A DNA stretch of 63,078 nucleotides, the filler included, from Corallochytrium limacisporum Hawaii (lineage: Eukaryota; Protista; Pluriformea): the NCBI GenBank assembly GCA_002811645.1. It is 4 parts of 4 records of this genome, joined end to end, with 100 filler letters (N's around TTAATTAATTAA, not from the genome) between each part and the next. Parts side by side here need not be neighbours in the genome. Positions count along the whole stretch, not along the records: positions 29,078 to 60,227 come from PDIP01000147.1; 3 more parts are not named here. One strand, 5' to 3'. Within the stretch, counting starts at the first letter, position 1. Every line of letters begins with the position of its first letter. Below the pieces are notes generated by a model. The model did no database searches. It was not told the DNA's origin and worked only from the letters and a program-made list of their open reading frames with translations. Shown here piece after piece: positions 1 through 63,078 of the stretch. A program made the translations under genes and the position numbers.

Positions 1-223
1 TTTGAACTCGGTTGGCGCGAATTTCTCCCTCCCTCCTTATTCCGGTTGATTAAATGTGATTTGGAGCAATATTTCGACGCAGAGGATAGTACGTCGCAAC
101 GGTTATGGGCCGCTGTTCTTTGGGTGTCTGTGGACACCTATTTGGACCTGGCATGTTGTGTTACGGAATCTTTATGCTATTTGGAAGAAGAACGATACAG
201 ATTTTGTACCGAAGGACGTAAGG

Positions 224-847
224 ATGGTAGCAGAGCCGACGTTTACTTGCCAAGGTTGGATTGATAAAAACGAAGCCTTATGGCGGCGTGCTACTGTACA
301 TCCCTTTTTAAGCCAGTGCCAAACGGGTGAGATCAAAGACGTGCAATTCAACACATGGCTTGTACAAGACTATTTGTTTGTCCAAGAATTGACTCGAATG
401 GCTGGACGTGTGTTGTCCAAAGCTCCACTTGATCACCAGGACACCATCCTAAGTGGTCTGGTTGCGTTGAAGGCCGAACTGATTTGGTACCAAGAGAAGG
501 CTGCGGAACGAAATCTGTCCTTAGACGTACCTAGACATCCAACCTGTCAAAAATATGTTGAATTTATGCATAGTCTGCAGGATGCATCATATGACGTTGA
601 AATCATGGCATGGTGGGCCATTGAATACGTCTATAATCAGGCGTGGCAAATTCCTGGGCCCATGAAAGAACCATATACTGAATTTGCCGATCGATGGGGC
701 AATGCTGGCTTTACTGCTTACATTGATCTGGTTCGTGTGCAGGCAGAGTCAGTCTTGAAACCTGAAAACTATGCTGAAGCCGACCGGGCCATGGTGGAGG
801 TGGCGAAGCTGGAGGAACAGTTTTGGGAAATGGCATTCTCTGCCTAA
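224..847 (+). CDS. tenA: TenA/THI-4 family protein (TenA_E type, thiamin salvage)
   Basis: First ATG at 224 (MVAEPTF...) to TAA at 847, 207 aa. Motifs ATVHPFL, WLVQDYLFV, AIEYVY, FADRWGN and E..FWEMA are typical of TenA_E proteins. The ORF-track start at 56 is non-ATG. Confidence 0.9.
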   Translation: MVAEPTFTCQGWIDKNEALWRRATVHPFLSQCQTGEIKDVQFNTWLVQDYLFVQELTRMAGRVLSKAPLDHQDTILSGLVALKAELIWYQEKAAERNLSLDVPRHPTCQKYVEFMHSLQDASYDVEIMAWWAIEYVYNQAWQIPGPMKEPYTEFADRWGNAGFTAYIDLVRVQAESVLKPENYAEADRAMVEVAKLEEQFWEMAFSA

Positions 848-966
848 TAATTCTTCATATATGAACATGCAAGAACAGGGATGCTACCAAATACACAGGA
901 CATTACTACTTTTACTCCAAATGAATGGTTTGGTCATAAAATGCTTTAATAAGTAGGGGAATATTC

Positions 967-3312
967 TCAATGAGTTTCGCCGTCACCTGAACTACTTTCA
1001 TTGTGCTGAGGCACATCTACCACAGAGCCACGGTTGGCATCCTCGTACATGTTCGTGGTGACAGACTTTTTAGTCGAGTTTCGATGCTCGGTCTCATCAG
1101 AAATCGTAGAAATCCTGTGACCGTTTAGGGCCTCAGTAAACTCGTTCAACAGCCGGAAGATACGGACGCCAAGGATGAGCAAGAGTACCACCATCAAGTG
1201 CGCAAGGAACAGAAACAGAGAACCGTAGAAGATCAATTCCGTGCGAGTGTCGGCAATATCAGCACAGAAGTTAATGACTTCGATTCCGCAGGCGAAGGAG
1301 TTCAATCCAAAGATGGACAGATCAAGACACACACTGGAAATGCCAGTAGCGTCAGTGAGGCCACGGCAGGCCTCCACAAAGAGTTTTTGGTCAATGAAAG
1401 CTACAGTGGCCACACCAAACAACATAACGGACAGGAACATTGCGAACAACTCGAAGAAAGCCAGCACGCTATACGTGATGTTCCACGCCTTAAAGTTGTG
1501 GTGAGGTTTAACACTCTTTGACTTCTTCATCCAGTAAAACGTACTGTAGAAGACAATAATGAGCGCAACCAAATCGAGGAAACCAAGAATCGGTAGCAAA
1601 ACAATGAAGAAATTACGAATGGTTTCCCAAACGTTGGAATCCACCAAGTCTTCACCGAGCTCAGTGACATCAATGACACCTGGAATAGCGGTGAAGATGC
1701 CGAATAGCTCGAAAAAGATGATCAGCAGAACCCAGAAGAAATGGATCTTACCTTGTGTGTACCAGAGGACAATCCAGTGGCGCTCAGATTCATTCATATT
1801 CGGCATCTCCATGTCCGAGTGGTAGAATTCACGGAGGACGTTCTCAGCAGTACGCTTCTCATCAGCTGGAAGAACAGCCAGGATGGATATTATGATACCA
1901 GAAATCAAGAGAACCAGGAAACCGATTGCGATATCCCTGAAGACTTCACGATCACGAATGTCGCGGGCCTCGGCAGAGTCTGCGAGAAGTTTTTCACGAT
2001 CTTCTTCTGAAACCTCTACAAAGCCGGGACAGGCCGCATCCTCAACCAAACCACCTGGATGAGGATCATCTGCGGTCAACTGCGATGCCTGACGTTTTGC
2101 ATAAGGACCAGTTGGGCCAGACGAGTCACCCGTGATTGGAAAGATGCTGGTAACAAACTTGCTCAAGTCACCAGCTGGCTTTTCGCCGAGGCCTAAGAAA
2201 TCGAGTATTTGCTGGAAGGTGTCATCTTGGGGACACTCCTCGATTGCAGTGGTTTCATCGTTGAGGCAACTGATGGTTTGGATACCGGTGGGTATAATAG
2301 CACCAAAGCGACCGATCCAAGCGACAAAGTTGAAGGGATCATCTTCAGTAACAGTGCTCGGATCCGGAAGGGCAATCACATTTTCCTGGGTGGGCAGGAA
2401 CCTAGGGCCTTGGTCGGAAGTACGATCAGTCACCCACAAGGCAAGAACACGGCTCAGGACAGGAATCTCAGCATAGATATAGTACTGTTCTCCCACGGTT
2501 GTGTACGTGGCATGGGTAGCTAAAGCTATGTAAACGTTGATGTGGCTCTCATCGGCAGGGTAGCCGTCAGCAAAGTCACATTCGCCGTCCCTGCGGCAGT
2601 CCAAGAATTCACCGTCACCGTGACCAAGAGTAGTGATGCCCTGAACCTCGAGGGTGTCTGGACAGACAACGACTTGCATACTCTCCCAGTCACCCTCATG
2701 GATGCCCAATTGGCACACAATAAAACGAGCAGTGATATACTCATTGTCCTCGTTTATGTAATCCATGGTTTCTCCACCACAACCGTTGTAATTGAACCAG
2801 TAAGTAAACGTGTACACCCAGAAGCCAGTTTCTTCCACTACCGTGAAGTAGACAGGAGCCTGAATCTCACCATCAACTGGTTCCGTGCCATTGTAGCCAG
2901 ACTCTGGTGCGACCATACGGTACGATGCGGCATCAAACAGAGTGACTGCTGGGTTTATAAAGCGCCAAATATCCTCAGGAAGTGACGTTGTGTTCTGGGG
3001 CTCGTCATCTTTGTAGATGGTGGCGGTAGTCAAAAATTCTTGAACGTCAGTCATGTGGTACGGCTCAGCAGGGTGCTCGTGAAGGATGGGTGCGAATTTG
3101 TAGGCGATTTCCCTAGCATCATCCAATGTTCGGTCAGAATCGCCACATACGAACGGGCTGTTCTCTGGATCATACGTGTTCGGGTTTGTGAACTGACCAC
3201 CAATGGCACCTGTTTCTGGGTTGGGCTCACAAATTCTTTGGTTTGCAACCTGCGCTGCACCGTACGCAGAACCCATCAGGGCAAAGGTGCTGATCAGGAA
3301 CTTTGCCAGCAT
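967..3312 (-). CDS. Signal peptide + Vps62-like luminal domain + multi-pass membrane C-terminus (proteolipid M6/PLP-like)
   Basis: ATG at 3312 gives a signal peptide (MLAKFLISTFALMGSAYGA). Vps62-like motifs: FAPILHEHP.E.Y, YWFNYNG, HEGDWE, VYIALATHATY and W.GRFG. About 5 hydrophobic helices follow in the C-terminal third. Confidence 0.8.
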   Translation of the reverse strand: MLAKFLISTFALMGSAYGAAQVANQRICEPNPETGAIGGQFTNPNTYDPENSPFVCGDSDRTLDDAREIAYKFAPILHEHPAEPYHMTDVQEFLTTATIYKDDEPQNTTSLPEDIWRFINPAVTLFDAASYRMVAPESGYNGTEPVDGEIQAPVYFTVVEETGFWVYTFTYWFNYNGCGGETMDYINEDNEYITARFIVCQLGIHEGDWESMQVVVCPDTLEVQGITTLGHGDGEFLDCRRDGECDFADGYPADESHINVYIALATHATYTTVGEQYYIYAEIPVLSRVLALWVTDRTSDQGPRFLPTQENVIALPDPSTVTEDDPFNFVAWIGRFGAIIPTGIQTISCLNDETTAIEECPQDDTFQQILDFLGLGEKPAGDLSKFVTSIFPITGDSSGPTGPYAKRQASQLTADDPHPGGLVEDAACPGFVEVSEEDREKLLADSAEARDIRDREVFRDIAIGFLVLLISGIIISILAVLPADEKRTAENVLREFYHSDMEMPNMNESERHWIVLWYTQGKIHFFWVLLIIFFELFGIFTAIPGVIDVTELGEDLVDSNVWETIRNFFIVLLPILGFLDLVALIIVFYSTFYWMKKSKSVKPHHNFKAWNITYSVLAFFELFAMFLSVMLFGVATVAFIDQKLFVEACRGLTDATGISSVCLDLSIFGLNSFACGIEVINFCADIADTRTELIFYGSLFLFLAHLMVVLLLILGVRIFRLLNEFTEALNGHRISTISDETEHRNSTKKSVTTNMYEDANRGSVVDVPQHNESSSGDGETH

Positions 3313-6300
3313 GGTCGGGTTGGATAACAATTCACCGGATACCCAATACTGTGGAACACTGATTAGTTTTGTTAGGCACAGGTATTCTCCGAGTTCTTTC
3401 TGGAAGTACCTTGAAGGTTAGGAGCATATGTAGTCGGCAGTCCGATGGGTGGGCAATCTTTTCGTTGTCCGGATTGTTGTGAAAGTACAAGTGACTCCGA
3501 ATATTCAATTTCACTCATCTCAACAGTGTGAAGCATCCATCAGGGGCGCCTTGACGTCGCTGGCGAGAATATCGTAGTCGCAACTAACTGTCTAGTAGGC
3601 GCAAAACGGATTGTGTGCCAGGTCGTTTTTCCCCGCAAACCTTCTCTCCCGGCTCAAACTGAGATCAGCCATATTGCATGCCATACCTATTTTTCAATAA
3701 ATTGGTCCACTAATTTAATATATGAAGGAGTGCGCTACTTTGAGGCTGTGTATCTACGACATATGAAGATAAAAGCCAATCTGCATTCCATGATCCGTCC
3801 ACCTTTTCTCCCCTGCCGTTTCCCAGATCTGTCGAGATCTCACCGTTTAGGTGGACTTTTGTGAGCACTTGCAAAGTCCCTTGTGCCTGTGACCGGCACC
3901 TCCGTTTCCAGTCGGACTGCGGTTTTGTACAGATTTGTCCCAACTTAAGTTGGAATCCGGACCAATCCTTCGCCGAAAGGGCAAGCGGCCAAACACTCAA
4001 CATTCCGCGACGGAAACCCTCAAGTTGTCACCACACGTCGAGTATTCTATAGTGTGTAACTGCACGGTTTGCTGCTGAATGGATTGTTGGACGTATTTAA
4101 TGGGTGGGATGCTAGGGGCACCGGGGGGGGCATGAGAACTGGGGAGGACACGAAGAATGCTACACCCAAGCCGGAGGAAACAGAGAATATAACCCACAGA
4201 GTGTTCACGTCAATCAGGTGGACGCGCATTAGATACTAGATATCGCCATGTTTTGCAATATCAATTACACCAGCCGATTCCTGTCAACCCCGACTTCAAC
4301 AACGGAAATCGAAGTCTCATCCATTTTTTGTTCTGCTGTTCGGCCAATTCTGGACTCACCATTTCGCGGTAGAAACAATGGAACAATTCCGCTCAGAGTT
4401 CTTGGTGACACCCGAAGACGTCCAAACGGGAACTAGTGGGGAATAAGAACGCTCACCCGGGCTTGCCAGTGCACAAAATGTCCAAATACTGTACCACTAA
4501 AATGAAATATTATCAACTTTAGACTGCAAAACCTGTCCGGCAGCACCGTTCGCGCGAGGAAAGGAAGAGCTGCGGAAGGGTACAAGCCATTTTGTGTGGG
4601 GCTGACGTATCATGATCACTGCCACCAATTTATCTTTTACCGTTATACCTGGTGGTAACAGGGTCCCCGACCGAATCCATGCTACGGTATCGTCAAGAGC
4701 CGAAGAGCAATATTTTACAAGCCACGCGAGCGTTATGCGACAGTATCATCATCGGTTCGCATGGTGATGAATTGTCAAACAGTTAATCTTATTCATCAGT
4801 CTACATGGGTGTGTCTCATCAGCAATGAAGAGACCCTCAACTCCATAGAATTCCAATTGCTGGTGGCAGGCCACTGCAGCATCTTTCTTCGCAGCCCATG
4901 AAGCGACCTACAAATCCCAAGAGAGTTTTTCACACTCTACGACCCGTTCGTTCTAGCCTATGGAACAAAGTGTAGGGGTGGGGAACCAGTGGACCTCAAG
5001 ACAGGGAAGACTGACCTGAACGAAATCCTGATATCCTACGGTCCGCGAATCGAAATAGCAATGAAAGGCTCAGAGTACCAGTAGAATTTCAGTCATCCAA
5101 AAAGTTCTGGATAGCCCCTGCCCCTCCTGCTTCGGCCCGACCCAGGCCAAAGTGTTCCTTTTACCGAATGCTACACGCAGTTGGACCCGGCAGACCAAAG
5201 GACTGCCTTCCATCCTGAGTTATGCGACGATCTTGCGGGATTCTCCCGTTCTAAGGCATTGAGAAAATTGGCATTGGTCCCTTAGTAATGTAGAAGATGT
5301 GCTAGTTGGGAAAGGATCTGAATTCTTATTGTGAAGAAACGGATCTAAAAGAATAAGAACTAATGATGAGGTGTGAAGAATTGGGCCCCACACAACAGTC
5401 CCCAGCACACAGGAATGTTGGCCATCGCGGTATTTGCGTACTTAAGCTGAAATGTCCTTTGCACCGACAGGGCCGCTAGACTGGCGCAAAGCCAGTGGTA
5501 CACTGCCTAGTATGTGTTGGATACAACGGCGCGAGTTTCCAGGCGTACTATGTTGTTTTGTAGTTTGTAAGTAACTAATCTCTTAGTAGCGAAATGAAAT
5601 TGTGTCATATTATTTGCAGGCCAGTTGACAGACCAAAAGACCAGTGAATGGCAAAGGGCGCTACACCCCGAGACGGACATGTGTGCAGTATAAGTGGTTC
5701 GATATGACTTCTCTGAATTCCCTACCGTTTGACCTGCAGTACTTCAACATCGAGTTGACTGCATGCAGCCTTATATTGTGTACCTGATGCATCATTGAGT
5801 GCGGCTCGCTGGATGATGCGAACGAGTGCGAGACTTAGGTTACGCCATCCATTCTTATCCGCTCGGTGGAACAGGTTCCCCCTGATTGCTAGTGGCTCTG
5901 AAGTTCTACAGCTGGGTATCCGAATATTTGCCATGCATAAGACTAGAGCATTGGGCCAGCAGTCTTGCCAACATCGATCATCGCGTGACACTCAAAACAG
6001 TTTGCAGGGTTCTTAGTGAATTCTGCATTGTACATTGGACCCTCTAGCGCCTCGATGCATTGCAAAGGGTAGAAAACTAGATCTCGTATCCCTTCGACAG
6101 TTTGAGCGGGTAAGGAACCTGGAGAGGGGCGGCAGCGGATACAGCAGAAACATGTTGCGGAGTAAGCCAACTCGATTGTCGCCCACTTTCGAAGGCCACA
6201 ACTTCGTTTCATACCGAATGTTTTGGTTCTTGGTGCCCATCTCTGTGCATAGGGATTAGTAGGTGTCCCTCTACCGGCGTCTTAGTCAGTATGGATGATT

Positions 6301-7011
6301 TCGGGGCCTGATTGCTCTCTTCACCGGTCCGGACAACGATGAACCCTGCCAGCCACGTCCGAGGCATCAAGGTCAACTAACGTTGCTGAGTTGGGTGCTT
6401 AGTCAACACTTACACAAGTTCTTCACTTCATACATGACAAGTCGAAAATCAGATCGTTATGGTTGTTCAGTACACGGAGTGGTCCTAACTGCCCGCTTGT
6501 GAGCTCATAATCATCAGCACTGACGGCTCCGGAGACTGGATCGACGGCTATTGTAGCGACGTCAAAGTCTTCTGGCCCCGCTCGTTTTCTGACTTGGGGG
6601 TTGGTCTCTGCCCGGTAGGGTGGTCGGTCATCAATCCATGATAACGACTATATTCGGTTTTCAGTTCACCAACGGGCTGGGGCGCTGTTGGGAAATCCCC
6701 CCGCAGCAGCCAGGCAAGTGTATCACAGGGCTCCTTCTCGAAGCAGTTCGACGAAAGTCATTGGTCCGTAACGCACACTATGAGTAGGTGACTGTGGGTA
6801 GTTTCATAGGGCGCGACTCGGGCTTCTGTGGGAATCCGACAGTGAGAATCAATGTCAAGAGCGGCTGGATTTCCGAGACTAACCACAGTTGAAGAGATAT
6901 TTGATAGAACAATGTCAGCAAATAAATCACTGCGTCGGCTTTGTCCCTTCATCTCAATGCACTCAGTCATACTTAGCTTAGGGGGACCTGGAAACACAAC
7001 CACACAGCGCA

Positions 7012-8103
7012 ATGGCGGATTCGTATGACCACAATGCACCCATGACGGACGATAGTTCCGATGAGGAAGACGTGCCCATACCCACAGGTGCATTTGCGAA
7101 CATCAATCCCAATTCGAAGCCTACAAAAGCAATGGCAGAAGCCATGGCAGCTCGGGCAGCAGCTGAAGGTGGACAGCCAAGTGGCAATGGATTCCCGAGT
7201 ACGACGCATGAGCTACCAGCGGAAGAGCCGGCCCCCCTTGATCCGGAGGCGACGGAGCTTGACCTTACCCACTACCGTCTGCGGTCCATTGAAGGCCTGG
7301 GTCCCATGGTCAAACTGAGGTACCTTTGCCTGCGTCAGAACCTCATTGGAAAGATGGAAGGATTGGACACACTTGAAAATTTGGAGGAACTGGATTTGTA
7401 TGACAACATTATCGAAGAGATTGAGGGCTTGGCCCGGTTAGTACAGCTGACTAATCTGGATATTAGTTACAATAAGGTGCGCAAGATCAAGAACGTGGGC
7501 CATTTGGTGAAGCTAACGAAGTTGATGCTCGCAAACAACAAGATCACTGCGATCACTGATCTTGAGAATCTCGAAGAGCTGCACATTCTAGAGTTGGGTG
7601 CCAATCGCATCCGTGAGATACCAGAGACCTTAGGCAAACTGGCAAAGTTGGAAGAGCTGTATCTCGGCAAGAACAAGCTCCGTAGTATGAAACCTGTGTA
7701 TCAGTTCCCTAATCTGCGCATAATTAGCATCCAAAGCAATCGCATGGTCAAAATTGAGGGCCTAGAGAACCTGAGGGGCTTGCGAGAGCTGTATATCAGC
7801 CACAATGGTATTGCTACGATCTCTGGGCTTGAGGGCTGTCCAGAGTTAGAAGTACTCGATGTGAGCAACAACATGATTACGCAATTGGACGGCTTGGGAC
7901 ACCTGAAACGACTCAAGGAACTTTGGTGCAATGACTGCAAAATTGAAGACTGGAAGGAGGTGGAGAAGCTGACCGAACTATCCGCTCTAGAGACTGTGTA
8001 TTTGGAGCGCAACCCCATCTATCGTGACCCCGGCTATCGTCGGAAGGTGCTTTTGACCCTGCCGAATTTAAAGCAGATCGATGCCACCTTAACCCGTGTA
8101 TGA
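7012..8103 (+). CDS. SDS22: Protein phosphatase 1 regulatory subunit 7 (Sds22)
   Basis: Acidic N-terminus, about 11 SDS22-type LRRs (LEELDLYDNII, LELGANRIREI, LEELYLGKNK) and an LRR cap (LETVYLERNPI...YRRKV...LKQIDAT). Confidence 0.95.
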   Translation: MADSYDHNAPMTDDSSDEEDVPIPTGAFANINPNSKPTKAMAEAMAARAAAEGGQPSGNGFPSTTHELPAEEPAPLDPEATELDLTHYRLRSIEGLGPMVKLRYLCLRQNLIGKMEGLDTLENLEELDLYDNIIEEIEGLARLVQLTNLDISYNKVRKIKNVGHLVKLTKLMLANNKITAITDLENLEELHILELGANRIREIPETLGKLAKLEELYLGKNKLRSMKPVYQFPNLRIISIQSNRMVKIEGLENLRGLRELYISHNGIATISGLEGCPELEVLDVSNNMITQLDGLGHLKRLKELWCNDCKIEDWKEVEKLTELSALETVYLERNPIYRDPGYRRKVLLTLPNLKQIDATLTRV

Positions 8104-8219
8104 GGATTTGTTTAAGTGTGTACATTTTGAGAAAATAGAGAGGAATTCGTAACATACGCAAACACTCATGCAAGCATTGTTGGGAAGCGAGCCCACAGTT
8201 TAATTCAAGCGGTTTCAGC

Positions 8220-8519
8220 TTAGGCCACCAGCTCCTTGAGCTTGCCACTATTGTTCAGGGCCATGGTGTCATCGCAGCCACCGATGTGCTGTCCCTTAAT
8301 GTAGACATTTGGAACGGTACGCTGTCCGCTGATGCGCTCGAGCTCATTCTGCATCTCCGTACCCTCGGGTTCTTGATCCATCTCTACCACGCCGTACGCT
8401 ACACCAAGCTGGTCGAAGAGGGCCTTGACCTTCTTACAGAAAGGACAATAGGACTTGGAGAAGATCATGACCTTATTGGACTCGATCTTGCCCTTAATGA
8501 TCGCATTGAGGTCAGCCAT
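8220..8519 (-). CDS. GRX: Dithiol glutaredoxin (CPFC)
   Basis: FSKSYCPFC active site with TVPNV and IGGCDD motifs, 99 aa. Confidence 0.95.
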   Translation of the reverse strand: MADLNAIIKGKIESNKVMIFSKSYCPFCKKVKALFDQLGVAYGVVEMDQEPEGTEMQNELERISGQRTVPNVYIKGQHIGGCDDTMALNNSGKLKELVA

Positions 8520-10055
8520 GGTTTCTGCTCAGTACAAACGTGTTATTGGTCATACAACCTTAGAACTTATTGTCATAAACCCTTGCTGCGCGACAGGCAC
8601 GCCGATCTTAAATACCTGCAGGTCATTCTTGATTTTCTCTCCACTTACGTCTCGTGTGTCAAGACTAGTGGACACCAACTCCAGCTGCCTTCCTGCTCCA
8701 GTATCGACCACACACGTAATCCCCAACTTGTTACCTGAAGAATCCCCCGACCCGTGAGCCGCTGCTAGCTAATGATCCGGCCTGCGCACCCTTACTGTAT
8801 GCCCTCACTTCTCTCCGGTTTCGTTACCGACAAAGCAAAAATTGCGGAATTTGCGCCGGGATTACTCGTAATGTCACAAAGCAGTCCCTTCTATGGCAGC
8901 ACACACCATTAGAATAACATTGGCCGCCACCCCGCCCTCGAGGTTCAATACTGTGCCATCAAACACCCCCACAAAGGATGCATTTACCTGTCCCGCTCCT
9001 GTTTTCTAAACACAAGTACGAGAGGATCGGTGCAGGGTAGTGGCAGCAGTCTCTATCAATGTTTTTCCTTCACTCTTCCCGGCAAAGATTCTTGCTCCCT
9101 CGTCGGGATGTTCTGGAAGGGGTATTGTATATACTGAAATATTTGAAGACTAACAGCATACTCGGTGAAAGTAGCCTGTCTAATATGTTCAAAATTATTT
9201 TCATATACTGACACTTTTGAATTAAACTCGCATGGGGCCAGGAGGAGGCCACCCCGTTTCGATGGTCACGATCGGAAAAAAAAAAATAGGGCACGCCCGA
9301 AGCACAACCCTCTCTTGCATACCATGATATGGGCTTTGTACACTTGTTCACATCTGCGCCGTGCTTTCTATGCCGAGACTAGCCCCTGAACCGGTACGGA
9401 TTTGATCGTTTTATGAGATAAAACCCACCTATGGGTACGGAATGCAGGTGGTACAGCAGGACAAGCCGGGTTAACCCATCTCCCTTCCCGTTACCGTTTA
9501 CGATGATACCCACCGCATTCAGGCCAGTGTGCCTATCTTGCAGTGGCCCACCCCCACCAGCACCGCGGCACCGCTTCCCCTTTGGTGTTTTTTCCGTTTC
9601 CCGCCGCCCCTTCCACCGCCAAACGAGCGGAGCGTGTGTCGGCTTGCGTTTAAAGGTGCTCGCAGAGCTCAGTACTGTAGGTAGCAATTTTCTGCACTGC
9701 TCAATGGGCCCATTGGTGGTGAGGAGTATACACACCTGCAGGATAAGTCCGGCGGGCGCACTCCACTTGATGATCAGTGTGAGTCACCGAGGAATATTTT
9801 CCGCAAGTGCGTGCGTGCGTGCGTGCGTGTAGACTAACTTTGGGTGAGGATAACGGGTTACAATCCAAGCAAGCAATGGCAGTGTTCAAAATGGTATACG
9901 CCTATAGTAGATGGGATGTTATGAAGAATGATGCTTTGAATGGACACAAGTCATGGACACAGACGGGCTGCCAAATTGCCATCGTGTGGTGCTGGAAAGA
10001 AGTGAACATGGTAAAGCTGCTGCTTTCTGCTTTTCTAGATCCGACGACCTTACGC

Positions 10056-11441
10056 TCAATAGACACTCTCAGTGACGGTGGAGGATGCTTGGTAGGGACC
10101 TTCGTCCTCCTCGTTCTCGTCGATCTGAACACTGGGCGGATCCCGCGCTCCCGATGACCGTGCTGACTCTTCTGCAACCGATGAATGTCCTTGGTAGGTG
10201 GGCTCGATGCTGTCCTGTCCCTGGTATGTGGGCTCCACACTGCTGGCAGCAACTTCGCTCTGGTAAACGTAACTGGATTCGTAGGTGGGTTCGATCTGCT
10301 CAGGGTCGGGGACACCGTAGCCATAGGCGAAGCGAGTGTTGCGAGAAGTGCCACGGCTGACAGTGGCTTGACCGTTGGGATTCTGAATAGTGGGCAATTT
10401 GATGGTCGGGGGCTTGGGCATGCGGCGGCCTTCATAGAACATGAACCACATGCGGACTACCAAGGAGCCCCAAGCGAGCCACCCGAAGACGGCACCGGTG
10501 GTCAGACCGGGATGGGATGTAACCAAGCCCTGACCAGCAATAAAGATACCGTCATCGTTGGCTTCAGCGACCGAATGCGTGAATGCAATATTGATCCCGA
10601 CCAGGAGAAGCACAGCCAGAGTACTGCCCGCAAAATCCATCAAAGCAATGACCCGATTGAAAGTGAAGCGACCGTAGAAGATATAAGCAACCAGCATGGC
10701 GAAAGCAATGACGTTCAGGCTGATGGCCAGACCGACGAATGCGGGGAATTCCGGGGTAAACACCGCGTACGAAGGGTAGTTGCTCGACTGCACCACAGCC
10801 ACCCAAGCAGCAAAGATTAGCGCCGAAAAGACACCCAGCAGAATCACACGGGGGTGCTTTAGGGCCATGACCTCCAGTTGCGGACGAGGCACCATGGGTA
10901 CGATCACCTCGCCCTCGGCCTCAACACCAAGCGCGAGGTTAGATTGGGGAATGGGAATCTTGACTGCTTGCTCAGACTCTCCTCTCTCTTCCCTGCCTCC
11001 CTGGGAACTCTCTGACTGAACCTCACTGCGGCTCCCGCGGCTACCGGTCTCGACATTCAGAGCGGGGGCACCGGTTGCGGGGCTTTGTTGGCGAGAGTGG
11101 CGGCTCTGAGACTGAGAGCCATGGGAAGGCGTGCGTCTTGAGCTTGGACCAGAGCCACTGGCGGCAGCCTCGTCCAAAGGAGGGATCTCGGGCAGCTTGC
11201 GCGGTTTCTCGTACAGGCCGTCGGGGTCGCTGGGACGGCTCTCGTTCCTTTGCGCCAGGGGATGGTCCTCAATGATTTCCTCACCCTCCTCCATCTTCTC
11301 CTCCTTGCTGGGCGTTGGGCTCAGGTTAGAGTACATGTCGGCAGTATCCTTTTCTTGGCCCTTGTCCTCGGAGGGTGCCGGTTTAGTCTCCGCCTTGGAG
11401 TCCTCGGGTAGGACGTTATCGTAGTGATTCTCCTTGGCCAT
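10056..11441 (-). CDS. Four-TM (MARVEL/CASP-like) membrane protein with long, disordered, Tyr-motif-rich tails
   Basis: 461-aa ATG ORF with four hydrophobic segments (about aa 198-335) ending GAVFGWLAWGSLVVRMWF. Low-complexity S/E/P-rich termini. Confidence 0.75.
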   Translation of the reverse strand: MAKENHYDNVLPEDSKAETKPAPSEDKGQEKDTADMYSNLSPTPSKEEKMEEGEEIIEDHPLAQRNESRPSDPDGLYEKPRKLPEIPPLDEAAASGSGPSSRRTPSHGSQSQSRHSRQQSPATGAPALNVETGSRGSRSEVQSESSQGGREERGESEQAVKIPIPQSNLALGVEAEGEVIVPMVPRPQLEVMALKHPRVILLGVFSALIFAAWVAVVQSSNYPSYAVFTPEFPAFVGLAISLNVIAFAMLVAYIFYGRFTFNRVIALMDFAGSTLAVLLLVGINIAFTHSVAEANDDGIFIAGQGLVTSHPGLTTGAVFGWLAWGSLVVRMWFMFYEGRRMPKPPTIKLPTIQNPNGQATVSRGTSRNTRFAYGYGVPDPEQIEPTYESSYVYQSEVAASSVEPTYQGQDSIEPTYQGHSSVAEESARSSGARDPPSVQIDENEEDEGPYQASSTVTESVY

Positions 11442-14315
11442 GTTCGCAAATTGTTTCTAAGTTCCCTATTTTCTGCAACTGTCTGAGACTACATAGAACA
11501 TTTGTGTATCTTTTTGTTAATTCACGGATCTAAAATTCCAAGGCTTGTCCCGTCTAAAATAGCCCAAGTATCTACTATAACCCGAGGAATGGCTACCAAC
11601 TCTCACCCAAAAAAAAAGGGGGCCAATTCAGGCGGCTATGTGTTCCTCCAAAATGTCCTAAGGAGGACGACAATCGCAAAACCCAAAAGAAAAAAAAAAA
11701 CCAATCCAGGCAAAATGAAGAAGATGGCTGACGAGCCCCCATCGCCTACCCTATGTGAGCTTTTACGTGGATGCGCGGCTTTTTCTTTGCGTGTTGGTGT
11801 GGTCCCCGCAATAAAAAAAAAAAGGGAAATCTAAGGCCACAGAGAATCGCTTGTTTTCCCTCCTACGGACTTGAATCACTCGGTGGGGGGGGGTGGGCGG
11901 CGGGCGGCGCGAGCAACTGGGAACAAAATAAAGGCGAAAAAGGTCCGGGATACCCCGACCCCCGTGGGGAGGGAGGGTGGTCCTGCCCAGCCCACAGTGG
12001 TTTCATGCAAGGAAGGACCCAACAATTGATAGGATGGCGCCTTGGTGTTTCTCTTTTGCTGTGGCCCATGGAGGGCACACACACACACACACACACATAG
12101 CGCACGGTCGGATCCGCTGACCTCGGCCAGGCATAGAGCAGCTCCAAGTTCGAAACAGGTCGAGGGCGAAGCGTAAGCCTTTTTTCTCCCCTTCTCCTTT
12201 TTTTCATGTTTGGCCTTCTCACCTCTCCTTTAATATTTCGTACCGAGTGTCCACCATTGAAAACACAAGCGACTGCGGTGATATGTGGTCTCCAGCCCTT
12301 CTCGCGGCACTACACTCTTGTCCCTTCCCTTCGAGCCGCCGAATCGTTTTCTTTTTCTGGGCGCTCCTTTTGTGTGTGGCTCGGCTGACTCGCTGCAATT
12401 CCTCCTCCTTCTAATCTCCATGTTCCGCGTACTCATCATCTTCCGTACTTAAACAGTTACAGACTGCCAGTGAACTGATAGCCAACATCTTAGATAAAGG
12501 AACTTAAAACAGGAAGGAATGCAAAAATCTCGAAATGGGCACCAGAGTATTAAGAAAAAAGGTGAAGAAATTTTTTTGCCCTTCTCCCTTTCTCCTGTTC
12601 CAATTTGAGAAAGAAAGAGGCTATCAAAAGTCATAGTTTTTATATGCCCGGCGCAGTGGCCACCCCACATTTCCTCATTTTCTGAGCTGCCACGCTTGCT
12701 CCCGCTCCAACCGAACCGTGTGCCGATCTAACCGGAAACCAAGTCTCCCACTGTTGATGCCGTTAAAGTGCACACGGTCGTGCAGACCCGCACACACACA
12801 TACACACACGCCTGTATACACACACATAGAGTCGCCGAAATTAGTGCCATCCCTATGCCATACAATCACCATGCTAAGACCGAAACACAAGAAAGCAAAA
12901 AAGGGATGAATTGGAAGCAACACCGACATCAACGTCGCACAATTGTTCGCAACTCAGTCACCAGAGCTCCCTGTCCCCACACCCAAGGGGTGGGCCATTT
13001 CGTAAGTCACCACCTCCTAGCACACCTCAATCTGACCCAAATTTGGTTCTAATGGAACCCGTAACCCAAGAGAGCGAGAACGTATTAGTGTTATGTCTCC
13101 CGGTGTTTTAGATCTCCAGAACGTATCGTCACGGGTGTTCTCCGGTTTCCGGCACCCACCCCGTTTTCTTTCTTTCCTTTGCAGATGTCCAGGCTTGATA
13201 ATTTGACACGGGGCTTCCGCAATTAAAGCGCAATAAAAAAAAGCACGGGAACAGTCAAGGACAATGTGGAGTAGGGCCCATGGTAAGGGGGACCCGGGTG
13301 CACAGGAAATGGGTAAGTGTGCCTTGAACCGTCTACTTGGTACACGCAGACACGCCCCCAAGGGCCCCTTCCCATCTAGCTGATGAAATGCGACGCATAA
13401 TCTCCTCATGATTTCAATGGCCATATATAAGGAAAGAGCGGCTCAGGTGGCGAACCGCAGGGTGGTTCGCTGCCTTCCGTGCCTCGCGACAACCTCGCCA
13501 TCCACGGACCGGCAGGGTGCGCTCCAATCCAGACCAAATCGCAAAGGCAGAACCATAGAAAACAGAGGTCTCGGGGTTGGCCCCGAATTAGTTCACTTCG
13601 CTGCAGCGCGAGCCAGCGATACACCTGCCCCACGGACACATTCACGCACCCTTCCCCACATGGTCAGGTTCCGCTGTCCCCTGCTTCTCTCTCTCCCCTC
13701 CCCCTGTTCTTTCCCTTCTCTGTCGATCCGGTATGCCTTGATAAGGCAAAGCAAGAAAGGGAAAGGAGTCGGGAGAGAGCGAACACGCAAGACGGGCCCG
13801 TGCAAAACACGTCAATACCTGCTTCTTCCTGCCGCCCCCCCCCCCTTCTCCTCTCTCCTTCCCCACTGCGGCCTCTCCTTCCGCCGTCGACCGCTGTTTC
13901 TGTGCCGCCTCCGCCGTCTTTTTTCAAAAACTTACACACGTCCCTGCACAGGTGCGAGCTCGCCCAAGTTCACTGTAAAACTGGGAACGCAACCCGACAT
14001 TGACGATGGGAACACAGAATGTATTCATAGTGTTGCTCGGGTCCACGGTGCTTTGTGGCAGCATCAAACCGCAGCATACGCTGGTGCTGGCAATACGCGT
14101 TCCTGCCGGTGCTCCTGCTTTACCCGGTTTTCAACGTTTGGCCCCTACCCCCTTTACCGGGTCAGCGCAGTACCGGAAAAGGCAGGCGAGGCGCGGGAGG
14201 CAGTGGGAGCTTGCAAGCAACAAAGGCGGGGGCGGAAGAGAGAAACCATGGTTCAAAAAGTAGGGAGGGTGGGAGGGAAGAGGAACTCCCTGTCGCCGAA
14301 ATTGTTGGGGGGGGG

Positions 14316-14534
14316 NNNNNNNNNNNNNNNNNNNNNNNNNNNNNNNNNNNNNNNNNNNNNNNNNNNNNNNNNNNNNNNNNNNNNNNNNNNNNNNNNNNNN
14401 NNNNNNNNNNNNNNNNNNNNNNNNNNNNNNNNNNNNNNNNNNNNNNNNNNNNNNNNNNNNNNNNNNNNNNNNNNNNNNNNNNNNNNNNNNNNNNNNNNNN
14501 NNNNNNNNNNNNNNNNNNNNNNNNNNNNNNNNNN
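14316..14534. other. Assembly gap (N run flanked by poly-G)
   Basis: N run. Similar gaps at 18478-18537, 34441-34513, 37247-37511 and 59720-59925. Confidence 0.99.
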
Positions 14535-15524
14535 ACGGTTGGGGGGGGGGGGGGGGGCAGACCATCGGTGTTTCTCGTGAGCAGGATATCGCCAATCAAC
14601 ACACCAAGACTCAGAGATCCTCCATGCACGCACGCACACACGCCCGCACGAACACACATACACACATAGCATCAGGCCCAGAACGTAGTGGATAGAGTGG
14701 GCCTTGGAATGTTCTAGTTTCAGAGTGTCTAGCACTTGATTTGGAGTATTGTGGATGCTGGGCAGGGAAACGGTGTATGCGCCTTGTGCCCCCGTATTGC
14801 CCATTGTCGGGTCCCCATAATCATCATCAGTGCGACAGATGTACGTACAGGCGTAAATCAGCTTGGTCGTTGGCCATGCGTTGTCTCTTAGGTGAGGCTG
14901 CAAATCATATTGTTGTCAAATGCCTTGCAGACGGTTGCCTTATCAGCGAATGGTATACCACAGCTTAATGCTTCGAGCACCAACGAAGCAGCTCCAATGT
15001 GCTGCCTCGTTGCGCAGGGTAATCTGCAAACACTTCTAATACGCAAGAAATGATGTGTTAACTTCACGCATCTCGTATGAAGTATTGTGTACTACCTGAT
15101 AATCGTGGTAGACTTCGTATACAATAACAGCAGTGTGGGATTGTACCTGACAGACATCATAGTGTACTTGGCCTACAGATCTTTTCCTAGCATATTTCCA
15201 CGATGACTTGTCTCACACATGCATAATATTGTAGGATGGCGACAGCACATGTATGGAACGGTAATAGGTATCGGCAGCGGGCCACGCATTCCGGCAAAGA
15301 GGAAAACTATACCCCTAACATGCATATCTCTTTAATGATGTTGGAAGAGCCAGAACCGGGCTGCGTAGTGTTCCCGGTTTCGAACACCATTGTATGTTAC
15401 AGCAGCCAGAGCGGCTTCGCCACTGGGCTCAACTATATGAATGTTCCTTTCCGTGCCATGCTATGGCTAAACGTATGCCTCTCGCTTGCCGCCTGGGTCT
15501 TCTACGGGTTAGATTTTGAGCACC

Positions 15525-16301
15525 ATGCAGAATCATGTAGGGAACCAACACGATAAACCGCTACACCATGGATCGTACGAGCCTGCATTGCACCAGGGCA
15601 TGCATCGCGCAGGAAAGAAGATCGGGTTGAAGTTTATTCCACGACTTCTCAAGCGCCCCCGGCTATACAGAACACTAACACGCATTCTTGGGCGCCGGTT
15701 ACTTAGGGCAATTCCAGCAATGCTTCCCGCAATCGGAGGAATTGCCGGACTGTACCTGGCACGGCAGGATTGGCTCAGGCTCCAGCAAACGAGATCAAGT
15801 TTACTAAAAGAAATCGAGGAAATCGACCAACCTAATTTGCAGGCGACGGTAAAAATTGAGCCGCAACTGTTCACACTGAGAGAAGAGGACAAAGTACATC
15901 CTGCGCACCCCGCTGCACAACCACCACACCGACGAGAAGTCCAGGCAGCGCAGCTGCTCTTTGGGGTGGCCCTGGTGGGAGACACTTTAGATGCAAGTGT
16001 ACATCTTGCGTTGGCAGCGCACGGTATGTTAGACTGGACGCCTCCGAGTACTCAAGCCACAGATGCAACAGTACAGACTGGCATGGACGAAACGGGCTCA
16101 GTTCCCATCCACGCGGTAGAGTCCACCAGCAGCATTCCTGGTACAGACATCACGGATACGATACAGGCCATGCTACACGATCCCAGTTTCTTGCAGGTTC
16201 TGCATGCTGCTGAAACTTCCAGTGTGATGCTTGCACTCACAGCTGGCATTTCTGCCGTCGCCGCTGAGTGGCTGGTCCACCGTGAGGAATCGAAAATATA
16301 A
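15525..16301 (+). CDS. Hypothetical protein with hydrophobic/amphipathic helices
   Basis: ATG at 15525, about 258-aa ORF in non-repetitive sequence. Hydrophobic stretches include AIPAMLPAIGGIAGLYLA and VMLALTAGISAVAAEWLV. No family recognised. Confidence 0.6.
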   Translation: MQNHVGNQHDKPLHHGSYEPALHQGMHRAGKKIGLKFIPRLLKRPRLYRTLTRILGRRLLRAIPAMLPAIGGIAGLYLARQDWLRLQQTRSSLLKEIEEIDQPNLQATVKIEPQLFTLREEDKVHPAHPAAQPPHRREVQAAQLLFGVALVGDTLDASVHLALAAHGMLDWTPPSTQATDATVQTGMDETGSVPIHAVESTSSIPGTDITDTIQAMLHDPSFLQVLHAAETSSVMLALTAGISAVAAEWLVHREESKI

Positions 16302-18356
16302 GTTCGCCTAGATTGTATGATTTTTCCTGATTTATAATGCATATGATGGGGATATTATTGATTTTATGCGCGTCCTAACCAGTCCGAAATCTCCATTTTG
16401 TGGGGGGCGGGGACGCGCAGCCGTTTGCGAAAGTTGGTTGCGTCTGTCGACGTACGAGACAACTACGAACTGACAGCACTGGCCCTCCACAATAATGCCA
16501 TCCTATGGAGCCATTCAATTCCCTAGGAAGAGTCCATCTTATGAAGCCACCCATTGCTCTAGGAAGAGACTGTTGCAGCAAAAGATTGCCAGGCGAATAC
16601 TCTCCCCAACATGATACACGACAGCTTCCACTACCAACGTGATTATCAATCACCAGACACTCACAAAGCAATGGGCTCGGCGCTGGTGCCATTCGCCATG
16701 TTCGCTGACAGTCACATCGGACAACACTTCCACGTATTCGAAGAATTTTGGATGCACAAGGGACCTTGCGTTTCAGTCAAACTTGGCGTGATTTGGGACC
16801 AGCGGGAGATTACCACAAAAACAGACGCAGCAGACCCGGCACCGGAGAGTCGGGTGTGTAACCGCTAAACGAGAAGAGCGACATGTTACGTTAATGACAA
16901 CTGGTCATCCATACGCCACCCCGCGCGACACTTTTCACCAGTTTCTTTCCTGTGTTTGTAGTAACTCTTTGGTGAATGTTAACAATAGGAAGAAAACGAA
17001 TGTAGGAGATTCTACATTCGGTATTTCTCGGCGACGGTCCCATCATACTACGGATAAACGTATATGTTACATCAACAAGCAGGGATTACGCACAAGAAAC
17101 TTGTTGCACACAGTCCATATGCCGCCATGATCTAAGGTCTAGCAGGACCTACTGCTTCTCTTGATCATAGCATGCTGTTTGGAACCCCATGATACAGTAA
17201 TAGCTCTATGACAGCGAGTGAATGGAATTCTGCTATGGCGAATGAAGGATCATGAAATGTAGTTGGACGGCGTAGTCATGAAACTAGCAAAGGCATAGTG
17301 AACGAGACCCCTCGCCTCGAAGGAGGGAGACACGCAGACGGACAGACAGACTCGTGCTGTGGACGTGGCCGCCGAGATACCGGTAGTCCAACAGCCTAAT
17401 GATCGTCCAGAGAACAACAAGCATTGCAAGCGCTCCATCAACGCCAGCGTACCGTGCAGGCGCCTACCATCTGAAATGACTCCCTCCTCCGTCGATGGTG
17501 CCCAAGGCTGTTAAACCCCCCCCCACAAAATTGGCCCATGGGCCACCGAACTGAACTAAACCAACCCAGGCAATTACCCACATTCCCCAAAACATCCAAT
17601 ACGCATGTACGCACAAACGGTCCAGCCAAATTCATGAGAATCTGTCTATAACCATCTTTAGTCAATCTTTCCAGTGACAACATCAACTTCAAGGATCGTC
17701 AAGCAGGAGACATCACAAGATACGTAGATGCCAAAGATGAATGCGTATTAAACGGTGGCATGAAGAACTACTTTCTTTGAAGGCTTTCTACGCGATGAAG
17801 GAACAAAGGGGGGGGGGGGGAAAGGGAACCACACAAGTACAAAACAACAGCGAGTCCACTCCCCTCCTCTTCCCCCTCCCCCCAGAGCGGAAAATTTGCT
17901 GAGACCGCCAGTATTTTCAATACTTCTACGACGGTAATTTGTTATGTTCGGTGAGTCCTGTAGGAAGAAGTGGATTCTATCTGGAATGAAACTTGGACGC
18001 GTATGTTGTTCCTCAACCCTGCAGCCGGTAGGCACTCATCATCACACTATAAATACACTACAAAGCTGTAATAGCCAGTATTTTGTGTGGCGGTTTATCG
18101 TGACTGTTCTTGAATTGAGGCAGATTTTGCAGCATTCTACCAGTGCAGCCGATCGCCCTCGTTGCTGAGAGAATTGGGCCATGATACGCTCTGAGAGAGA
18201 AAAAGGAAAAGGAAAAGGGAGAGAGAGGGCGAAGAAGACGAGACCAAGAGAGAGAGAGAGAGCCAAGAAGCATTGGGCCGCTCGTCGCCTGGGCAAGGGA
18301 AGGGGGGGGGGGTGGAGAAAGCTGCGAGAAACAGCGAGACAGGGGGGCAGAGAGAG

Positions 18357-18430
18357 GGCGAGCGAGCGAGCGAGCGAGTGAGCGAGCGAGTGAGTGGCAG
18401 GCGGGCAGGCAGGCAGGCGGGCAGGCGGGC

Positions 18431-18471
<41 letters not shown>

Positions 18472-18538
18472 CACCCGNNNNNNNNNNNNNNNNNNNNNNN
18501 NNNNNNNNNNNNNNNNNNNNNNNNNNNNNNNNNNNNNC

Positions 18539-18601
<63 letters not shown>

Positions 18602-18625
18602 GTGAGTGAGAGAGTGTGTGTGTGA
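18357..18625. repeat. Compound microsatellite (GCGA)n-(GGCA)n-(GACA)n-(GT)n spanning a gap
   Basis: Directly visible tetranucleotide arrays. Confidence 0.95.
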
Positions 18626-19971
18626 CACACCCGCGCACACACAAACACAGCGGGGACATGGCAGCAGAGACCGCGCCATGGAGAACTGGACAATATTGCG
18701 CAAAAGAAAGGAGTATGACAGTGAGAGTTTCCAAGGATTTACGCGAAGACTTAGGACAAACGGTTCCGGGGCCAAACATGGTCAGCACATTTGCGGTGTG
18801 AGACAGACGAAGGATTGTCCGAACGGTCTCCACATTTCTTCTGTCCAAGAAAATTCCAGGCGTTTAGGTTTTAATATTTCTGTCCAAATTCTGTTCAACA
18901 CCTCAACCCGCAACTACCCAAGGAGAAAACAAGAAATAGGACAAGGACAGAATTGGTGAAATTCCTGTCTCATGTTACTATAGTATACCGAGGTCTGAGT
19001 CAGCCAGTGAAATAGAACAGAAGAGAATGCTACCAAAAACGTCGGGCGCATGAGTTGGCAAGCAGCGCATCCTTCAATTCTTCTGTTTCCTCTCTTCGGA
19101 CAAACACCGTGGACCGAAAGGAAAGGGAAATGACAAACAAAACGGAAGTAGGGCCAAAAATAAAAAAATATACCAAAGGAAAGATTGGGGATCCATTTCA
19201 GATCAAGCGGTAGCAGGCGGCTGTTTTGCTCCTGTCAAACTTGTGAAGAAGTACGATAGGGGTCCCGGACGGGAGGTGAGAACCAAAACACTGAAGTACG
19301 CACTCGTCGCTACTACTGGCCGGCCCTCATTTTGCAGGTGCTGACTCTGCTGCTTACGCTTTCGCTTTCTTTAACTTTCCTTTTTTCTTTTTGTGTTTTA
19401 TCTTTCAAACACACTTCCGGTTGCTCGGGCACGCAGTAACGCAGCACATCTGAGGAAATGAAAACAGAAACAATGTGAACCCGTTTATCTACTCAGCAAG
19501 CGGGGTGCACAGGGGCCCCTAGTCTTTTACTATTACTCCTACTCTCTTCTCCACAAATACACACACGGACGCACCAACCAACTCCCCCTTTCCCGGGGGC
19601 TTCTCTCCCTGCGGCCAGTTTTGTGAACCACAAAGGTGTCACCACTATTGTACACTTTGACGGTAATTCTGCAGCGGAGAGAAATGTCACCCTCGTGATG
19701 AATTAAACACCACATCATTTATCGTTCCCTTTGTGTGTTTTTTTTTCCATTCGAAACTTTTCTGCGAGCAGGAATATAAAGAGTACGCATCTGTAAAAGC
19801 CAGCAAGCAGGCGTGTCTTAGTAAAATAGGCAGAGCGAGACAGAGACAGACAGAGACAGAGACGGGTGACGGCGACGGAGACGGCGTCGGAGCCAGGTGA
19901 GAAATGCGGTCGCCGGGCGCGGAGCGTTGTCTGCAACACACACACACACACAGACACACTCCCTCACCGCT

Positions 19972-20074
19972 TGTGTGGTGTGTCTGTTTGTGTGTCTGTG
20001 TGTGTGTGTCTGTGTGTGTGTGTCTGTGTGTGTGTGTCTGTGTGTGTGTGTGTCTGTGTGTGTGTGTCTCTCTC
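19972..20074. repeat. Interrupted (TG)n microsatellite
   Basis: TG runs punctuated by TC roughly every 12-14 nt. Confidence 0.95.
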
Positions 20075-23000
20075 GTCACATTCAAACCGCATAGAGAGAG
20101 ACCAAAGACGACAAAAGAAACTAAAAACAAGCAGCCTACCAACCGGAAAACCGGTGCTAGCCAACAGCCACCAAGAAGAGCCGCAAAGTAGCGCAACTCG
20201 AACTCGGTCTGACTCAGATAAAATTGATGCCGGCTCGCTGGGTGTGTGTTCCAGGAATCCCTGATCCCACTTCGGGGGAGCCCTCGTTCAAATAGGGAAG
20301 AAGAAGAACACCCCTCGGGTGTGTGTGTGTGTTGTGTGTTTGGTTGTTCAAAGGGGAATTTAAATACGAGAGTCGTGGTCAGCAGAGTTGGGGGGGGGGG
20401 GCAAACATATAAAACAAAAAGTTTATGTCACCCCGCTGACTGACTGACAACAAAGCCTGTTTCACTGTGCTTGGTTTTAAGAATTCCTTTTTTCATTTTC
20501 TTTCCTGGCTGCTACCCAACCTAAAACCATGAATTTCGTCCTTTGTTCGCAATCACACTTTCCATCTGCTTCGGTCCCGATATTTTTTTGAGGGCACGGG
20601 AAGCTTCCTTTCATTCCTTTTAAACGTACGTATTTTTACGAATTTGCTTGCCCCCCCCCCCTCCTCTTTATCCCAGACATTCCAAAAGGTTCGGTTTTGT
20701 GAGTCCACTGAGTCCCCCCCTCCCTTCCCACTCCGGGGCAGTCTCACAAAACCAAACCCACACAGTCCCTCGTCTGTTTCGCACTCCCTTTGGTCTAGCA
20801 GTGCGTAGTGATCTACACTTTTCTTCGGGGTTTCGTTCGAAAAGTGGTCGTACTGTATGGCAGCTCAGCGGGGGCAAGTGACCGGGACTCGTTCCACACG
20901 GCTGAGAAAGGATTGGGATTTACATCATGGTGTTCACAATCCCCTTTTATTTGCGATTGCAGGCCAACCCGTTTCAACGTGTGAGTCACAGTTCTGACAT
21001 GGTGGTAGCCCATATCGGAACGATCAACAAGCATTGTGAAACACTTTGCACTGCATGTCACCACTACCATTTACGATCAAGGCCGTCATTGCTGATGTTC
21101 ACTCACGCCAAAGGAGTTCGTCAGGATCTCCAGACATGCCTTACAACGAGCGGAAGCATTTGCGGCAGCCATACCCCGAAGAATGAAACAATGGAGGCCT
21201 TGTTGGCCCACAGGAATTCTCACACCATACAGTGCGCATGATCGAATTTATGATCCGGCCAATCTAGTCTTGTACGGGGATAATTGCACAGCGGGCCTTG
21301 TACGTGTCAGCGACCTCAAAAGCCACTTTGCGGACAACACCATAATGGTGGGGTATCAAGAACGAATCGTGAGCACTGGCCCTGTGGGGGTGATCAGACT
21401 ATTTGTCCGGATTTTTTTAACTCGTTTAGGATGATGTTGGTACTTGGTCTCGAGAAATTGTCATTGGTTTGACCTATATACATCATGAGTATTCGAAGAG
21501 TCGCCCTTCCTTCTTCATTGCCACAGAGACGACTGACCAACAATCACTCTACACGGAGTCTCTTATCTTTGCGTTCTTTTGCCACCATGCACACATACCT
21601 TCTTTCGGCAGGGCAAGACGGAGGGGACGGATGTTCGACATGGGTGTGTTGTACTTTCTGAGGTGCGGCCTGACGCTCACGTTAGCCGGGAGTGCCCGAG
21701 AAGAGGATGGAATACTGTGGTTACCGAAGAGATTGACACGGAGTGGGTGAGTTTATATGAAACTGGCGGGAATGTGTCACAATGGGATAGTGTGTGTGCT
21801 GACATGAAATGTTTGCTCACAAGACTGCATTCATTCTCGTCCTTCTATCATGTCGATGGTGAATTAATGGGTTTGTAACCATTCCAAGTCGGCAAGCACC
21901 ACACCTTGGTTCCTAGTTTCCAGGTATCTGTCAAACGTTTCTCCGGATTTGATCTCGGTAAGGTTTTGTGCCTGCGTACCGCATCCGCGTCTGGACTTAC
22001 CATTGCGTAGCGGTAGCCAGCCATTCTCCCGGAGATATTGTATTTTTGCTACTCGTTTGTATGCCCCCTCCCCGTTTCCTTGATTCCTTTTTCAGCAGCT
22101 TGTATGATGAGAGTGGTCGTCAGAAACCAGAACCCTCCATTCCTCCTTCCGTTCCCAACAAAGGCTCCACTCTCTACCAGGTGATAGTGACTAGGCTGCA
22201 CAATTCATGGCCGTGTAGGAGACCGCTTCATCACAGTGAGGTTATGTTTCGGCCTGTGGTTAGGTTTTCCGAAGGTACTAACAAGGTACGCGTTTCTCGG
22301 TGTTCTCGCACTCCGAACCTTTGCCCACACCCTGATTGGAATTCTATTTTACTATGTATATGTATGGTGGTTCGGAGCAAGATGTGGTACAGATCTACCA
22401 GAACGACATCAACGTAAGTGGGTGTGGGTGTGGGTGTGTGGATGTGCATGACCTTGAAGATTCTAAGAGTTCCCGTCTAAACGAGATAGCGGCGGGTGAG
22501 CAACGGAAACCAGGGCACACAGTCCGTTGTGAGCTGCGTTGTACACGTGTTTTCTTTCCACGAAATCGTTGATTTCTACTTGCTGTCATGTTCCGTTCGT
22601 TCCATTCTCAGGTGCCACGAGAATGCAAAGAGATCCGACCTGGGGGTCTGGGGCTTGGGGCTGGATTGGGCGGGTTAGTTGGTTGGGACCCAATTGAAGA
22701 CAGTAATACTGGATGACTCTCACCACCACTGTTTGCCACAATCTCTCCCCCCCCCTCTCTCCTCCTTTTTCGGTTTCACTTCTCCCATCTATTGATTATG
22801 TGCAGTTGTATCCTCCCCCCTTCCCAACCCTTGATGCGCTTGGGACGTCGGAAAAGAAAAAAAAAACAAAAAGTAAAAACAAGAAAAGGGTTTGTCCCCC
22901 TTTCTCGCCCGTTGTCAATTTCCCGGCAAATGCCCCTCCACACCCCCCGTACAACTTTACCATGAATCTCCTATCGCCGAAATATATATTCCCGTTACGC

Positions 23001-26000
23001 AGGTACTGTTATATTTTCCTCTCGGAAATGAGGAAAGGGTATGACCGGGCGAGGACAGATACCAAGTGTGAAGAGATTCTATTTTTTTTTGTATGTTAGC
23101 GCACTCCCGGACTGTGTGCGGAATGGCCAGAAAATATTGGAAGGGGTACTATTCTGTACTAAGGCGTCTGAATCCGCTACGAAAGATTATGGAATTGCGT
23201 ACGGTACCACAAAACTGGCAACAATTTTGCAACAGCATCCTTTGCACGCGATCCAGAAAAGATCAGACCCGTCATCTATACCAAAAAGCACCAAACACTC
23301 GAGACGAATAGAAAGGAAAGGAATACCCATGAAGGACGGGACGGAACTGGGCATTGGTTGGCGAATGGGTGAGTTTTGTGGAGGAGAAGTGGGAGATCCA
23401 CTACGCAACCCTCCTCTGTCATCTCCGTGTGGGGCAGGTGAAATTCACAAAAAGGAAAAAAGAAAAAAAAGAAAAAAAAAGAAATCCCGGAGGGGTGGGG
23501 TTTGTCGTAGGCGGGTCGGTGATATGCTGATAAAGTAATGACGGTCGGATCTGGATGGTTACACTCACTATGAAATACGGTCCAGTGCGCTTTACGTCAG
23601 TTTCTGTTGTTGCCAACTCAAATGCGCAATTCTTTCCGTTCCTGTCAACCCATTGATGCAAAAACTTCTGAGACCTGGCAAACTGTACCCTGCCGTAAGA
23701 TGATCTTTTACCATTACTGACCGTCTCATATTCACACAGACATTCCAAACGCCAGGCCAACTGACCTCATATTGCCGAAAATCCCTTTTCCGTAGCCGTA
23801 AGCTTTCCTCCCGAGTCACTACTATGCATCACCACCAAACCGATTGCCGAGGAGTCCCGTGTCTTCTGATGATGGCCATAGCAGTCCAACTGGTTCGCGA
23901 CAAATCACACTCGCTCCTACCAATCTATTTGACCAGACGAAGACGATTCTGTCCGTCCCGTTCCACTTGCCCTTTGACGGCAATTACTGCCCTCTACATA
24001 TGTATTGGGCATAAGGCTCAGATGTACACTCGTGGTAGATGGCAGGGGATTTTCCCGTTCATGGTCGGCAATTCCCCCGGACCGTCCCGTCTAGTTGGCA
24101 GGTGCCCTGCGACAACTCCATGGTTCTGTTCAACGCCTCTTGAGTCCTGTGTTCTATCTCTACATCTCTCCACTTCATTTCTACATACATTTGTATACAT
24201 AAGCACGTTGGTCTGAAACGTGTTCAAGAGAAACCAAAGATGGATGTTGACGCATTCCACTAATCGATCACACCGGCGGCTGCGGAACTGCATCGGCGGG
24301 TCCTTTGCTCGTTGCTCTCTATCGTGCCTTGAGTCGCCGTAGTCTTCCAATGATTTCACAAAGGGAGGTTGGACCCAGCTGCGCTATGAATACTACTATC
24401 ACTTACGACCGTAATTGTCCACAACTCTCTGGGAATGGGAGAACTGTAGCAACCTTTTTTGTTTACTTCGTTCTACATGGAAACAGTGGAATTTGCTCAG
24501 CAAGTAACCCTGGAGCGAGAATGATAATTGGTAAGCAGTTCCGTGGTGTTCATCAGCGCACCGGTTCAAGACTTTTATTCGATGGCCCAACAAGGAAGCT
24601 GACTTCCGACAGCAACAGGAAGTGATTGTATGGATATTAGATGGATGAAGAGGAAGTACAAAGGTGCGTCCAGGTGAAGCAGAATGGCTCCTGCCTTTCT
24701 TTGTGGAATGCAGTGGCCTTCCTTAGAGACATAAACAAAGACAAATATAGTCACGGGCTCTGTACTGTTTCTACTTCGGTTTGAACATCAAGCAACATCA
24801 TACATGTTGTGTTTGTTTGGGTGCCTGTGTTCATGATTTAGTTAGGCAGCTTGAAGGCTTCCGAACGGGATATTCAACAGATGCGCTGCCAGGCGGTTCA
24901 TGTGCCAACCTCGACAAATACTCCGCGAGATTACTTCTGCATTCCAGTGCGCGGGGTTTCCATAAATGCCGAACTGGTTAGCTGAGCATCGATGCACTGA
25001 ATGTGCCGCAAACGTGGATAGCGCGCGTCTTGAAAAGGCTGCTGTGCATTGTACTGTTTCTGGCAATATATAATGGCAGAGGTTCTCCATTTCGTCGAAT
25101 TCCCTCACCTGTCGTTTGTTCTTTCTCCGAGATTTCGTAGGGAAGCTGATAGATGGACAGTATTTGACGCCAGAATTCTTTCCAACATTCCGTAGGCTGT
25201 AGGCACTCACAAGGAGCCAGCATTCCAGGGGTGTCACACCGAGAACAAAGATCTTGAGGTATGGCAACACTCGCTCATTCTTTCTCACATACAAACGCTC
25301 TACCCAATTCAGTTCCATTCTTAAAGCATGCAAAAAATGCCCAAACTACTTTCCGAGGCCCGGCGCTCCGCTGCTCAGCACCAGGGAATCGGTTGCGGAA
25401 TGATTGCGCAAAGTGCATGTGCAGCAGATTTCCATTTCATGTACAACATATCCATGCACAGCTATGAACTACCAACATGAAAGAACCGGTAAAGAGTAGC
25501 CGTACTGTGGCACTACGAGATGCCACTTTCGAACAGGCAGGCCCTAGGCGGCATAACTTTATGGCCGGCATGGCCAATGTCAGCTGCTGTCACCCACTGG
25601 GATCTGTCTGTGTCAGAGCATGCTGGGTAACTGGCCTAAGTGAGAAAATTTATACACTTTGCTCTGTGCGGGTTTTGTCAGTCTACCTGGTACGTAAAAA
25701 TTGCATGGCACGGGATGTGAGCAGTGTGTATTGCATACATCATCTATACTTGATCCTCCCGTGTTCTGGCAACTTCGTTCAAGAGCGTTCCGGAGCGCGT
25801 AAAGGACTCAGCAGTGACTGTACGCCAAGACCAAGAATTTGTGAAAAATATTTTTTCCTTGGATATGCCCTGTAGAAGTTGGGCACGCCGAGCAGACAGG
25901 CATACAACCGAGGGAGAGGTGCTGGCGAAAAATAGCAAGTCGCTGTGTACTGTTGTATACCTGTTTGAAGGCTAAGAAACGAACATTTCTTGCAACATTT

Positions 26001-27614
26001 GTTGAAAAACTTTTGTGCAGTAGAGTATCTAGGCAAGTGCTAGAGATAACGGCCTCAGAATGGCTATTCAACCCGTTTTGAGTTTCGTACGGTCACGAGA
26101 GTAATCGACTGTGTTTCCAAGCCACTCCGCGTTAGTAAAATATAATACATTTTGTATGAATGTGTTGGTATAGCCATCTGCTGTGGTGGGTTTTTTTTCA
26201 AAGCCCAGACAACCCATTTGGCCGAGTATGGTATAGGAACTTTGCAAAAATGATGCTCGTTGATTCAGTTGCGAAACACCAGTAAACGAGTGTCATCTCT
26301 CTTTGTGGCTCTCAGCTGCTCATGCCGCGGCTATTCCATACACATTGTAGCCCAAAAGTCTAGCGGTATGTGAAGTGTCAGCAGATATTTTGCAAGCGTT
26401 TGGGTTGGCGACGAGTTTGGGTTCTGTGACGGTGGCGCATGTCATAGTGGTTCACGATTACTTCGAACTCACCCCTCATGTTTCTTATACGATAATGGGT
26501 ACATGCCCCCATTGGTGACTGCTTGGTGTCTACACAAGGGGGTTGTATGGGTGTGGGGCGTTGGGAATTGAACACTGGCCAGTTCCTACCATATGATTCC
26601 TTGCGAACATAAAACGAGAAGTACCAACCAGAGTGAGCATCCAGAGAAGGAATGACAAGCTCGCGAACGAAGCAGTGTCTTGGAAAAAACAATGGCGTGT
26701 TTTGATTACACACAAAAGTGAAGATAAACTATGAGACGACCTGACAAGAGTATGAAACGAGGCATATGTACGTTGGAATGTATGTGATATATATGTATGT
26801 ACGCATGTCATCTAAGTTGATACTGGTTTGTGTCCTTGTAACTATATACGAGCAAGAGTGGATAATGGTACCAAGGCCAGCAAAGGGAATAAACCCTGTG
26901 CCCTGGTTCTGAAACTTGCATTTTACGCTTCTGCTCTCTCTCTCTCTCTCTCTGTGTGTCTGCGTTTTGTCTCTCTCTTCCTCATCACACCTCACGGGCT
27001 GAGGGGGTGACAAGAGGGGGGGGGGGGAGAGAGCGAAAAGAAGTACACACAGGCGGAAAAAAGGGAAAAAAGGGGTACACAGATGCCCTCTCCGGGGTCT
27101 GCCAGGGAGAGGGGACACTTTGATGTCATTCGGTACCCCCCCATTCTTTCCCAGCTCCTCCCCCCCTCGGCATTCCTTAAAGTAGGGTTCTGTGGGTTTT
27201 TTTGCCCGTGTGGCTCTCTCTTGCACTCGCCTTCCCTCTCTCGCTCACAAGAGAGTAGGGCGAGAGTGAGAGATCGCTGAAAACGGACTCCCTATCCAAA
27301 AACCCACCACTCTTGTTTGACAAACTGTTACATTTCCAGAACGCCACAGTTTATAAAGAGTGTGAGAGTGAGATTGATCGTGTCTGCGTTCGATCCCAAA
27401 GACGGTATTGATCTGGAAGAACACAGGACAGCGTAAGCCTTTCCTCCCTTCGCTTGTGACCCCTCGCTCCCCTACCCACCCCATTCAGGGACCCTCTAAT
27501 CAAAGAGGGGGGACCTTGAAAGGGGGGGGGAGGAGGAGAGGCCAGGAGAGATGCTGTGATCCACCAGGGATCATCATCATGTTGTTTTTGATACTATCTG
27601 CCAGCAGAAGTCAA

Positions 27615-28661
27615 TCAGAAGTACTCCATTGTCGATACAGTGCTTGATGCTTCACTGCCACGACGATTATAGTCGACAGACTGTCCGCGGACCTTGTAGG
27701 CCTGGCGTTCACCACTGGAGATGTGGGCGAAGTGCTCATCCAGGTAGGCCAGGATACCATCAGTGGTTATCCGACGACGAGGATGAGTCTCCAGCATGGC
27801 CAGCACTAGCCGGAGGCAGGTATCATTGATCTCAGTCCAGGGAGCAAAGCTAAGATCTCCTTCCAGGAAGCGAGAGTAGTGTGGGCTGTTGGGAGAGGCA
27901 CGCTCCCAGGGGAAGCTGCTAGTCAGCATGGCAAAGAAGGTCACCCCCAGAGCCCAAACGTCACCAGGACGGGAGTCAGTGGGGGTAAAGCCAAGCATGC
28001 CTTCGGGTGCGAGGTAGGCACGGGTTCCAAGAACAGTTTCGCTCTTCTCGTCTGAGACATGACGACTGAAGCCAAAGTCAATCAGCTTGACATTGCCGTC
28101 CTGATCTACTCCAATGTTCTCGGGCTTAACATCGCCGTGGCTGTAGCCAGACGAGTGCAGCAGACGCAATGCTTCCGTAATGCGACGGAGCATGGTGATT
28201 GCCTCGTATTCGGACATACCAGTGTCCGGGTCAATCTTTGAGAAAAAGTCTCCATTGTTTAGGTATTCCATCACGATGAAGAGGTGGTTGTTTTCTTGAT
28301 AATGTGCGAGCATCTGTACACATCCTTTGATGCCTTGGATACGCTGGAGCATCTTGATTTCGGTTTTGTAAAGCACCAGGTGTCCAGGTGTGTTGGTCAT
28401 GACCTTGATGGCCACAAGTCTGTGTCCTACAACTTCTTCAGCCAGGAAAACTGTGCTTGATGATCCTGCTGCAATTTGTCCCAGGAACTGGTACCGCTCA
28501 TTCATTTTAGTTCCACTGCGGGTGGTGTGTTGCATGTTGCACGTAGTGGTGCGATGCCCATGTCTATCGGCAGTTTCGCACATAATGCCTGCTTCGGGTG
28601 GTGCCATTGTTGGATCTATTTGTTTGAGAGTGCTTCGTGCAGTACGCGACTCTTCTTTCAT
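27615..28661 (-). CDS. Ser/Thr protein kinase (CAMK-group-like, non-RD)
   Basis: VAIK, HGDVKPEN, DFG, GT..YLAPE and DVWALGV motifs. The true start could be one of the downstream Mets. Confidence 0.92.
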   Translation of the reverse strand: MKEESRTARSTLKQIDPTMAPPEAGIMCETADRHGHRTTTCNMQHTTRSGTKMNERYQFLGQIAAGSSSTVFLAEEVVGHRLVAIKVMTNTPGHLVLYKTEIKMLQRIQGIKGCVQMLAHYQENNHLFIVMEYLNNGDFFSKIDPDTGMSEYEAITMLRRITEALRLLHSSGYSHGDVKPENIGVDQDGNVKLIDFGFSRHVSDEKSETVLGTRAYLAPEGMLGFTPTDSRPGDVWALGVTFFAMLTSSFPWERASPNSPHYSRFLEGDLSFAPWTEINDTCLRLVLAMLETHPRRRITTDGILAYLDEHFAHISSGERQAYKVRGQSVDYNRRGSEASSTVSTMEYF

Positions 28662-28977
28662 TGTTATGTGTGTGATATTAAATACCTACTACACCAGTCA
28701 TTCTGTGATTGCTTTCCTGAAATACATGCCATGAAAGGTAACTCTAATGAATAATATAAACAAACCCCTGAGCACACTTCTCCCAAGTGCTGCTGGTCCT
28801 AACGCACTACCATTCTGTTTGCATCCAGTCAATTTGTGAATTCAAGTTTAATGTAAAATTTTCTGCCGATAAAAGGGGCATAGCGAGCCGGGCGGCCATA
28901 ATGAAACAATTAAGCAAGGCACCCAGTTCGTCTCCCTTCCCCCCCTTTCCCTTTATCAACTTCTCCCCACCCCCCCC

Positions 28978-29077
28978 NNNNNNNNNNNNNNNNNNNNNNN
29001 NNNNNNNNNNNNNNNNNNNNNTTAATTAATTAANNNNNNNNNNNNNNNNNNNNNNNNNNNNNNNNNNNNNNNNNNNN
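28978..29077. other. Artificial contig linker (44 N + TTAATTAATTAA + 44 N)
   Basis: Exactly 100 bp with a core giving stops in all six frames. Identical linkers at 60228-60327 and 61870-61969. Confidence 0.97.
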
Positions 29078-30003
29078 CCCCCGGGGGGGGGGGGGAGGAG
29101 AAAGTGGCGGGGGAGGAGGAACCATAACAGACCGTGTGCCCCGAATTTTTTTTAGGCACAGAGCGCACAGCTAGTCCTTTCGTATCGATATGGATAGAGG
29201 GGAAATCGATTGAGAAGGTCTGTAGTGGGCCAACCGATCCAACGCTGAGCCATCCGCGACTTACTCACGGCACGGGGGATACAATGGTCCGGAGGACATC
29301 GAGGGCACTGTAGAAACAAGAGTGCCATCTTACAGAGCTGCGACGACTCAGCCATCTTTAAACCCAACTGGCCTGGAGTGCTCTCCTGTTCGGTGGTAGG
29401 ACTTGGTGTACGCTGTAGGGTATAGTACCGGGAAGGAGGAACACATTGTCACCTGAAGCGGCGGGAAAACACCGTATCCCTTATTCGTGGCCCCCGACTC
29501 GATTCGACCTCTCCGGAAATGGCTAATGGGTATGAGTGGTGTGTGGAGTTGTTGCTGCTTGCATTGCATTATTCAGAGGCATTTTCGTTGCAGCGTCTGC
29601 AATATCCTTTAATCGGCCATCGGGGGAGAGGGGGGTGATGGGGGGCTTGGGAAAAAGTTTCTATACTATCTAATCCTTCTCCCTATCTGTGGTGGCACCC
29701 TCCGCGCGAAGTATTTGCACATTATCGAGACCCACTAATCGAAGCAATAGCTTCTTTGTCCCCGTAGATATCTGACAGGTGGAGAATGCCATTCAAATCG
29801 ACGTACTTGAGATGTCCGAAAATGTCGCCTATCGAGACGTTGGCGTACCTGTTGCGGCAAATGATTCACTTCCTACTCGTTAAATCTCGCTGGTTCAACT
29901 ATGACCACCTAACAACGATAGCCTATACGTCAACGGTGAATCTAAGTGGTGACTCTGGTTACTGGAAAATGTAGTACCAACTGTCCAGCTAGTTGCAGTA
30001 GAC

Positions 30004-30981
30004 ATGTTGGTGAAGTCCAATTGGCTTCCTTTGAAAGTTATGGCGTTCGGCTTTCCCCGCAGATCCCGGTCAGTGACTATTCTCTTTGTAGTCGGATTCC
30101 TGCTCCTGCTCCACTGGCAAGGACTCTTCTTTGTAAAAAGAGGAGGTTGGTTGGGACAAAGGATGGGACGAAGGGCTCATATCCAGGAGTATATGTCTCA
30201 TGGGGAGGGATTGGAACAAAATCCCGTATATATGAACGTAATTGTTAGCCTTCGGGGACGGCTCGATCGGCTGCAAGTGCTTATAGACTCACTAACAGGT
30301 GCGGCGGCCGCGCTCCCGGAAAGAGAAAGATTTGTGAGGTTTATTGTCGTCAACTTTGACGCGGGAACAGAGTCGGAAATTGGGGAAATGCTGAAAACGC
30401 TATCCAAGAACTCAAAGATCGAGACTACGCAGATCGAGAAGCGATTGGCCGACGGAGGCTTCTCGAGAGCGGGTGGGATCGCTGCAGCCATCGATGCGGT
30501 CGACAATCCTGAAGACCTAATATTCGTCGTTGATGTCGACATTGTTCTCGGGCCTCGTATTTTCCATGAGATTAAGCGGAATGTTCTGCGTTCGATTCTC
30601 CCGGATAAAATATACTTTCCTGTGGTTCGTATGCTTCGGAAAGGTGAGGACGCGGAATGGAATGAAAGGGGTGAACTTATTGTCCACGATGCGGCGGAAC
30701 CGGAACGGGCTGAGAATGGTGAGCTTATTGAGCCCGAAGATGGCATTGAATTTTGGAATTATCCAGCATTTGGAGTGTTCGCCGTGCACAAGTTCAACTA
30801 TCTCCGTTGCGGAGGCTTCGTAGCCTCTGATCTATCACGCGATGTATGGGGTAAGGAGGACAACCGCATGTTCGATAACTGCAAGCTGCATGGCGTGCCG
30901 ATACAACGGAGCGAAAGCTATTCTATGGCACACATCTTCCACAGCAAGCGACCATGGGGCGTTTCTGCAGACGGAACTTAA
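30004..30981 (+). CDS. Type II membrane GT-A glycosyltransferase, chondroitin GalNAc-transferase/B4GALNT (GT7-related) like
   Basis: N-terminal TM anchor followed by FSRAGGI, LIFVVDVD (DxD), IYFPVV, WGKED and HIFH motifs. Confidence 0.85.
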   Translation: MLVKSNWLPLKVMAFGFPRRSRSVTILFVVGFLLLLHWQGLFFVKRGGWLGQRMGRRAHIQEYMSHGEGLEQNPVYMNVIVSLRGRLDRLQVLIDSLTGAAAALPERERFVRFIVVNFDAGTESEIGEMLKTLSKNSKIETTQIEKRLADGGFSRAGGIAAAIDAVDNPEDLIFVVDVDIVLGPRIFHEIKRNVLRSILPDKIYFPVVRMLRKGEDAEWNERGELIVHDAAEPERAENGELIEPEDGIEFWNYPAFGVFAVHKFNYLRCGGFVASDLSRDVWGKEDNRMFDNCKLHGVPIQRSESYSMAHIFHSKRPWGVSADGT

Positions 30982-31157
30982 GCGAGCAACCTTAGAGCAT
31001 ACATATCAAAACATTACAACATAAATATGCAAGAGATCACCTTTATGAACAGTTTCGGATTTTTGTCAACACGGCAGCAGGCGGTCTTGCTTTGATATTG
31101 TGGTCTCACGTAAGCCCTGTCGTACTCTGTTCGTAAGCAATACTTTAGTGAAGGTGA

Positions 31158-31343
31158 CTGAAAGCGTTAGTAAAGCCTATGCTCGTCACAAGGAAAGGAC
31201 CGAACCTTGGAAGAACGATAAATCTGAAACAAGATGTGAGTGTGAAGGTCATCAAATAATGGATTATGAAAGTATCTTCGTGTCCGGGGAGATGATGAAA
31301 GACACAAGACGGCTTACATAGCACATGAAAACCACGAGCATAC
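31158..31343 (-). other. Putative last intron of the snoRNA host (donor uncertain: GTATGC at 31343 or GTAAGC at 31317)
   Basis: TACTAAC at 31172-31166 followed by GCTTTCAG acceptor ending at 31158. Confidence 0.55.
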
Positions 31344-31598
31344 TGCGTCTGGTGAGTCGCATTTGACCATTGCGCAAATGGCTCTCCCACTTCAGCGCCA
31401 GGGTACTATCATCTGACCTTTGATGTGTTCTCGCTAAGAGATCGTCAACGAGCGTTAGATATCTGACACACCATGCTTCAGTGTGCTCGATTTCCCTAAT
31501 TCTAACATATACCTACCGCATTGCATGCTATTCCAATATGACTTCGATAGTGTCACATAATGCTTTGTGCACACGTTAATGTATGCGAGCGTGTCGAA

Positions 31599-31863
31599 CT
31601 GCAAAAGAGATAAGTGGGCAGGAGGTATCAGTTAGTAACCTGAGAGTATCATTTGAAACGACACGAAGACCGGATACCGGAGTGGAAAGGGCAGTGGAGA
31701 GGTAAGTCCTTGTCAGGTAATAGGAAACGTGATAATTCGTTTGGTCACATATGCATCTTGTGCTTTCGAAGTGAGCTGAGTAAAATTTGCTTCATCGTTC
31801 TGGACCAATTTTCCACTGCTTATGCAGTCCGATTAACTCGGCCTCTCGCGAGGTAGTACTTAC
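31599..31863 (-). other. Spliceosomal intron (265 nt) hosting the U29/snR71-like snoRNA
   Basis: GTAAGT at 31863, TACTAAC at 31637-31631, TCTCTTTTGCAG ending at 31599. Confidence 0.85.
31706..31805 (-). ncRNA. Box C/D snoRNA, U29/snR71-like (LSU rRNA)
   Basis: C-like box ACGATGA (31798-31792) and D box CTGA (31716-31713), with terminal stem GTCC/GGAC and outer stem GCAGTGGA/TCCACTGC. Guides ACTCAGCTCAC and ACGTTTCCTATTA are complementary (one G:U each) to the conserved LSU segment UAAUAGGGAACGUGAGCUGGGU. Confidence 0.85.
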
Positions 31864-31874
31864 AGTTTTGTTTT

Positions 31875-32108
31875 CTGTGGGGCAGAACAGATCTCAAAGG
31901 GTTAAAGTTGTTAGTTAGTATGGTACGCTCCTGTACATACTGAGTCAGATGACGTGGGTGGTTCAGTGCCAAACTCAGCAAATGGTATATTGTCTCATGG
32001 CTCAATAGCTCTGAAGTAGCAAATATAAATCATACCATCATAGCAAGGCGTATTCAAACCGGGAATATTGGACAATCTATATATTCGACCCAATATTGTA
32101 TGACTTAC
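31875..32108 (-). other. Spliceosomal intron (234 nt) hosting the U24/snR24 snoRNA
   Basis: GTAAGT at 32108, TACTAAC at 31920-31914, CTGCCCCACAG ending at 31875. Confidence 0.85.
31970..32046 (-). ncRNA. snR24: Box C/D snoRNA U24/snR24 homologue
   Basis: Boxes: C ATGATGG (32041-32035), D' CAGA, C' ATGAGAC, D CTGA (31978-31975). Guide ATATTTGCTACT pairs with conserved LSU AGUAGCAAAUAU. ATATTTGCTACTTCAGA matches yeast snR24 as recalled, and the D'+5 rule gives the Am1449-equivalent. Confidence 0.88.
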
Positions 32109-32345
32109 CTGCAAGGAATAAAGCTCATTAGCATGCAAAATTGTGTTAGTTGACCCATAGTTGTGAAATGAAGAGATTTAGAATGTGAAGTTGTACTTGC
32201 TCAGAGAAACCTTCAGTTCATCGAAGAAACAAGCCTATCTTGATTATAAAGTTCCTTCTAAGTCAAGAGGTGTCAGAGACGTTTTCTTCAAGGCCACAAC
32301 TTCACACCCCAAGACATGATCCCATGCGCTCCAAAAATTACCTAC
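32109..32345 (-). other. Spliceosomal intron (237 nt) hosting the U60/snR48-like snoRNA
   Basis: AAG|GTAGGT at 32345, ACTAAC at 32150-32145, TTTATTCCTTGCAG ending at 32109. Confidence 0.8.
32196..32296 (-). ncRNA. Box C/D snoRNA, U60/snR48-like (LSU rRNA)
   Basis: C-like box TTGAAGA (32291-32285), C'-like CGATGA and D CTGA (32204-32201). Guide TCTGACACCTCTTG is complementary to LSU (CA)AGAGGUGUCAGA. A perfect 11-bp flanking inverted repeat lies at 32296-32306/32184-32194. Confidence 0.8.
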
Positions 32346-32976
32346 CTTATCAGGGAGAAACGAAGTTCACTATTGCACTTTCTTCCATTGCATGAGGCCA
32401 GCCGCTCTATGGCGGTGGCTGGCCAAGATATCAGCTTCGAAGATTGGCATGGTACGAGTTATCTTCTAGCCCTAATACCTTCATAACGTTTTTTATGGGA
32501 ATGATCTACAATTTCTGGTAGGTGAGTCACCGATAAGTAAATCATTAGGGCATCTGTAGGACACATGAAAACATTACAAAGCCGTGCCCATACAAAGCAG
32601 TGGCACGCACAACACGCGGTATCCCAGCCGTTCTGGCCCCCACGCACACCAGAAGTCGAGTAGGAATGCTTACGTTTAATTCACATAGTTATATATTAGG
32701 GGTTCGGTGTATTTTGAGAAATCAAATGCTGGAGGGGGGTCTGGTTTTCCCTTAGTGACCCCCCTCTTACACAAAGTGATCAACGGGCCTGCAAGAAGCC
32801 TGGATTTCGGTCGTCTGTGGTGTAGGTGTAACCGGAAGGGTGTTTGGTGGCATCAACAGTGCGCTGCCCTACACAAATACACATATGCAAGTGGGTATAT
32901 ACACAAACCCTGCCAGTGGAAGCCCTGTGTAAGCATGCCAGTGGATGTGATAGGTAGTCGGTTTGGCGAATCATGA

Positions 32977-33381
32977 GCTCTAGCCATTTCCTGGTGGCAG
33001 GGCACGCGCCGTCAGAGTCTGACAGACTTAGAGCAGAAGCGTTCCAGCAATGTCATTGTCGTTTACAATGACCGTGGACGTCGCAGCTTTTCAAAGCTTT
33101 GCTTTGTCGATCTTCATGCCTGTGACGATCTTGAAGCCGCGAAACTAGACGAGGAAATGACGCAAAACCTCGAGGATCTGACCTCTGGTCGCGAGCCCAT
33201 AGCCAACTGCGGTAGCTCCATGCTGAGTCAGCTGGTTAGCGACTCCCTGACGCAACAGACCAAGGTGCTATTTGTCAGACACGTCCGTCCTACAGACGCG
33301 GAGGCGAGCGCCGCTTCCCTATCCCTAGCACGTAAGGTAATGGGTCCCAAGGAGAGGAGCTCCACTGAAGTCAGCGTATGA
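32977..33381 (+). pseudogene. Degenerate kinesin motor-domain C-terminal fragment
   Basis: The open frame after TGA 32974-32976 reads ...SKLCFVDLHA...SSMLSQLVSDSLTQQTKVLFVRHVRPTDAEASAASLSLARKV. This resembles kinesin SKL.LVDLAGSE ... SKLT.LL.DSLGG..KT.....ISP....ET..TL.FA.RV, with the switch motifs decayed. Confidence 0.55.
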
Positions 33382-34961
33382 ACCGACAATACCCTAGATT
33401 GATTGAGATGCTCGTCTTCAACATAGTGATGCACGCCTCAGATTATGTATGCATCCAATGTTCTTAGTCGAACACTCCTCGCTTCTGTTGCTCTAGGACG
33501 GTCAGATGCGCATGCGACAATCTCATACGAAAGTTGTCATGGTATGTACAAACCGCCATCACGAAGCGAAAAACTTGCAGCATTGGTTTGACAGAGCGAT
33601 TGAACAGGAACGCATCTACGTATACCTGAATCCGGTCACTTTATTGCAGACCCGCGCAGATTCGCCCCCCCCCCCGGCCGGGGGGAGGGGGGTTCACGGA
33701 CTTCTCAGCACATGACCAAAAGGAAGCAACTAAGACCTAGCAGAACATCAATGACACCTTACGATATAGTTTCAGAGATTGCCACAGGCCTTGTGGTAGG
33801 ATGTATTGTGCTATGCAAATGGTTAGGACCACGGCTGTGTAAGACTTAAATACAGCAGCAGAGTACTATCTCAGTTGTATTTTGATTATCGCTGACGATG
33901 TGGGGTCGTATCGAGTCATCTTGCCTTTGTAGGAAGGTCTGCTAAACACCCAGATTTATGTGATAGCGGTGTCATAAGGAAAGTGGTAGGGTCCCAGTTT
34001 GACAGTAACAGTGTGTCGGCAGAGTATACTGAGTGTGCTCCCAATTTGCAGGGTACTTCGGACAATGATAAACATAATACTAAGAGTTCAAAGAACAGAG
34101 CTCACATGGTCAAACCCGGACGGTAGATATATACAAGACATATGGTCCGATCCGAAGGGCGACATGCCGATGACAACAACGAGCCAGAAACTAGCCAATA
34201 GCATTGGCACCCTACTCCCAGGAATCCCCTCCTATGATCCAATATGGGGTCTTGTAGCTCCAAACTTTGGTGCCACCTCACGTTGCAGAGGGCCACGATA
34301 ATAAATAGCAAAGCCAGACACAGTACGCCCAGGACGACATCTCACCATTGGAAGCGTCATCAACAAGAGGGACGAGCGAGTTGGTCATGGAAAATCGCCA
34401 ACACCACCCCCCCTCCAGGGGCCCCCCGGGGGGGGGGGGGNNNNNNNNNNNNNNNNNNNNNNNNNNNNNNNNNNNNNNNNNNNNNNNNNNNNNNNNNNNN
34501 NNNNNNNNNNNNNCCCCCCAAGGGGGCCCCCGGGGGGGGGGGGAAGAGGGGGGAAGAGCAGATTTGTTAGATGTCGCCAAGATCTCCAAAGTGTGCCATC
34601 TGTTCAAAAGTTTGCTAGGTATCACCAATACGAGACGAAGGCCAATTTTACTTTGTTGCTTTTACCTGCTCTATACGAAGACATCAAGTTCTCAGTAGAT
34701 GGACGAGATCATCGAGTATCGACCAGGTCGAATCGTATTGCTTCCATCTTGTACCACCGTGGGGTTTGGGATGTGGATTTGTCCATGTCGTTGTAATTGA
34801 GATAGTCTAGTTTAGTGCTGAGTAGATAGATACAGTTTAGCATGGACAGAGAAAGGTATATATTGGAGACGGAAAGTTCCGATGAACAGCCAGGGGCGTA
34901 GATCAACATACCAGTCGCCCTAGAGGATGTACTCGTTGGTTCTTGCAAACCAAAACTCACT

Positions 34962-35570
34962 ATGAAGTTCATCTGTGAATCCTTGCTTATGCTTGCTGCC
35001 ATCAGCAGCGTTTTGGATGTCATCCATGCCATGCCCGTCAAGGTTCGTAGGCAGGAGACCGATGTCCACGTTGTTGGAGCAGAATCCGTAGTGGTCGATG
35101 TTGGGAGCACTGCCCGCATTGGAATGCGGCGTTCAAGCGATGCCGACATCCTCGTCATCAGCGGTGCTGACGCAGGTGCTGGAGTCTTTGGCATTGCCGG
35201 CCCTGCTAGCATCCCAACAGAGCCCGCTGCTATCGCCGCTGGCCAAGAAGGTGACCCTGCCCTCGCTGCCCTCGCTGCTGCACCCGCCCGAAAGGCCCTC
35301 CGCCGTGAGACTCCCCGCACCCCTGTCGCCATCAACGGCGGTGACGCAGGCGCCGTTGGCGCTGGAATCTTTGGCATTGCCGGCCCTGCTAGCGTCCCAA
35401 CAGAGCCCGCTGCTACCGCCGCTGGCCAAGAAGGTGACCCTGCCCTCGCTGCCCTCGCTGCTGCACCCGCCCGAAAGGTCCTCCGCCGTGAGACTCGCGG
35501 CAAGCCTGCAGCCATCAACGGCGGTGACATTACCGCCCCTGCTGGCATCCCCGTTCCTGCCGGCCCCTGA
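34962..35570 (+). CDS. Secreted Ala/Gly/Pro-rich repeat protein with dibasic (RR) sites
   Basis: Signal peptide MKFICESLLMLAAISSVLDVIHA, two near-identical 61-aa repeats and four RR sites. Confidence 0.75.
   Translation: MKFICESLLMLAAISSVLDVIHAMPVKVRRQETDVHVVGAESVVVDVGSTARIGMRRSSDADILVISGADAGAGVFGIAGPASIPTEPAAIAAGQEGDPALAALAAAPARKALRRETPRTPVAINGGDAGAVGAGIFGIAGPASVPTEPAATAAGQEGDPALAALAAAPARKVLRRETRGKPAAINGGDITAPAGIPVPAGP
35178..35528 (+). repeat. Intragenic tandem duplication, 183-bp period (about 2 copies)
   Basis: GCTGGA.TCTTTGGCATTGCCGGCCCTGCTAGC starts at 35178 and at 35361, with few mismatches between copies. Confidence 0.95.
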
Positions 35571-36068
35571 TGGCCGAGAAAAATTATAGTTCAAAGAACA
35601 TGGTCATTCGGTAATACCCAACGTGTAAGAATAAGTTGGGTGACCAAATGGACGATGGCCACTTCAAAACTAAGATAGGTCCTGGCGGAACCCCACTTCA
35701 TTCAATAGAATTCCCAGACAACCCCTCTCCATAGTGTCCCAGTTTGCAAGATACTACTGACCTCCTGGTCTTCTTAAACTGTGAAAGTTGCGACTGCCCG
35801 CCCCTCCCATGCCTGCATGTGTAGAAAACCCCAACGAAATCTGCTGTCAACGGCTCAAGGCCCAGTCACGCAACAATCTTGTCCCTGTCCCATGCTTTTT
35901 CTCTCGTCGAACAAGGGTATTTGGTACACTTGGCTTTACCATAGGGGTGAATAAATTTGTCACACTCGTGTGAAAGAGTGAGCAAATGATTGGTCTGGAA
36001 GAATCTTTAAAGAAGACGTATGAGGGGGATCGTATCTAAAGAGAATAGAAGAACAGAAGAGACGCACA

Positions 36069-36479
36069 ATGGATGCCCTGAAACGAACACAAAAAGCCGC
36101 AGAAGATGAAGAAATCCGTAAGATTCTGGGCAAATGGGAGGAACGCTACTCCACCTGCGTGGCACAACAGATGGGATTTAAGTATTTCACAGCTGCGGTG
36201 CTCTGCGTGGGCGTACCGCTGGGCATCATGCAGAAGAAGTACTGGCCTCTGATCCCTGCGGGAATCATCGGCACTTTCGCTGACGACATGGAGGCCAGGC
36301 GGAAAAAATGCTGGGCAGAGAGTGACATGGTCAGCGATCTTCGCAAATGGGCACAGCAAGGGCAGAAACAGCGGATCATTGAGGTCGATACAGCGGCTGA
36401 GAAGGAGTATCAACAGGACCTTACCGAGCAGGATGGGAGTAGCAGTAGCAGCAATCCTGAAAATTCGGGGACATCATAA
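36069..36479 (+). CDS. Small hypothetical membrane protein (helical hairpin flanked by Cys)
   Basis: 136-aa ATG ORF with charged helical termini and a central hydrophobic hairpin (FTAAVLCVGVPLGI...WPLIPAGIIGT). Confidence 0.7.
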   Translation: MDALKRTQKAAEDEEIRKILGKWEERYSTCVAQQMGFKYFTAAVLCVGVPLGIMQKKYWPLIPAGIIGTFADDMEARRKKCWAESDMVSDLRKWAQQGQKQRIIEVDTAAEKEYQQDLTEQDGSSSSSNPENSGTS

Positions 36480-39400
36480 CCGCCATCATCATCAAGTTCA
36501 TGCTCATGATCGTGGCCTTATGGTCCGTGGTCCTGGCAGTGTATCATAGTAAACACTTTGCCTGTATCACTCGTATCTTATGGAGTTTGGCAGTGCGCTG
36601 TACTCTTGGTTGGGAATGTCCCATGCAAAAAGGGGGCGGGCGGCTTCATGGGGTAGAGCAGCTGGATTTCAGTTCTCTTTGCAGCGATGTTGTGAATCAT
36701 TTCAACAAAATCCGTATGTTGCAAATATTTAATTTAGTATTGCATTATGTTAAATTAAAATATTCCGGATATATATATCCCAACATTGGCAAATGTGTGT
36801 GACACAGATGGTCGACCGTTTACACTCCCTCCCATTGGCCAGGAATCCCAAGGGGCTCTGGCTTTTTTTCTTGGGTTCATTTTCGTCCCCCAAAACGGGG
36901 TGCTTGTGTATGGGAAGGGCGCGTTGTGCTCCCCCGGTTAACCCGGTCCGCCCCCGGGGGGGGGGGGTAAGCGACGCACAGCCAGCCCAGCCATTTTGAA
37001 TCTAGCCCGCCACGGATTTTACCTGTCAACCCCCTCGCTTCCCCCGTCCCCGCTTAAGCAACACAACACCCGTCCCCCCCTCTTCTCCTTCCATCCCCCC
37101 TAAAGCACTACCGCACTTCTTCCCCCACCGCCAAATTTGAAAGAAATGGACTCCCACACATTCCACCAACCGCTTGTGCTCTCTCTTCCCACCGGGCATT
37201 TTTGCATTTCCTTCCTTTCCCTCCCCTCCTTCCTTCTTCGCCCCTCNNNNNNNNNNNNNNNNNNNNNNNNNNNNNNNNNNNNNNNNNNNNNNNNNNNNNN
37301 NNNNNNNNNNNNNNNNNNNNNNNNNNNNNNNNNNNNNNNNNNNNNNNNNNNNNNNNNNNNNNNNNNNNNNNNNNNNNNNNNNNNNNNNNNNNNNNNNNNN
37401 NNNNNNNNNNNNNNNNNNNNNNNNNNNNNNNNNNNNNNNNNNNNNNNNNNNNNNNNNNNNNNNNNNNNNNNNNNNNNNNNNNNNNNNNNNNNNNNNNNNN
37501 NNNNNNNNNNNCCCCGGGCCTTCAAACCGCGTTTCCCGCAATTTGTCGTTCGCCTGTTCCCGTTCTTCGCCCCAAGGGCGGTCCCCCCCTCTTTTCCAAC
37601 TCACGACGACACACAAGGACAAACCCAACCGTCATCCAAAGCCAGAACGGAAGGGGGGTCTACTGTGTGTATTTTCGGTTTCTTCCCAAAAATGGACCCG
37701 GCAGGGAAGACCGAAGGAACACCCGGGCCCTCCCCCCTTCCTGGTCTCGCGACCCCCTAAAACACCGGACCAGGAATGTCGAGCGTTGCGCTTTGGAACA
37801 AAACGCTTCATTCCTGTGCGTGCCGGCAGTGGGTGTGCGCGCCGCCGCTTGGGCGCGCACAGGGTAGTGTGACAGACATTCACGGACGCACAGAGAGAGA
37901 ATGAGAGAGTGAGAGAGAGAGTGTGAGTTGGTGGTGTGGCATGGATGCCTTGGAGCCTCTCTCCCGGGTTGCGCGCGCGAATGGGGAAACCGGGCGCGGG
38001 AGGACGCAGCTGGACTTCCTCCCATTTCGCGGATTTGACAGAGTGAACGGACCGACGGACGAGGGAATATGCCCCACTGGCTCTTCATAATACTTAGTAG
38101 ACCAAGAGAAAGTGACGGATGGGGGGTGGTGGTGGATGTGGATGGGCAACCGAAGAACCAACCAGCCCTGGTGGTGTGGGTGGTTTGTACCTGGGCCTCT
38201 CTGGTGCGAATGGAGTAGTGGTCGTGGTACTTTTTGTACGGTAGGGATAGGCCAAAGGGGAAGGAAGGAGAAGGGAAAGGAAGGGGAACGGGGGCCATTG
38301 TAGCGAAAACACAGTCTATTTGGCTGCAGAGAAGAACTGTAGGGAGAAACAAGGGGTTGGTTGGGGGGTGGTGTGGTGTGATGAGGGTCGTTTAACCAGC
38401 AAAGTGACGACGCGGTGTGACCGTTCGCCATTGCAAGTACCGAGGTTCTACGGTTTCCCTTTCCTTTGATTTCCCATCGCTGAAGGAAGGCTTTGTGTGT
38501 ATGTGTTCTACTTTTCCTTTTCGTTTTGTGCGTTTGCATTTAAGGCGCGGGTATTTTTTCCGTGGACGAATGGGGGCCCCTTCCTCCCCTAACCCCCCCC
38601 CCCCCTCTTTGTTTCCGGTTTCTTTTTGGGTGGATTTAATTCCCACCCCACCCCCTCTCGTGTCTTCACGCGCCTTCTTCTTTTTGGTTCCCTCGGTCCC
38701 CGCGGGGCGTCCTTCCTCGGAAACTTGGTTGGTGGTGGTCACTGTGGACATGCAGCTGAGCCGGTGTGCAGTCGTCCTATACTGCGACTACCAAAGAGCC
38801 AGAGCATGGTGGGAGTGGGGAAGACGTCTGTGTATGTGTATGCATGTCGAACCGGAAGACTTCACCAGGAGATCATCAGCCAGTGTATCCACCACCCCAC
38901 CAACCCAGATTGGAGCGGGGCATAACGGAGCCTGCTCCAACACGGAGAGACACCCACCGACACGGAGAGAGAGAGAGAGATTGAGAAAGGCCAGAGGCAC
39001 ACACACACATGCACACACACCCAGGACAAACAGGGGCAAAATAGCAGTACAAGAACGGGCGTGGAACCTGGTGTGTTCAGGCACCGGATACGGCTGCTTC
39101 TTTTTTAAACTTTTCTTTGGGCCCCTTCAATGCTTGTGCTTGGTGCTCTCACTCGGCTGTCGCCGACCAGTGTTTTGCCGTGCTGATATTCGCCCTTCCG
39201 TCTCCCGATGATTGATAGACTATGATATTTAGGTGTAACCGACCAATGCACGATGATGCGATCCGCATGGGAGCAGGATGCCGGGCACAGAGAAAGGGGG
39301 GGGGGGGAGAGCGGAACGTTGACACCCCCAAAAGCAAGCAAGCAACTAAGCAAGCAAGCAACCACCCAACCAACTCGAATACGGGGAAATGACGAAGAAG

Positions 39401-41286
39401 TAAACGGAAGACATGGATACCAATATAGAATCAGAAGAACGTTATTCCAGGCCTAAGTTCCGGGGGGGGGCGAAAAGAGGAGTTTGGGGTCCTCGGTCAT
39501 GTTCTTCCTGGTGGCCGCGAGCTTTTCTGTTGTGACCTTCTGTCTCTTTACCATTCCTTGCGCTTGGTAATGTGTAGGGTTCCATACCTCCGGTGATGTT
39601 TGGCCGTTGATGTTTTCCGCTTCGTTCATTCGTCCGTTTCAGTGCGCGACCAAAAGACAAAGAAAGAAAGAGGGAAAAAAACAGGCGAATAAAAAGAAAG
39701 CAGGCAAAAAGTGAACAAAAAATCCACGTCTCTCTCTCTCTCTCTCTCTCTACGTCGTCGTCCCTTCCGCAAGACTCAACCACCATCGCGCACGGGGCCA
39801 AAAGTGAAGAAAAAACCACAGACAAACCCCACACAAACACAACAGACAACACGCGCGCGCGCGCGCACAACACCCCCATCCATCCCCCCAACCCCTCGGC
39901 GGGGGGAGGAGGGGCAAGGTTCCTTCCTTCGCATCCACACCATCATCGCCTTCCATTGGCTCTCTCATATTCCACGAATTCTTAATTCCATTTTCCCCAA
40001 TCCACACCATTCTTCCGTCCTTACGTGTTTAGATGTTAACGCGGCGGGAGAGTACTGCGCGGGGTGGGGATTCTTTTTTATATTTCTAGCTCACTCTCTC
40101 TCTTTTCATTTCTTTGGTTGGTAAATACGTGCGGTACGTACGTATTGCATATCACATTGGCTTCTGTTTTCCTTTGTTTTCTAATTTGGCGACTATTGAA
40201 TACACCCACCTCTCCAGTCGATGAACACACACACACACTCCACCACCACCACCACCACCCGTCTCTCTCTCTCTCTCTCTTTGCTTCCTTGCTTCCCTTG
40301 CTTGCTTCATCGCCGTTGTCAAAAGTGCTGTGTGTTCTAGGAGAGCTCTGCATGTCTGCGTTCGTCGTTCGCGGTCGTGCTCTTTTGCCTAGTCGAAAGT
40401 TTATAAAGTATGGGGACACCTCCCCCCCCTCGTTTGTCACATCACAACAGTTAATTTTGTTTCATTCATCATTTATGTACCTGTGTTTTCGGGCTATATC
40501 AGTCGTGCTTTTTCGTCCGTTGTCACCATCTTCCTTTCGGTGAATAACACCGAGGTTCTGTGCTTGTGTGTGTGTGTGTGCTTCGCCTGCTCTGTCCCTC
40601 TTTTTTTTTTTTCTTTTTTCTTTTCTTTTTTTGTTAACCCCTGCCCCCATGGTCCGCCCCGGTGTGGGCCTGTGTCTTCGTTCCAATCATCGATCAGTGA
40701 CCTGCCGCAGAAGACCATCTGTGTTTCGCGGGCCCCCAAGATTTAACAACACCCGCCGCGGTGACAAGAGAGAAAGGTTCAACATGCCTGCCGGTCAAGT
40801 GTGCCTCTTTGCCTTGCCATCTCTCTCTCTCTCTCTCGCCCAATAGTGTTCGTTCCGCTGGTGGAACAGTACGTACGTGTGTGTTTTCTTTGAAGTGTGT
40901 GCCCTGTGGGTTGTCGCAATACTCCACTTATCTTCCGCCCCTTGGCGCCCGATACCGTCACAGCCGTGTCACACTAATGATGCACGCGCAACACTCGGAC
41001 ACGGAGACGGCAGAGTGTGCGAGTATGGATGAAATGCTATTTCTTGAATAGAAGGAAGTAGCTACAGTTGCCGGAACGCGAAGGTATAAGAAAGTAATCG
41101 CACTAAACACATCCCTTGGGAGTCCATTATCTCTGTCGGGGGTCCAAAGTCGCTTCTTCATCGGAACGGGAAAAGATCACGTACGCAAATTATCTTGTGT
41201 GTGTGTTGGGGACTGAACAAGCGACAGTCCTTGCATATTGGTAGTTTTGACTAACGAAGACGAAACAAAGAGAAAGGCAATTAATC

Positions 41287-41736
41287 ATGCAGCAGGCATT
41301 TGCACTCTTCGCGGGCAACATTGTCATCGGATTCCTCGTCCTGGTCCTCTGTGCCGCCGGCTTCCACAACAGGGGCGATTCCACATGGGCCACGGACACT
41401 AATGGTCTCTTTGCCTACGCCATCGGTATTATTGGAAACTGCATCCTTCTGGTTGGTTCTCTGATTGGCATCTTTGACCTCATGGGCAAGCTCTATCCGG
41501 GATCCGGCGCCTTTGCCGCCAATATGCTGGTCAACTCCATGGCTGTGAACATCGCGGCCTTTGGCTTTGCTGCTGCTGGCCTGGACACAACCGGAACCGG
41601 GTCCGGCTATGAAGCCGCCGCTTCCTTCGTTATCATTCAGCAGTTTATTCTGATTCCTTCAGTGCTGCTGCTGATTCTGCGTGGCGAAGAGCTCAAGAAC
41701 GAGATTGGCGGCGGTGGCAACGCTGCCTCGCTTTGA
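41287..41736 (+). CDS. Small four-TM protein, AWPM-19/PM19-like
   Basis: 149 aa, coding-like codon usage, four hydrophobic helices. The C-terminal half resembles plant AWPM-19 as recalled. Confidence 0.75.
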   Translation: MQQAFALFAGNIVIGFLVLVLCAAGFHNRGDSTWATDTNGLFAYAIGIIGNCILLVGSLIGIFDLMGKLYPGSGAFAANMLVNSMAVNIAAFGFAAAGLDTTGTGSGYEAAASFVIIQQFILIPSVLLLILRGEELKNEIGGGGNAASL

Positions 41737-42160
41737 ACTTCGTCTCGGAGCAGCAACAGACCATTTGAAAACAAAAACGAGACCCCCCCAACAAAGAGGA
41801 CGACAGCAGCGACAGGTTTCACAGGGATGAGGAGCATGAGATGAGGAGCATGACCAAAGTGTCTCCATTGAGAGAGGCCAAGTGATTGAGCACGGGGCAG
41901 CTGACGTAAGCGTCAGTCAAATAGGATCATTCTGCCATGTTTTCCTTGCACCCTTGGGTTCCATGAACCGCAGGGTTCTTTGCTGCCACGGACTTTGATG
42001 AACCAAAAAAAGGCCATAAAATATAGTTCACTTTCATGTTTGTAACAGTATCATCTCACCCTTCGAGGGGTTCGAGAGAGCACGAAATCTTTAGGGGTTC
42101 GAGAGAGCGCCACTGCGGTCACGCCACGATGTTTCTTTAAAATCACAGTCTATTTTCAGA

Positions 42161-45100
42161 TCAACTATCATTGCTCTGCGGATCGGGTGGGTCATCATCG
42201 TGACCGTTCTCCACCAACTCATCCAAGTGTCCCAAAGATCGGTAGTAGAGCTGATGAACGTCTTGGTAGGTCAACCGTGCATCCATCTCTCCCACCGCCT
42301 TCCCGGAACCTGACGTCGGTCCACCACCCAGGCTCTGTCGCGTGCTCTGCGTGCGGTACGTCTGTGATGTGAGGGCTAAGATGTGCTCCTCGATGCTACC
42401 CTTGATGCCGAATCGGTACACAAAGGTCTCCATACGCTGTCCCATGCGGTGCACACGGTTCACGGCCTGGTCCTCTTCCGCTTTGTTCAAGCTCGGCTCA
42501 ACCAGGAAGACGTGCGTTGCCTCGGTGAGGTTCAGTCCCCGGCCTCCGTCCTTGAGGCGCAGGAGCAGGCACGTCACTGCCGGGTCGCGCTTAAAGGAGG
42601 CAATGGCGCGCTGGGCCTTGACATTGCTTCCGAGCGCACTCAGACATCGCACTCCGGCGCCTTCGAGGGCATGGTGAATCACTTCGAGGGCGCGAGTCCA
42701 TTGGCTGAAAATCAGGCACTTGAACGGCGCCTGACCAACAGATCCATGCCGCTCCTCCGCAATGTCCGCGACGAGGTCGACGAGTGCGTCAATTTTTGTG
42801 GAAATCTCGGACCGGCGGGGCCGATGGGTACCGTTGCTACCGGCACCACCGCCAGCAGCAGAGGCAGTATTATCAACATGAACAATCGCGTCGATGGCAA
42901 ATTGCGCGCGGCATTTTGGGCACGGCATGCTCGCGCGGTGTCCGAAGCGTTCGAAGTAGTGGAAGGTGCACTCATTGTGCATGCCATGTGCGCAGGGGAA
43001 GAGCGCAAATTGGTGCATGAGCGGTTGGAGGCAGACTGGGCAATCTTCGTGGTGGACTGCGGTCGCCTGTTGCTGGTGCTCCTGTCCTTGCTCCGACTCC
43101 TGGTGCTGCGGGCGCTGGGTTTGTTCGGGCTTGACTGTGGCTTTTGATGACGCAGGCGTACTCAGGTGCTTGAGATAGATTAAATGGCCCTGCTTTCTTC
43201 GCAGAGCATCCTGCTCGACCGTACAATCCGCCTGGTGCCGCCGCAGCTCCTCATCGATGCGGAACGGCTCGATCCACAGTGTCTCCTCATGTGGCGCCAC
43301 GATCTGCTCCGGCCTGCGGATGCGAATGCGATGGCAAAACATTTTCACTTCGTCCCTGGCACTGATGAGATCGTGTGCCTTGGTCCAGAGCGTGCCGAGA
43401 GTCGACCAGCGCTCCTTCTTGACCTGCGTGAATCGTGCGAGGAGGTCATCGCCGTCCCTGGACACGTCGTCTCCGACCGGGGCTTTGCTGGAGTGATGAT
43501 GTCGAATGACCTGCAGTGTTGCTTTAGCGATCAGTTCGCACAGGCCGTCATCGCGCATAAAGGCATTGTCCTTCTGCTGCCGACCCACTACGTCCATTTC
43601 TGATTCCATCCGTTCCGCCGCGCTCAGACCAAACAACAGACCGTCAAAAATCAGCAAGTGTCGGTTAATCCTACAGAAATCACATTCAGGACCCGTACGT
43701 AGCAGGTCTTGCCTACACTTTCCGCAGTTGGCCTGTCGCTCCACCCAGATTTCGTCCGAGAAATTCGCAACCACGGTGCGCAGCATGCTCATGACCTCGT
43801 CCCGCTTCTCGCTGATTTGACCATACTTAGTGGCAAAGAGATAGTGCACTCCCGCCAGGCTGCGCATGCCCATCGCATCGAGGTTAGCGTAGGCACCGGA
43901 GACGTCCTGGTACATGGCCTGGATGCGACTAAGCACCTTCTTCTCAAGGGAATGACTGGACACGTAGGCAAGCATGGCTGCCCATTCGGGCGGACCGTCG
44001 TGGCTTTCCCTCTTTGGCGGTACCGACGAGGCCCCGGCGCGATACTTGTCCCAGAGACGCAGACGCTGTGCGGACTGGTCCAGGGCACCTAGTGCCTGCT
44101 CCATGGCACGCTCAAAATCGCGTAAGTACGCCTCAATCAGTGTCTTTTCAGTTTGCCGGAGAGAGGTCAGGTCGTGGCTGATGACGGATGCCGAATCATC
44201 CACAACGGTCTTGCTCTCCTTGATGATCTCCCCCAGATTGTGGATGGAATGTAATTTCTGCATAGGATCCAGTCGCACGTCTTTGCGCAGTTGCTCCTTT
44301 GGCTGCTCTTGCTGCTCCTGTTGCTGACCATGGCTTTCCGAGGTGTGAACATCGATCTTGAGGACCCGGTTTCCATCGGTCGTGGGGTCCTTTTTGGCAC
44401 CGATTTCGTTGCCCTTACTGTCCAATGCGATGACAGCATCGTACGTCTCGATAGCCTTAACGGTTTCCCCTTTCATATAGTAACAGGCTGCCATGCCGTT
44501 CATGGCCATTGCCAGTTTCCGCTGCACTTCTTCCGCTTCCACCGTAGTGTTGGCAATCATGGCATCGAGCACGTTCTGCAGCGTCGAGGTGGCCTTGCTC
44601 AAATTATGCGTGGTACCACCTTTGATGGAGATCTGGGGATGCACACACGCTCTGCGCAACGGCCACAGGTTCTCAAGACAGCGCCGCAGCTGTTCATTGT
44701 CCGTTGTTGTGTAGTATCCGGCTCTGATCCCGCGGTGCCATGCATGTAGTACCTTCTCCATCTTCGGGCGAATGGCCTCCTGCTCACGTGAATAGAAGTG
44801 GGCCTCAATCGGGCTCAGTTCCAGCGAAATCATGCTTTCTGACTGCGGTGGAATGTACATTTCGCTAGCTACAAGATGCTTCTCGTTTCGCCACATCAGC
44901 TCCACCACCATCTGTAGCTGCAGAGTGTTCAGGAAGGGTGTGACGCCGTTCTTGAGCAGTGTCCACAGCTCCGGATCCCTGTCGAAGAGCGGAATACGTA
45001 GTAGACTACTCAGCCCTTCCAAATCTGGCAGCGCGTGAGACAGAGGCGTCCCCGAAATGCACCATCGATTCACGACGTTGAGCATGCGTGCCACTTCGGC

Positions 45101-46735
45101 TGCCTTGGATGTCCGACCCTCGACCATCTGCACCTCGTCCACGCACATGCGCCACCATTCAATGCACGTTAGTGGGCTTGAAGGAATGATTCTGCGCCGC
45201 TTGTGCCGACTCGATCGTTCCACACGGTTCTCCGGGATGTAATGTACCTCAGAACGGAACGTCGAGTAGGACACTAGGACCACATCAGCCTCCATCAGTT
45301 CTAGCGGGGACACGTAGCCTTGCTTCTGGATACCCTCGTATATGATACATTTGAATGCTGACATGTCGCAGTGCTTCTCGATTTCCTCCTGCCACTGAAG
45401 AAGAATTGATTGCGGGCAGACAATCAGGGTGGCTGCGGTAGGGAAACGCCGGTTCCGAATACAGGTTGCACAAATGTAACGCTTGGGGCTGAGTCGGGAC
45501 TGCAATTTCCTTGATGTGATAATGTCCTCGATTTCATCGATTGACGAGCAGGCGATGCATTCTATTATCTTCCTGTTCCTCAAAGATTTGCTGTCGCTGT
45601 CGTCCGTATCAATCACTTCCTTTAATCCCAGCGACTGTAATGTTGGCCTATCACGTTGATGGGTTAAAATGGTTGCAATTGTCTCTACGGTTTTGCCGAG
45701 GCCCATTTCGTCCGCCAAGATTCCACCACGCACGTTGCCGAATATGGTCTCGGTCCCGCTTTCATCGTGATCCGTACCATGGTCCCCGTTTGATGTGCCA
45801 TGGGCATCTTGATGATAATGGTGATGATACTGCCCTTCTTCTTCGTCCTTCATGGTGGCACTGCCATTGGCATAAGCATGCCCATTTATGTTTGGTACGT
45901 TTCCCGGCAACTGCGACTGCTGTGTGGCAGCAAAAGTTCCGGTCACCACATTAAAGCTGATCAGCTTTTCTTTTCTATTCTCACCCTGCTCCCAAGATCC
46001 CTCTACCGGCAGCACAAAGTCAACGCAACTGCGGCCACCATAGACATCCAGCACCGATAACACAGTATCGTCCGCCTTCTGAACCGGTTTCCAAGCTACT
46101 TCCTGCTCCCGGCTAACCATCCAAGCAACGACGTGCGCCTGATATGGCCGTAGCATTGCATTTAATCCGATGATGCGCGGTGCAGCAGGACGCTCAAGAC
46201 CGGTGGGTCGTGCAATTTCCAAAAGATCCTTAACTGAGGATTTCGCTACAGTTCTGTTCAAACGCTCTGATCCGTAGGAATCCTTGAGCCAGCCGCGGTA
46301 CATTTGGCCCAGGATCGAGACCAGTATGCGGTATACCCGGTCATGTAGGAGCCAACGGCATGCTAATGTCTTCTTGCCCTCAACCACTAACCGATGCAAT
46401 GTAACGCTGACAGTGACAGTCTCCGGGTTGCGCGTGCGCTCCGAGATGGTGACTCGAAGCAAACTGGGGTCTAGTTGTGAGAGTCCATAGAGCACTTTCT
46501 GCGTACTGATGGGATCTTCATCGAAAAGAAGCTCTCGCCCAGTTCTGGCGCACCGCAAGGTTCCTATTCCTACTTCACCAATAAAGGCTGGAACACTCCA
46601 AATGATCCCGAACAATTCCGCATCCGTGGCACTGAACTGTGATATCGATACAAAGGGCCCTTCTGTCCGCAACCGTTTGACTGGCCTGACGTCAGCCTTT
46701 CTATTCTTGTCCGGAACTGCTTTCCGCCTCACCAT
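42161..46735 (-). CDS. SHPRH: SHPRH/Irc20-like SNF2 ATPase with RING E3 ligase
   Basis: LRPYQ...WM..RE, GGILADEMGLGKTVE, TLIVCP.SIL.QW, WWRMCVDEVQ, RWCISGTP, LRRACVHPQ, EAEE.QRKL....NGMA, a RING finger, STKID, LIFSQW, GLNLTEATHVFLVEP and QAVNRVHRMGQ. Confidence 0.93.
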   Translation of the reverse strand: MVRRKAVPDKNRKADVRPVKRLRTEGPFVSISQFSATDAELFGIIWSVPAFIGEVGIGTLRCARTGRELLFDEDPISTQKVLYGLSQLDPSLLRVTISERTRNPETVTVSVTLHRLVVEGKKTLACRWLLHDRVYRILVSILGQMYRGWLKDSYGSERLNRTVAKSSVKDLLEIARPTGLERPAAPRIIGLNAMLRPYQAHVVAWMVSREQEVAWKPVQKADDTVLSVLDVYGGRSCVDFVLPVEGSWEQGENRKEKLISFNVVTGTFAATQQSQLPGNVPNINGHAYANGSATMKDEEEGQYHHHYHQDAHGTSNGDHGTDHDESGTETIFGNVRGGILADEMGLGKTVETIATILTHQRDRPTLQSLGLKEVIDTDDSDSKSLRNRKIIECIACSSIDEIEDIITSRKLQSRLSPKRYICATCIRNRRFPTAATLIVCPQSILLQWQEEIEKHCDMSAFKCIIYEGIQKQGYVSPLELMEADVVLVSYSTFRSEVHYIPENRVERSSRHKRRRIIPSSPLTCIEWWRMCVDEVQMVEGRTSKAAEVARMLNVVNRWCISGTPLSHALPDLEGLSSLLRIPLFDRDPELWTLLKNGVTPFLNTLQLQMVVELMWRNEKHLVASEMYIPPQSESMISLELSPIEAHFYSREQEAIRPKMEKVLHAWHRGIRAGYYTTTDNEQLRRCLENLWPLRRACVHPQISIKGGTTHNLSKATSTLQNVLDAMIANTTVEAEEVQRKLAMAMNGMAACYYMKGETVKAIETYDAVIALDSKGNEIGAKKDPTTDGNRVLKIDVHTSESHGQQQEQQEQPKEQLRKDVRLDPMQKLHSIHNLGEIIKESKTVVDDSASVISHDLTSLRQTEKTLIEAYLRDFERAMEQALGALDQSAQRLRLWDKYRAGASSVPPKRESHDGPPEWAAMLAYVSSHSLEKKVLSRIQAMYQDVSGAYANLDAMGMRSLAGVHYLFATKYGQISEKRDEVMSMLRTVVANFSDEIWVERQANCGKCRQDLLRTGPECDFCRINRHLLIFDGLLFGLSAAERMESEMDVVGRQQKDNAFMRDDGLCELIAKATLQVIRHHHSSKAPVGDDVSRDGDDLLARFTQVKKERWSTLGTLWTKAHDLISARDEVKMFCHRIRIRRPEQIVAPHEETLWIEPFRIDEELRRHQADCTVEQDALRRKQGHLIYLKHLSTPASSKATVKPEQTQRPQHQESEQGQEHQQQATAVHHEDCPVCLQPLMHQFALFPCAHGMHNECTFHYFERFGHRASMPCPKCRAQFAIDAIVHVDNTASAAGGGAGSNGTHRPRRSEISTKIDALVDLVADIAEERHGSVGQAPFKCLIFSQWTRALEVIHHALEGAGVRCLSALGSNVKAQRAIASFKRDPAVTCLLLRLKDGGRGLNLTEATHVFLVEPSLNKAEEDQAVNRVHRMGQRMETFVYRFGIKGSIEEHILALTSQTYRTQSTRQSLGGGPTSGSGKAVGEMDARLTYQDVHQLYYRSLGHLDELVENGHDDDPPDPQSNDS

Positions 46736-47416
46736 CCTCGATGGTGTGTGATTCCCACCAGGGGTACGTCACCGGTGTTCTATGTCTTCATTTGCTTCAC
46801 GCAATCCTCTTCACTGTGTAGGATGCTATACTTCTATTGGTCCATTGATCTGTTCGGTATCCTCGCCTCCGAACGGTATACTAACTTTTTCAAATGGAGT
46901 CGGCTAATGCCTAGGTCGCAGAATATGAAGGGATGTCTTGGCATGTCCGAAATACCCACATCGTCGCACGAGCTTTCGCGTCGGTCGGACGGTTCTGGGC
47001 GGGTCTCAAAAACTTGGGGAGGACGAGGGGGGGCGGGGAGCCCGAGATTTGCATTAGAACCCCCCCCCCCCCCGGGGGGGGGTGAGAGGGCCGCAAAGAT
47101 TTGGGCCGAAACGGCGAGATTGGGCGGGTGCGCCAAAAGTTAAACACTCTGACTGATTGGATTCCGGGTGAGCGGTTTTTGAGGGTTACGCAAGCTTAGC
47201 GATGCCGATGGAGTTTGCTACTCTCAGACTGTCCTTAACCGATGCGTCTGGCTGCTGTAGAAGTGGCTCACAGGTAGAAGAAGAGAAAAAGCCACCTGCT
47301 CAGTGTCAGATCTGGAACGGCAGAGACTGTCAATCGCGGACAGAGAGAATTTGTTTGAATGGTGCGACGTCATAGCAGTGTCAAATAGTGCGATGTGACC
47401 GACTGAGTATGTAAAG

Positions 47417-49219
47417 ATGGCTGTAAGCACGAAGTCTCGGGCACCAGAACCCGCAAGATCGCAACGAAAGAAGGCCAGACGCACAATTCCAAAGAATGAG
47501 GAAGAGGAAGACATGGCCCAAGATCAGCGAACAAAGGCCCAAACTGGCTTGTACAGCCTTCCCGAGGAAATTCTCGATGTCATTCTTGAATGTACGGGTT
47601 TGCGTACGCCTCGCAGTGCAGAGGAATTGATGCAGGTAACCGCACTTGCCTCCCTGTCTCGGGGTCTTCGTTCTGCCTTCCGAAACTGTGTCTCGGAGAT
47701 CACGCTGAACTACCCAGTCGAACAAGAGTACGATGTCTCCTTGGCAGTTGAATATTGCGCCACCTTCCGCAATCTGCGTCGATTGACACTGATTGACGAG
47801 TCCAAGAGCGCAGATTTTTCCAGTGGCTATCCAGCGCTGCGAAATTCCAGTATTGACACACTCATTATCAATGGCCAGGCCAACTTCAGCGCCGACGATT
47901 TTGACACGCTGCTGCAGATGAAAAAGCTCTCCTGCTTGAAACTTTGGAACTGCAATTCCACCGAAGATTGGTCGGTGTCCCTGCCTACTAAGGAGAGTGC
48001 AGCCTACCGCTCTCGCTCTCTAAGAGAGTTAGAGCTGAGGCACTGTGCCATGGATCAGCTGACGGTTACGCATCGGTCCATTGGTTTCTATCACTACCTT
48101 ACCGAAGTGTTGACCTCACTCGAGAAGCTGACCGTGCGGGCGGTGAAGCGTCGGAGAGGCTCTGGTGCAGGCCATCTACCGTTCATGCTCGGAGGTTTGT
48201 TGACGACCATGAAGAACACGCTGCGAGAGATCAATTTGACGGGCACGGACTTCACCTTCCGTGACGTCGAAATTGAGTGGCCGCAACTGACGCATCTAAG
48301 CCTGAGTCGGGTCAACATCATGCCCATGACTCAGCCATGGAGCCGCACCAACAGTAATACACCGTTCCCGCAGCTGACGCACCTCTCCGTGAATCACGCG
48401 CTGGAGGCCGCGGCAACGTTGTTCTGCTTTCAACGCCAAACCCTGCGACGGCTGGTCGTCCTCGAAGTCATCGATGACGGACCGCGCGATGCCTCACTAG
48501 CAATCAGTCACATCAATCGTGCCCTCTCGCAACCCGTACCAGACGATTCGGACCCACGTCCTTTGCGCTACCTCACGCTTCCCGTGCCGTTCCGCGACCA
48601 GGAACGGGAAACTACTATGCTCCTTCCCTTTCAGCACCGCCTGGCCACGCTTCGACTGACTGGCAGGGCCGACAAATCAGTGTCAAGCTTCACTCTCGAG
48701 ATGCTGCGCTACTGCCGGAGGATAAGTCGTCTGGATATTAGCTACAATGTCGGTATCACATCGAATGTCTTCACACGCATCGTCCGCCGATGGGCTGAAG
48801 TTGACTTTGCTAAGAGACTTCAAGTGCTGAACCTGGCCAGTATCCCGATCACGGATGCCAACATGAAGCAAATTGTGCGCTGCTGCCCAAACCTAGTCAT
48901 GCTGAATCTAAACTACAACACTGAGATCACTGTTGAGGCGGTTAAAGCACTATCAGTATCAGATTCACTGATGCATGTGCTCCTGTTTCGGTGTGAGTTC
49001 GCCAAGAAAACCAAGGGTCGTCCGGATGAATATTTCCGGACCTGTCGGTGCATCTGTGGCGGATACTTTGCGCTCACAGACCTCATGCCTGGTCCCTATG
49101 ACCCGTGTGCTTCGACCTCCCTCGTAAAAGACCCACTTATGGATCAAGCACCGAACACAGAGGAAGAGCTAGACTATGACATTCACAGTGTCCACCGCGC
49201 TATGAAGGCCTTCGTCTAA
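47417..49219 (+). CDS. F-box/leucine-rich repeat protein
   Basis: F-box-like LYSLPEEILDVILE followed by degenerate LRRs (LDISYNVGIT, LNLASIPITD, CPNLVMLNLNYNTEIT). Confidence 0.8.
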   Translation: MAVSTKSRAPEPARSQRKKARRTIPKNEEEEDMAQDQRTKAQTGLYSLPEEILDVILECTGLRTPRSAEELMQVTALASLSRGLRSAFRNCVSEITLNYPVEQEYDVSLAVEYCATFRNLRRLTLIDESKSADFSSGYPALRNSSIDTLIINGQANFSADDFDTLLQMKKLSCLKLWNCNSTEDWSVSLPTKESAAYRSRSLRELELRHCAMDQLTVTHRSIGFYHYLTEVLTSLEKLTVRAVKRRRGSGAGHLPFMLGGLLTTMKNTLREINLTGTDFTFRDVEIEWPQLTHLSLSRVNIMPMTQPWSRTNSNTPFPQLTHLSVNHALEAAATLFCFQRQTLRRLVVLEVIDDGPRDASLAISHINRALSQPVPDDSDPRPLRYLTLPVPFRDQERETTMLLPFQHRLATLRLTGRADKSVSSFTLEMLRYCRRISRLDISYNVGITSNVFTRIVRRWAEVDFAKRLQVLNLASIPITDANMKQIVRCCPNLVMLNLNYNTEITVEAVKALSVSDSLMHVLLFRCEFAKKTKGRPDEYFRTCRCICGGYFALTDLMPGPYDPCASTSLVKDPLMDQAPNTEEELDYDIHSVHRAMKAFV

Positions 49220-51123
49220 CCGTGAGTGAATTCCAACCACTCGCCTTTTCCCCTTTCCTTTCCTGCCATTTCTGGCCCCTAATCATCGTCATCACCATCA
49301 CTGTTTGTTTATCATCAAACGGAAGCGAAGCACCATGCAAGAATTGAAGCCCGGACATGAATCAAGCAGCAAGCTGGTGAAGGTATCAATTGCATTCGAG
49401 AGTCGCGCGACAACAGCCACGGTCCTGGATTGCGCCATACAGATTACGGAGCGACCATGAGCAACGTGCTGAAGGGGTTAGTTGGACCGCACGACGATAT
49501 CAGACTGCTTGTTAAGACATCCGTTGATGATCATCATGATGGTGTTCTGGGCGGATGTTTATGTTGGCGATTTCCTCTGGCTGGGTTGGGAAGACAGCAC
49601 ATGGCATGCCGCACAAACTGATCAGCACCCATCAACAGACCGAAAGGGAAAACAGTAGAACGAATAGTAATCCGCGCTGACGATGTTGTGTACTGATGCA
49701 TTTACAAATCAATAGATGCCAGGCATCTATGTCTCTGTCTCTTGTTCGTTTCGTTGTCCGAAGAAGGAAAGAAATTTTGAAGAAACAACCGCCACCTTCG
49801 AAATCGATTCTTTCTCCCGTGGGCGATTAGTACCGGGCCAACATCCCTGCCAAAAAGAGAACCCGTCAGCAGCCCGCGCCGGTGATTGGCTCCTTGCCGT
49901 TTGCTATGGAAAATCCACTGCTGAGGGGGTCCACGCCAGAAAAGGAGGGATGGGGGCAACGGTGATTGGCTGGCTGAGACCCATGGCAGCAAAAAAACCA
50001 AGGGGAAGCCCAGTACCCAGTGCTTGGTGGGGGAAAACAGGCACGGGTGCGTTGGTCAATGTAATGAAGTCGAAATATAAATTTCAGTATATTAAGTGTT
50101 GGTTTCTAAGGACAGGGGTGGAAGGAGAGGTATCACCTGCTTGGTTTCGGTGGGGTCGCGCATTCCATGGATGGGTTTTCGGCATGAGGGATCCAGTGGT
50201 AAGGACATGTCAGGTCTGAGCAATACGTCTTAGGCTTTCACTATCAACAATGTGATACTTAATATATTAACCATGTGCCGTAGATGTCATATGTAGGGAG
50301 TAGTGGATGTCTCTCTTACACAAAGGCCAGGAAAAGGGCAGAGAGTGTCCGAACACCGCCAACACAACCCACACCACAAAAACCAAAAGTCTTTTGCGGG
50401 GAAGGCTGGGCTGGGCTGGGCTGGGGAAGGAGCCCAAAATTACAAAAAAAAAGAGAGGAACCCACTGTGGCCCCCTTCCTCTTTTCCCCTGCCAGAAAAT
50501 TGTCGAAGCACACGCGCTGGCGGTCCCCTTGGGGCAGAGTGGGGACGAAAGGGAAGCGAGGGAACCGTGGGTCCGTCCCCCCCCCCCGCCGCCGCCCTTC
50601 AACTCTTTTTCTGTGTAGTTTTCTTTTCATTTTTATCTTTGTTGCCATATAATTCTGCCTTTCCTTGGGTAGTGAAGCCGATGCAAGGGAAGGGTCCCAC
50701 TTCTGCCGGGAATGAATCGCCGAAGAGAGAGGGAGAGAGAGAGAGTGTGTGTGCGTGCGCAAGAGAGCGAGTAGCGAAGCGGATTTCGGAGCAGGGCAAG
50801 GGCCAGGTGTTTGATGTTTTCTCCCTTCCGGTACGAAACACAGGGGACAAGACAACTAAACAAAAAGACTTTTTGCTGCTGTCCGCCACAAAACCATATC
50901 TCATCTCTCTCCTGGTCTGTGCGTCAGGCCCCTCAATTTCTGCTGACAGTGCGTGGATAGAGGGAAAAGTTGGAGACAAGGGAAGAAGAAAATGGGCGCC
51001 TGGGTTTCGCTCCCTATCAATCCCATAATTGACGAGTTCCTATACTTAAAGTATGGTATTTTTAAACGCTAACGGATCCGAAGGGAGTCGTGCCAACAGT
51101 ATCGAGAAGGCGGTCCCCCTATC

Positions 51124-51154
51124 CAAGAGAGACAGAGAGCGTTGAGAGAGAGAG

Positions 51155-51233
<79 letters not shown>

Positions 51234-51240
51234 GAGAGAC

Positions 51241-51277
<37 letters not shown>

Positions 51278-51307
51278 GAGAGAGAGAGAGAGAGACGGAG
51301 AGAGAGA
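51124..51307. repeat. (GA)n microsatellite with a short (CA)n insert
   Basis: Directly visible. Confidence 0.97.
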
Positions 51308-52799
51308 ATTGAAAAAGCGGGGCAGAGCGTGTTTCTAAGCGTAGCCACTCCGTTGAAATGGCCTGCCTTGTCACCTATATCTCTCTCGTGCCCGTTGTCC
51401 ACCACCTGACATGTCTCCTCCTCGAGGCACCCTCTCCCCCCAACCCCGCCGTGCTACCTCTCGTTACCCAGACAGTTACCACCGTCGCGTTCTTCCTATT
51501 TCGTGTGTGTGTGTGTGTTGTTTTATTTGGCCTAATGATCTCGCGCTTGCCGTGGCATGCCGACAGCGCATGCTGCCATGCATGCATGCATGCGAGGCAG
51601 TATTCCTACGGTAGGTCGTTGGCCCACCCTCCGCGTTACGTCCTTCGTCCTCTCTTCCTCGTCACCAACAAACCACCTCCCGGGGGACCGGGGTTACTCC
51701 TTCCTCCCCTCATCCACCAGGCGCGGGCGCTGGTTACGTTGCTGCCCGGGGGGAGGGGGGGTGGGGCCTGCAAAAACCTTCTCCCCTCTTTCCCTTACCT
51801 CGTACTTTTCCTTTTTTTTTTCTTTCTCTGTTTCCCGTTTGCTCTTTCTCTTGGTGTTTTATTTTTCCTTTTTTTTTCTGAAACTCTTCGTTGTCTAGAC
51901 TTGGTTGCTCCGGCTCTGACTCCTGTCTCCCGGGAGAAAAAAATCGTAATCGATGAAGTGTGGACACCGGGGGGCCGTTGCGCGTTGCTTCGGTGCCGAG
52001 AGTGTGGCCGCCGAGGAGGGTGGTGTGGTGTGATGGTGTGATGGTTGGTGTCCAGACGCAGGAGAAAAGGAGGAAGAGGGGGGATGGACGAAACCTAAGG
52101 GCCGGTTTCCTTTGTTGTTGTTGTTGTGTGTGCGTGTGTGGTTGTGTCCCTCATTTCTTCTTGTTGCTCCGCGCGGGGTGCCCCGAACCAGAACGGCCGC
52201 AAGCACCCCGTTTTTCGGAGGAGGGCGGTGTGGGACGACGCGGCCCCTCCCCTGGGGGGGGGGGGGGGGACGACGCGGCCCCTCCCCTGGGGGGGGGGGA
52301 GGGGGGGGGGTGCCTAAACACCACCTCCCCTACTCTCCCCGGTCATCCTCCCTCTCCCAAACCCTCGCCGGCCTCTTGGTCTGTGTTTTCCTCGCTCACC
52401 AACAAAAGCCCACAACCCCCCCCCCCGGGGGGGGACCGTCTCTGCGAGGGGAGCAACGGAAAATCTGCGGAAAGGGAGGCGGAGGTGGTCGAGAGGGCCC
52501 GTGGTGTTCGGTGGGACCCAGCAGGCAATGGAATAAGGCCGGAAGAAATGTTATAAAGACACCGGGCAACAACGACAACGAAAAGAAAGCGAGGGAGGAT
52601 GGGGAGAGGCGTAGGGGGAGAGTGGGTCGGTTGGGAAGGGGGGAAAAGGAGGGAGGACAACACAGAGCGGGGGCGGTGGTGATGCGGTTGAGACCCCCCT
52701 TGCTCTCCCCCCCCCCCCGCCATAGAGACACGTACAGAGAGCATGGAACGAAAGAAAGTGGAGAAAGAGAGAGTACCGAAAGAGTGGTGGAGGGATGGG

Positions 52800-52803
52800 G
52801 AGA

Positions 52804-52892
<89 letters not shown>

Positions 52893-52898
52893 GGAGAG
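52800..52898. repeat. (GA)n microsatellite
   Basis: Directly visible. Confidence 0.97.
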
Positions 52899-53679
52899 TG
52901 AGCGTTGGAGTCTTCCAACTTCCTAAAAACACATAAATTGCCCCACGGGTCTCACAGGTGAAATTTTTACTTCTTTTTTTGCTTGTGGGCGGTGTGGTGT
53001 GCCATGTTCCGTTTCCGTGGACAAAGAGTTTTTTTTGGGTAGTAGTGCCTGGGTAATGGTTCCGTGTCTTTGGTTTCGCTGCTGTTCTCTGGTTCTGTAC
53101 CCTTGCGGGGCGAACGGTTCAAGCACCATGGGTGAACTAAGGAACAGTAACAACTGAAAGTGCTTTCTTCATAACCAAAGAGTGCTAATGAATGGCGAGA
53201 GCATACCAAATAGTTTCAAGTATTATGTGTTTTGGTAGACTAAAGGTACATCAGAAGAACTAGGATTGCTCGATTGGTTTGGGTATGAACATCGTCATAG
53301 TTACCAAGACACTTATCTAACGCACAAGGGTTGTTGTGTGCAAGACCCAAGCGCAAGTTTTAAAGAATTGAATGATCGCAAATTTTCGAACAGTGTAATA
53401 TAGTGACAGGAGATTGTGAGCGTACATATTGATTGAGAGGCAAATATGGGATACCTCCGCCGAATTTATGGGTACGATTGAAAGATATTTACGCCGCAAG
53501 GATTGAGCAAGAAGTCACTACTCCTGTACGGAACACTTTCGCATCGGAAAGTTATTCAAGAGGGAAAGAAAGCTTTCTGTTTGTACATATTTAAACAATC
53601 AACTGCCTGCACGTTCAGTTGCAACCGGCAGTTGAATACAGTCAAAGTGAGGGACCTAACAGACCACGTATCTACGGCG

Positions 53680-56600
53680 ATGGCGCCGAAGCCCCAGCGT
53701 CGGGCAACCCTTAAGGGGGCGCCACCACCGCCACCGCCGTTGGAAGAGCCCGGCAGTCAACCCTTTTTGCCGCCACGTGCGAGCGTCAACGGATCCGCGA
53801 CCGACTCGGAAAGTCTGCGGTCGAATAGCGAGGAAACAGTGCGGGAACAGAAGCGCTGTGTTGTACGTCTGCGCCTGCCCGCGGGCACAAGTGCTTTCGC
53901 GGCCACAGCAGAGAAGACAATCTACCATACCCTACGGGACCAACTCAAGTCAAAAATGGTGGACATTGCCACACACGGCATTTACCACGCAGACACATAC
54001 AAACCTGTTGAATTGCTCAAAACCATGGAGTCGATTCATGGCAAAGAGTTGTTGGTGTGTCCGTTGGGTGGGCTGTTCCTGATCAATATCAGCCTCGGAA
54101 GGCAAATTCGGAAAACCTGCCTGTTGGACGGTACAGCACCGGAACTGTATCTGAAAGTCAGCCAACTAACCGGCATGCCCGTTTCGGACCTGGATTTACA
54201 ATTCAGCGACGGGTCAAAACCGGTCAAACTGGACTCTAGCCTCGAAAAATATGCAAAGAAACCAAAGGACGATGCACGGCTCATCAAGGTCAAGGTACTG
54301 CTCAAGAAGCAGGATGAAGAACTGCTGTCCGAGGAGCGTGACTCATTTGGCCAGCTTGTCACGGCCTTCCACAAGGGTGTAAGCAGAGCCGGCAGCGAGG
54401 AAGAGTTGGATTTCATGGACTTCCTGGCGGACACAGACCTGCGTCAACCTCCCAAGATCAAGCGCCTTCACGTCCTCCAGGAACTCATCGAAACGGAACG
54501 CAGTTATCTCAACTCTGTCCGGCAATGTATGGAGTTCTACATGCGACCCATGGTGGCCCAGAAGGTTATCACTAAGGCACAGTCCAACTCATTATTCAGT
54601 AACATGGAGGCACTCCTGGGCATCAACGAGGCTTTATTACGTGACATCCTGTCGCGCGTTCCTGAATCCAACCTTGGGGACACCCAGATTGGTGACCTTT
54701 TCCTGGCCTTTGCGCCATATCTGAAAATGTATAAGGTGTACTTTAGCACTCACGCCGAAGCCCAGAATCAACTTGCTGGCATGGTCAGTATGAACGATCA
54801 GCTGGCGCAGTTCCTCAAGGAGCGTGGTACATTTGGAGTACCAACCATGGACAGTCTGCTGCTCATGCCCATTCAGCGTGTGCCGCGATACAGTCTGATG
54901 CTCCAGCAGATGCTCAGAGCCACTGGGGAGGATCATGCCGACCTGCACGCACTGGAAGCCGCTGTGACGGAAATCGGAGGCCTGACCAAGGACCTCAACG
55001 AAAGTGTAAAGAAGATTGAGAACCAGGTCAAGCTCATGGAAATTGAGCGGGGCTTCCCATCCGACGTACTGTCCCTACTGGACACCATGAACGTTGGTAC
55101 AGTACGTGTCTATAACAATCGTCGATCGACGATGACGCCAAATGACTCCCTTAGCTCCGCAGATCTCGCCGAGTTGGTAAATGGTAAGCGTGGACAGTCA
55201 CCGTCACTCAAACGTCGACTCTTCGGCGGAGGCAACAGTGCCACCAATGGCACCCGGTCCAGTGGACGTGGATCGGTCCACAGCGGCATGGGTGTTGTTG
55301 AGGAAGGGCAGGTCAACGGCCAACAGCGCATCATGCGCAACATTGGCAATCCCTTTGACGTCAACGAAGCAAGTCGCTGGTTTGTCATCGAGGGACCTGC
55401 GATGGAGGCAGTCACAGGCGACTTTAAACAGCGCCAGCGCCATCTGTTCCTGTTCAGTGATTTATTGGTCGTGGCCAACCGCAAAGGACAGCTCGCCAAC
55501 GGGAAGCCGTCGTACCGTCTGCAGTCGTGGATGCCCCTCCACGAGCTCTGGGTCGCCGACGAAGCCGTGCAATTAGATCAGAAGTCTCTGGTCGTCGGCT
55601 GGCCCGGCAGTGAGTTTACGTTCACGTTCGAGAACAAGACCGAGAAACAGATCTGGGTGGCTAAGCTCAAAGAATGGGTCACCAAGGCAAAGGGTGATAA
55701 CTACACTAAAGGTTTGGTCAAGGTCTTTGGAGACCTCTTGATTCCTCCCAATTTGCTCGGTAAAGGTGACATGGTCGACAACATGTCCTCCTGCGATGAT
55801 CTCATCAAGAAGGTTGCCCCCAAGCTCTTGGGCAAGAAGACGGGAGTGGACTTCAAGTCGTATTGCCTGTGGGCCATGATCCCGGGCCCCCAGTCGAAGC
55901 TCAAACGTCTCAACAACTACGAGTGCCCTTTGCTGCTCACGCAGTTTTGGGAGCGTCTGCACAGCGAAATGGTTTCACTCAGCGGGGACGCCCTCCTCGA
56001 TCCCGCGCTTGTGCCCACCCCGGGCGCCGCGACGGATACCGCCACAAGAAAGCGTGCCGTGCTGTACCTGAGGCACGTAGCGGATGTCCGCGATGTCGAC
56101 CCAGAGAATGTGCGTGCGGCTGCAATGCAGAACCCCGACGACATCATTGCGGCAATCGGAGAGAGTGCCGCAGCAGACCGTGTGAATAACGCGACCAAGT
56201 CCGGTGCGGAACTCGGCGGCAGTCTCAAGGTTGGCAACAAGGGCTCACAGCAAGTTCCTTCTGGCCCCGCTACGGTGGGCCGTGGTGGTACCATCCGCGG
56301 CAAACTCGCCAATCTGTTCGTGAAAGACTCGTCGAATTCCACTGCTGATCCCAGTAAGCTGTTGCGTGGAAACTCAAGCCTCCTCGAGGCCGAGGAAGCC
56401 TCCGACGGACTCTTTGGTCTGCCCTTGCCCAAGGTGTGCGTGGACGGCAAGCCACCGAAGCCCATCTACGACATGCTGGACACCCTCTGGGACAATGCCC
56501 CAGGCTGCCAGGGCGTGTTCCGTCGCAGTGCTAATGCGCGCGTGGTACGTGAGCTGTCCGAAAAGATGGATGCTGGTGAGACGGAAATTTCCTTCCGCGA

Positions 56601-57129
56601 TGAGAATGTTCTGGCGGTCGGCGCTGCCCTGAAGAGTTACCTGCGGTCCATTCCGGACTCGCTCTTCAACACGGTCAACTACCGCAAATTTATCGACACC
56701 AACGCCATTGCAGGTGATGATCAGCGCGTTGTGGAACTCAGCAACTTGCTGGCCAAGTTGCCGGATGAGAATCGCCTGCTCATTCGCTTGATTGTTCACG
56801 TTCTGAAGCATGTCGCTGCCAAGCACGAGTCAAACTTGATGGATGCCAGCAACTTGGGTATTTGCGTCGGACCGTCTATGATTTGGTCCCAAGACGCTAT
56901 GGATATGGCCCGCAATGACGTTGCTCCGTTGATTGAATTCATGATTGACTGTGCTGACCAACTTTTCCCGGACTTCACACGCGAGGAGCTCATCCTTGTT
57001 GGAGAACCCGAGACGGACCCCGAATCAGACGCAACCAACACCACGGCCGGAGTCGAGGTCAAGGGGGAGGACGCCCCCAACCAGGTCGGCACCCCACTGA
57101 TTGAGATCCCGGAGGATGCTGAGTTCTGA
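53680..57129 (+). CDS. Multidomain Rho regulator: RBD/ubiquitin-like + DH (RhoGEF) + PH + RA + RhoGAP (ARHGAP20/TAGAP-like)
   Basis: First ATG at 53680 (MAPKPQRR). DH motifs ELIETERSY and LLLMPIQRVPRY; PH motif RHLFLFSDLLVVA...VVGWP; RhoGAP motifs LFGLPL, GVFRRSAN (Arg finger), ALKSYLRSIP and NLMDASNLGICVGP. Confidence 0.92.
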   Translation: MAPKPQRRATLKGAPPPPPPLEEPGSQPFLPPRASVNGSATDSESLRSNSEETVREQKRCVVRLRLPAGTSAFAATAEKTIYHTLRDQLKSKMVDIATHGIYHADTYKPVELLKTMESIHGKELLVCPLGGLFLINISLGRQIRKTCLLDGTAPELYLKVSQLTGMPVSDLDLQFSDGSKPVKLDSSLEKYAKKPKDDARLIKVKVLLKKQDEELLSEERDSFGQLVTAFHKGVSRAGSEEELDFMDFLADTDLRQPPKIKRLHVLQELIETERSYLNSVRQCMEFYMRPMVAQKVITKAQSNSLFSNMEALLGINEALLRDILSRVPESNLGDTQIGDLFLAFAPYLKMYKVYFSTHAEAQNQLAGMVSMNDQLAQFLKERGTFGVPTMDSLLLMPIQRVPRYSLMLQQMLRATGEDHADLHALEAAVTEIGGLTKDLNESVKKIENQVKLMEIERGFPSDVLSLLDTMNVGTVRVYNNRRSTMTPNDSLSSADLAELVNGKRGQSPSLKRRLFGGGNSATNGTRSSGRGSVHSGMGVVEEGQVNGQQRIMRNIGNPFDVNEASRWFVIEGPAMEAVTGDFKQRQRHLFLFSDLLVVANRKGQLANGKPSYRLQSWMPLHELWVADEAVQLDQKSLVVGWPGSEFTFTFENKTEKQIWVAKLKEWVTKAKGDNYTKGLVKVFGDLLIPPNLLGKGDMVDNMSSCDDLIKKVAPKLLGKKTGVDFKSYCLWAMIPGPQSKLKRLNNYECPLLLTQFWERLHSEMVSLSGDALLDPALVPTPGAATDTATRKRAVLYLRHVADVRDVDPENVRAAAMQNPDDIIAAIGESAAADRVNNATKSGAELGGSLKVGNKGSQQVPSGPATVGRGGTIRGKLANLFVKDSSNSTADPSKLLRGNSSLLEAEEASDGLFGLPLPKVCVDGKPPKPIYDMLDTLWDNAPGCQGVFRRSANARVVRELSEKMDAGETEISFRDENVLAVGAALKSYLRSIPDSLFNTVNYRKFIDTNAIAGDDQRVVELSNLLAKLPDENRLLIRLIVHVLKHVAAKHESNLMDASNLGICVGPSMIWSQDAMDMARNDVAPLIEFMIDCADQLFPDFTREELILVGEPETDPESDATNTTAGVEVKGEDAPNQVGTPLIEIPEDAEF

Positions 57130-57353
57130 ATCGACAAGAGCAGAAAGAGACAGCCACGCAGTCCATAAAGAGTAGAGTGCACGATAAATCTGAGATCCCC
57201 TTCTCTTTCAAAGGTCCAACTACAAAAGGCCAACTGTTGGAACCTTTGCTTTGTGTTCTGAAAATTGTAAATAAAACTTAATAATAATAATGCAATGTTG
57301 TGCGCTGTGTATGACGTTCCCATTGCCATGCAAAAGAACCCCGCTTTGCGTCC

Positions 57354-57452
57354 TGTGTGTGTTGTGTGTTGTGTGTTGTGTGTTGTGTGTTGTGTGTTGT
57401 GTGTTGTGTGTTGTGTGTTGTGTGTTGTGTGTTGTGTGTTGTGTGTGTGTGT
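57354..57452. repeat. Heptanucleotide (TTGTGTG)n array, about 12 copies
   Basis: Directly visible downstream of the RhoGAP gene. Confidence 0.95.
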
Positions 57453-57901
57453 GCTTGTTCTGCAAAGTTTGGCAAATGACAGGACAATGAACCGAATACC
57501 TGAGCACATTGGAATCTGACACCTTCACGAATTTGACCATGCTAGAATCATGCTCCCGCTCTGTGTTCGAAGGGATCATGCTCTGATGCACGCATATACT
57601 TTCCGAGCAATTGCAAGAAAGTGCAACAACAAGAAATGCACAGAGATGGAGAAAGTTTGATTTGATGTATGTGGTATAGCGGCATACCGCGTACTTCCTT
57701 GTTCGTTGTTGTCAGAAGTCAAGGATGAGTACCGTAACATGCCACACAAGCATACACGACCAAACAAAATCCCGTTATCCCAGTTTCAAGATCCGCTCAC
57801 AGTCCGAGTGTGCGTGTTCCATGGTCTCGTGAACTGTGCCTCTTTCCCGGCTCCCGTCAAGGTGTGTTGTGTTTGTGATCATGCTCAAGGATGAAATACT
57901 C

Positions 57902-57928
57902 ATGATGATGATGATGATGATGATGATG
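57902..57928. repeat. (ATG)n trinucleotide repeat
   Basis: Nine tandem ATG units. Confidence 0.95.
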
Positions 57929-58011
57929 TGTGAGATGTTGCTAATCCTCCCGTAAGCTGAATGTTACCGTTCGGAAGCTTGATAAAAGAACGCTATACCC
58001 AAGCCCGAACT

Positions 58012-58485
58012 TCACTGCTTCTGAGGCACAGGCGCCTCGGGAATCTCAGGCAGCTGCGGCTGGTACTGTGCAGCCGTCATGCGAGTCACCGCAATACCGA
58101 TACCCTCAATAAGAGCCAGCAGAATACCCCCGATCGCAGCGCTCTTCAGGGAGGCGCTCACACCGGAGCGGGCAGCCAGCACACCACCGGTGGCTGCACC
58201 ACTCATGATTGAGTTCCAGGGGTCCTCAGTGCGACGGACCGCAGCGAAAGTGCAGTCAAATGTCGAGAACAGACCGCCCCAGGCGGCAAAGTTCCCTCCG
58301 AGAACCGGACCACGGGCCTTGGCGGCAGACAGAGCACCGCGCAGGGCCTGACCCTTGGGGCTGTGGCGGAAACCCTTGTAGAAATGGACCATTGAGCCAC
58401 CAATGGCACCCAGGCTAAAGGCACCACCCAGATCATCGAGGATGCGGTATGGGCAAGGGTCGCGGGCGTGCTCAACTTCGCTCAT
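58012..58485 (-). CDS. TIM17: Mitochondrial import inner membrane translocase subunit Tim17
   Basis: [46 protein letters not shown] and [10 protein letters not shown]. Confidence 0.97.
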
Positions 58486-60764
58486 GGTTGCGTAATTCGA
58501 ATGGTAGGTTTAAACTCTTGGGTTGGTGATATGTACAAAAGTTAGAGGATGTGTTTCGTGGTGAGCCTATGACTAACAAGATTTCTTTAACTTTGCGCGT
58601 TGGAACTTTAGAACCCGTCCGTCGTCGCAATAAAAGAAATTGACGTGGGAGTAGACCCGTTCGCTAGCAAATGACGGAAGTGGTCCGAGAATTTGATAAT
58701 TTGCGAAAGGCATACGGTTGCTCAAGTAAGTATGCTTGTCAGTCACAAATAGCCAACGGCTATTCAAAAAAAAAACTAGCACAGATCTGTGTGACATTGG
58801 TCCCTGCGGAAAGCAGTACACCGGACACATGTAAAAATTGCAAAATGTCAGCCGAAAAAGACAATCAAGAACAAGGAAGGTTCCGAACACCAAACTTCAC
58901 AAGACCCCAAAGGCTCCGCCAAAGACTCGCCCGGCAAAACCCCCACTACCGGGCCCAGCTTCGCCATTCCCGGACACTTGTGTCTTTACCCACACGCTCG
59001 CCTGCGTGTGCGTTGTGCGTTGTGCGTGTGCGTGTGCGTGCGAGATGCCACACCGCTCCCGACTCTGCCGCTTGCTGCTGCTGCCGCCTCACCTTCCCCC
59101 GTCGTCGTCCGTTTTTAGTTTTTTCTTTAATTTTTTTGCTGGGGACCGGTGGTGCCAAGCCAGGCCAAGCCACACAGTCTCAGCAGCCAACGGCGTGTGT
59201 AGCGTGTGCGTGTGTGTCTCCAGTCCTCTCCGCTAAAAACCCCCAGTGGTCCCCCCTCCCTCCCCCTGTGCCGAGTCCGCGGGTGTGTGTGTGAAGGTCA
59301 GCAAACGTCTCTTCCCGTCTCTCGGTCTCACTGTCTCTCTCTCTGTGTCTGTACGGCCCGGGAAGAAAAAGGCCCGTTCTTTTTCTCTTGCTCGGAGGGG
59401 GTTTGCTGTCAGCGGCGCCGGGCAAAAAAGAGAGGGCCACGGGCTCCCGGGAGGCTTCTTTTCCTTTTTTTCATTTGTTCCTTCCTTCCCGAAGGAATGG
59501 GTCCCGAGGGGCACCGGGCAAGAAAAGGGGGCCGTGTTTTTGGGCATTCATTGGGTATAGAGACAGACAGAGAGAGAGAGTGTGTGGGACGCAGGGTGTG
59601 TGTGTGTGTGTGAGTGGCAAAAATTCGGAAACAAGAATTTAACAAAAAATAACCGGCCAGCCACAAAGGAAGAAAAAAAGGGAGAGAAAAAAAAGGCGAA
59701 TGAAATGAAAAGAAAAGAANNNNNNNNNNNNNNNNNNNNNNNNNNNNNNNNNNNNNNNNNNNNNNNNNNNNNNNNNNNNNNNNNNNNNNNNNNNNNNNNN
59801 NNNNNNNNNNNNNNNNNNNNNNNNNNNNNNNNNNNNNNNNNNNNNNNNNNNNNNNNNNNNNNNNNNNNNNNNNNNNNNNNNNNNNNNNNNNNNNNNNNNN
59901 NNNNNNNNNNNNNNNNNNNNNNNNNGGGGGGGGTGCACGAAATGCTCGCACGAGGCCCGGCTATATATAGACTATATATACGGGTATTTTAAATAATACC
60001 ATACTGTGATAATAGATACATATATAAATATGCAAAATAATATTATTATATACTGAATATATAAAATATAGAGGCGGGTCTGTGGGCCACGCTCCGAAGT
60101 GTTGCATTCCCCGCACTCTCTTTCGCACTCTCTCTCTCTCTCACTCTCCCTCTCTCCCCCGAAGCATATCTTTCACCCACCTCCCTTTCATTTTTAATTC
60201 AATTTTGGTTTATGTTTTTTTTGGGGGNNNNNNNNNNNNNNNNNNNNNNNNNNNNNNNNNNNNNNNNNNNNTTAATTAATTAANNNNNNNNNNNNNNNNN
60301 NNNNNNNNNNNNNNNNNNNNNNNNNNNGGGGGGGGTGTGTGTGAGGGGGAGAGGGAGGGACAGGGCCAAGACGTGGCCCTTTCTCCTACTCTTGGTTACG
60401 ACCTGAAAAAGGAAAGAAATTTTTTCCAAGACGGGCCAGCATAGTGAATGAATTGTGAGTTTTGTTGGTGTTGAGTCGATGGTCTCCTTGCTGCACGGTC
60501 ACCCCGGCCTCGTAGATCGAAGGACGTAGCAAACAGGCACCGGCACCCCCGCGCACACAGAGCACGGAACAGAAATTCACGCTTGCTCAGGACAACACTG
60601 TACATCTCAAATGAGAAGCAATTGTGATATTTAAGAGATCCAGGTACCGCAAACTGAGCGCGAATAGGCCAAGATCAGACAGCCCAAACAAAGGACGAAA
60701 GGTATAAAGAAACAAAAGCAAGCATGGTTCCGGATCCCTAAACTGTACAGTCACAACACTAGCT

Positions 60765-61529
60765 ATGTACGCCGCATTACAACAGCAGCACAGGCCTGAC
60801 ATGCTCTACAACGACGTGAACCCCACGTCGTGTGAGCTGAGGGTGGTCTGGGCTCCTGGGTGCGACTTCGGTCGATTCTCCACAGTGTTTCCGGAGAATC
60901 TGCTGGAGGGCAAGATATCAAGAGTCGACTACGATCTTATGATTACCGAGCTTAATAATATTGTAGATCAGATCATGAATGAGTATAAAAGGCATTATTC
61001 AAAGACCACCGGCAATTGGGACCAGGTCGGACCCTTAGCGTGGGGTGTGTTCCCGTTTCGATACGTGTATCGGTCAGCAGCAGAACCGGGCCATCGTCGC
61101 AGGATCGAGGCCCTTGAAGACGAACTGGACATCCTGGCTGAGGAATACAGTGCCCAGTGGAAACGGACCGCCGGTGTGAGCATTGGTATCAGCCACATTC
61201 CCATTTCTGACCGCGAACGAAAGGCACTGAAGCACATGAACAAAGGAAACCGTCGGCATGCTTGGCGCCGGTTTCAGCAGTCTGAGCCCATCGTGGTCAT
61301 CCGTGCTGAGCAGCCTCTGCACGTTTCCACTGTAGTTGCATCTACCGTACCCCCAAAGCCTGTACGACAACAGTACAGCACGACCTCCGGTGCTGCTTCC
61401 AGCACAAGCATCATGGATCGCACTACGTCCGAAACTACCACTGCTGACAGAGACGTTACGATGAGTGCGGACAGCCTAGACCATCCTCCGCCCTATGCGC
61501 CCCCGGCCTATGACAAGAGTTGGAGTTAG
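60765..61529 (+). CDS. Erf4/GOLGA7-domain-like protein with a C-terminal PPxY motif
   Basis: FSTVFPENLLEGKISRVDYDLMITELNN resembles the Erf4/GOLGA7 core F.T.FP..L.G.IS..EF...I..IN. S/T-rich tail ending PPPYAPPAY. Confidence 0.65.
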   Translation: MYAALQQQHRPDMLYNDVNPTSCELRVVWAPGCDFGRFSTVFPENLLEGKISRVDYDLMITELNNIVDQIMNEYKRHYSKTTGNWDQVGPLAWGVFPFRYVYRSAAEPGHRRRIEALEDELDILAEEYSAQWKRTAGVSIGISHIPISDRERKALKHMNKGNRRHAWRRFQQSEPIVVIRAEQPLHVSTVVASTVPPKPVRQQYSTTSGAASSTSIMDRTTSETTTADRDVTMSADSLDHPPPYAPPAYDKSWS

Positions 61530-63078
61530 AAGATGTGTCTGTGTGGTCAACCTAGACCATCCAACAACACTAACACGAACATATCAAAAACACTGCAGCA
61601 ACCCCATCATCAAGCATGCACGCAAAGACACATGTAACAACATCGCCAAACATCATCATCCATCTAGATAACATTGCCTTCATTACATTTTTTGCCCATC
61701 ATATGCTACTATCCATTTTGTTGCTACACACCTCACATTCACAAACGACTCACTGAACTGAGGTCTTGTCGAGTCCGCTCTTCCTGCCCCCCTCCCCCTG
61801 CTCTCCTTGGCCACCTCCAGCCGTCCCACCTCACTCTCTCTCCTTTGCCACCTCCAGTGCCCCCCCCCCNNNNNNNNNNNNNNNNNNNNNNNNNNNNNNN
61901 NNNNNNNNNNNNNTTAATTAATTAANNNNNNNNNNNNNNNNNNNNNNNNNNNNNNNNNNNNNNNNNNNNATACTCAAAAGAAGCCGATTTTATAAGATTC
62001 AAACGAAGCTTTCAAACCATAATGTAAATTATGCACTTTTTTATTGAACAGAGGTTGGTAGTAATCTGTAGATGCGGGGGGAGGGACGGTTTGCGGCGCA
62101 CACCCCCACCTCCGCCCAGTCACTGACCCCTATCAGTAGATTCCTGTACCCTCTAGGCTCCGATATAGGTAGCCTTCACAAGCACATGTGAGTAAATTCT
62201 GCCTGCAGATGTAAACAAAGCTAACACACCCATGTGAGTGCTTCCCAGTAGGTCCAGAACACGTTTGCGTGCCGGTTACAAATTCATGGCGGTGCTCATG
62301 ACTACCGTCGGCATGATCGCGGTATTCGCAGGGGAGGAGGAGGGCATGCTTTTGGTACTATATACACCCAATACTAGTATCCGCTCACACCAGCGCTCTG
62401 TCCTCAGGAAGGAACTACGCAATAGCACGAAGCGCGCACGGCACCAAGTGCGCATATTATACAACAGTGAATGCTGCAGTAGTTGACCAAACTATCCCCC
62501 GTTTGTTCCCTGACTTCAAACAAGTACAATCCATCAGGTCCTCCATCCTGAAAACAAAACAAAGGAGAGCGTGTAGCCAGATTCAGATTAGTATGTTTGG
62601 AGAGACTGTATCTGTCTATTTTATCACTATGAACACAGCCCGAGTGATAGAGACGGCCACAAAACTGATTCCTAGGGACCGTTAGCATTACTCTTGAAAT
62701 CGATGGCTTTTGAATCCTAGCAATGTTGTCAACAACTTCGGCGGGCCCCCATTTTGTATAACACATGGTCGCAAGAATCACCAGTACCCGACACCTGTCA
62801 GTCACATCCACCTTTGGATAAAGGCTAGGGATCCACAGTACCACCCTCTGTCTCCTAAGTATGAGACAAATCGCACGAAAACGAGAACCCCGATCACTCT
62901 TTTTAATCATGATTGAGTAATATATATTTTGATTATTATCATTATTATTAAATATCATTATACACCAAATCAATTTCAAATATTTCGTTTACGGATTGAA
63001 TAAACACTTAAGTGTACTTCAAAAAATTGAGCCTTTTCACATTAACTTGACATCGAAGATCTCGTAGTCGTCGAAAAA

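Follow-up and report, generated by a model that had tools for sequence, protein, structure and literature searches.

Stacked box C/D snoRNA introns in a probable non-coding host gene of Corallochytrium limacisporum

Non-coding snoRNA host genes of animals such as GAS5 and UHG/SNHG1 have short disposable exons and carry one C/D snoRNA per intron, which precedes the branch site by some tens of nucleotides. To our knowledge, no zero-nucleotide exon is known from hosts of this type. The function of GAS5 as snoRNA host is documented (PMC10835520). In fungi, the polycistronic snoRNA clusters I-III reside in non-coding hosts, exonless juxtaposed introns are widespread with at least 61 cases of exon loss, and stepwise products have been described (PMC3596301). 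In S. pombe, SPNCRNA.445 has a zero-length exon and undergoes recursive splicing, and SPNCRNA.659 contains five snoRNA introns (10.1101/226894). Furthermore, the snoRNA-hosting introns of RPL7 and NOG2 have been retained in intron-poor fungi, for which the snoRNA cargo is the published reason (PMC8476143). For the protist Corallochytrium limacisporum, 0.0 introns per kb coding sequence and reduced EJC, NMD and SR factors have been reported (PMC5560861). A literature search with little coverage of subscription journals found no paper on snoRNA hosts in Corallochytrium and none that combines this genus with introns and snoRNAs.

The window analyzed here is a stretch of 63,078 nucleotides from C. 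limacisporum Hawaii, and all coordinates refer to its full length. The 31-kb piece between 29078 and 60227 (PDIP01000147.1) very probably harbours a non-coding polycistronic snoRNA host gene on the minus strand, which extends from about 32375 to below 31126 and has four GT-AG introns yielding four candidate guide RNAs for the LSU rRNA (Table 1). The earlier note on this DNA had proposed such a non-coding host, and the proposal is now supported by spliced junctions, by rRNA complementarity in the +5 register and by the lack of any ORF over 40 codons. The locus resembles GAS5 and UHG/SNHG1 in its short exons and in having one C/D candidate per intron some tens of nucleotides before the branch site; however, these animal genes sit in intron-rich genomes, and the likeness is one of architecture. 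It shares with the fungal clusters I-III the non-coding host, the arrangement of one C/D snoRNA per intron, the tiny or absent internal exons, and the removal of the first intron while later ones are retained (PMC3596301). In contrast to these clusters, the snoRNA set is not snR78-72, snR57-55-61 or snR41-70-51, the gene belongs to an opisthokont-like protist that is neither fungus nor animal, and introns 3 and 4 can leave before the earlier ones. As in the two S. pombe genes, a zero-length exon occurs in a snoRNA host and an unannotated host comprises multiple snoRNA introns, but S. pombe possesses thousands of introns, and recursion was demonstrated there by spliceosome profiling and RT-PCR whereas here its first step is seen. 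The RPL7 and NOG2 hosts are protein-coding with one snoRNA each, unlike the non-coding multi-intron host described here; in both cases, snoRNA cargo would account for the retention of introns in an intron-poor genome.

Long single-ORF genes of the 31-kb piece include those for a chondroitin GalNAc-transferase-like protein, SHPRH, an LRR protein, a RhoGEF-RhoGAP protein and Tim17. Seven single ORFs are identical letter for letter to EukProt proteins and are therefore annotated without introns, which supports the previous view that protein genes in this region are intronless. The RhoGEF-PH-RhoGAP fusion (53680-57129, plus strand) is a single ORF as well. Another plus-strand gene (34962-35570) encodes a protein of 202 aa, rich in Ala, Gly and Pro, whose N-terminus resembles a signal peptide and which contains a near-perfect repeat of ~60 aa; the protein is present in EukProt and has no Pfam match. 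The closest EukProt relatives of Tim17 are found in Colp12 (70%) and Opistho-2 (67%), which we take to be Syssomonas and Pigoraptor, respectively. In a phylogenetic tree, Tim17 is placed outside the animal and fungal clades, with no finer resolution.

The splice signals at the host locus are strict, yeast-like and clustered. Intron-poor genomes typically have strict ACTAAC branch sites (PMC2483917). The coordinates and lengths of the three consecutive introns predicted before (237, 234 and 265 nt) are correct, and each has the predicted GT donor (GTAGGT or GTAAGT), ACTAAC branch and CAG. The branch-to-acceptor distance is 33-40 nt in all four host introns. The 31-kb piece has four TACTAAC copies on its two strands, three of which lie in the 1.2-kb minus-strand host stretch (P about 3e-5, post hoc), and four of the 13 GTARGT donors of the piece lie within 1.2 kb of this one strand (P about 1e-4, post hoc). 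Other splice sites that had been suggested did not hold. The CAG of a fourth acceptor at 31158 is only 7 nt away from the branch A, and the real acceptor is found at 31127, where a contig joint occurs. Hence, the donor of a proposed 83-nt intron (31516-31434) is genuine, the intron that starts there being a single one of 390 nt. For the acceptor 31158, for the 83-nt intron and for an intron 31317-31158, which was also considered, no junction exists in the contigs. The proposed intron 32673-32554 has no ACTAAC, no junction support and lies outside the contig-covered region. The stretch 32554-32700 (minus strand) shows an AT-rich TATA-like sequence followed by GTAAGC and later TACAG, and may contain a weak upstream start. 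A GC-rich hairpin at 32396..32424 (minus strand; z -3.05, 0/200 shuffles) lies some 20 nt before the points where the contigs begin and could represent a promoter element or a processing signal. Elsewhere in the piece, the sole other strong intron-like set directly follows an ATG on the plus strand (58501-58611), with a GTAGGT donor at 58504, a GACTAAC branch A at 58576 and TTTAG at 58611. Its branch-to-acceptor distance of 35 nt is like that of the host introns; it is divergent from Tim17, 16 nt from the Tim17 start codon, and the downstream frame is short with no evident snoRNA.

Table 1. Coordinates of the probable host gene, its neighbour and the box C/D candidates in the window (LSU positions in yeast numbering)
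Feature	Position	Strand	Remarks
Exon 1	32346..32375	-	about 30 nt; 5' end approximate; contig starts at 32372 and 32375
Intron 1	32109..32345	-	237 nt; GTAGGT donor, ACTAAC (branch A 32146), CAG; spliced joint in X2
Zero-nucleotide exon	32108..32109	-	intron 1 3' splice site abuts intron 2 5' splice site, CAG|GTAAGT
Intron 2	31875..32108	-	234 nt; GTAAGT, TACTAAC (branch A 31915), CAG; predicted from sequence, retained in all contigs
Exon 2	31864..31874	-	11 nt; between CAG 31875 (predicted 5' boundary) and verified donor 31863
Intron 3	31599..31863	-	265 nt; GTAAGT, TACTAAC (branch A 31632), CAG; joint in X1
Exon 3	31517..31598	-	82 nt; both boundaries from joints
Intron 4	31127..31516	-	390 nt; GTAGGT, TACTAAC (branch A 31167), CAG at 31127; joint in X1 and X2
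Last exon	30982..31126	-	3' end provisional; joined to exon 3 in both runs; overlaps 3' region of convergent glycosyltransferase gene
Chondroitin N-acetylgalactosaminyltransferase-like gene	30004..30981	+	single ORF, convergent with host; PF05679 E 1.7e-14; contig-covered
sno1, box C/D candidate	32198..32295	-	C UUGAAGA 32291-32285; D CUGA 32204-32201
sno1 guide	32277-32266	-	pairs with LSU 2790-2801
sno1 probable D'	32262-32259	-	CUUA, degenerate; probable target G2791
sno1 flanking stem	32306-32296/32194-32184	-	11 bp
sno2, box C/D candidate	31970..32046	-	C AUGAUGG 32041-32035; D CUGA 31978-31975
sno2 guide and D'	32026-32015; D' 32013-32010	-	12-nt guide; D' CAGA; predicted target A1449, next nt G1450
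sno2 C'	31998-31992	-	AUGAGAC; from sequence
sno2 UACCAU	31987-31982	-	can pair with LSU 1441-1446
sno3, double-guide box C/D candidate	31710..31802	-	C ACGAUGA 31798-31792
sno3 D'	31769-31766	-	UCGA; 11 bp (one G-U), predicted target A2946, U29/snR71 site
sno3 D	31716-31713	-	CUGA; 15 bp, predicted target U2935
sno4, long box C/D candidate	31245..31420	-	176 nt; terminal stem 7 bp, 31420-31414/31251-31245
sno4 boxes	C 31412-31406; D 31255-31252	-	C AUGAUAG, D UUGA; A-U replaces usual G-C box pair
sno4 guide	31266-31258	-	+5 register with LSU U2314
sno4 internal CUGA	31395	-	may be D'

Evidence for splicing came from the contigs of two public runs (X1 and X2, two near-identical runs of 2015 from two studies), which were aligned to 29700-34300. 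The run type in the records is a guess; that X1 and X2 are RNA is indicated by their spliced joints and by the stretch 32472-33857, which has no contig coverage in either run. Three CT..AC joints, i.e. GT-AG on the minus strand, were found at introns 1, 3 and 4, hence introns 1 and 3 of the earlier note are spliced at the expected ends, while neither the removal of intron 2 nor a fully spliced product was seen in these contigs, which show presence and not absence. In the same sense, a contig start does not prove the transcript start at exon 1. The contigs of the host continue beyond the last exon into the neighbouring glycosyltransferase gene, and one X2 contig is continuous from 32375 to 29852. 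This continuity would fit introns of a protein-coding gene or its untranslated region, and assembly artefacts might be suspected behind the joints, but we regard both ideas as hardly credible. A contig across two genes does not show a single transcript, the minus-strand ORFs at the locus are only shadows of the plus-strand gene, and the longest ATG ORF of the exons, joined for this measurement, has 40 codons. Moreover, each joint coincides precisely with GT-AG signals, and one joint is common to both runs. Between 29852 and 32105, X2 differs from the window by five listed substitutions and small deletions, none of them listed inside sno2 or sno3, a number too small to bear on conservation. These differences suggest a second strain; two almost identical strains of C. 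limacisporum are known (10.1101/2020.11.12.379420). An X1 contig has at 29888 a loose end of 29 nt that matches nothing in the window and shows no splice signal at the join, which is probably an assembly chimera.

Between introns 1 and 2 of the probable host gene there is no exon. In X2, the sequence passes from exon 1 straight into the GTAAGT of the intron 2 donor, with 33 letters on the shorter side of the joint, and this first-step intermediate was found in that run only. The juxtaposed AG|GT at 32109/32108 rebuilds a consensus donor, as is characteristic of recursive splicing. Most likely, introns 1 and 2 are removed stepwise: joining of exon 1 at the 32109 AG, the observed first step, would rebuild the donor AAG|GTAAGT, from which intron 2 would leave in a second step. 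Since CAG|GTAAGT by itself matches the donor consensus, intron 2 might also be removed ahead of intron 1; such a form was not seen in the contigs. Introns 3 and 4 can leave with earlier introns still in place, and a 60-nt X1 contig lacks intron 3 and still contains the end of intron 2, hence the order of splicing is not strictly 5' to 3'. It might alternatively be argued that 32109 is a mere alternative acceptor, so that introns 1 and 2 are parts of a single dicistronic intron of 471 nt or intron 2 is kept as exon, and that nucleases free sno2. Intron 2 is indeed kept in every contig, even in the short one from which intron 3 has been removed, Luo et al. were likewise unable to separate stepwise splicing from alternative acceptor use (PMC3596301), and RNase III is known to assist in releasing snoRNAs that share a host (PMC12508059). 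However, intron 2 possesses a perfect donor, a TACTAAC and a CAG of its own, spaced as in the verified introns. In addition, k-mer contigs lose rare or short forms, and the 11-nt exon 2, which is shorter than the assembly word, is hard to recover. We therefore consider the alternative acceptor an unlikely explanation and prefer stepwise removal.

In the proposed mechanism, one minus-strand transcript of polymerase II would undergo four splicing events by the major spliceosome, and the exons (about 30, 0, 11 and 82 nt plus the last exon) would act as spacers. Besides the second step at intron 2, we infer lariat processing, mature RNAs and rRNA methylation as parts of this model. Each intron would form its own lariat, from which debranching and trimming, the established pathway for intronic snoRNAs (PMC12508059), would yield one box C/D RNA. 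The guides may then direct 2'-O-methylation of the LSU rRNA in the G2791 region and at A1449/G1450, A2946, possibly U2935, and U2314 (yeast numbering).

One box C/D candidate was found in each of the four introns. This agrees with the earlier assignment of one candidate with LSU complementarity to each of introns 1-3 and adds a fourth, sno4, which had been missed. C-like and D-like boxes with 0-2 departures from the consensus each are present in all four candidates, although several boxes are non-canonical, and box D lies 55, 60, 81 and 85 nt upstream of the branch A. Terminal or flanking stems are clear in sno1 and sno4 and weaker in sno2 and sno3. The search of Rfam that had been suggested gave no match for the host region at the gathering threshold, but relaxed E-values revealed minus-strand matches of introns 1-3 to C/D families (snoR1, snoR64, snR71, DdR16, TtnuCD4, SNORD24), all sub-threshold. 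Targets were located on the rDNA of other species, using contigs from public collections that are yeast-like or stem from further eukaryotes. Short rRNA search patterns were built from the guides of the window, and comparisons were made on the retrieved sequences. Contig L011 represents a complete yeast-like unit, and its numbering matches 57/57 yeast-numbered methylation sites by base identity. All rDNA loci have a GC content below 58%, and none was taken as human. As a side observation, at least 80 genome records of bacteria and archaea (L005-L084) carry eukaryotic rDNA contaminant contigs, among them several full yeast-like repeat units. Guides in the +5 register exist for A1449, A2946 and the U2314 equivalent, which are methylated in other eukaryotes (PMC8817022 table 1; PMC11014333 table 1; PMC10835520). 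Collectively, the candidates share rRNA target regions and register with snR24/U24/U76, snR71/U29, snR48/snoR1/U60 and SNORD17, with Rfam scores that stay below threshold.

The family labels U60-like, U24 and U29-like given before had to be modified in part. The sno1 candidate forms a perfect complement of 12-13 bp with non-ascomycete rRNA loci, which covers both G2791 and G2793, and it reached an E-value of 0.015 with snoR1 (25.6 bits vs a gathering value of 49; clan CL00066, SNORD60/snR48/snoR1). The label snoR1/snR48 (G2791) would suit sno1 no less than U60. An exact search of metagenomes for the sno1 guide region gave 0 matches. The guide of sno2 forms 12 Watson-Crick pairs that place A1449 at +5, the best in-register match of the whole piece, and its Rfam similarities are weak (snoR64, snR61 and SNORD24, the latter with 16.3 bits vs 41). 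At its box D, no in-register duplex was found for C1437 (human C2338), the second site of a U24. In yeast, the D' guide of snR24 is directed to A1449/G1450, and the human equivalent A2350 is guided by U76 (site equivalences in PMC8817022). Since sno2 combines the A1449 guide with the lack of a C1437 guide, its function may correspond to that of human U76 or of the D' part of yeast snR24, not to that of a full U24.

The U29/snR71 site of sno3 was recognized before, and a second guide has now been added. Its Rfam matches are weak (snR71 with 22.1 bits vs 60, DdR16, TtnuCD4), and the pair of guides for A2946 and U2935 recurs in the Rfam consensus of TtnuCD4. A double-guide pattern search in metagenomes gave 2 matches and no second cluster. 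One of them, L085 (1-165), is a fungal-like contig with a C/D RNA for A2946 and U2935 in an apparent intron of a protein gene, and is a plausible relative; the other, L086, was rejected as chance match. U2935 is absent from the methylation tables of fly and Dictyostelium (PMC8817022, PMC11014333).

The candidate sno4 would be a long guide RNA for U2314. Its duplex comprises 9 bp and 4 further pairs. Guide-plus-box matches of 9-11 bp arise by chance at about 0.2 per kb, hence the case for sno4 rests on the combination of its features and not on a 9-bp guide with a D-like box alone. It is the sole C/D kink-turn with a stem of at least 6 bp in the piece (1/3000 shuffles), a motif that was defined along canonical lines after sno4 had been seen. 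U2314 is located 33 nt after A2281, and fly Psi-m2692, Dictyostelium Um2580 and human U3797 are also found 33 nt after the corresponding A (human A3764; fly and Dictyostelium tables in PMC8817022 and PMC11014333). In human 28S rRNA, U3797 is guided by the 237-nt SNORD17 (PMC10835520). No similarity of sno4 to SNORD17 or any other Rfam family was found at E-values up to 10. From its predicted site and length, sno4 might work like SNORD17, with which it has the target and the unusual length in common and nothing more, and it was not assigned to this family. A search for H/ACA pockets in intron 4 gave weak matches and no convincing boxes. U3, U13, U14 and U17 were rejected for this intron as their motifs and Rfam matches are absent. 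Just upstream of the intron 4 branch site, the segment 31195-31184 (minus strand) resembles the U13/snR45 complement to the 18S 3' end (10/12); it is not followed by a box D and was treated as chance.

One may ask whether only some of the introns contain working snoRNAs, with sno4 and the second guide of sno3 being chance or degenerate matches and the spliced RNA having a role of its own, for example as antisense RNA of the glycosyltransferase gene. The core duplex of 9 bp and the missing Rfam support of sno4 would be compatible with such a role, as would the overlap of the last exon with the 3' region of the convergent gene. However, the kink-turn of sno4 is unique in the piece, its stem has 7 bp, its box pair is compensatory, its guide is in correct register on a conserved site, and its distance to the branch site is much the same as in sno3. 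As for sno3, both L085 and the TtnuCD4 consensus of Rfam contain its second guide as well. Hence, this partial view appears very improbable, and a host gene with four guide candidates remains the preferred reading.

Exonless stacked snoRNA introns are already known from fungi; new are the lineage, the snoRNA set and the candidate for a long U2314 guide. Within the opisthokonts, the locus takes this architecture beyond the fungi and onto the animal side, and it provides four guide RNA candidates that are missed by Rfam thresholds, including the long one for the SNORD17 site. Stable transfection is available for Corallochytrium (10.1101/2020.11.12.379420), therefore recursive splicing and splice-dependent snoRNA release become directly testable. 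The earlier note had suggested that splicing persists here mainly to release snoRNAs, a hypothesis that concerns the whole genome rather than one 31-kb piece. In a more far-reaching view, which we put forward as a rather doubtful possibility, much of the remaining splicing in this holozoan, whose protein genes have lost almost all introns, might serve exonless recursive snoRNA hosts that arose independently of fungi, and its spliceosome might chiefly be a machine for snoRNA maturation. Intron counts based on coding sequences would miss such host genes. The host gene described here offers a compact, transcript-supported case for why introns survive where protein genes have lost theirs.

Follow-up and report, generated by a model that had tools for sequence, protein, structure and literature searches.

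Two introns that each hold a box C/D snoRNA lie back to back, with a zero-length exon between them, in a host gene of Corallochytrium limacisporum, and we think it likely that they are removed stepwise, intron 1 first and then intron 2, each snoRNA leaving in its own lariat. The host is a non-coding, spliced, polycistronic snoRNA gene of about 1.3 kb with four introns, on the minus strand of the window (the whole stretch of DNA that was analysed, 63,078 nt with its filler, along which all positions count). The mechanism is not new; the lineage and the trio of snoRNAs are.

The site between the two introns has splice signals on either side. On the minus strand, an AACTAAC (32151-32145) is followed by a pyrimidine tract, a CAG that ends at 32109 and a GTAAGT that starts at 32108. 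This bears out the earlier note on this DNA, which had claimed that a 3' splice site abuts a perfect 5' splice site at 32109/32108, that the zero-length exon sits between a U60-like and a U24 snoRNA, and that the composite intron (32345-31875) measures 471 nt: the annotated parts put the two snoRNAs on either side, and the two introns, of 237 and 234 nt, add up to that length. A complete 3' splice site set directly against a 5' splice site, as found here, is one of the marks of recursive splicing at a zero-length exon. In its strict definition (ACTAAC, 10-45 nt, YAG/GTAAGT) the motif has a single occurrence in the 31-kb piece of the window that holds the gene and none in 1000 dinucleotide shuffles of it (0 of 100 in a separate run). 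A looser version appears in 81 of 1000 shuffles, and because this version is weaker we rely on the strict form together with its context and the RNA joint described below. Given the acceptor, the chance that GTAAGT comes next is about 3e-4. By its sequence, TGCTAAT at 32133-32127 is a second possible branch site of intron 1. A 14-bp hairpin (32066-32098, minus strand) directly follows the AG/GT junction, and its stability does not exceed that of shuffles (z -0.11).

The structure of the gene (Table 1) was read with the help of two public runs of 2015 under the same organism label, X1 and X2, used as assembled contigs. We take them to be RNA, which fits their splice joints and their lack of coverage of the upstream intergenic DNA. 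The host exons have tiny ORFs only (21-40 aa) up to the point where the host overlaps the next gene in antisense, and with three introns spliced in RNA contigs and no sizeable ORF the gene is in this respect like a UHG-type host. Three of the four TACTAAC motifs in the 31-kb piece fall inside it, and the spacing from branch point to acceptor in introns 1-4 is 37, 40, 33 and 40 nt. The acceptor proposed for intron 2 fits the three proven by RNA, because its branch spacing of 40 nt compares with 33-40 nt in those. Intron 4 bypasses a CAG 8-9 nt past its TACTAAC and uses the CAG 40 nt away. Within 29852-31126, the last exon converges on, and apparently overlaps, the 3' end of a gene of the CHGN family, and X2 has a single contig for both. 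Just upstream of the 5' end of the host, an inverted repeat (32470-32551, minus strand) closes an 80-nt folded element (z -1.82) that has no Rfam match and no RNA coverage. A low-depth X1 contig also lies upstream of the host (33900-34243), with no clear gene.

Table 1. Features of the snoRNA host gene and of its neighbours, in positions of the window
Feature	Position	Strand	Remarks
Exon 1	32346..32375	-	at least 30 nt, 5' end uncertain; RNA contigs start at 32372-32375; ends in AAG
Intron 1	32109..32345	-	237 nt, GTAGGT...TTGCAG; RNA joint in X2, sole register with GT..AG
Branch-point motif AACTAAC, intron 1	32145..32151	-	A at 32146, 37 nt from acceptor; predicted from sequence
Zero-length exon CAG/GTAAGT	32103..32111	-	intron 1 acceptor abuts intron 2 donor at 32109/32108; sequence and RNA joint
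Intron 2	31875..32108	-	234 nt, GTAAGT...CACAG; putative removal; TACTAAC 31920-31914, 40 nt from acceptor
Exon 2	31864..31874	-	11-nt A-rich micro-exon; 3' end is a donor in X1; 5' end predicted
Intron 3	31599..31863	-	265 nt, TACTAAC 31637-31631; RNA joint in X1
Exon 3	31517..31598	-	82 nt; RNA contigs
Intron 4	31127..31516	-	390 nt, TACTAAC 31172-31166; joint in both runs
snoRNA 1, box C/D, U60/snR48/snoR1-like	32198..32295	-	C box 32290-32285, D box 32204-32201; flanked by a long stem
snoRNA 2, box C/D, U24/SNORD24 family	31968..32049	-	C box 32040-32035, D box 31978-31975
snoRNA 3, box C/D	31711..31799	-	snR71/U29-like D' guide; D guide like Tetrahymena TtnuCD4; Rfam below gathering; N. 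crassa CD27
Weak candidate for a fourth C/D snoRNA, intron 4	31286-31207	-	snoR31-like guide; Rfam snoR31 E=5
CHGN-family glycosyltransferase gene	30004-30981	+	PF05679
SHPRH	42161-46735	-	1524 aa, uninterrupted reading frame
LRR protein	47417-49219	+	600 aa, uninterrupted reading frame
RhoGEF + PH + RhoGAP protein	53680-57129	+	1149 aa, uninterrupted
Tim17	58012-58485	-	157 aa, uninterrupted reading frame

Introns 1-3 each contain one C/D snoRNA with boxes and guide, the D box standing 92-114 nt from the acceptor, and all three are predicted rRNA-modification guides. An Rfam search of the piece at the gathering threshold returned zero families; the names given here therefore rest on sub-threshold matches, on N. 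crassa sequences and on homologues. For snoRNA 1, the Rfam family snoR1 scores 25.6 bits (E 0.012, below gathering), the guide resembles that of N. crassa CD8, the snR48/U60 homologue, and the flanking stem is significant (fold z -3.25). In snoRNA 2, the D' guide and the boxes are as in SNORD24 homologues and N. crassa CD51. Its 17-nt guide-plus-D' stretch was itself the search pattern for U24 homologues, and matching C, C' and D boxes flank it in the 15 homologues that were aligned; two of these exceed the Rfam gathering threshold of SNORD24. It has no second guide at the D box, unlike the dual-guide fungal U24 and like 11 of 56 loci, which are single-guide; we therefore assign it to the single-guide U24b/U76 type.

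The RNA joint comes from X2, where 237 nt that lie between 32105 and 32343 are missing from a contig. Of the six possible registers, one alone (+3; 32345-32109) has GT..AG ends, and it puts 32346 next to 32108 with no letters between, leaving exon 1 on GTAAGT and keeping the U24 intron. The joint is known from a single contig of one of the runs, in which its shorter flank measures 33 nt. Relative to the window, X2 has few substitutions and small gaps, as from a second, nearly identical strain, and the AG/GT site is unchanged. The earlier note had predicted exactly this intermediate (exon-AAG/GTAAGT) and had named an upstream AG that creates a real exon as evidence against its reading. The AG concerned, the GAG at 32126-32124, would make a 15-nt exon, which we rejected since the X2 joint has no intervening letters. 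In X1, introns 1 and 2 are unspliced and intron 4 is spliced; intron 3 is partly spliced, in RNA that still has the end of intron 2. Neither use of the acceptor at 31875, nor a 32346-31874 joint, nor a fully spliced RNA appears in the contigs of X1 or X2, which drop rare forms; completely spliced 5' ends, with their first exon of 30 nt, could vanish from them as short tips. Two-step removal as claimed before is thus upheld for its first step by the X2 contig, whereas the joint of the second is absent from the contigs and this step is deduced from its splice signals.

In the order that we favor, the exon 1 donor would be joined at the CAG at 32109, as seen in the X2 contig, and the U60/snR48-like snoRNA would leave in a lariat of 237 nt. 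The resulting AAG/GTAAGT would be a strong donor that is now preceded by an exon. The donor at 32108 would then be spliced to 31875 via the TACTAAC branch at 31915, giving a 234-nt lariat with the U24-like snoRNA. Lariat debranching and exonuclease trimming, the established pathway of intronic snoRNA maturation, would proceed down to the C/D snoRNP and yield separate mature snoRNAs. The exons presumably carry no information and could for this reason dwindle to 11 nt or vanish. The splice signals, by contrast, may have been kept so that each snoRNA has its own lariat.

A DNA deletion in the second strain, or an assembly artefact, is hardly credible as the source of the X2 joint. X2 does have substitutions and small gaps against the window, its RNA status is a guess and the joint is in one contig, but its ends are precisely GT..AG and a branch point goes with them, intron 4 is missing from that contig too, and the upstream intergenic DNA is uncovered. 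If the joint is one of splicing, the donor at 32345 might still be the only one that works, picking either 32109 or 31875, and the 32346-32108 molecule would be a by-product or an end product. The two snoRNAs would then also leave together in one lariat of 471 nt and be separated in another way. The EST and RT-PCR data of Luo et al. could not tell such use of alternative acceptors from stepwise splicing. Yet it leaves unexplained why a perfect GTAAGT stands exactly at 32108, for which chance was put above at some 3e-4, and in S. pombe both 5'-P and 3'-OH ends have been mapped on the spliceosome at a zero-length exon inside such an intron. We consider it unlikely.

Two abutting introns that are spliced independently, either one first, would still produce two lariats, though not by a strict 5'-to-3' ratchet. 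Intron 2 could leave first because CAG/GTAAGT is already a strong donor (its match to the donor consensus is 9/11 before step 1 and 8/11 after) and TTGCAG stays a valid acceptor. The loss of intron 3 before intron 2 in X1 implies that order is not strictly 5' to 3' along the gene, and C. parapsilosis has two routes. Against this, the 32109-31874 joint expected when intron 2 goes first is found in neither run, with the proviso that contigs drop rare forms, and Luo et al. never observed the downstream intron leaving first; free order seems to us quite improbable. Intron 2 might also be effectively retained, 32108-31864 then being a 245-nt exon with U24 that nucleases mature. The contigs of both runs keep intron 2, and fungal clusters include exonic snoRNAs. 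Retention would, however, make accidents of both the perfect donor (again about 3e-4) and the TACTAAC with a CAG at the typical 40 nt (about 1e-2), and the hairpin next to the junction does not surpass shuffles in stability. We regard retention as very unlikely.

Corallochytrium, which with Syssomonas forms the Pluriformea, has a coding intron density of 0.0 per kb (PMC5560861), and its RNA-seq data come from a study of 2015. The long uninterrupted reading frames in the piece fit this near-absence of coding introns. The LRR gene may have an intron in its 5' UTR, to judge from a TACTAAC at 46879 (plus strand) and a GTACGT upstream of it at 46764. The best relatives of the RhoGEF-PH-RhoGAP protein match over parts alone, at about 25-41% identity, and searches for homologues of this protein and of CHGN returned no close relatives and no syntenic DNA. 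SHPRH has distant matches across animals, red algae and plants, mostly at about 28% identity and none above about 35%. The closest relatives of Tim17 are those of Colp-12 (Syssomonas multiformis, 70%) and Opistho-2 (Pigoraptor chileana, 67%). A tree of 32 rows places it in a holozoan group (83/87, not starred), without resolving its exact place, and outside the fungal clade (98/95). Affinity to filamentous fungi was rejected on this placement and on the absence of a SHPRH match above about 35%, and affinity to red algae on the Tim17 tree.

In the literature that we searched, no paper joins Corallochytrium and snoRNA, and there is no report of back-to-back snoRNA introns in the lineage. Our metagenome scan gave 56 real U24 homologues, many of them in an apparent RACK1/ASC1 intron (shared exon end; L027, L031 and L042 were read directly), and none of these 56 distant loci has a cluster of the Corallochytrium type. 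YAG/GT precedes the snoRNA in two, L042 and L092, and we rejected both as support. The former has no snoRNA upstream in spite of a branch-like motif, and its YAG/GT is probably due to chance because its relative L031 lacks the YAG; the latter lies at a contig edge. In L042 (3055-3196, plus strand), U24 has a transcript of its own that diverges from RACK1, and the branch-like motif and TTTTAG/GTGAGT precede the snoRNA. Another small cluster is present in an AT-rich metagenome contig (L113:4645-5332, minus strand), where two U24-type snoRNAs flank snoZ122 within 700 nt.

The locus differs from the conserved fungal clusters I-III (snR78-72, snR57-55-61, snR41-70-51) in its snoRNA set, and its organism stands outside the fungi. 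The N. crassa homologues of snR48, U24b and snR71 are on chromosomes I, VII and VI. Since the snoRNA set differs, these homologues are dispersed and no metagenomic U24 locus is alike, the locus is not an orthologue of the fungal clusters. Its lineage and its different trio suggest an independent origin. The fuller proposition, that the fungal multi-snoRNA design arose independently in this unicellular relative of animals, which has lost almost all coding introns, with a fixed TACTAAC, exons eroded to 11 and 0 nt, ordered recursion and a slow or regulated intron 2, is in our judgment evenly balanced. If the origin was independent, zero-length exons would be a repeated outcome of snoRNA-host evolution and not a fungal peculiarity. 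Recursive splicing for snoRNA release would be extended from ascomycete fungi to Holozoa. The locus is also relevant to the question why a genome poor in introns retains its spliceosome, as four introns lie in a non-coding gene of 1.3 kb whereas neighbours of 600-1524 codons are uninterrupted. Finally, at 471 nt the unit is compact enough to serve in tests of the order in which the steps occur at AG/GT sites.

For juxtaposed, or 'complex', snoRNA introns, the fungal papers (PMC3596301, PMC5033589) cite Mitrovich 2010. Luo et al. 2013 described such introns without exons, with at least 61 cases of exon loss in ascomycetes and intermediates of the 5'-first kind only (PMC3596301), and Donovan et al. 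2016 described Candida snoRNA clusters with nested and recursive splicing (PMC5033589). Zero-length exons between snoRNA introns are thus on record in Euascomycetes, Debaryomyces, Yarrowia, Candida and S. pombe, and this architecture is backed by EST, RT-PCR or spliceosome profiling (PMC3596301, PMC5033589, bioRxiv 10.1101/226894). Intron-poor fungal genomes are also known to keep snoRNA introns. The novelty that the earlier note implied, by setting the site against very long animal introns, does not survive this published precedent in short snoRNA-host introns of several fungi.

The nearest likeness is to the fungal clusters II and III of Euascomycetes, D. hansenii, Y. lipolytica and Candida, where likewise the host is polycistronic and non-coding, each short intron has one C/D snoRNA, the internal exons measure from 0 to a few nt, and 5'-intron-first intermediates have been seen. 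Here, in contrast, the host is a unicellular holozoan and the set (U60/snR48, U24b, snR71) is outside the clusters named there. Animal hosts of the UHG/GAS5 type have real exons between their introns. They share with our gene a non-coding spliced transcript and one snoRNA per intron (PMC2780460). In S. pombe, SPNCRNA.445, the host of snoRNA61, has a zero-length exon in a 336-nt intron, found by spliceosome profiling (bioRxiv 10.1101/226894). It shares with our locus a short snoRNA-host intron with a 3' splice site beside a 5' splice site; there, spliceosome ends were mapped and full removal was obtained by RT-PCR, whereas here step 1 alone is seen, with other snoRNAs and in another lineage. 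The Drosophila ratchet points (bioRxiv 10.1101/006163, PMC8605326) use the same AG/GT and a donor exposed after the first splice, but they split long introns of coding genes, while in Corallochytrium the same arrangement divides 471 nt between two snoRNAs.
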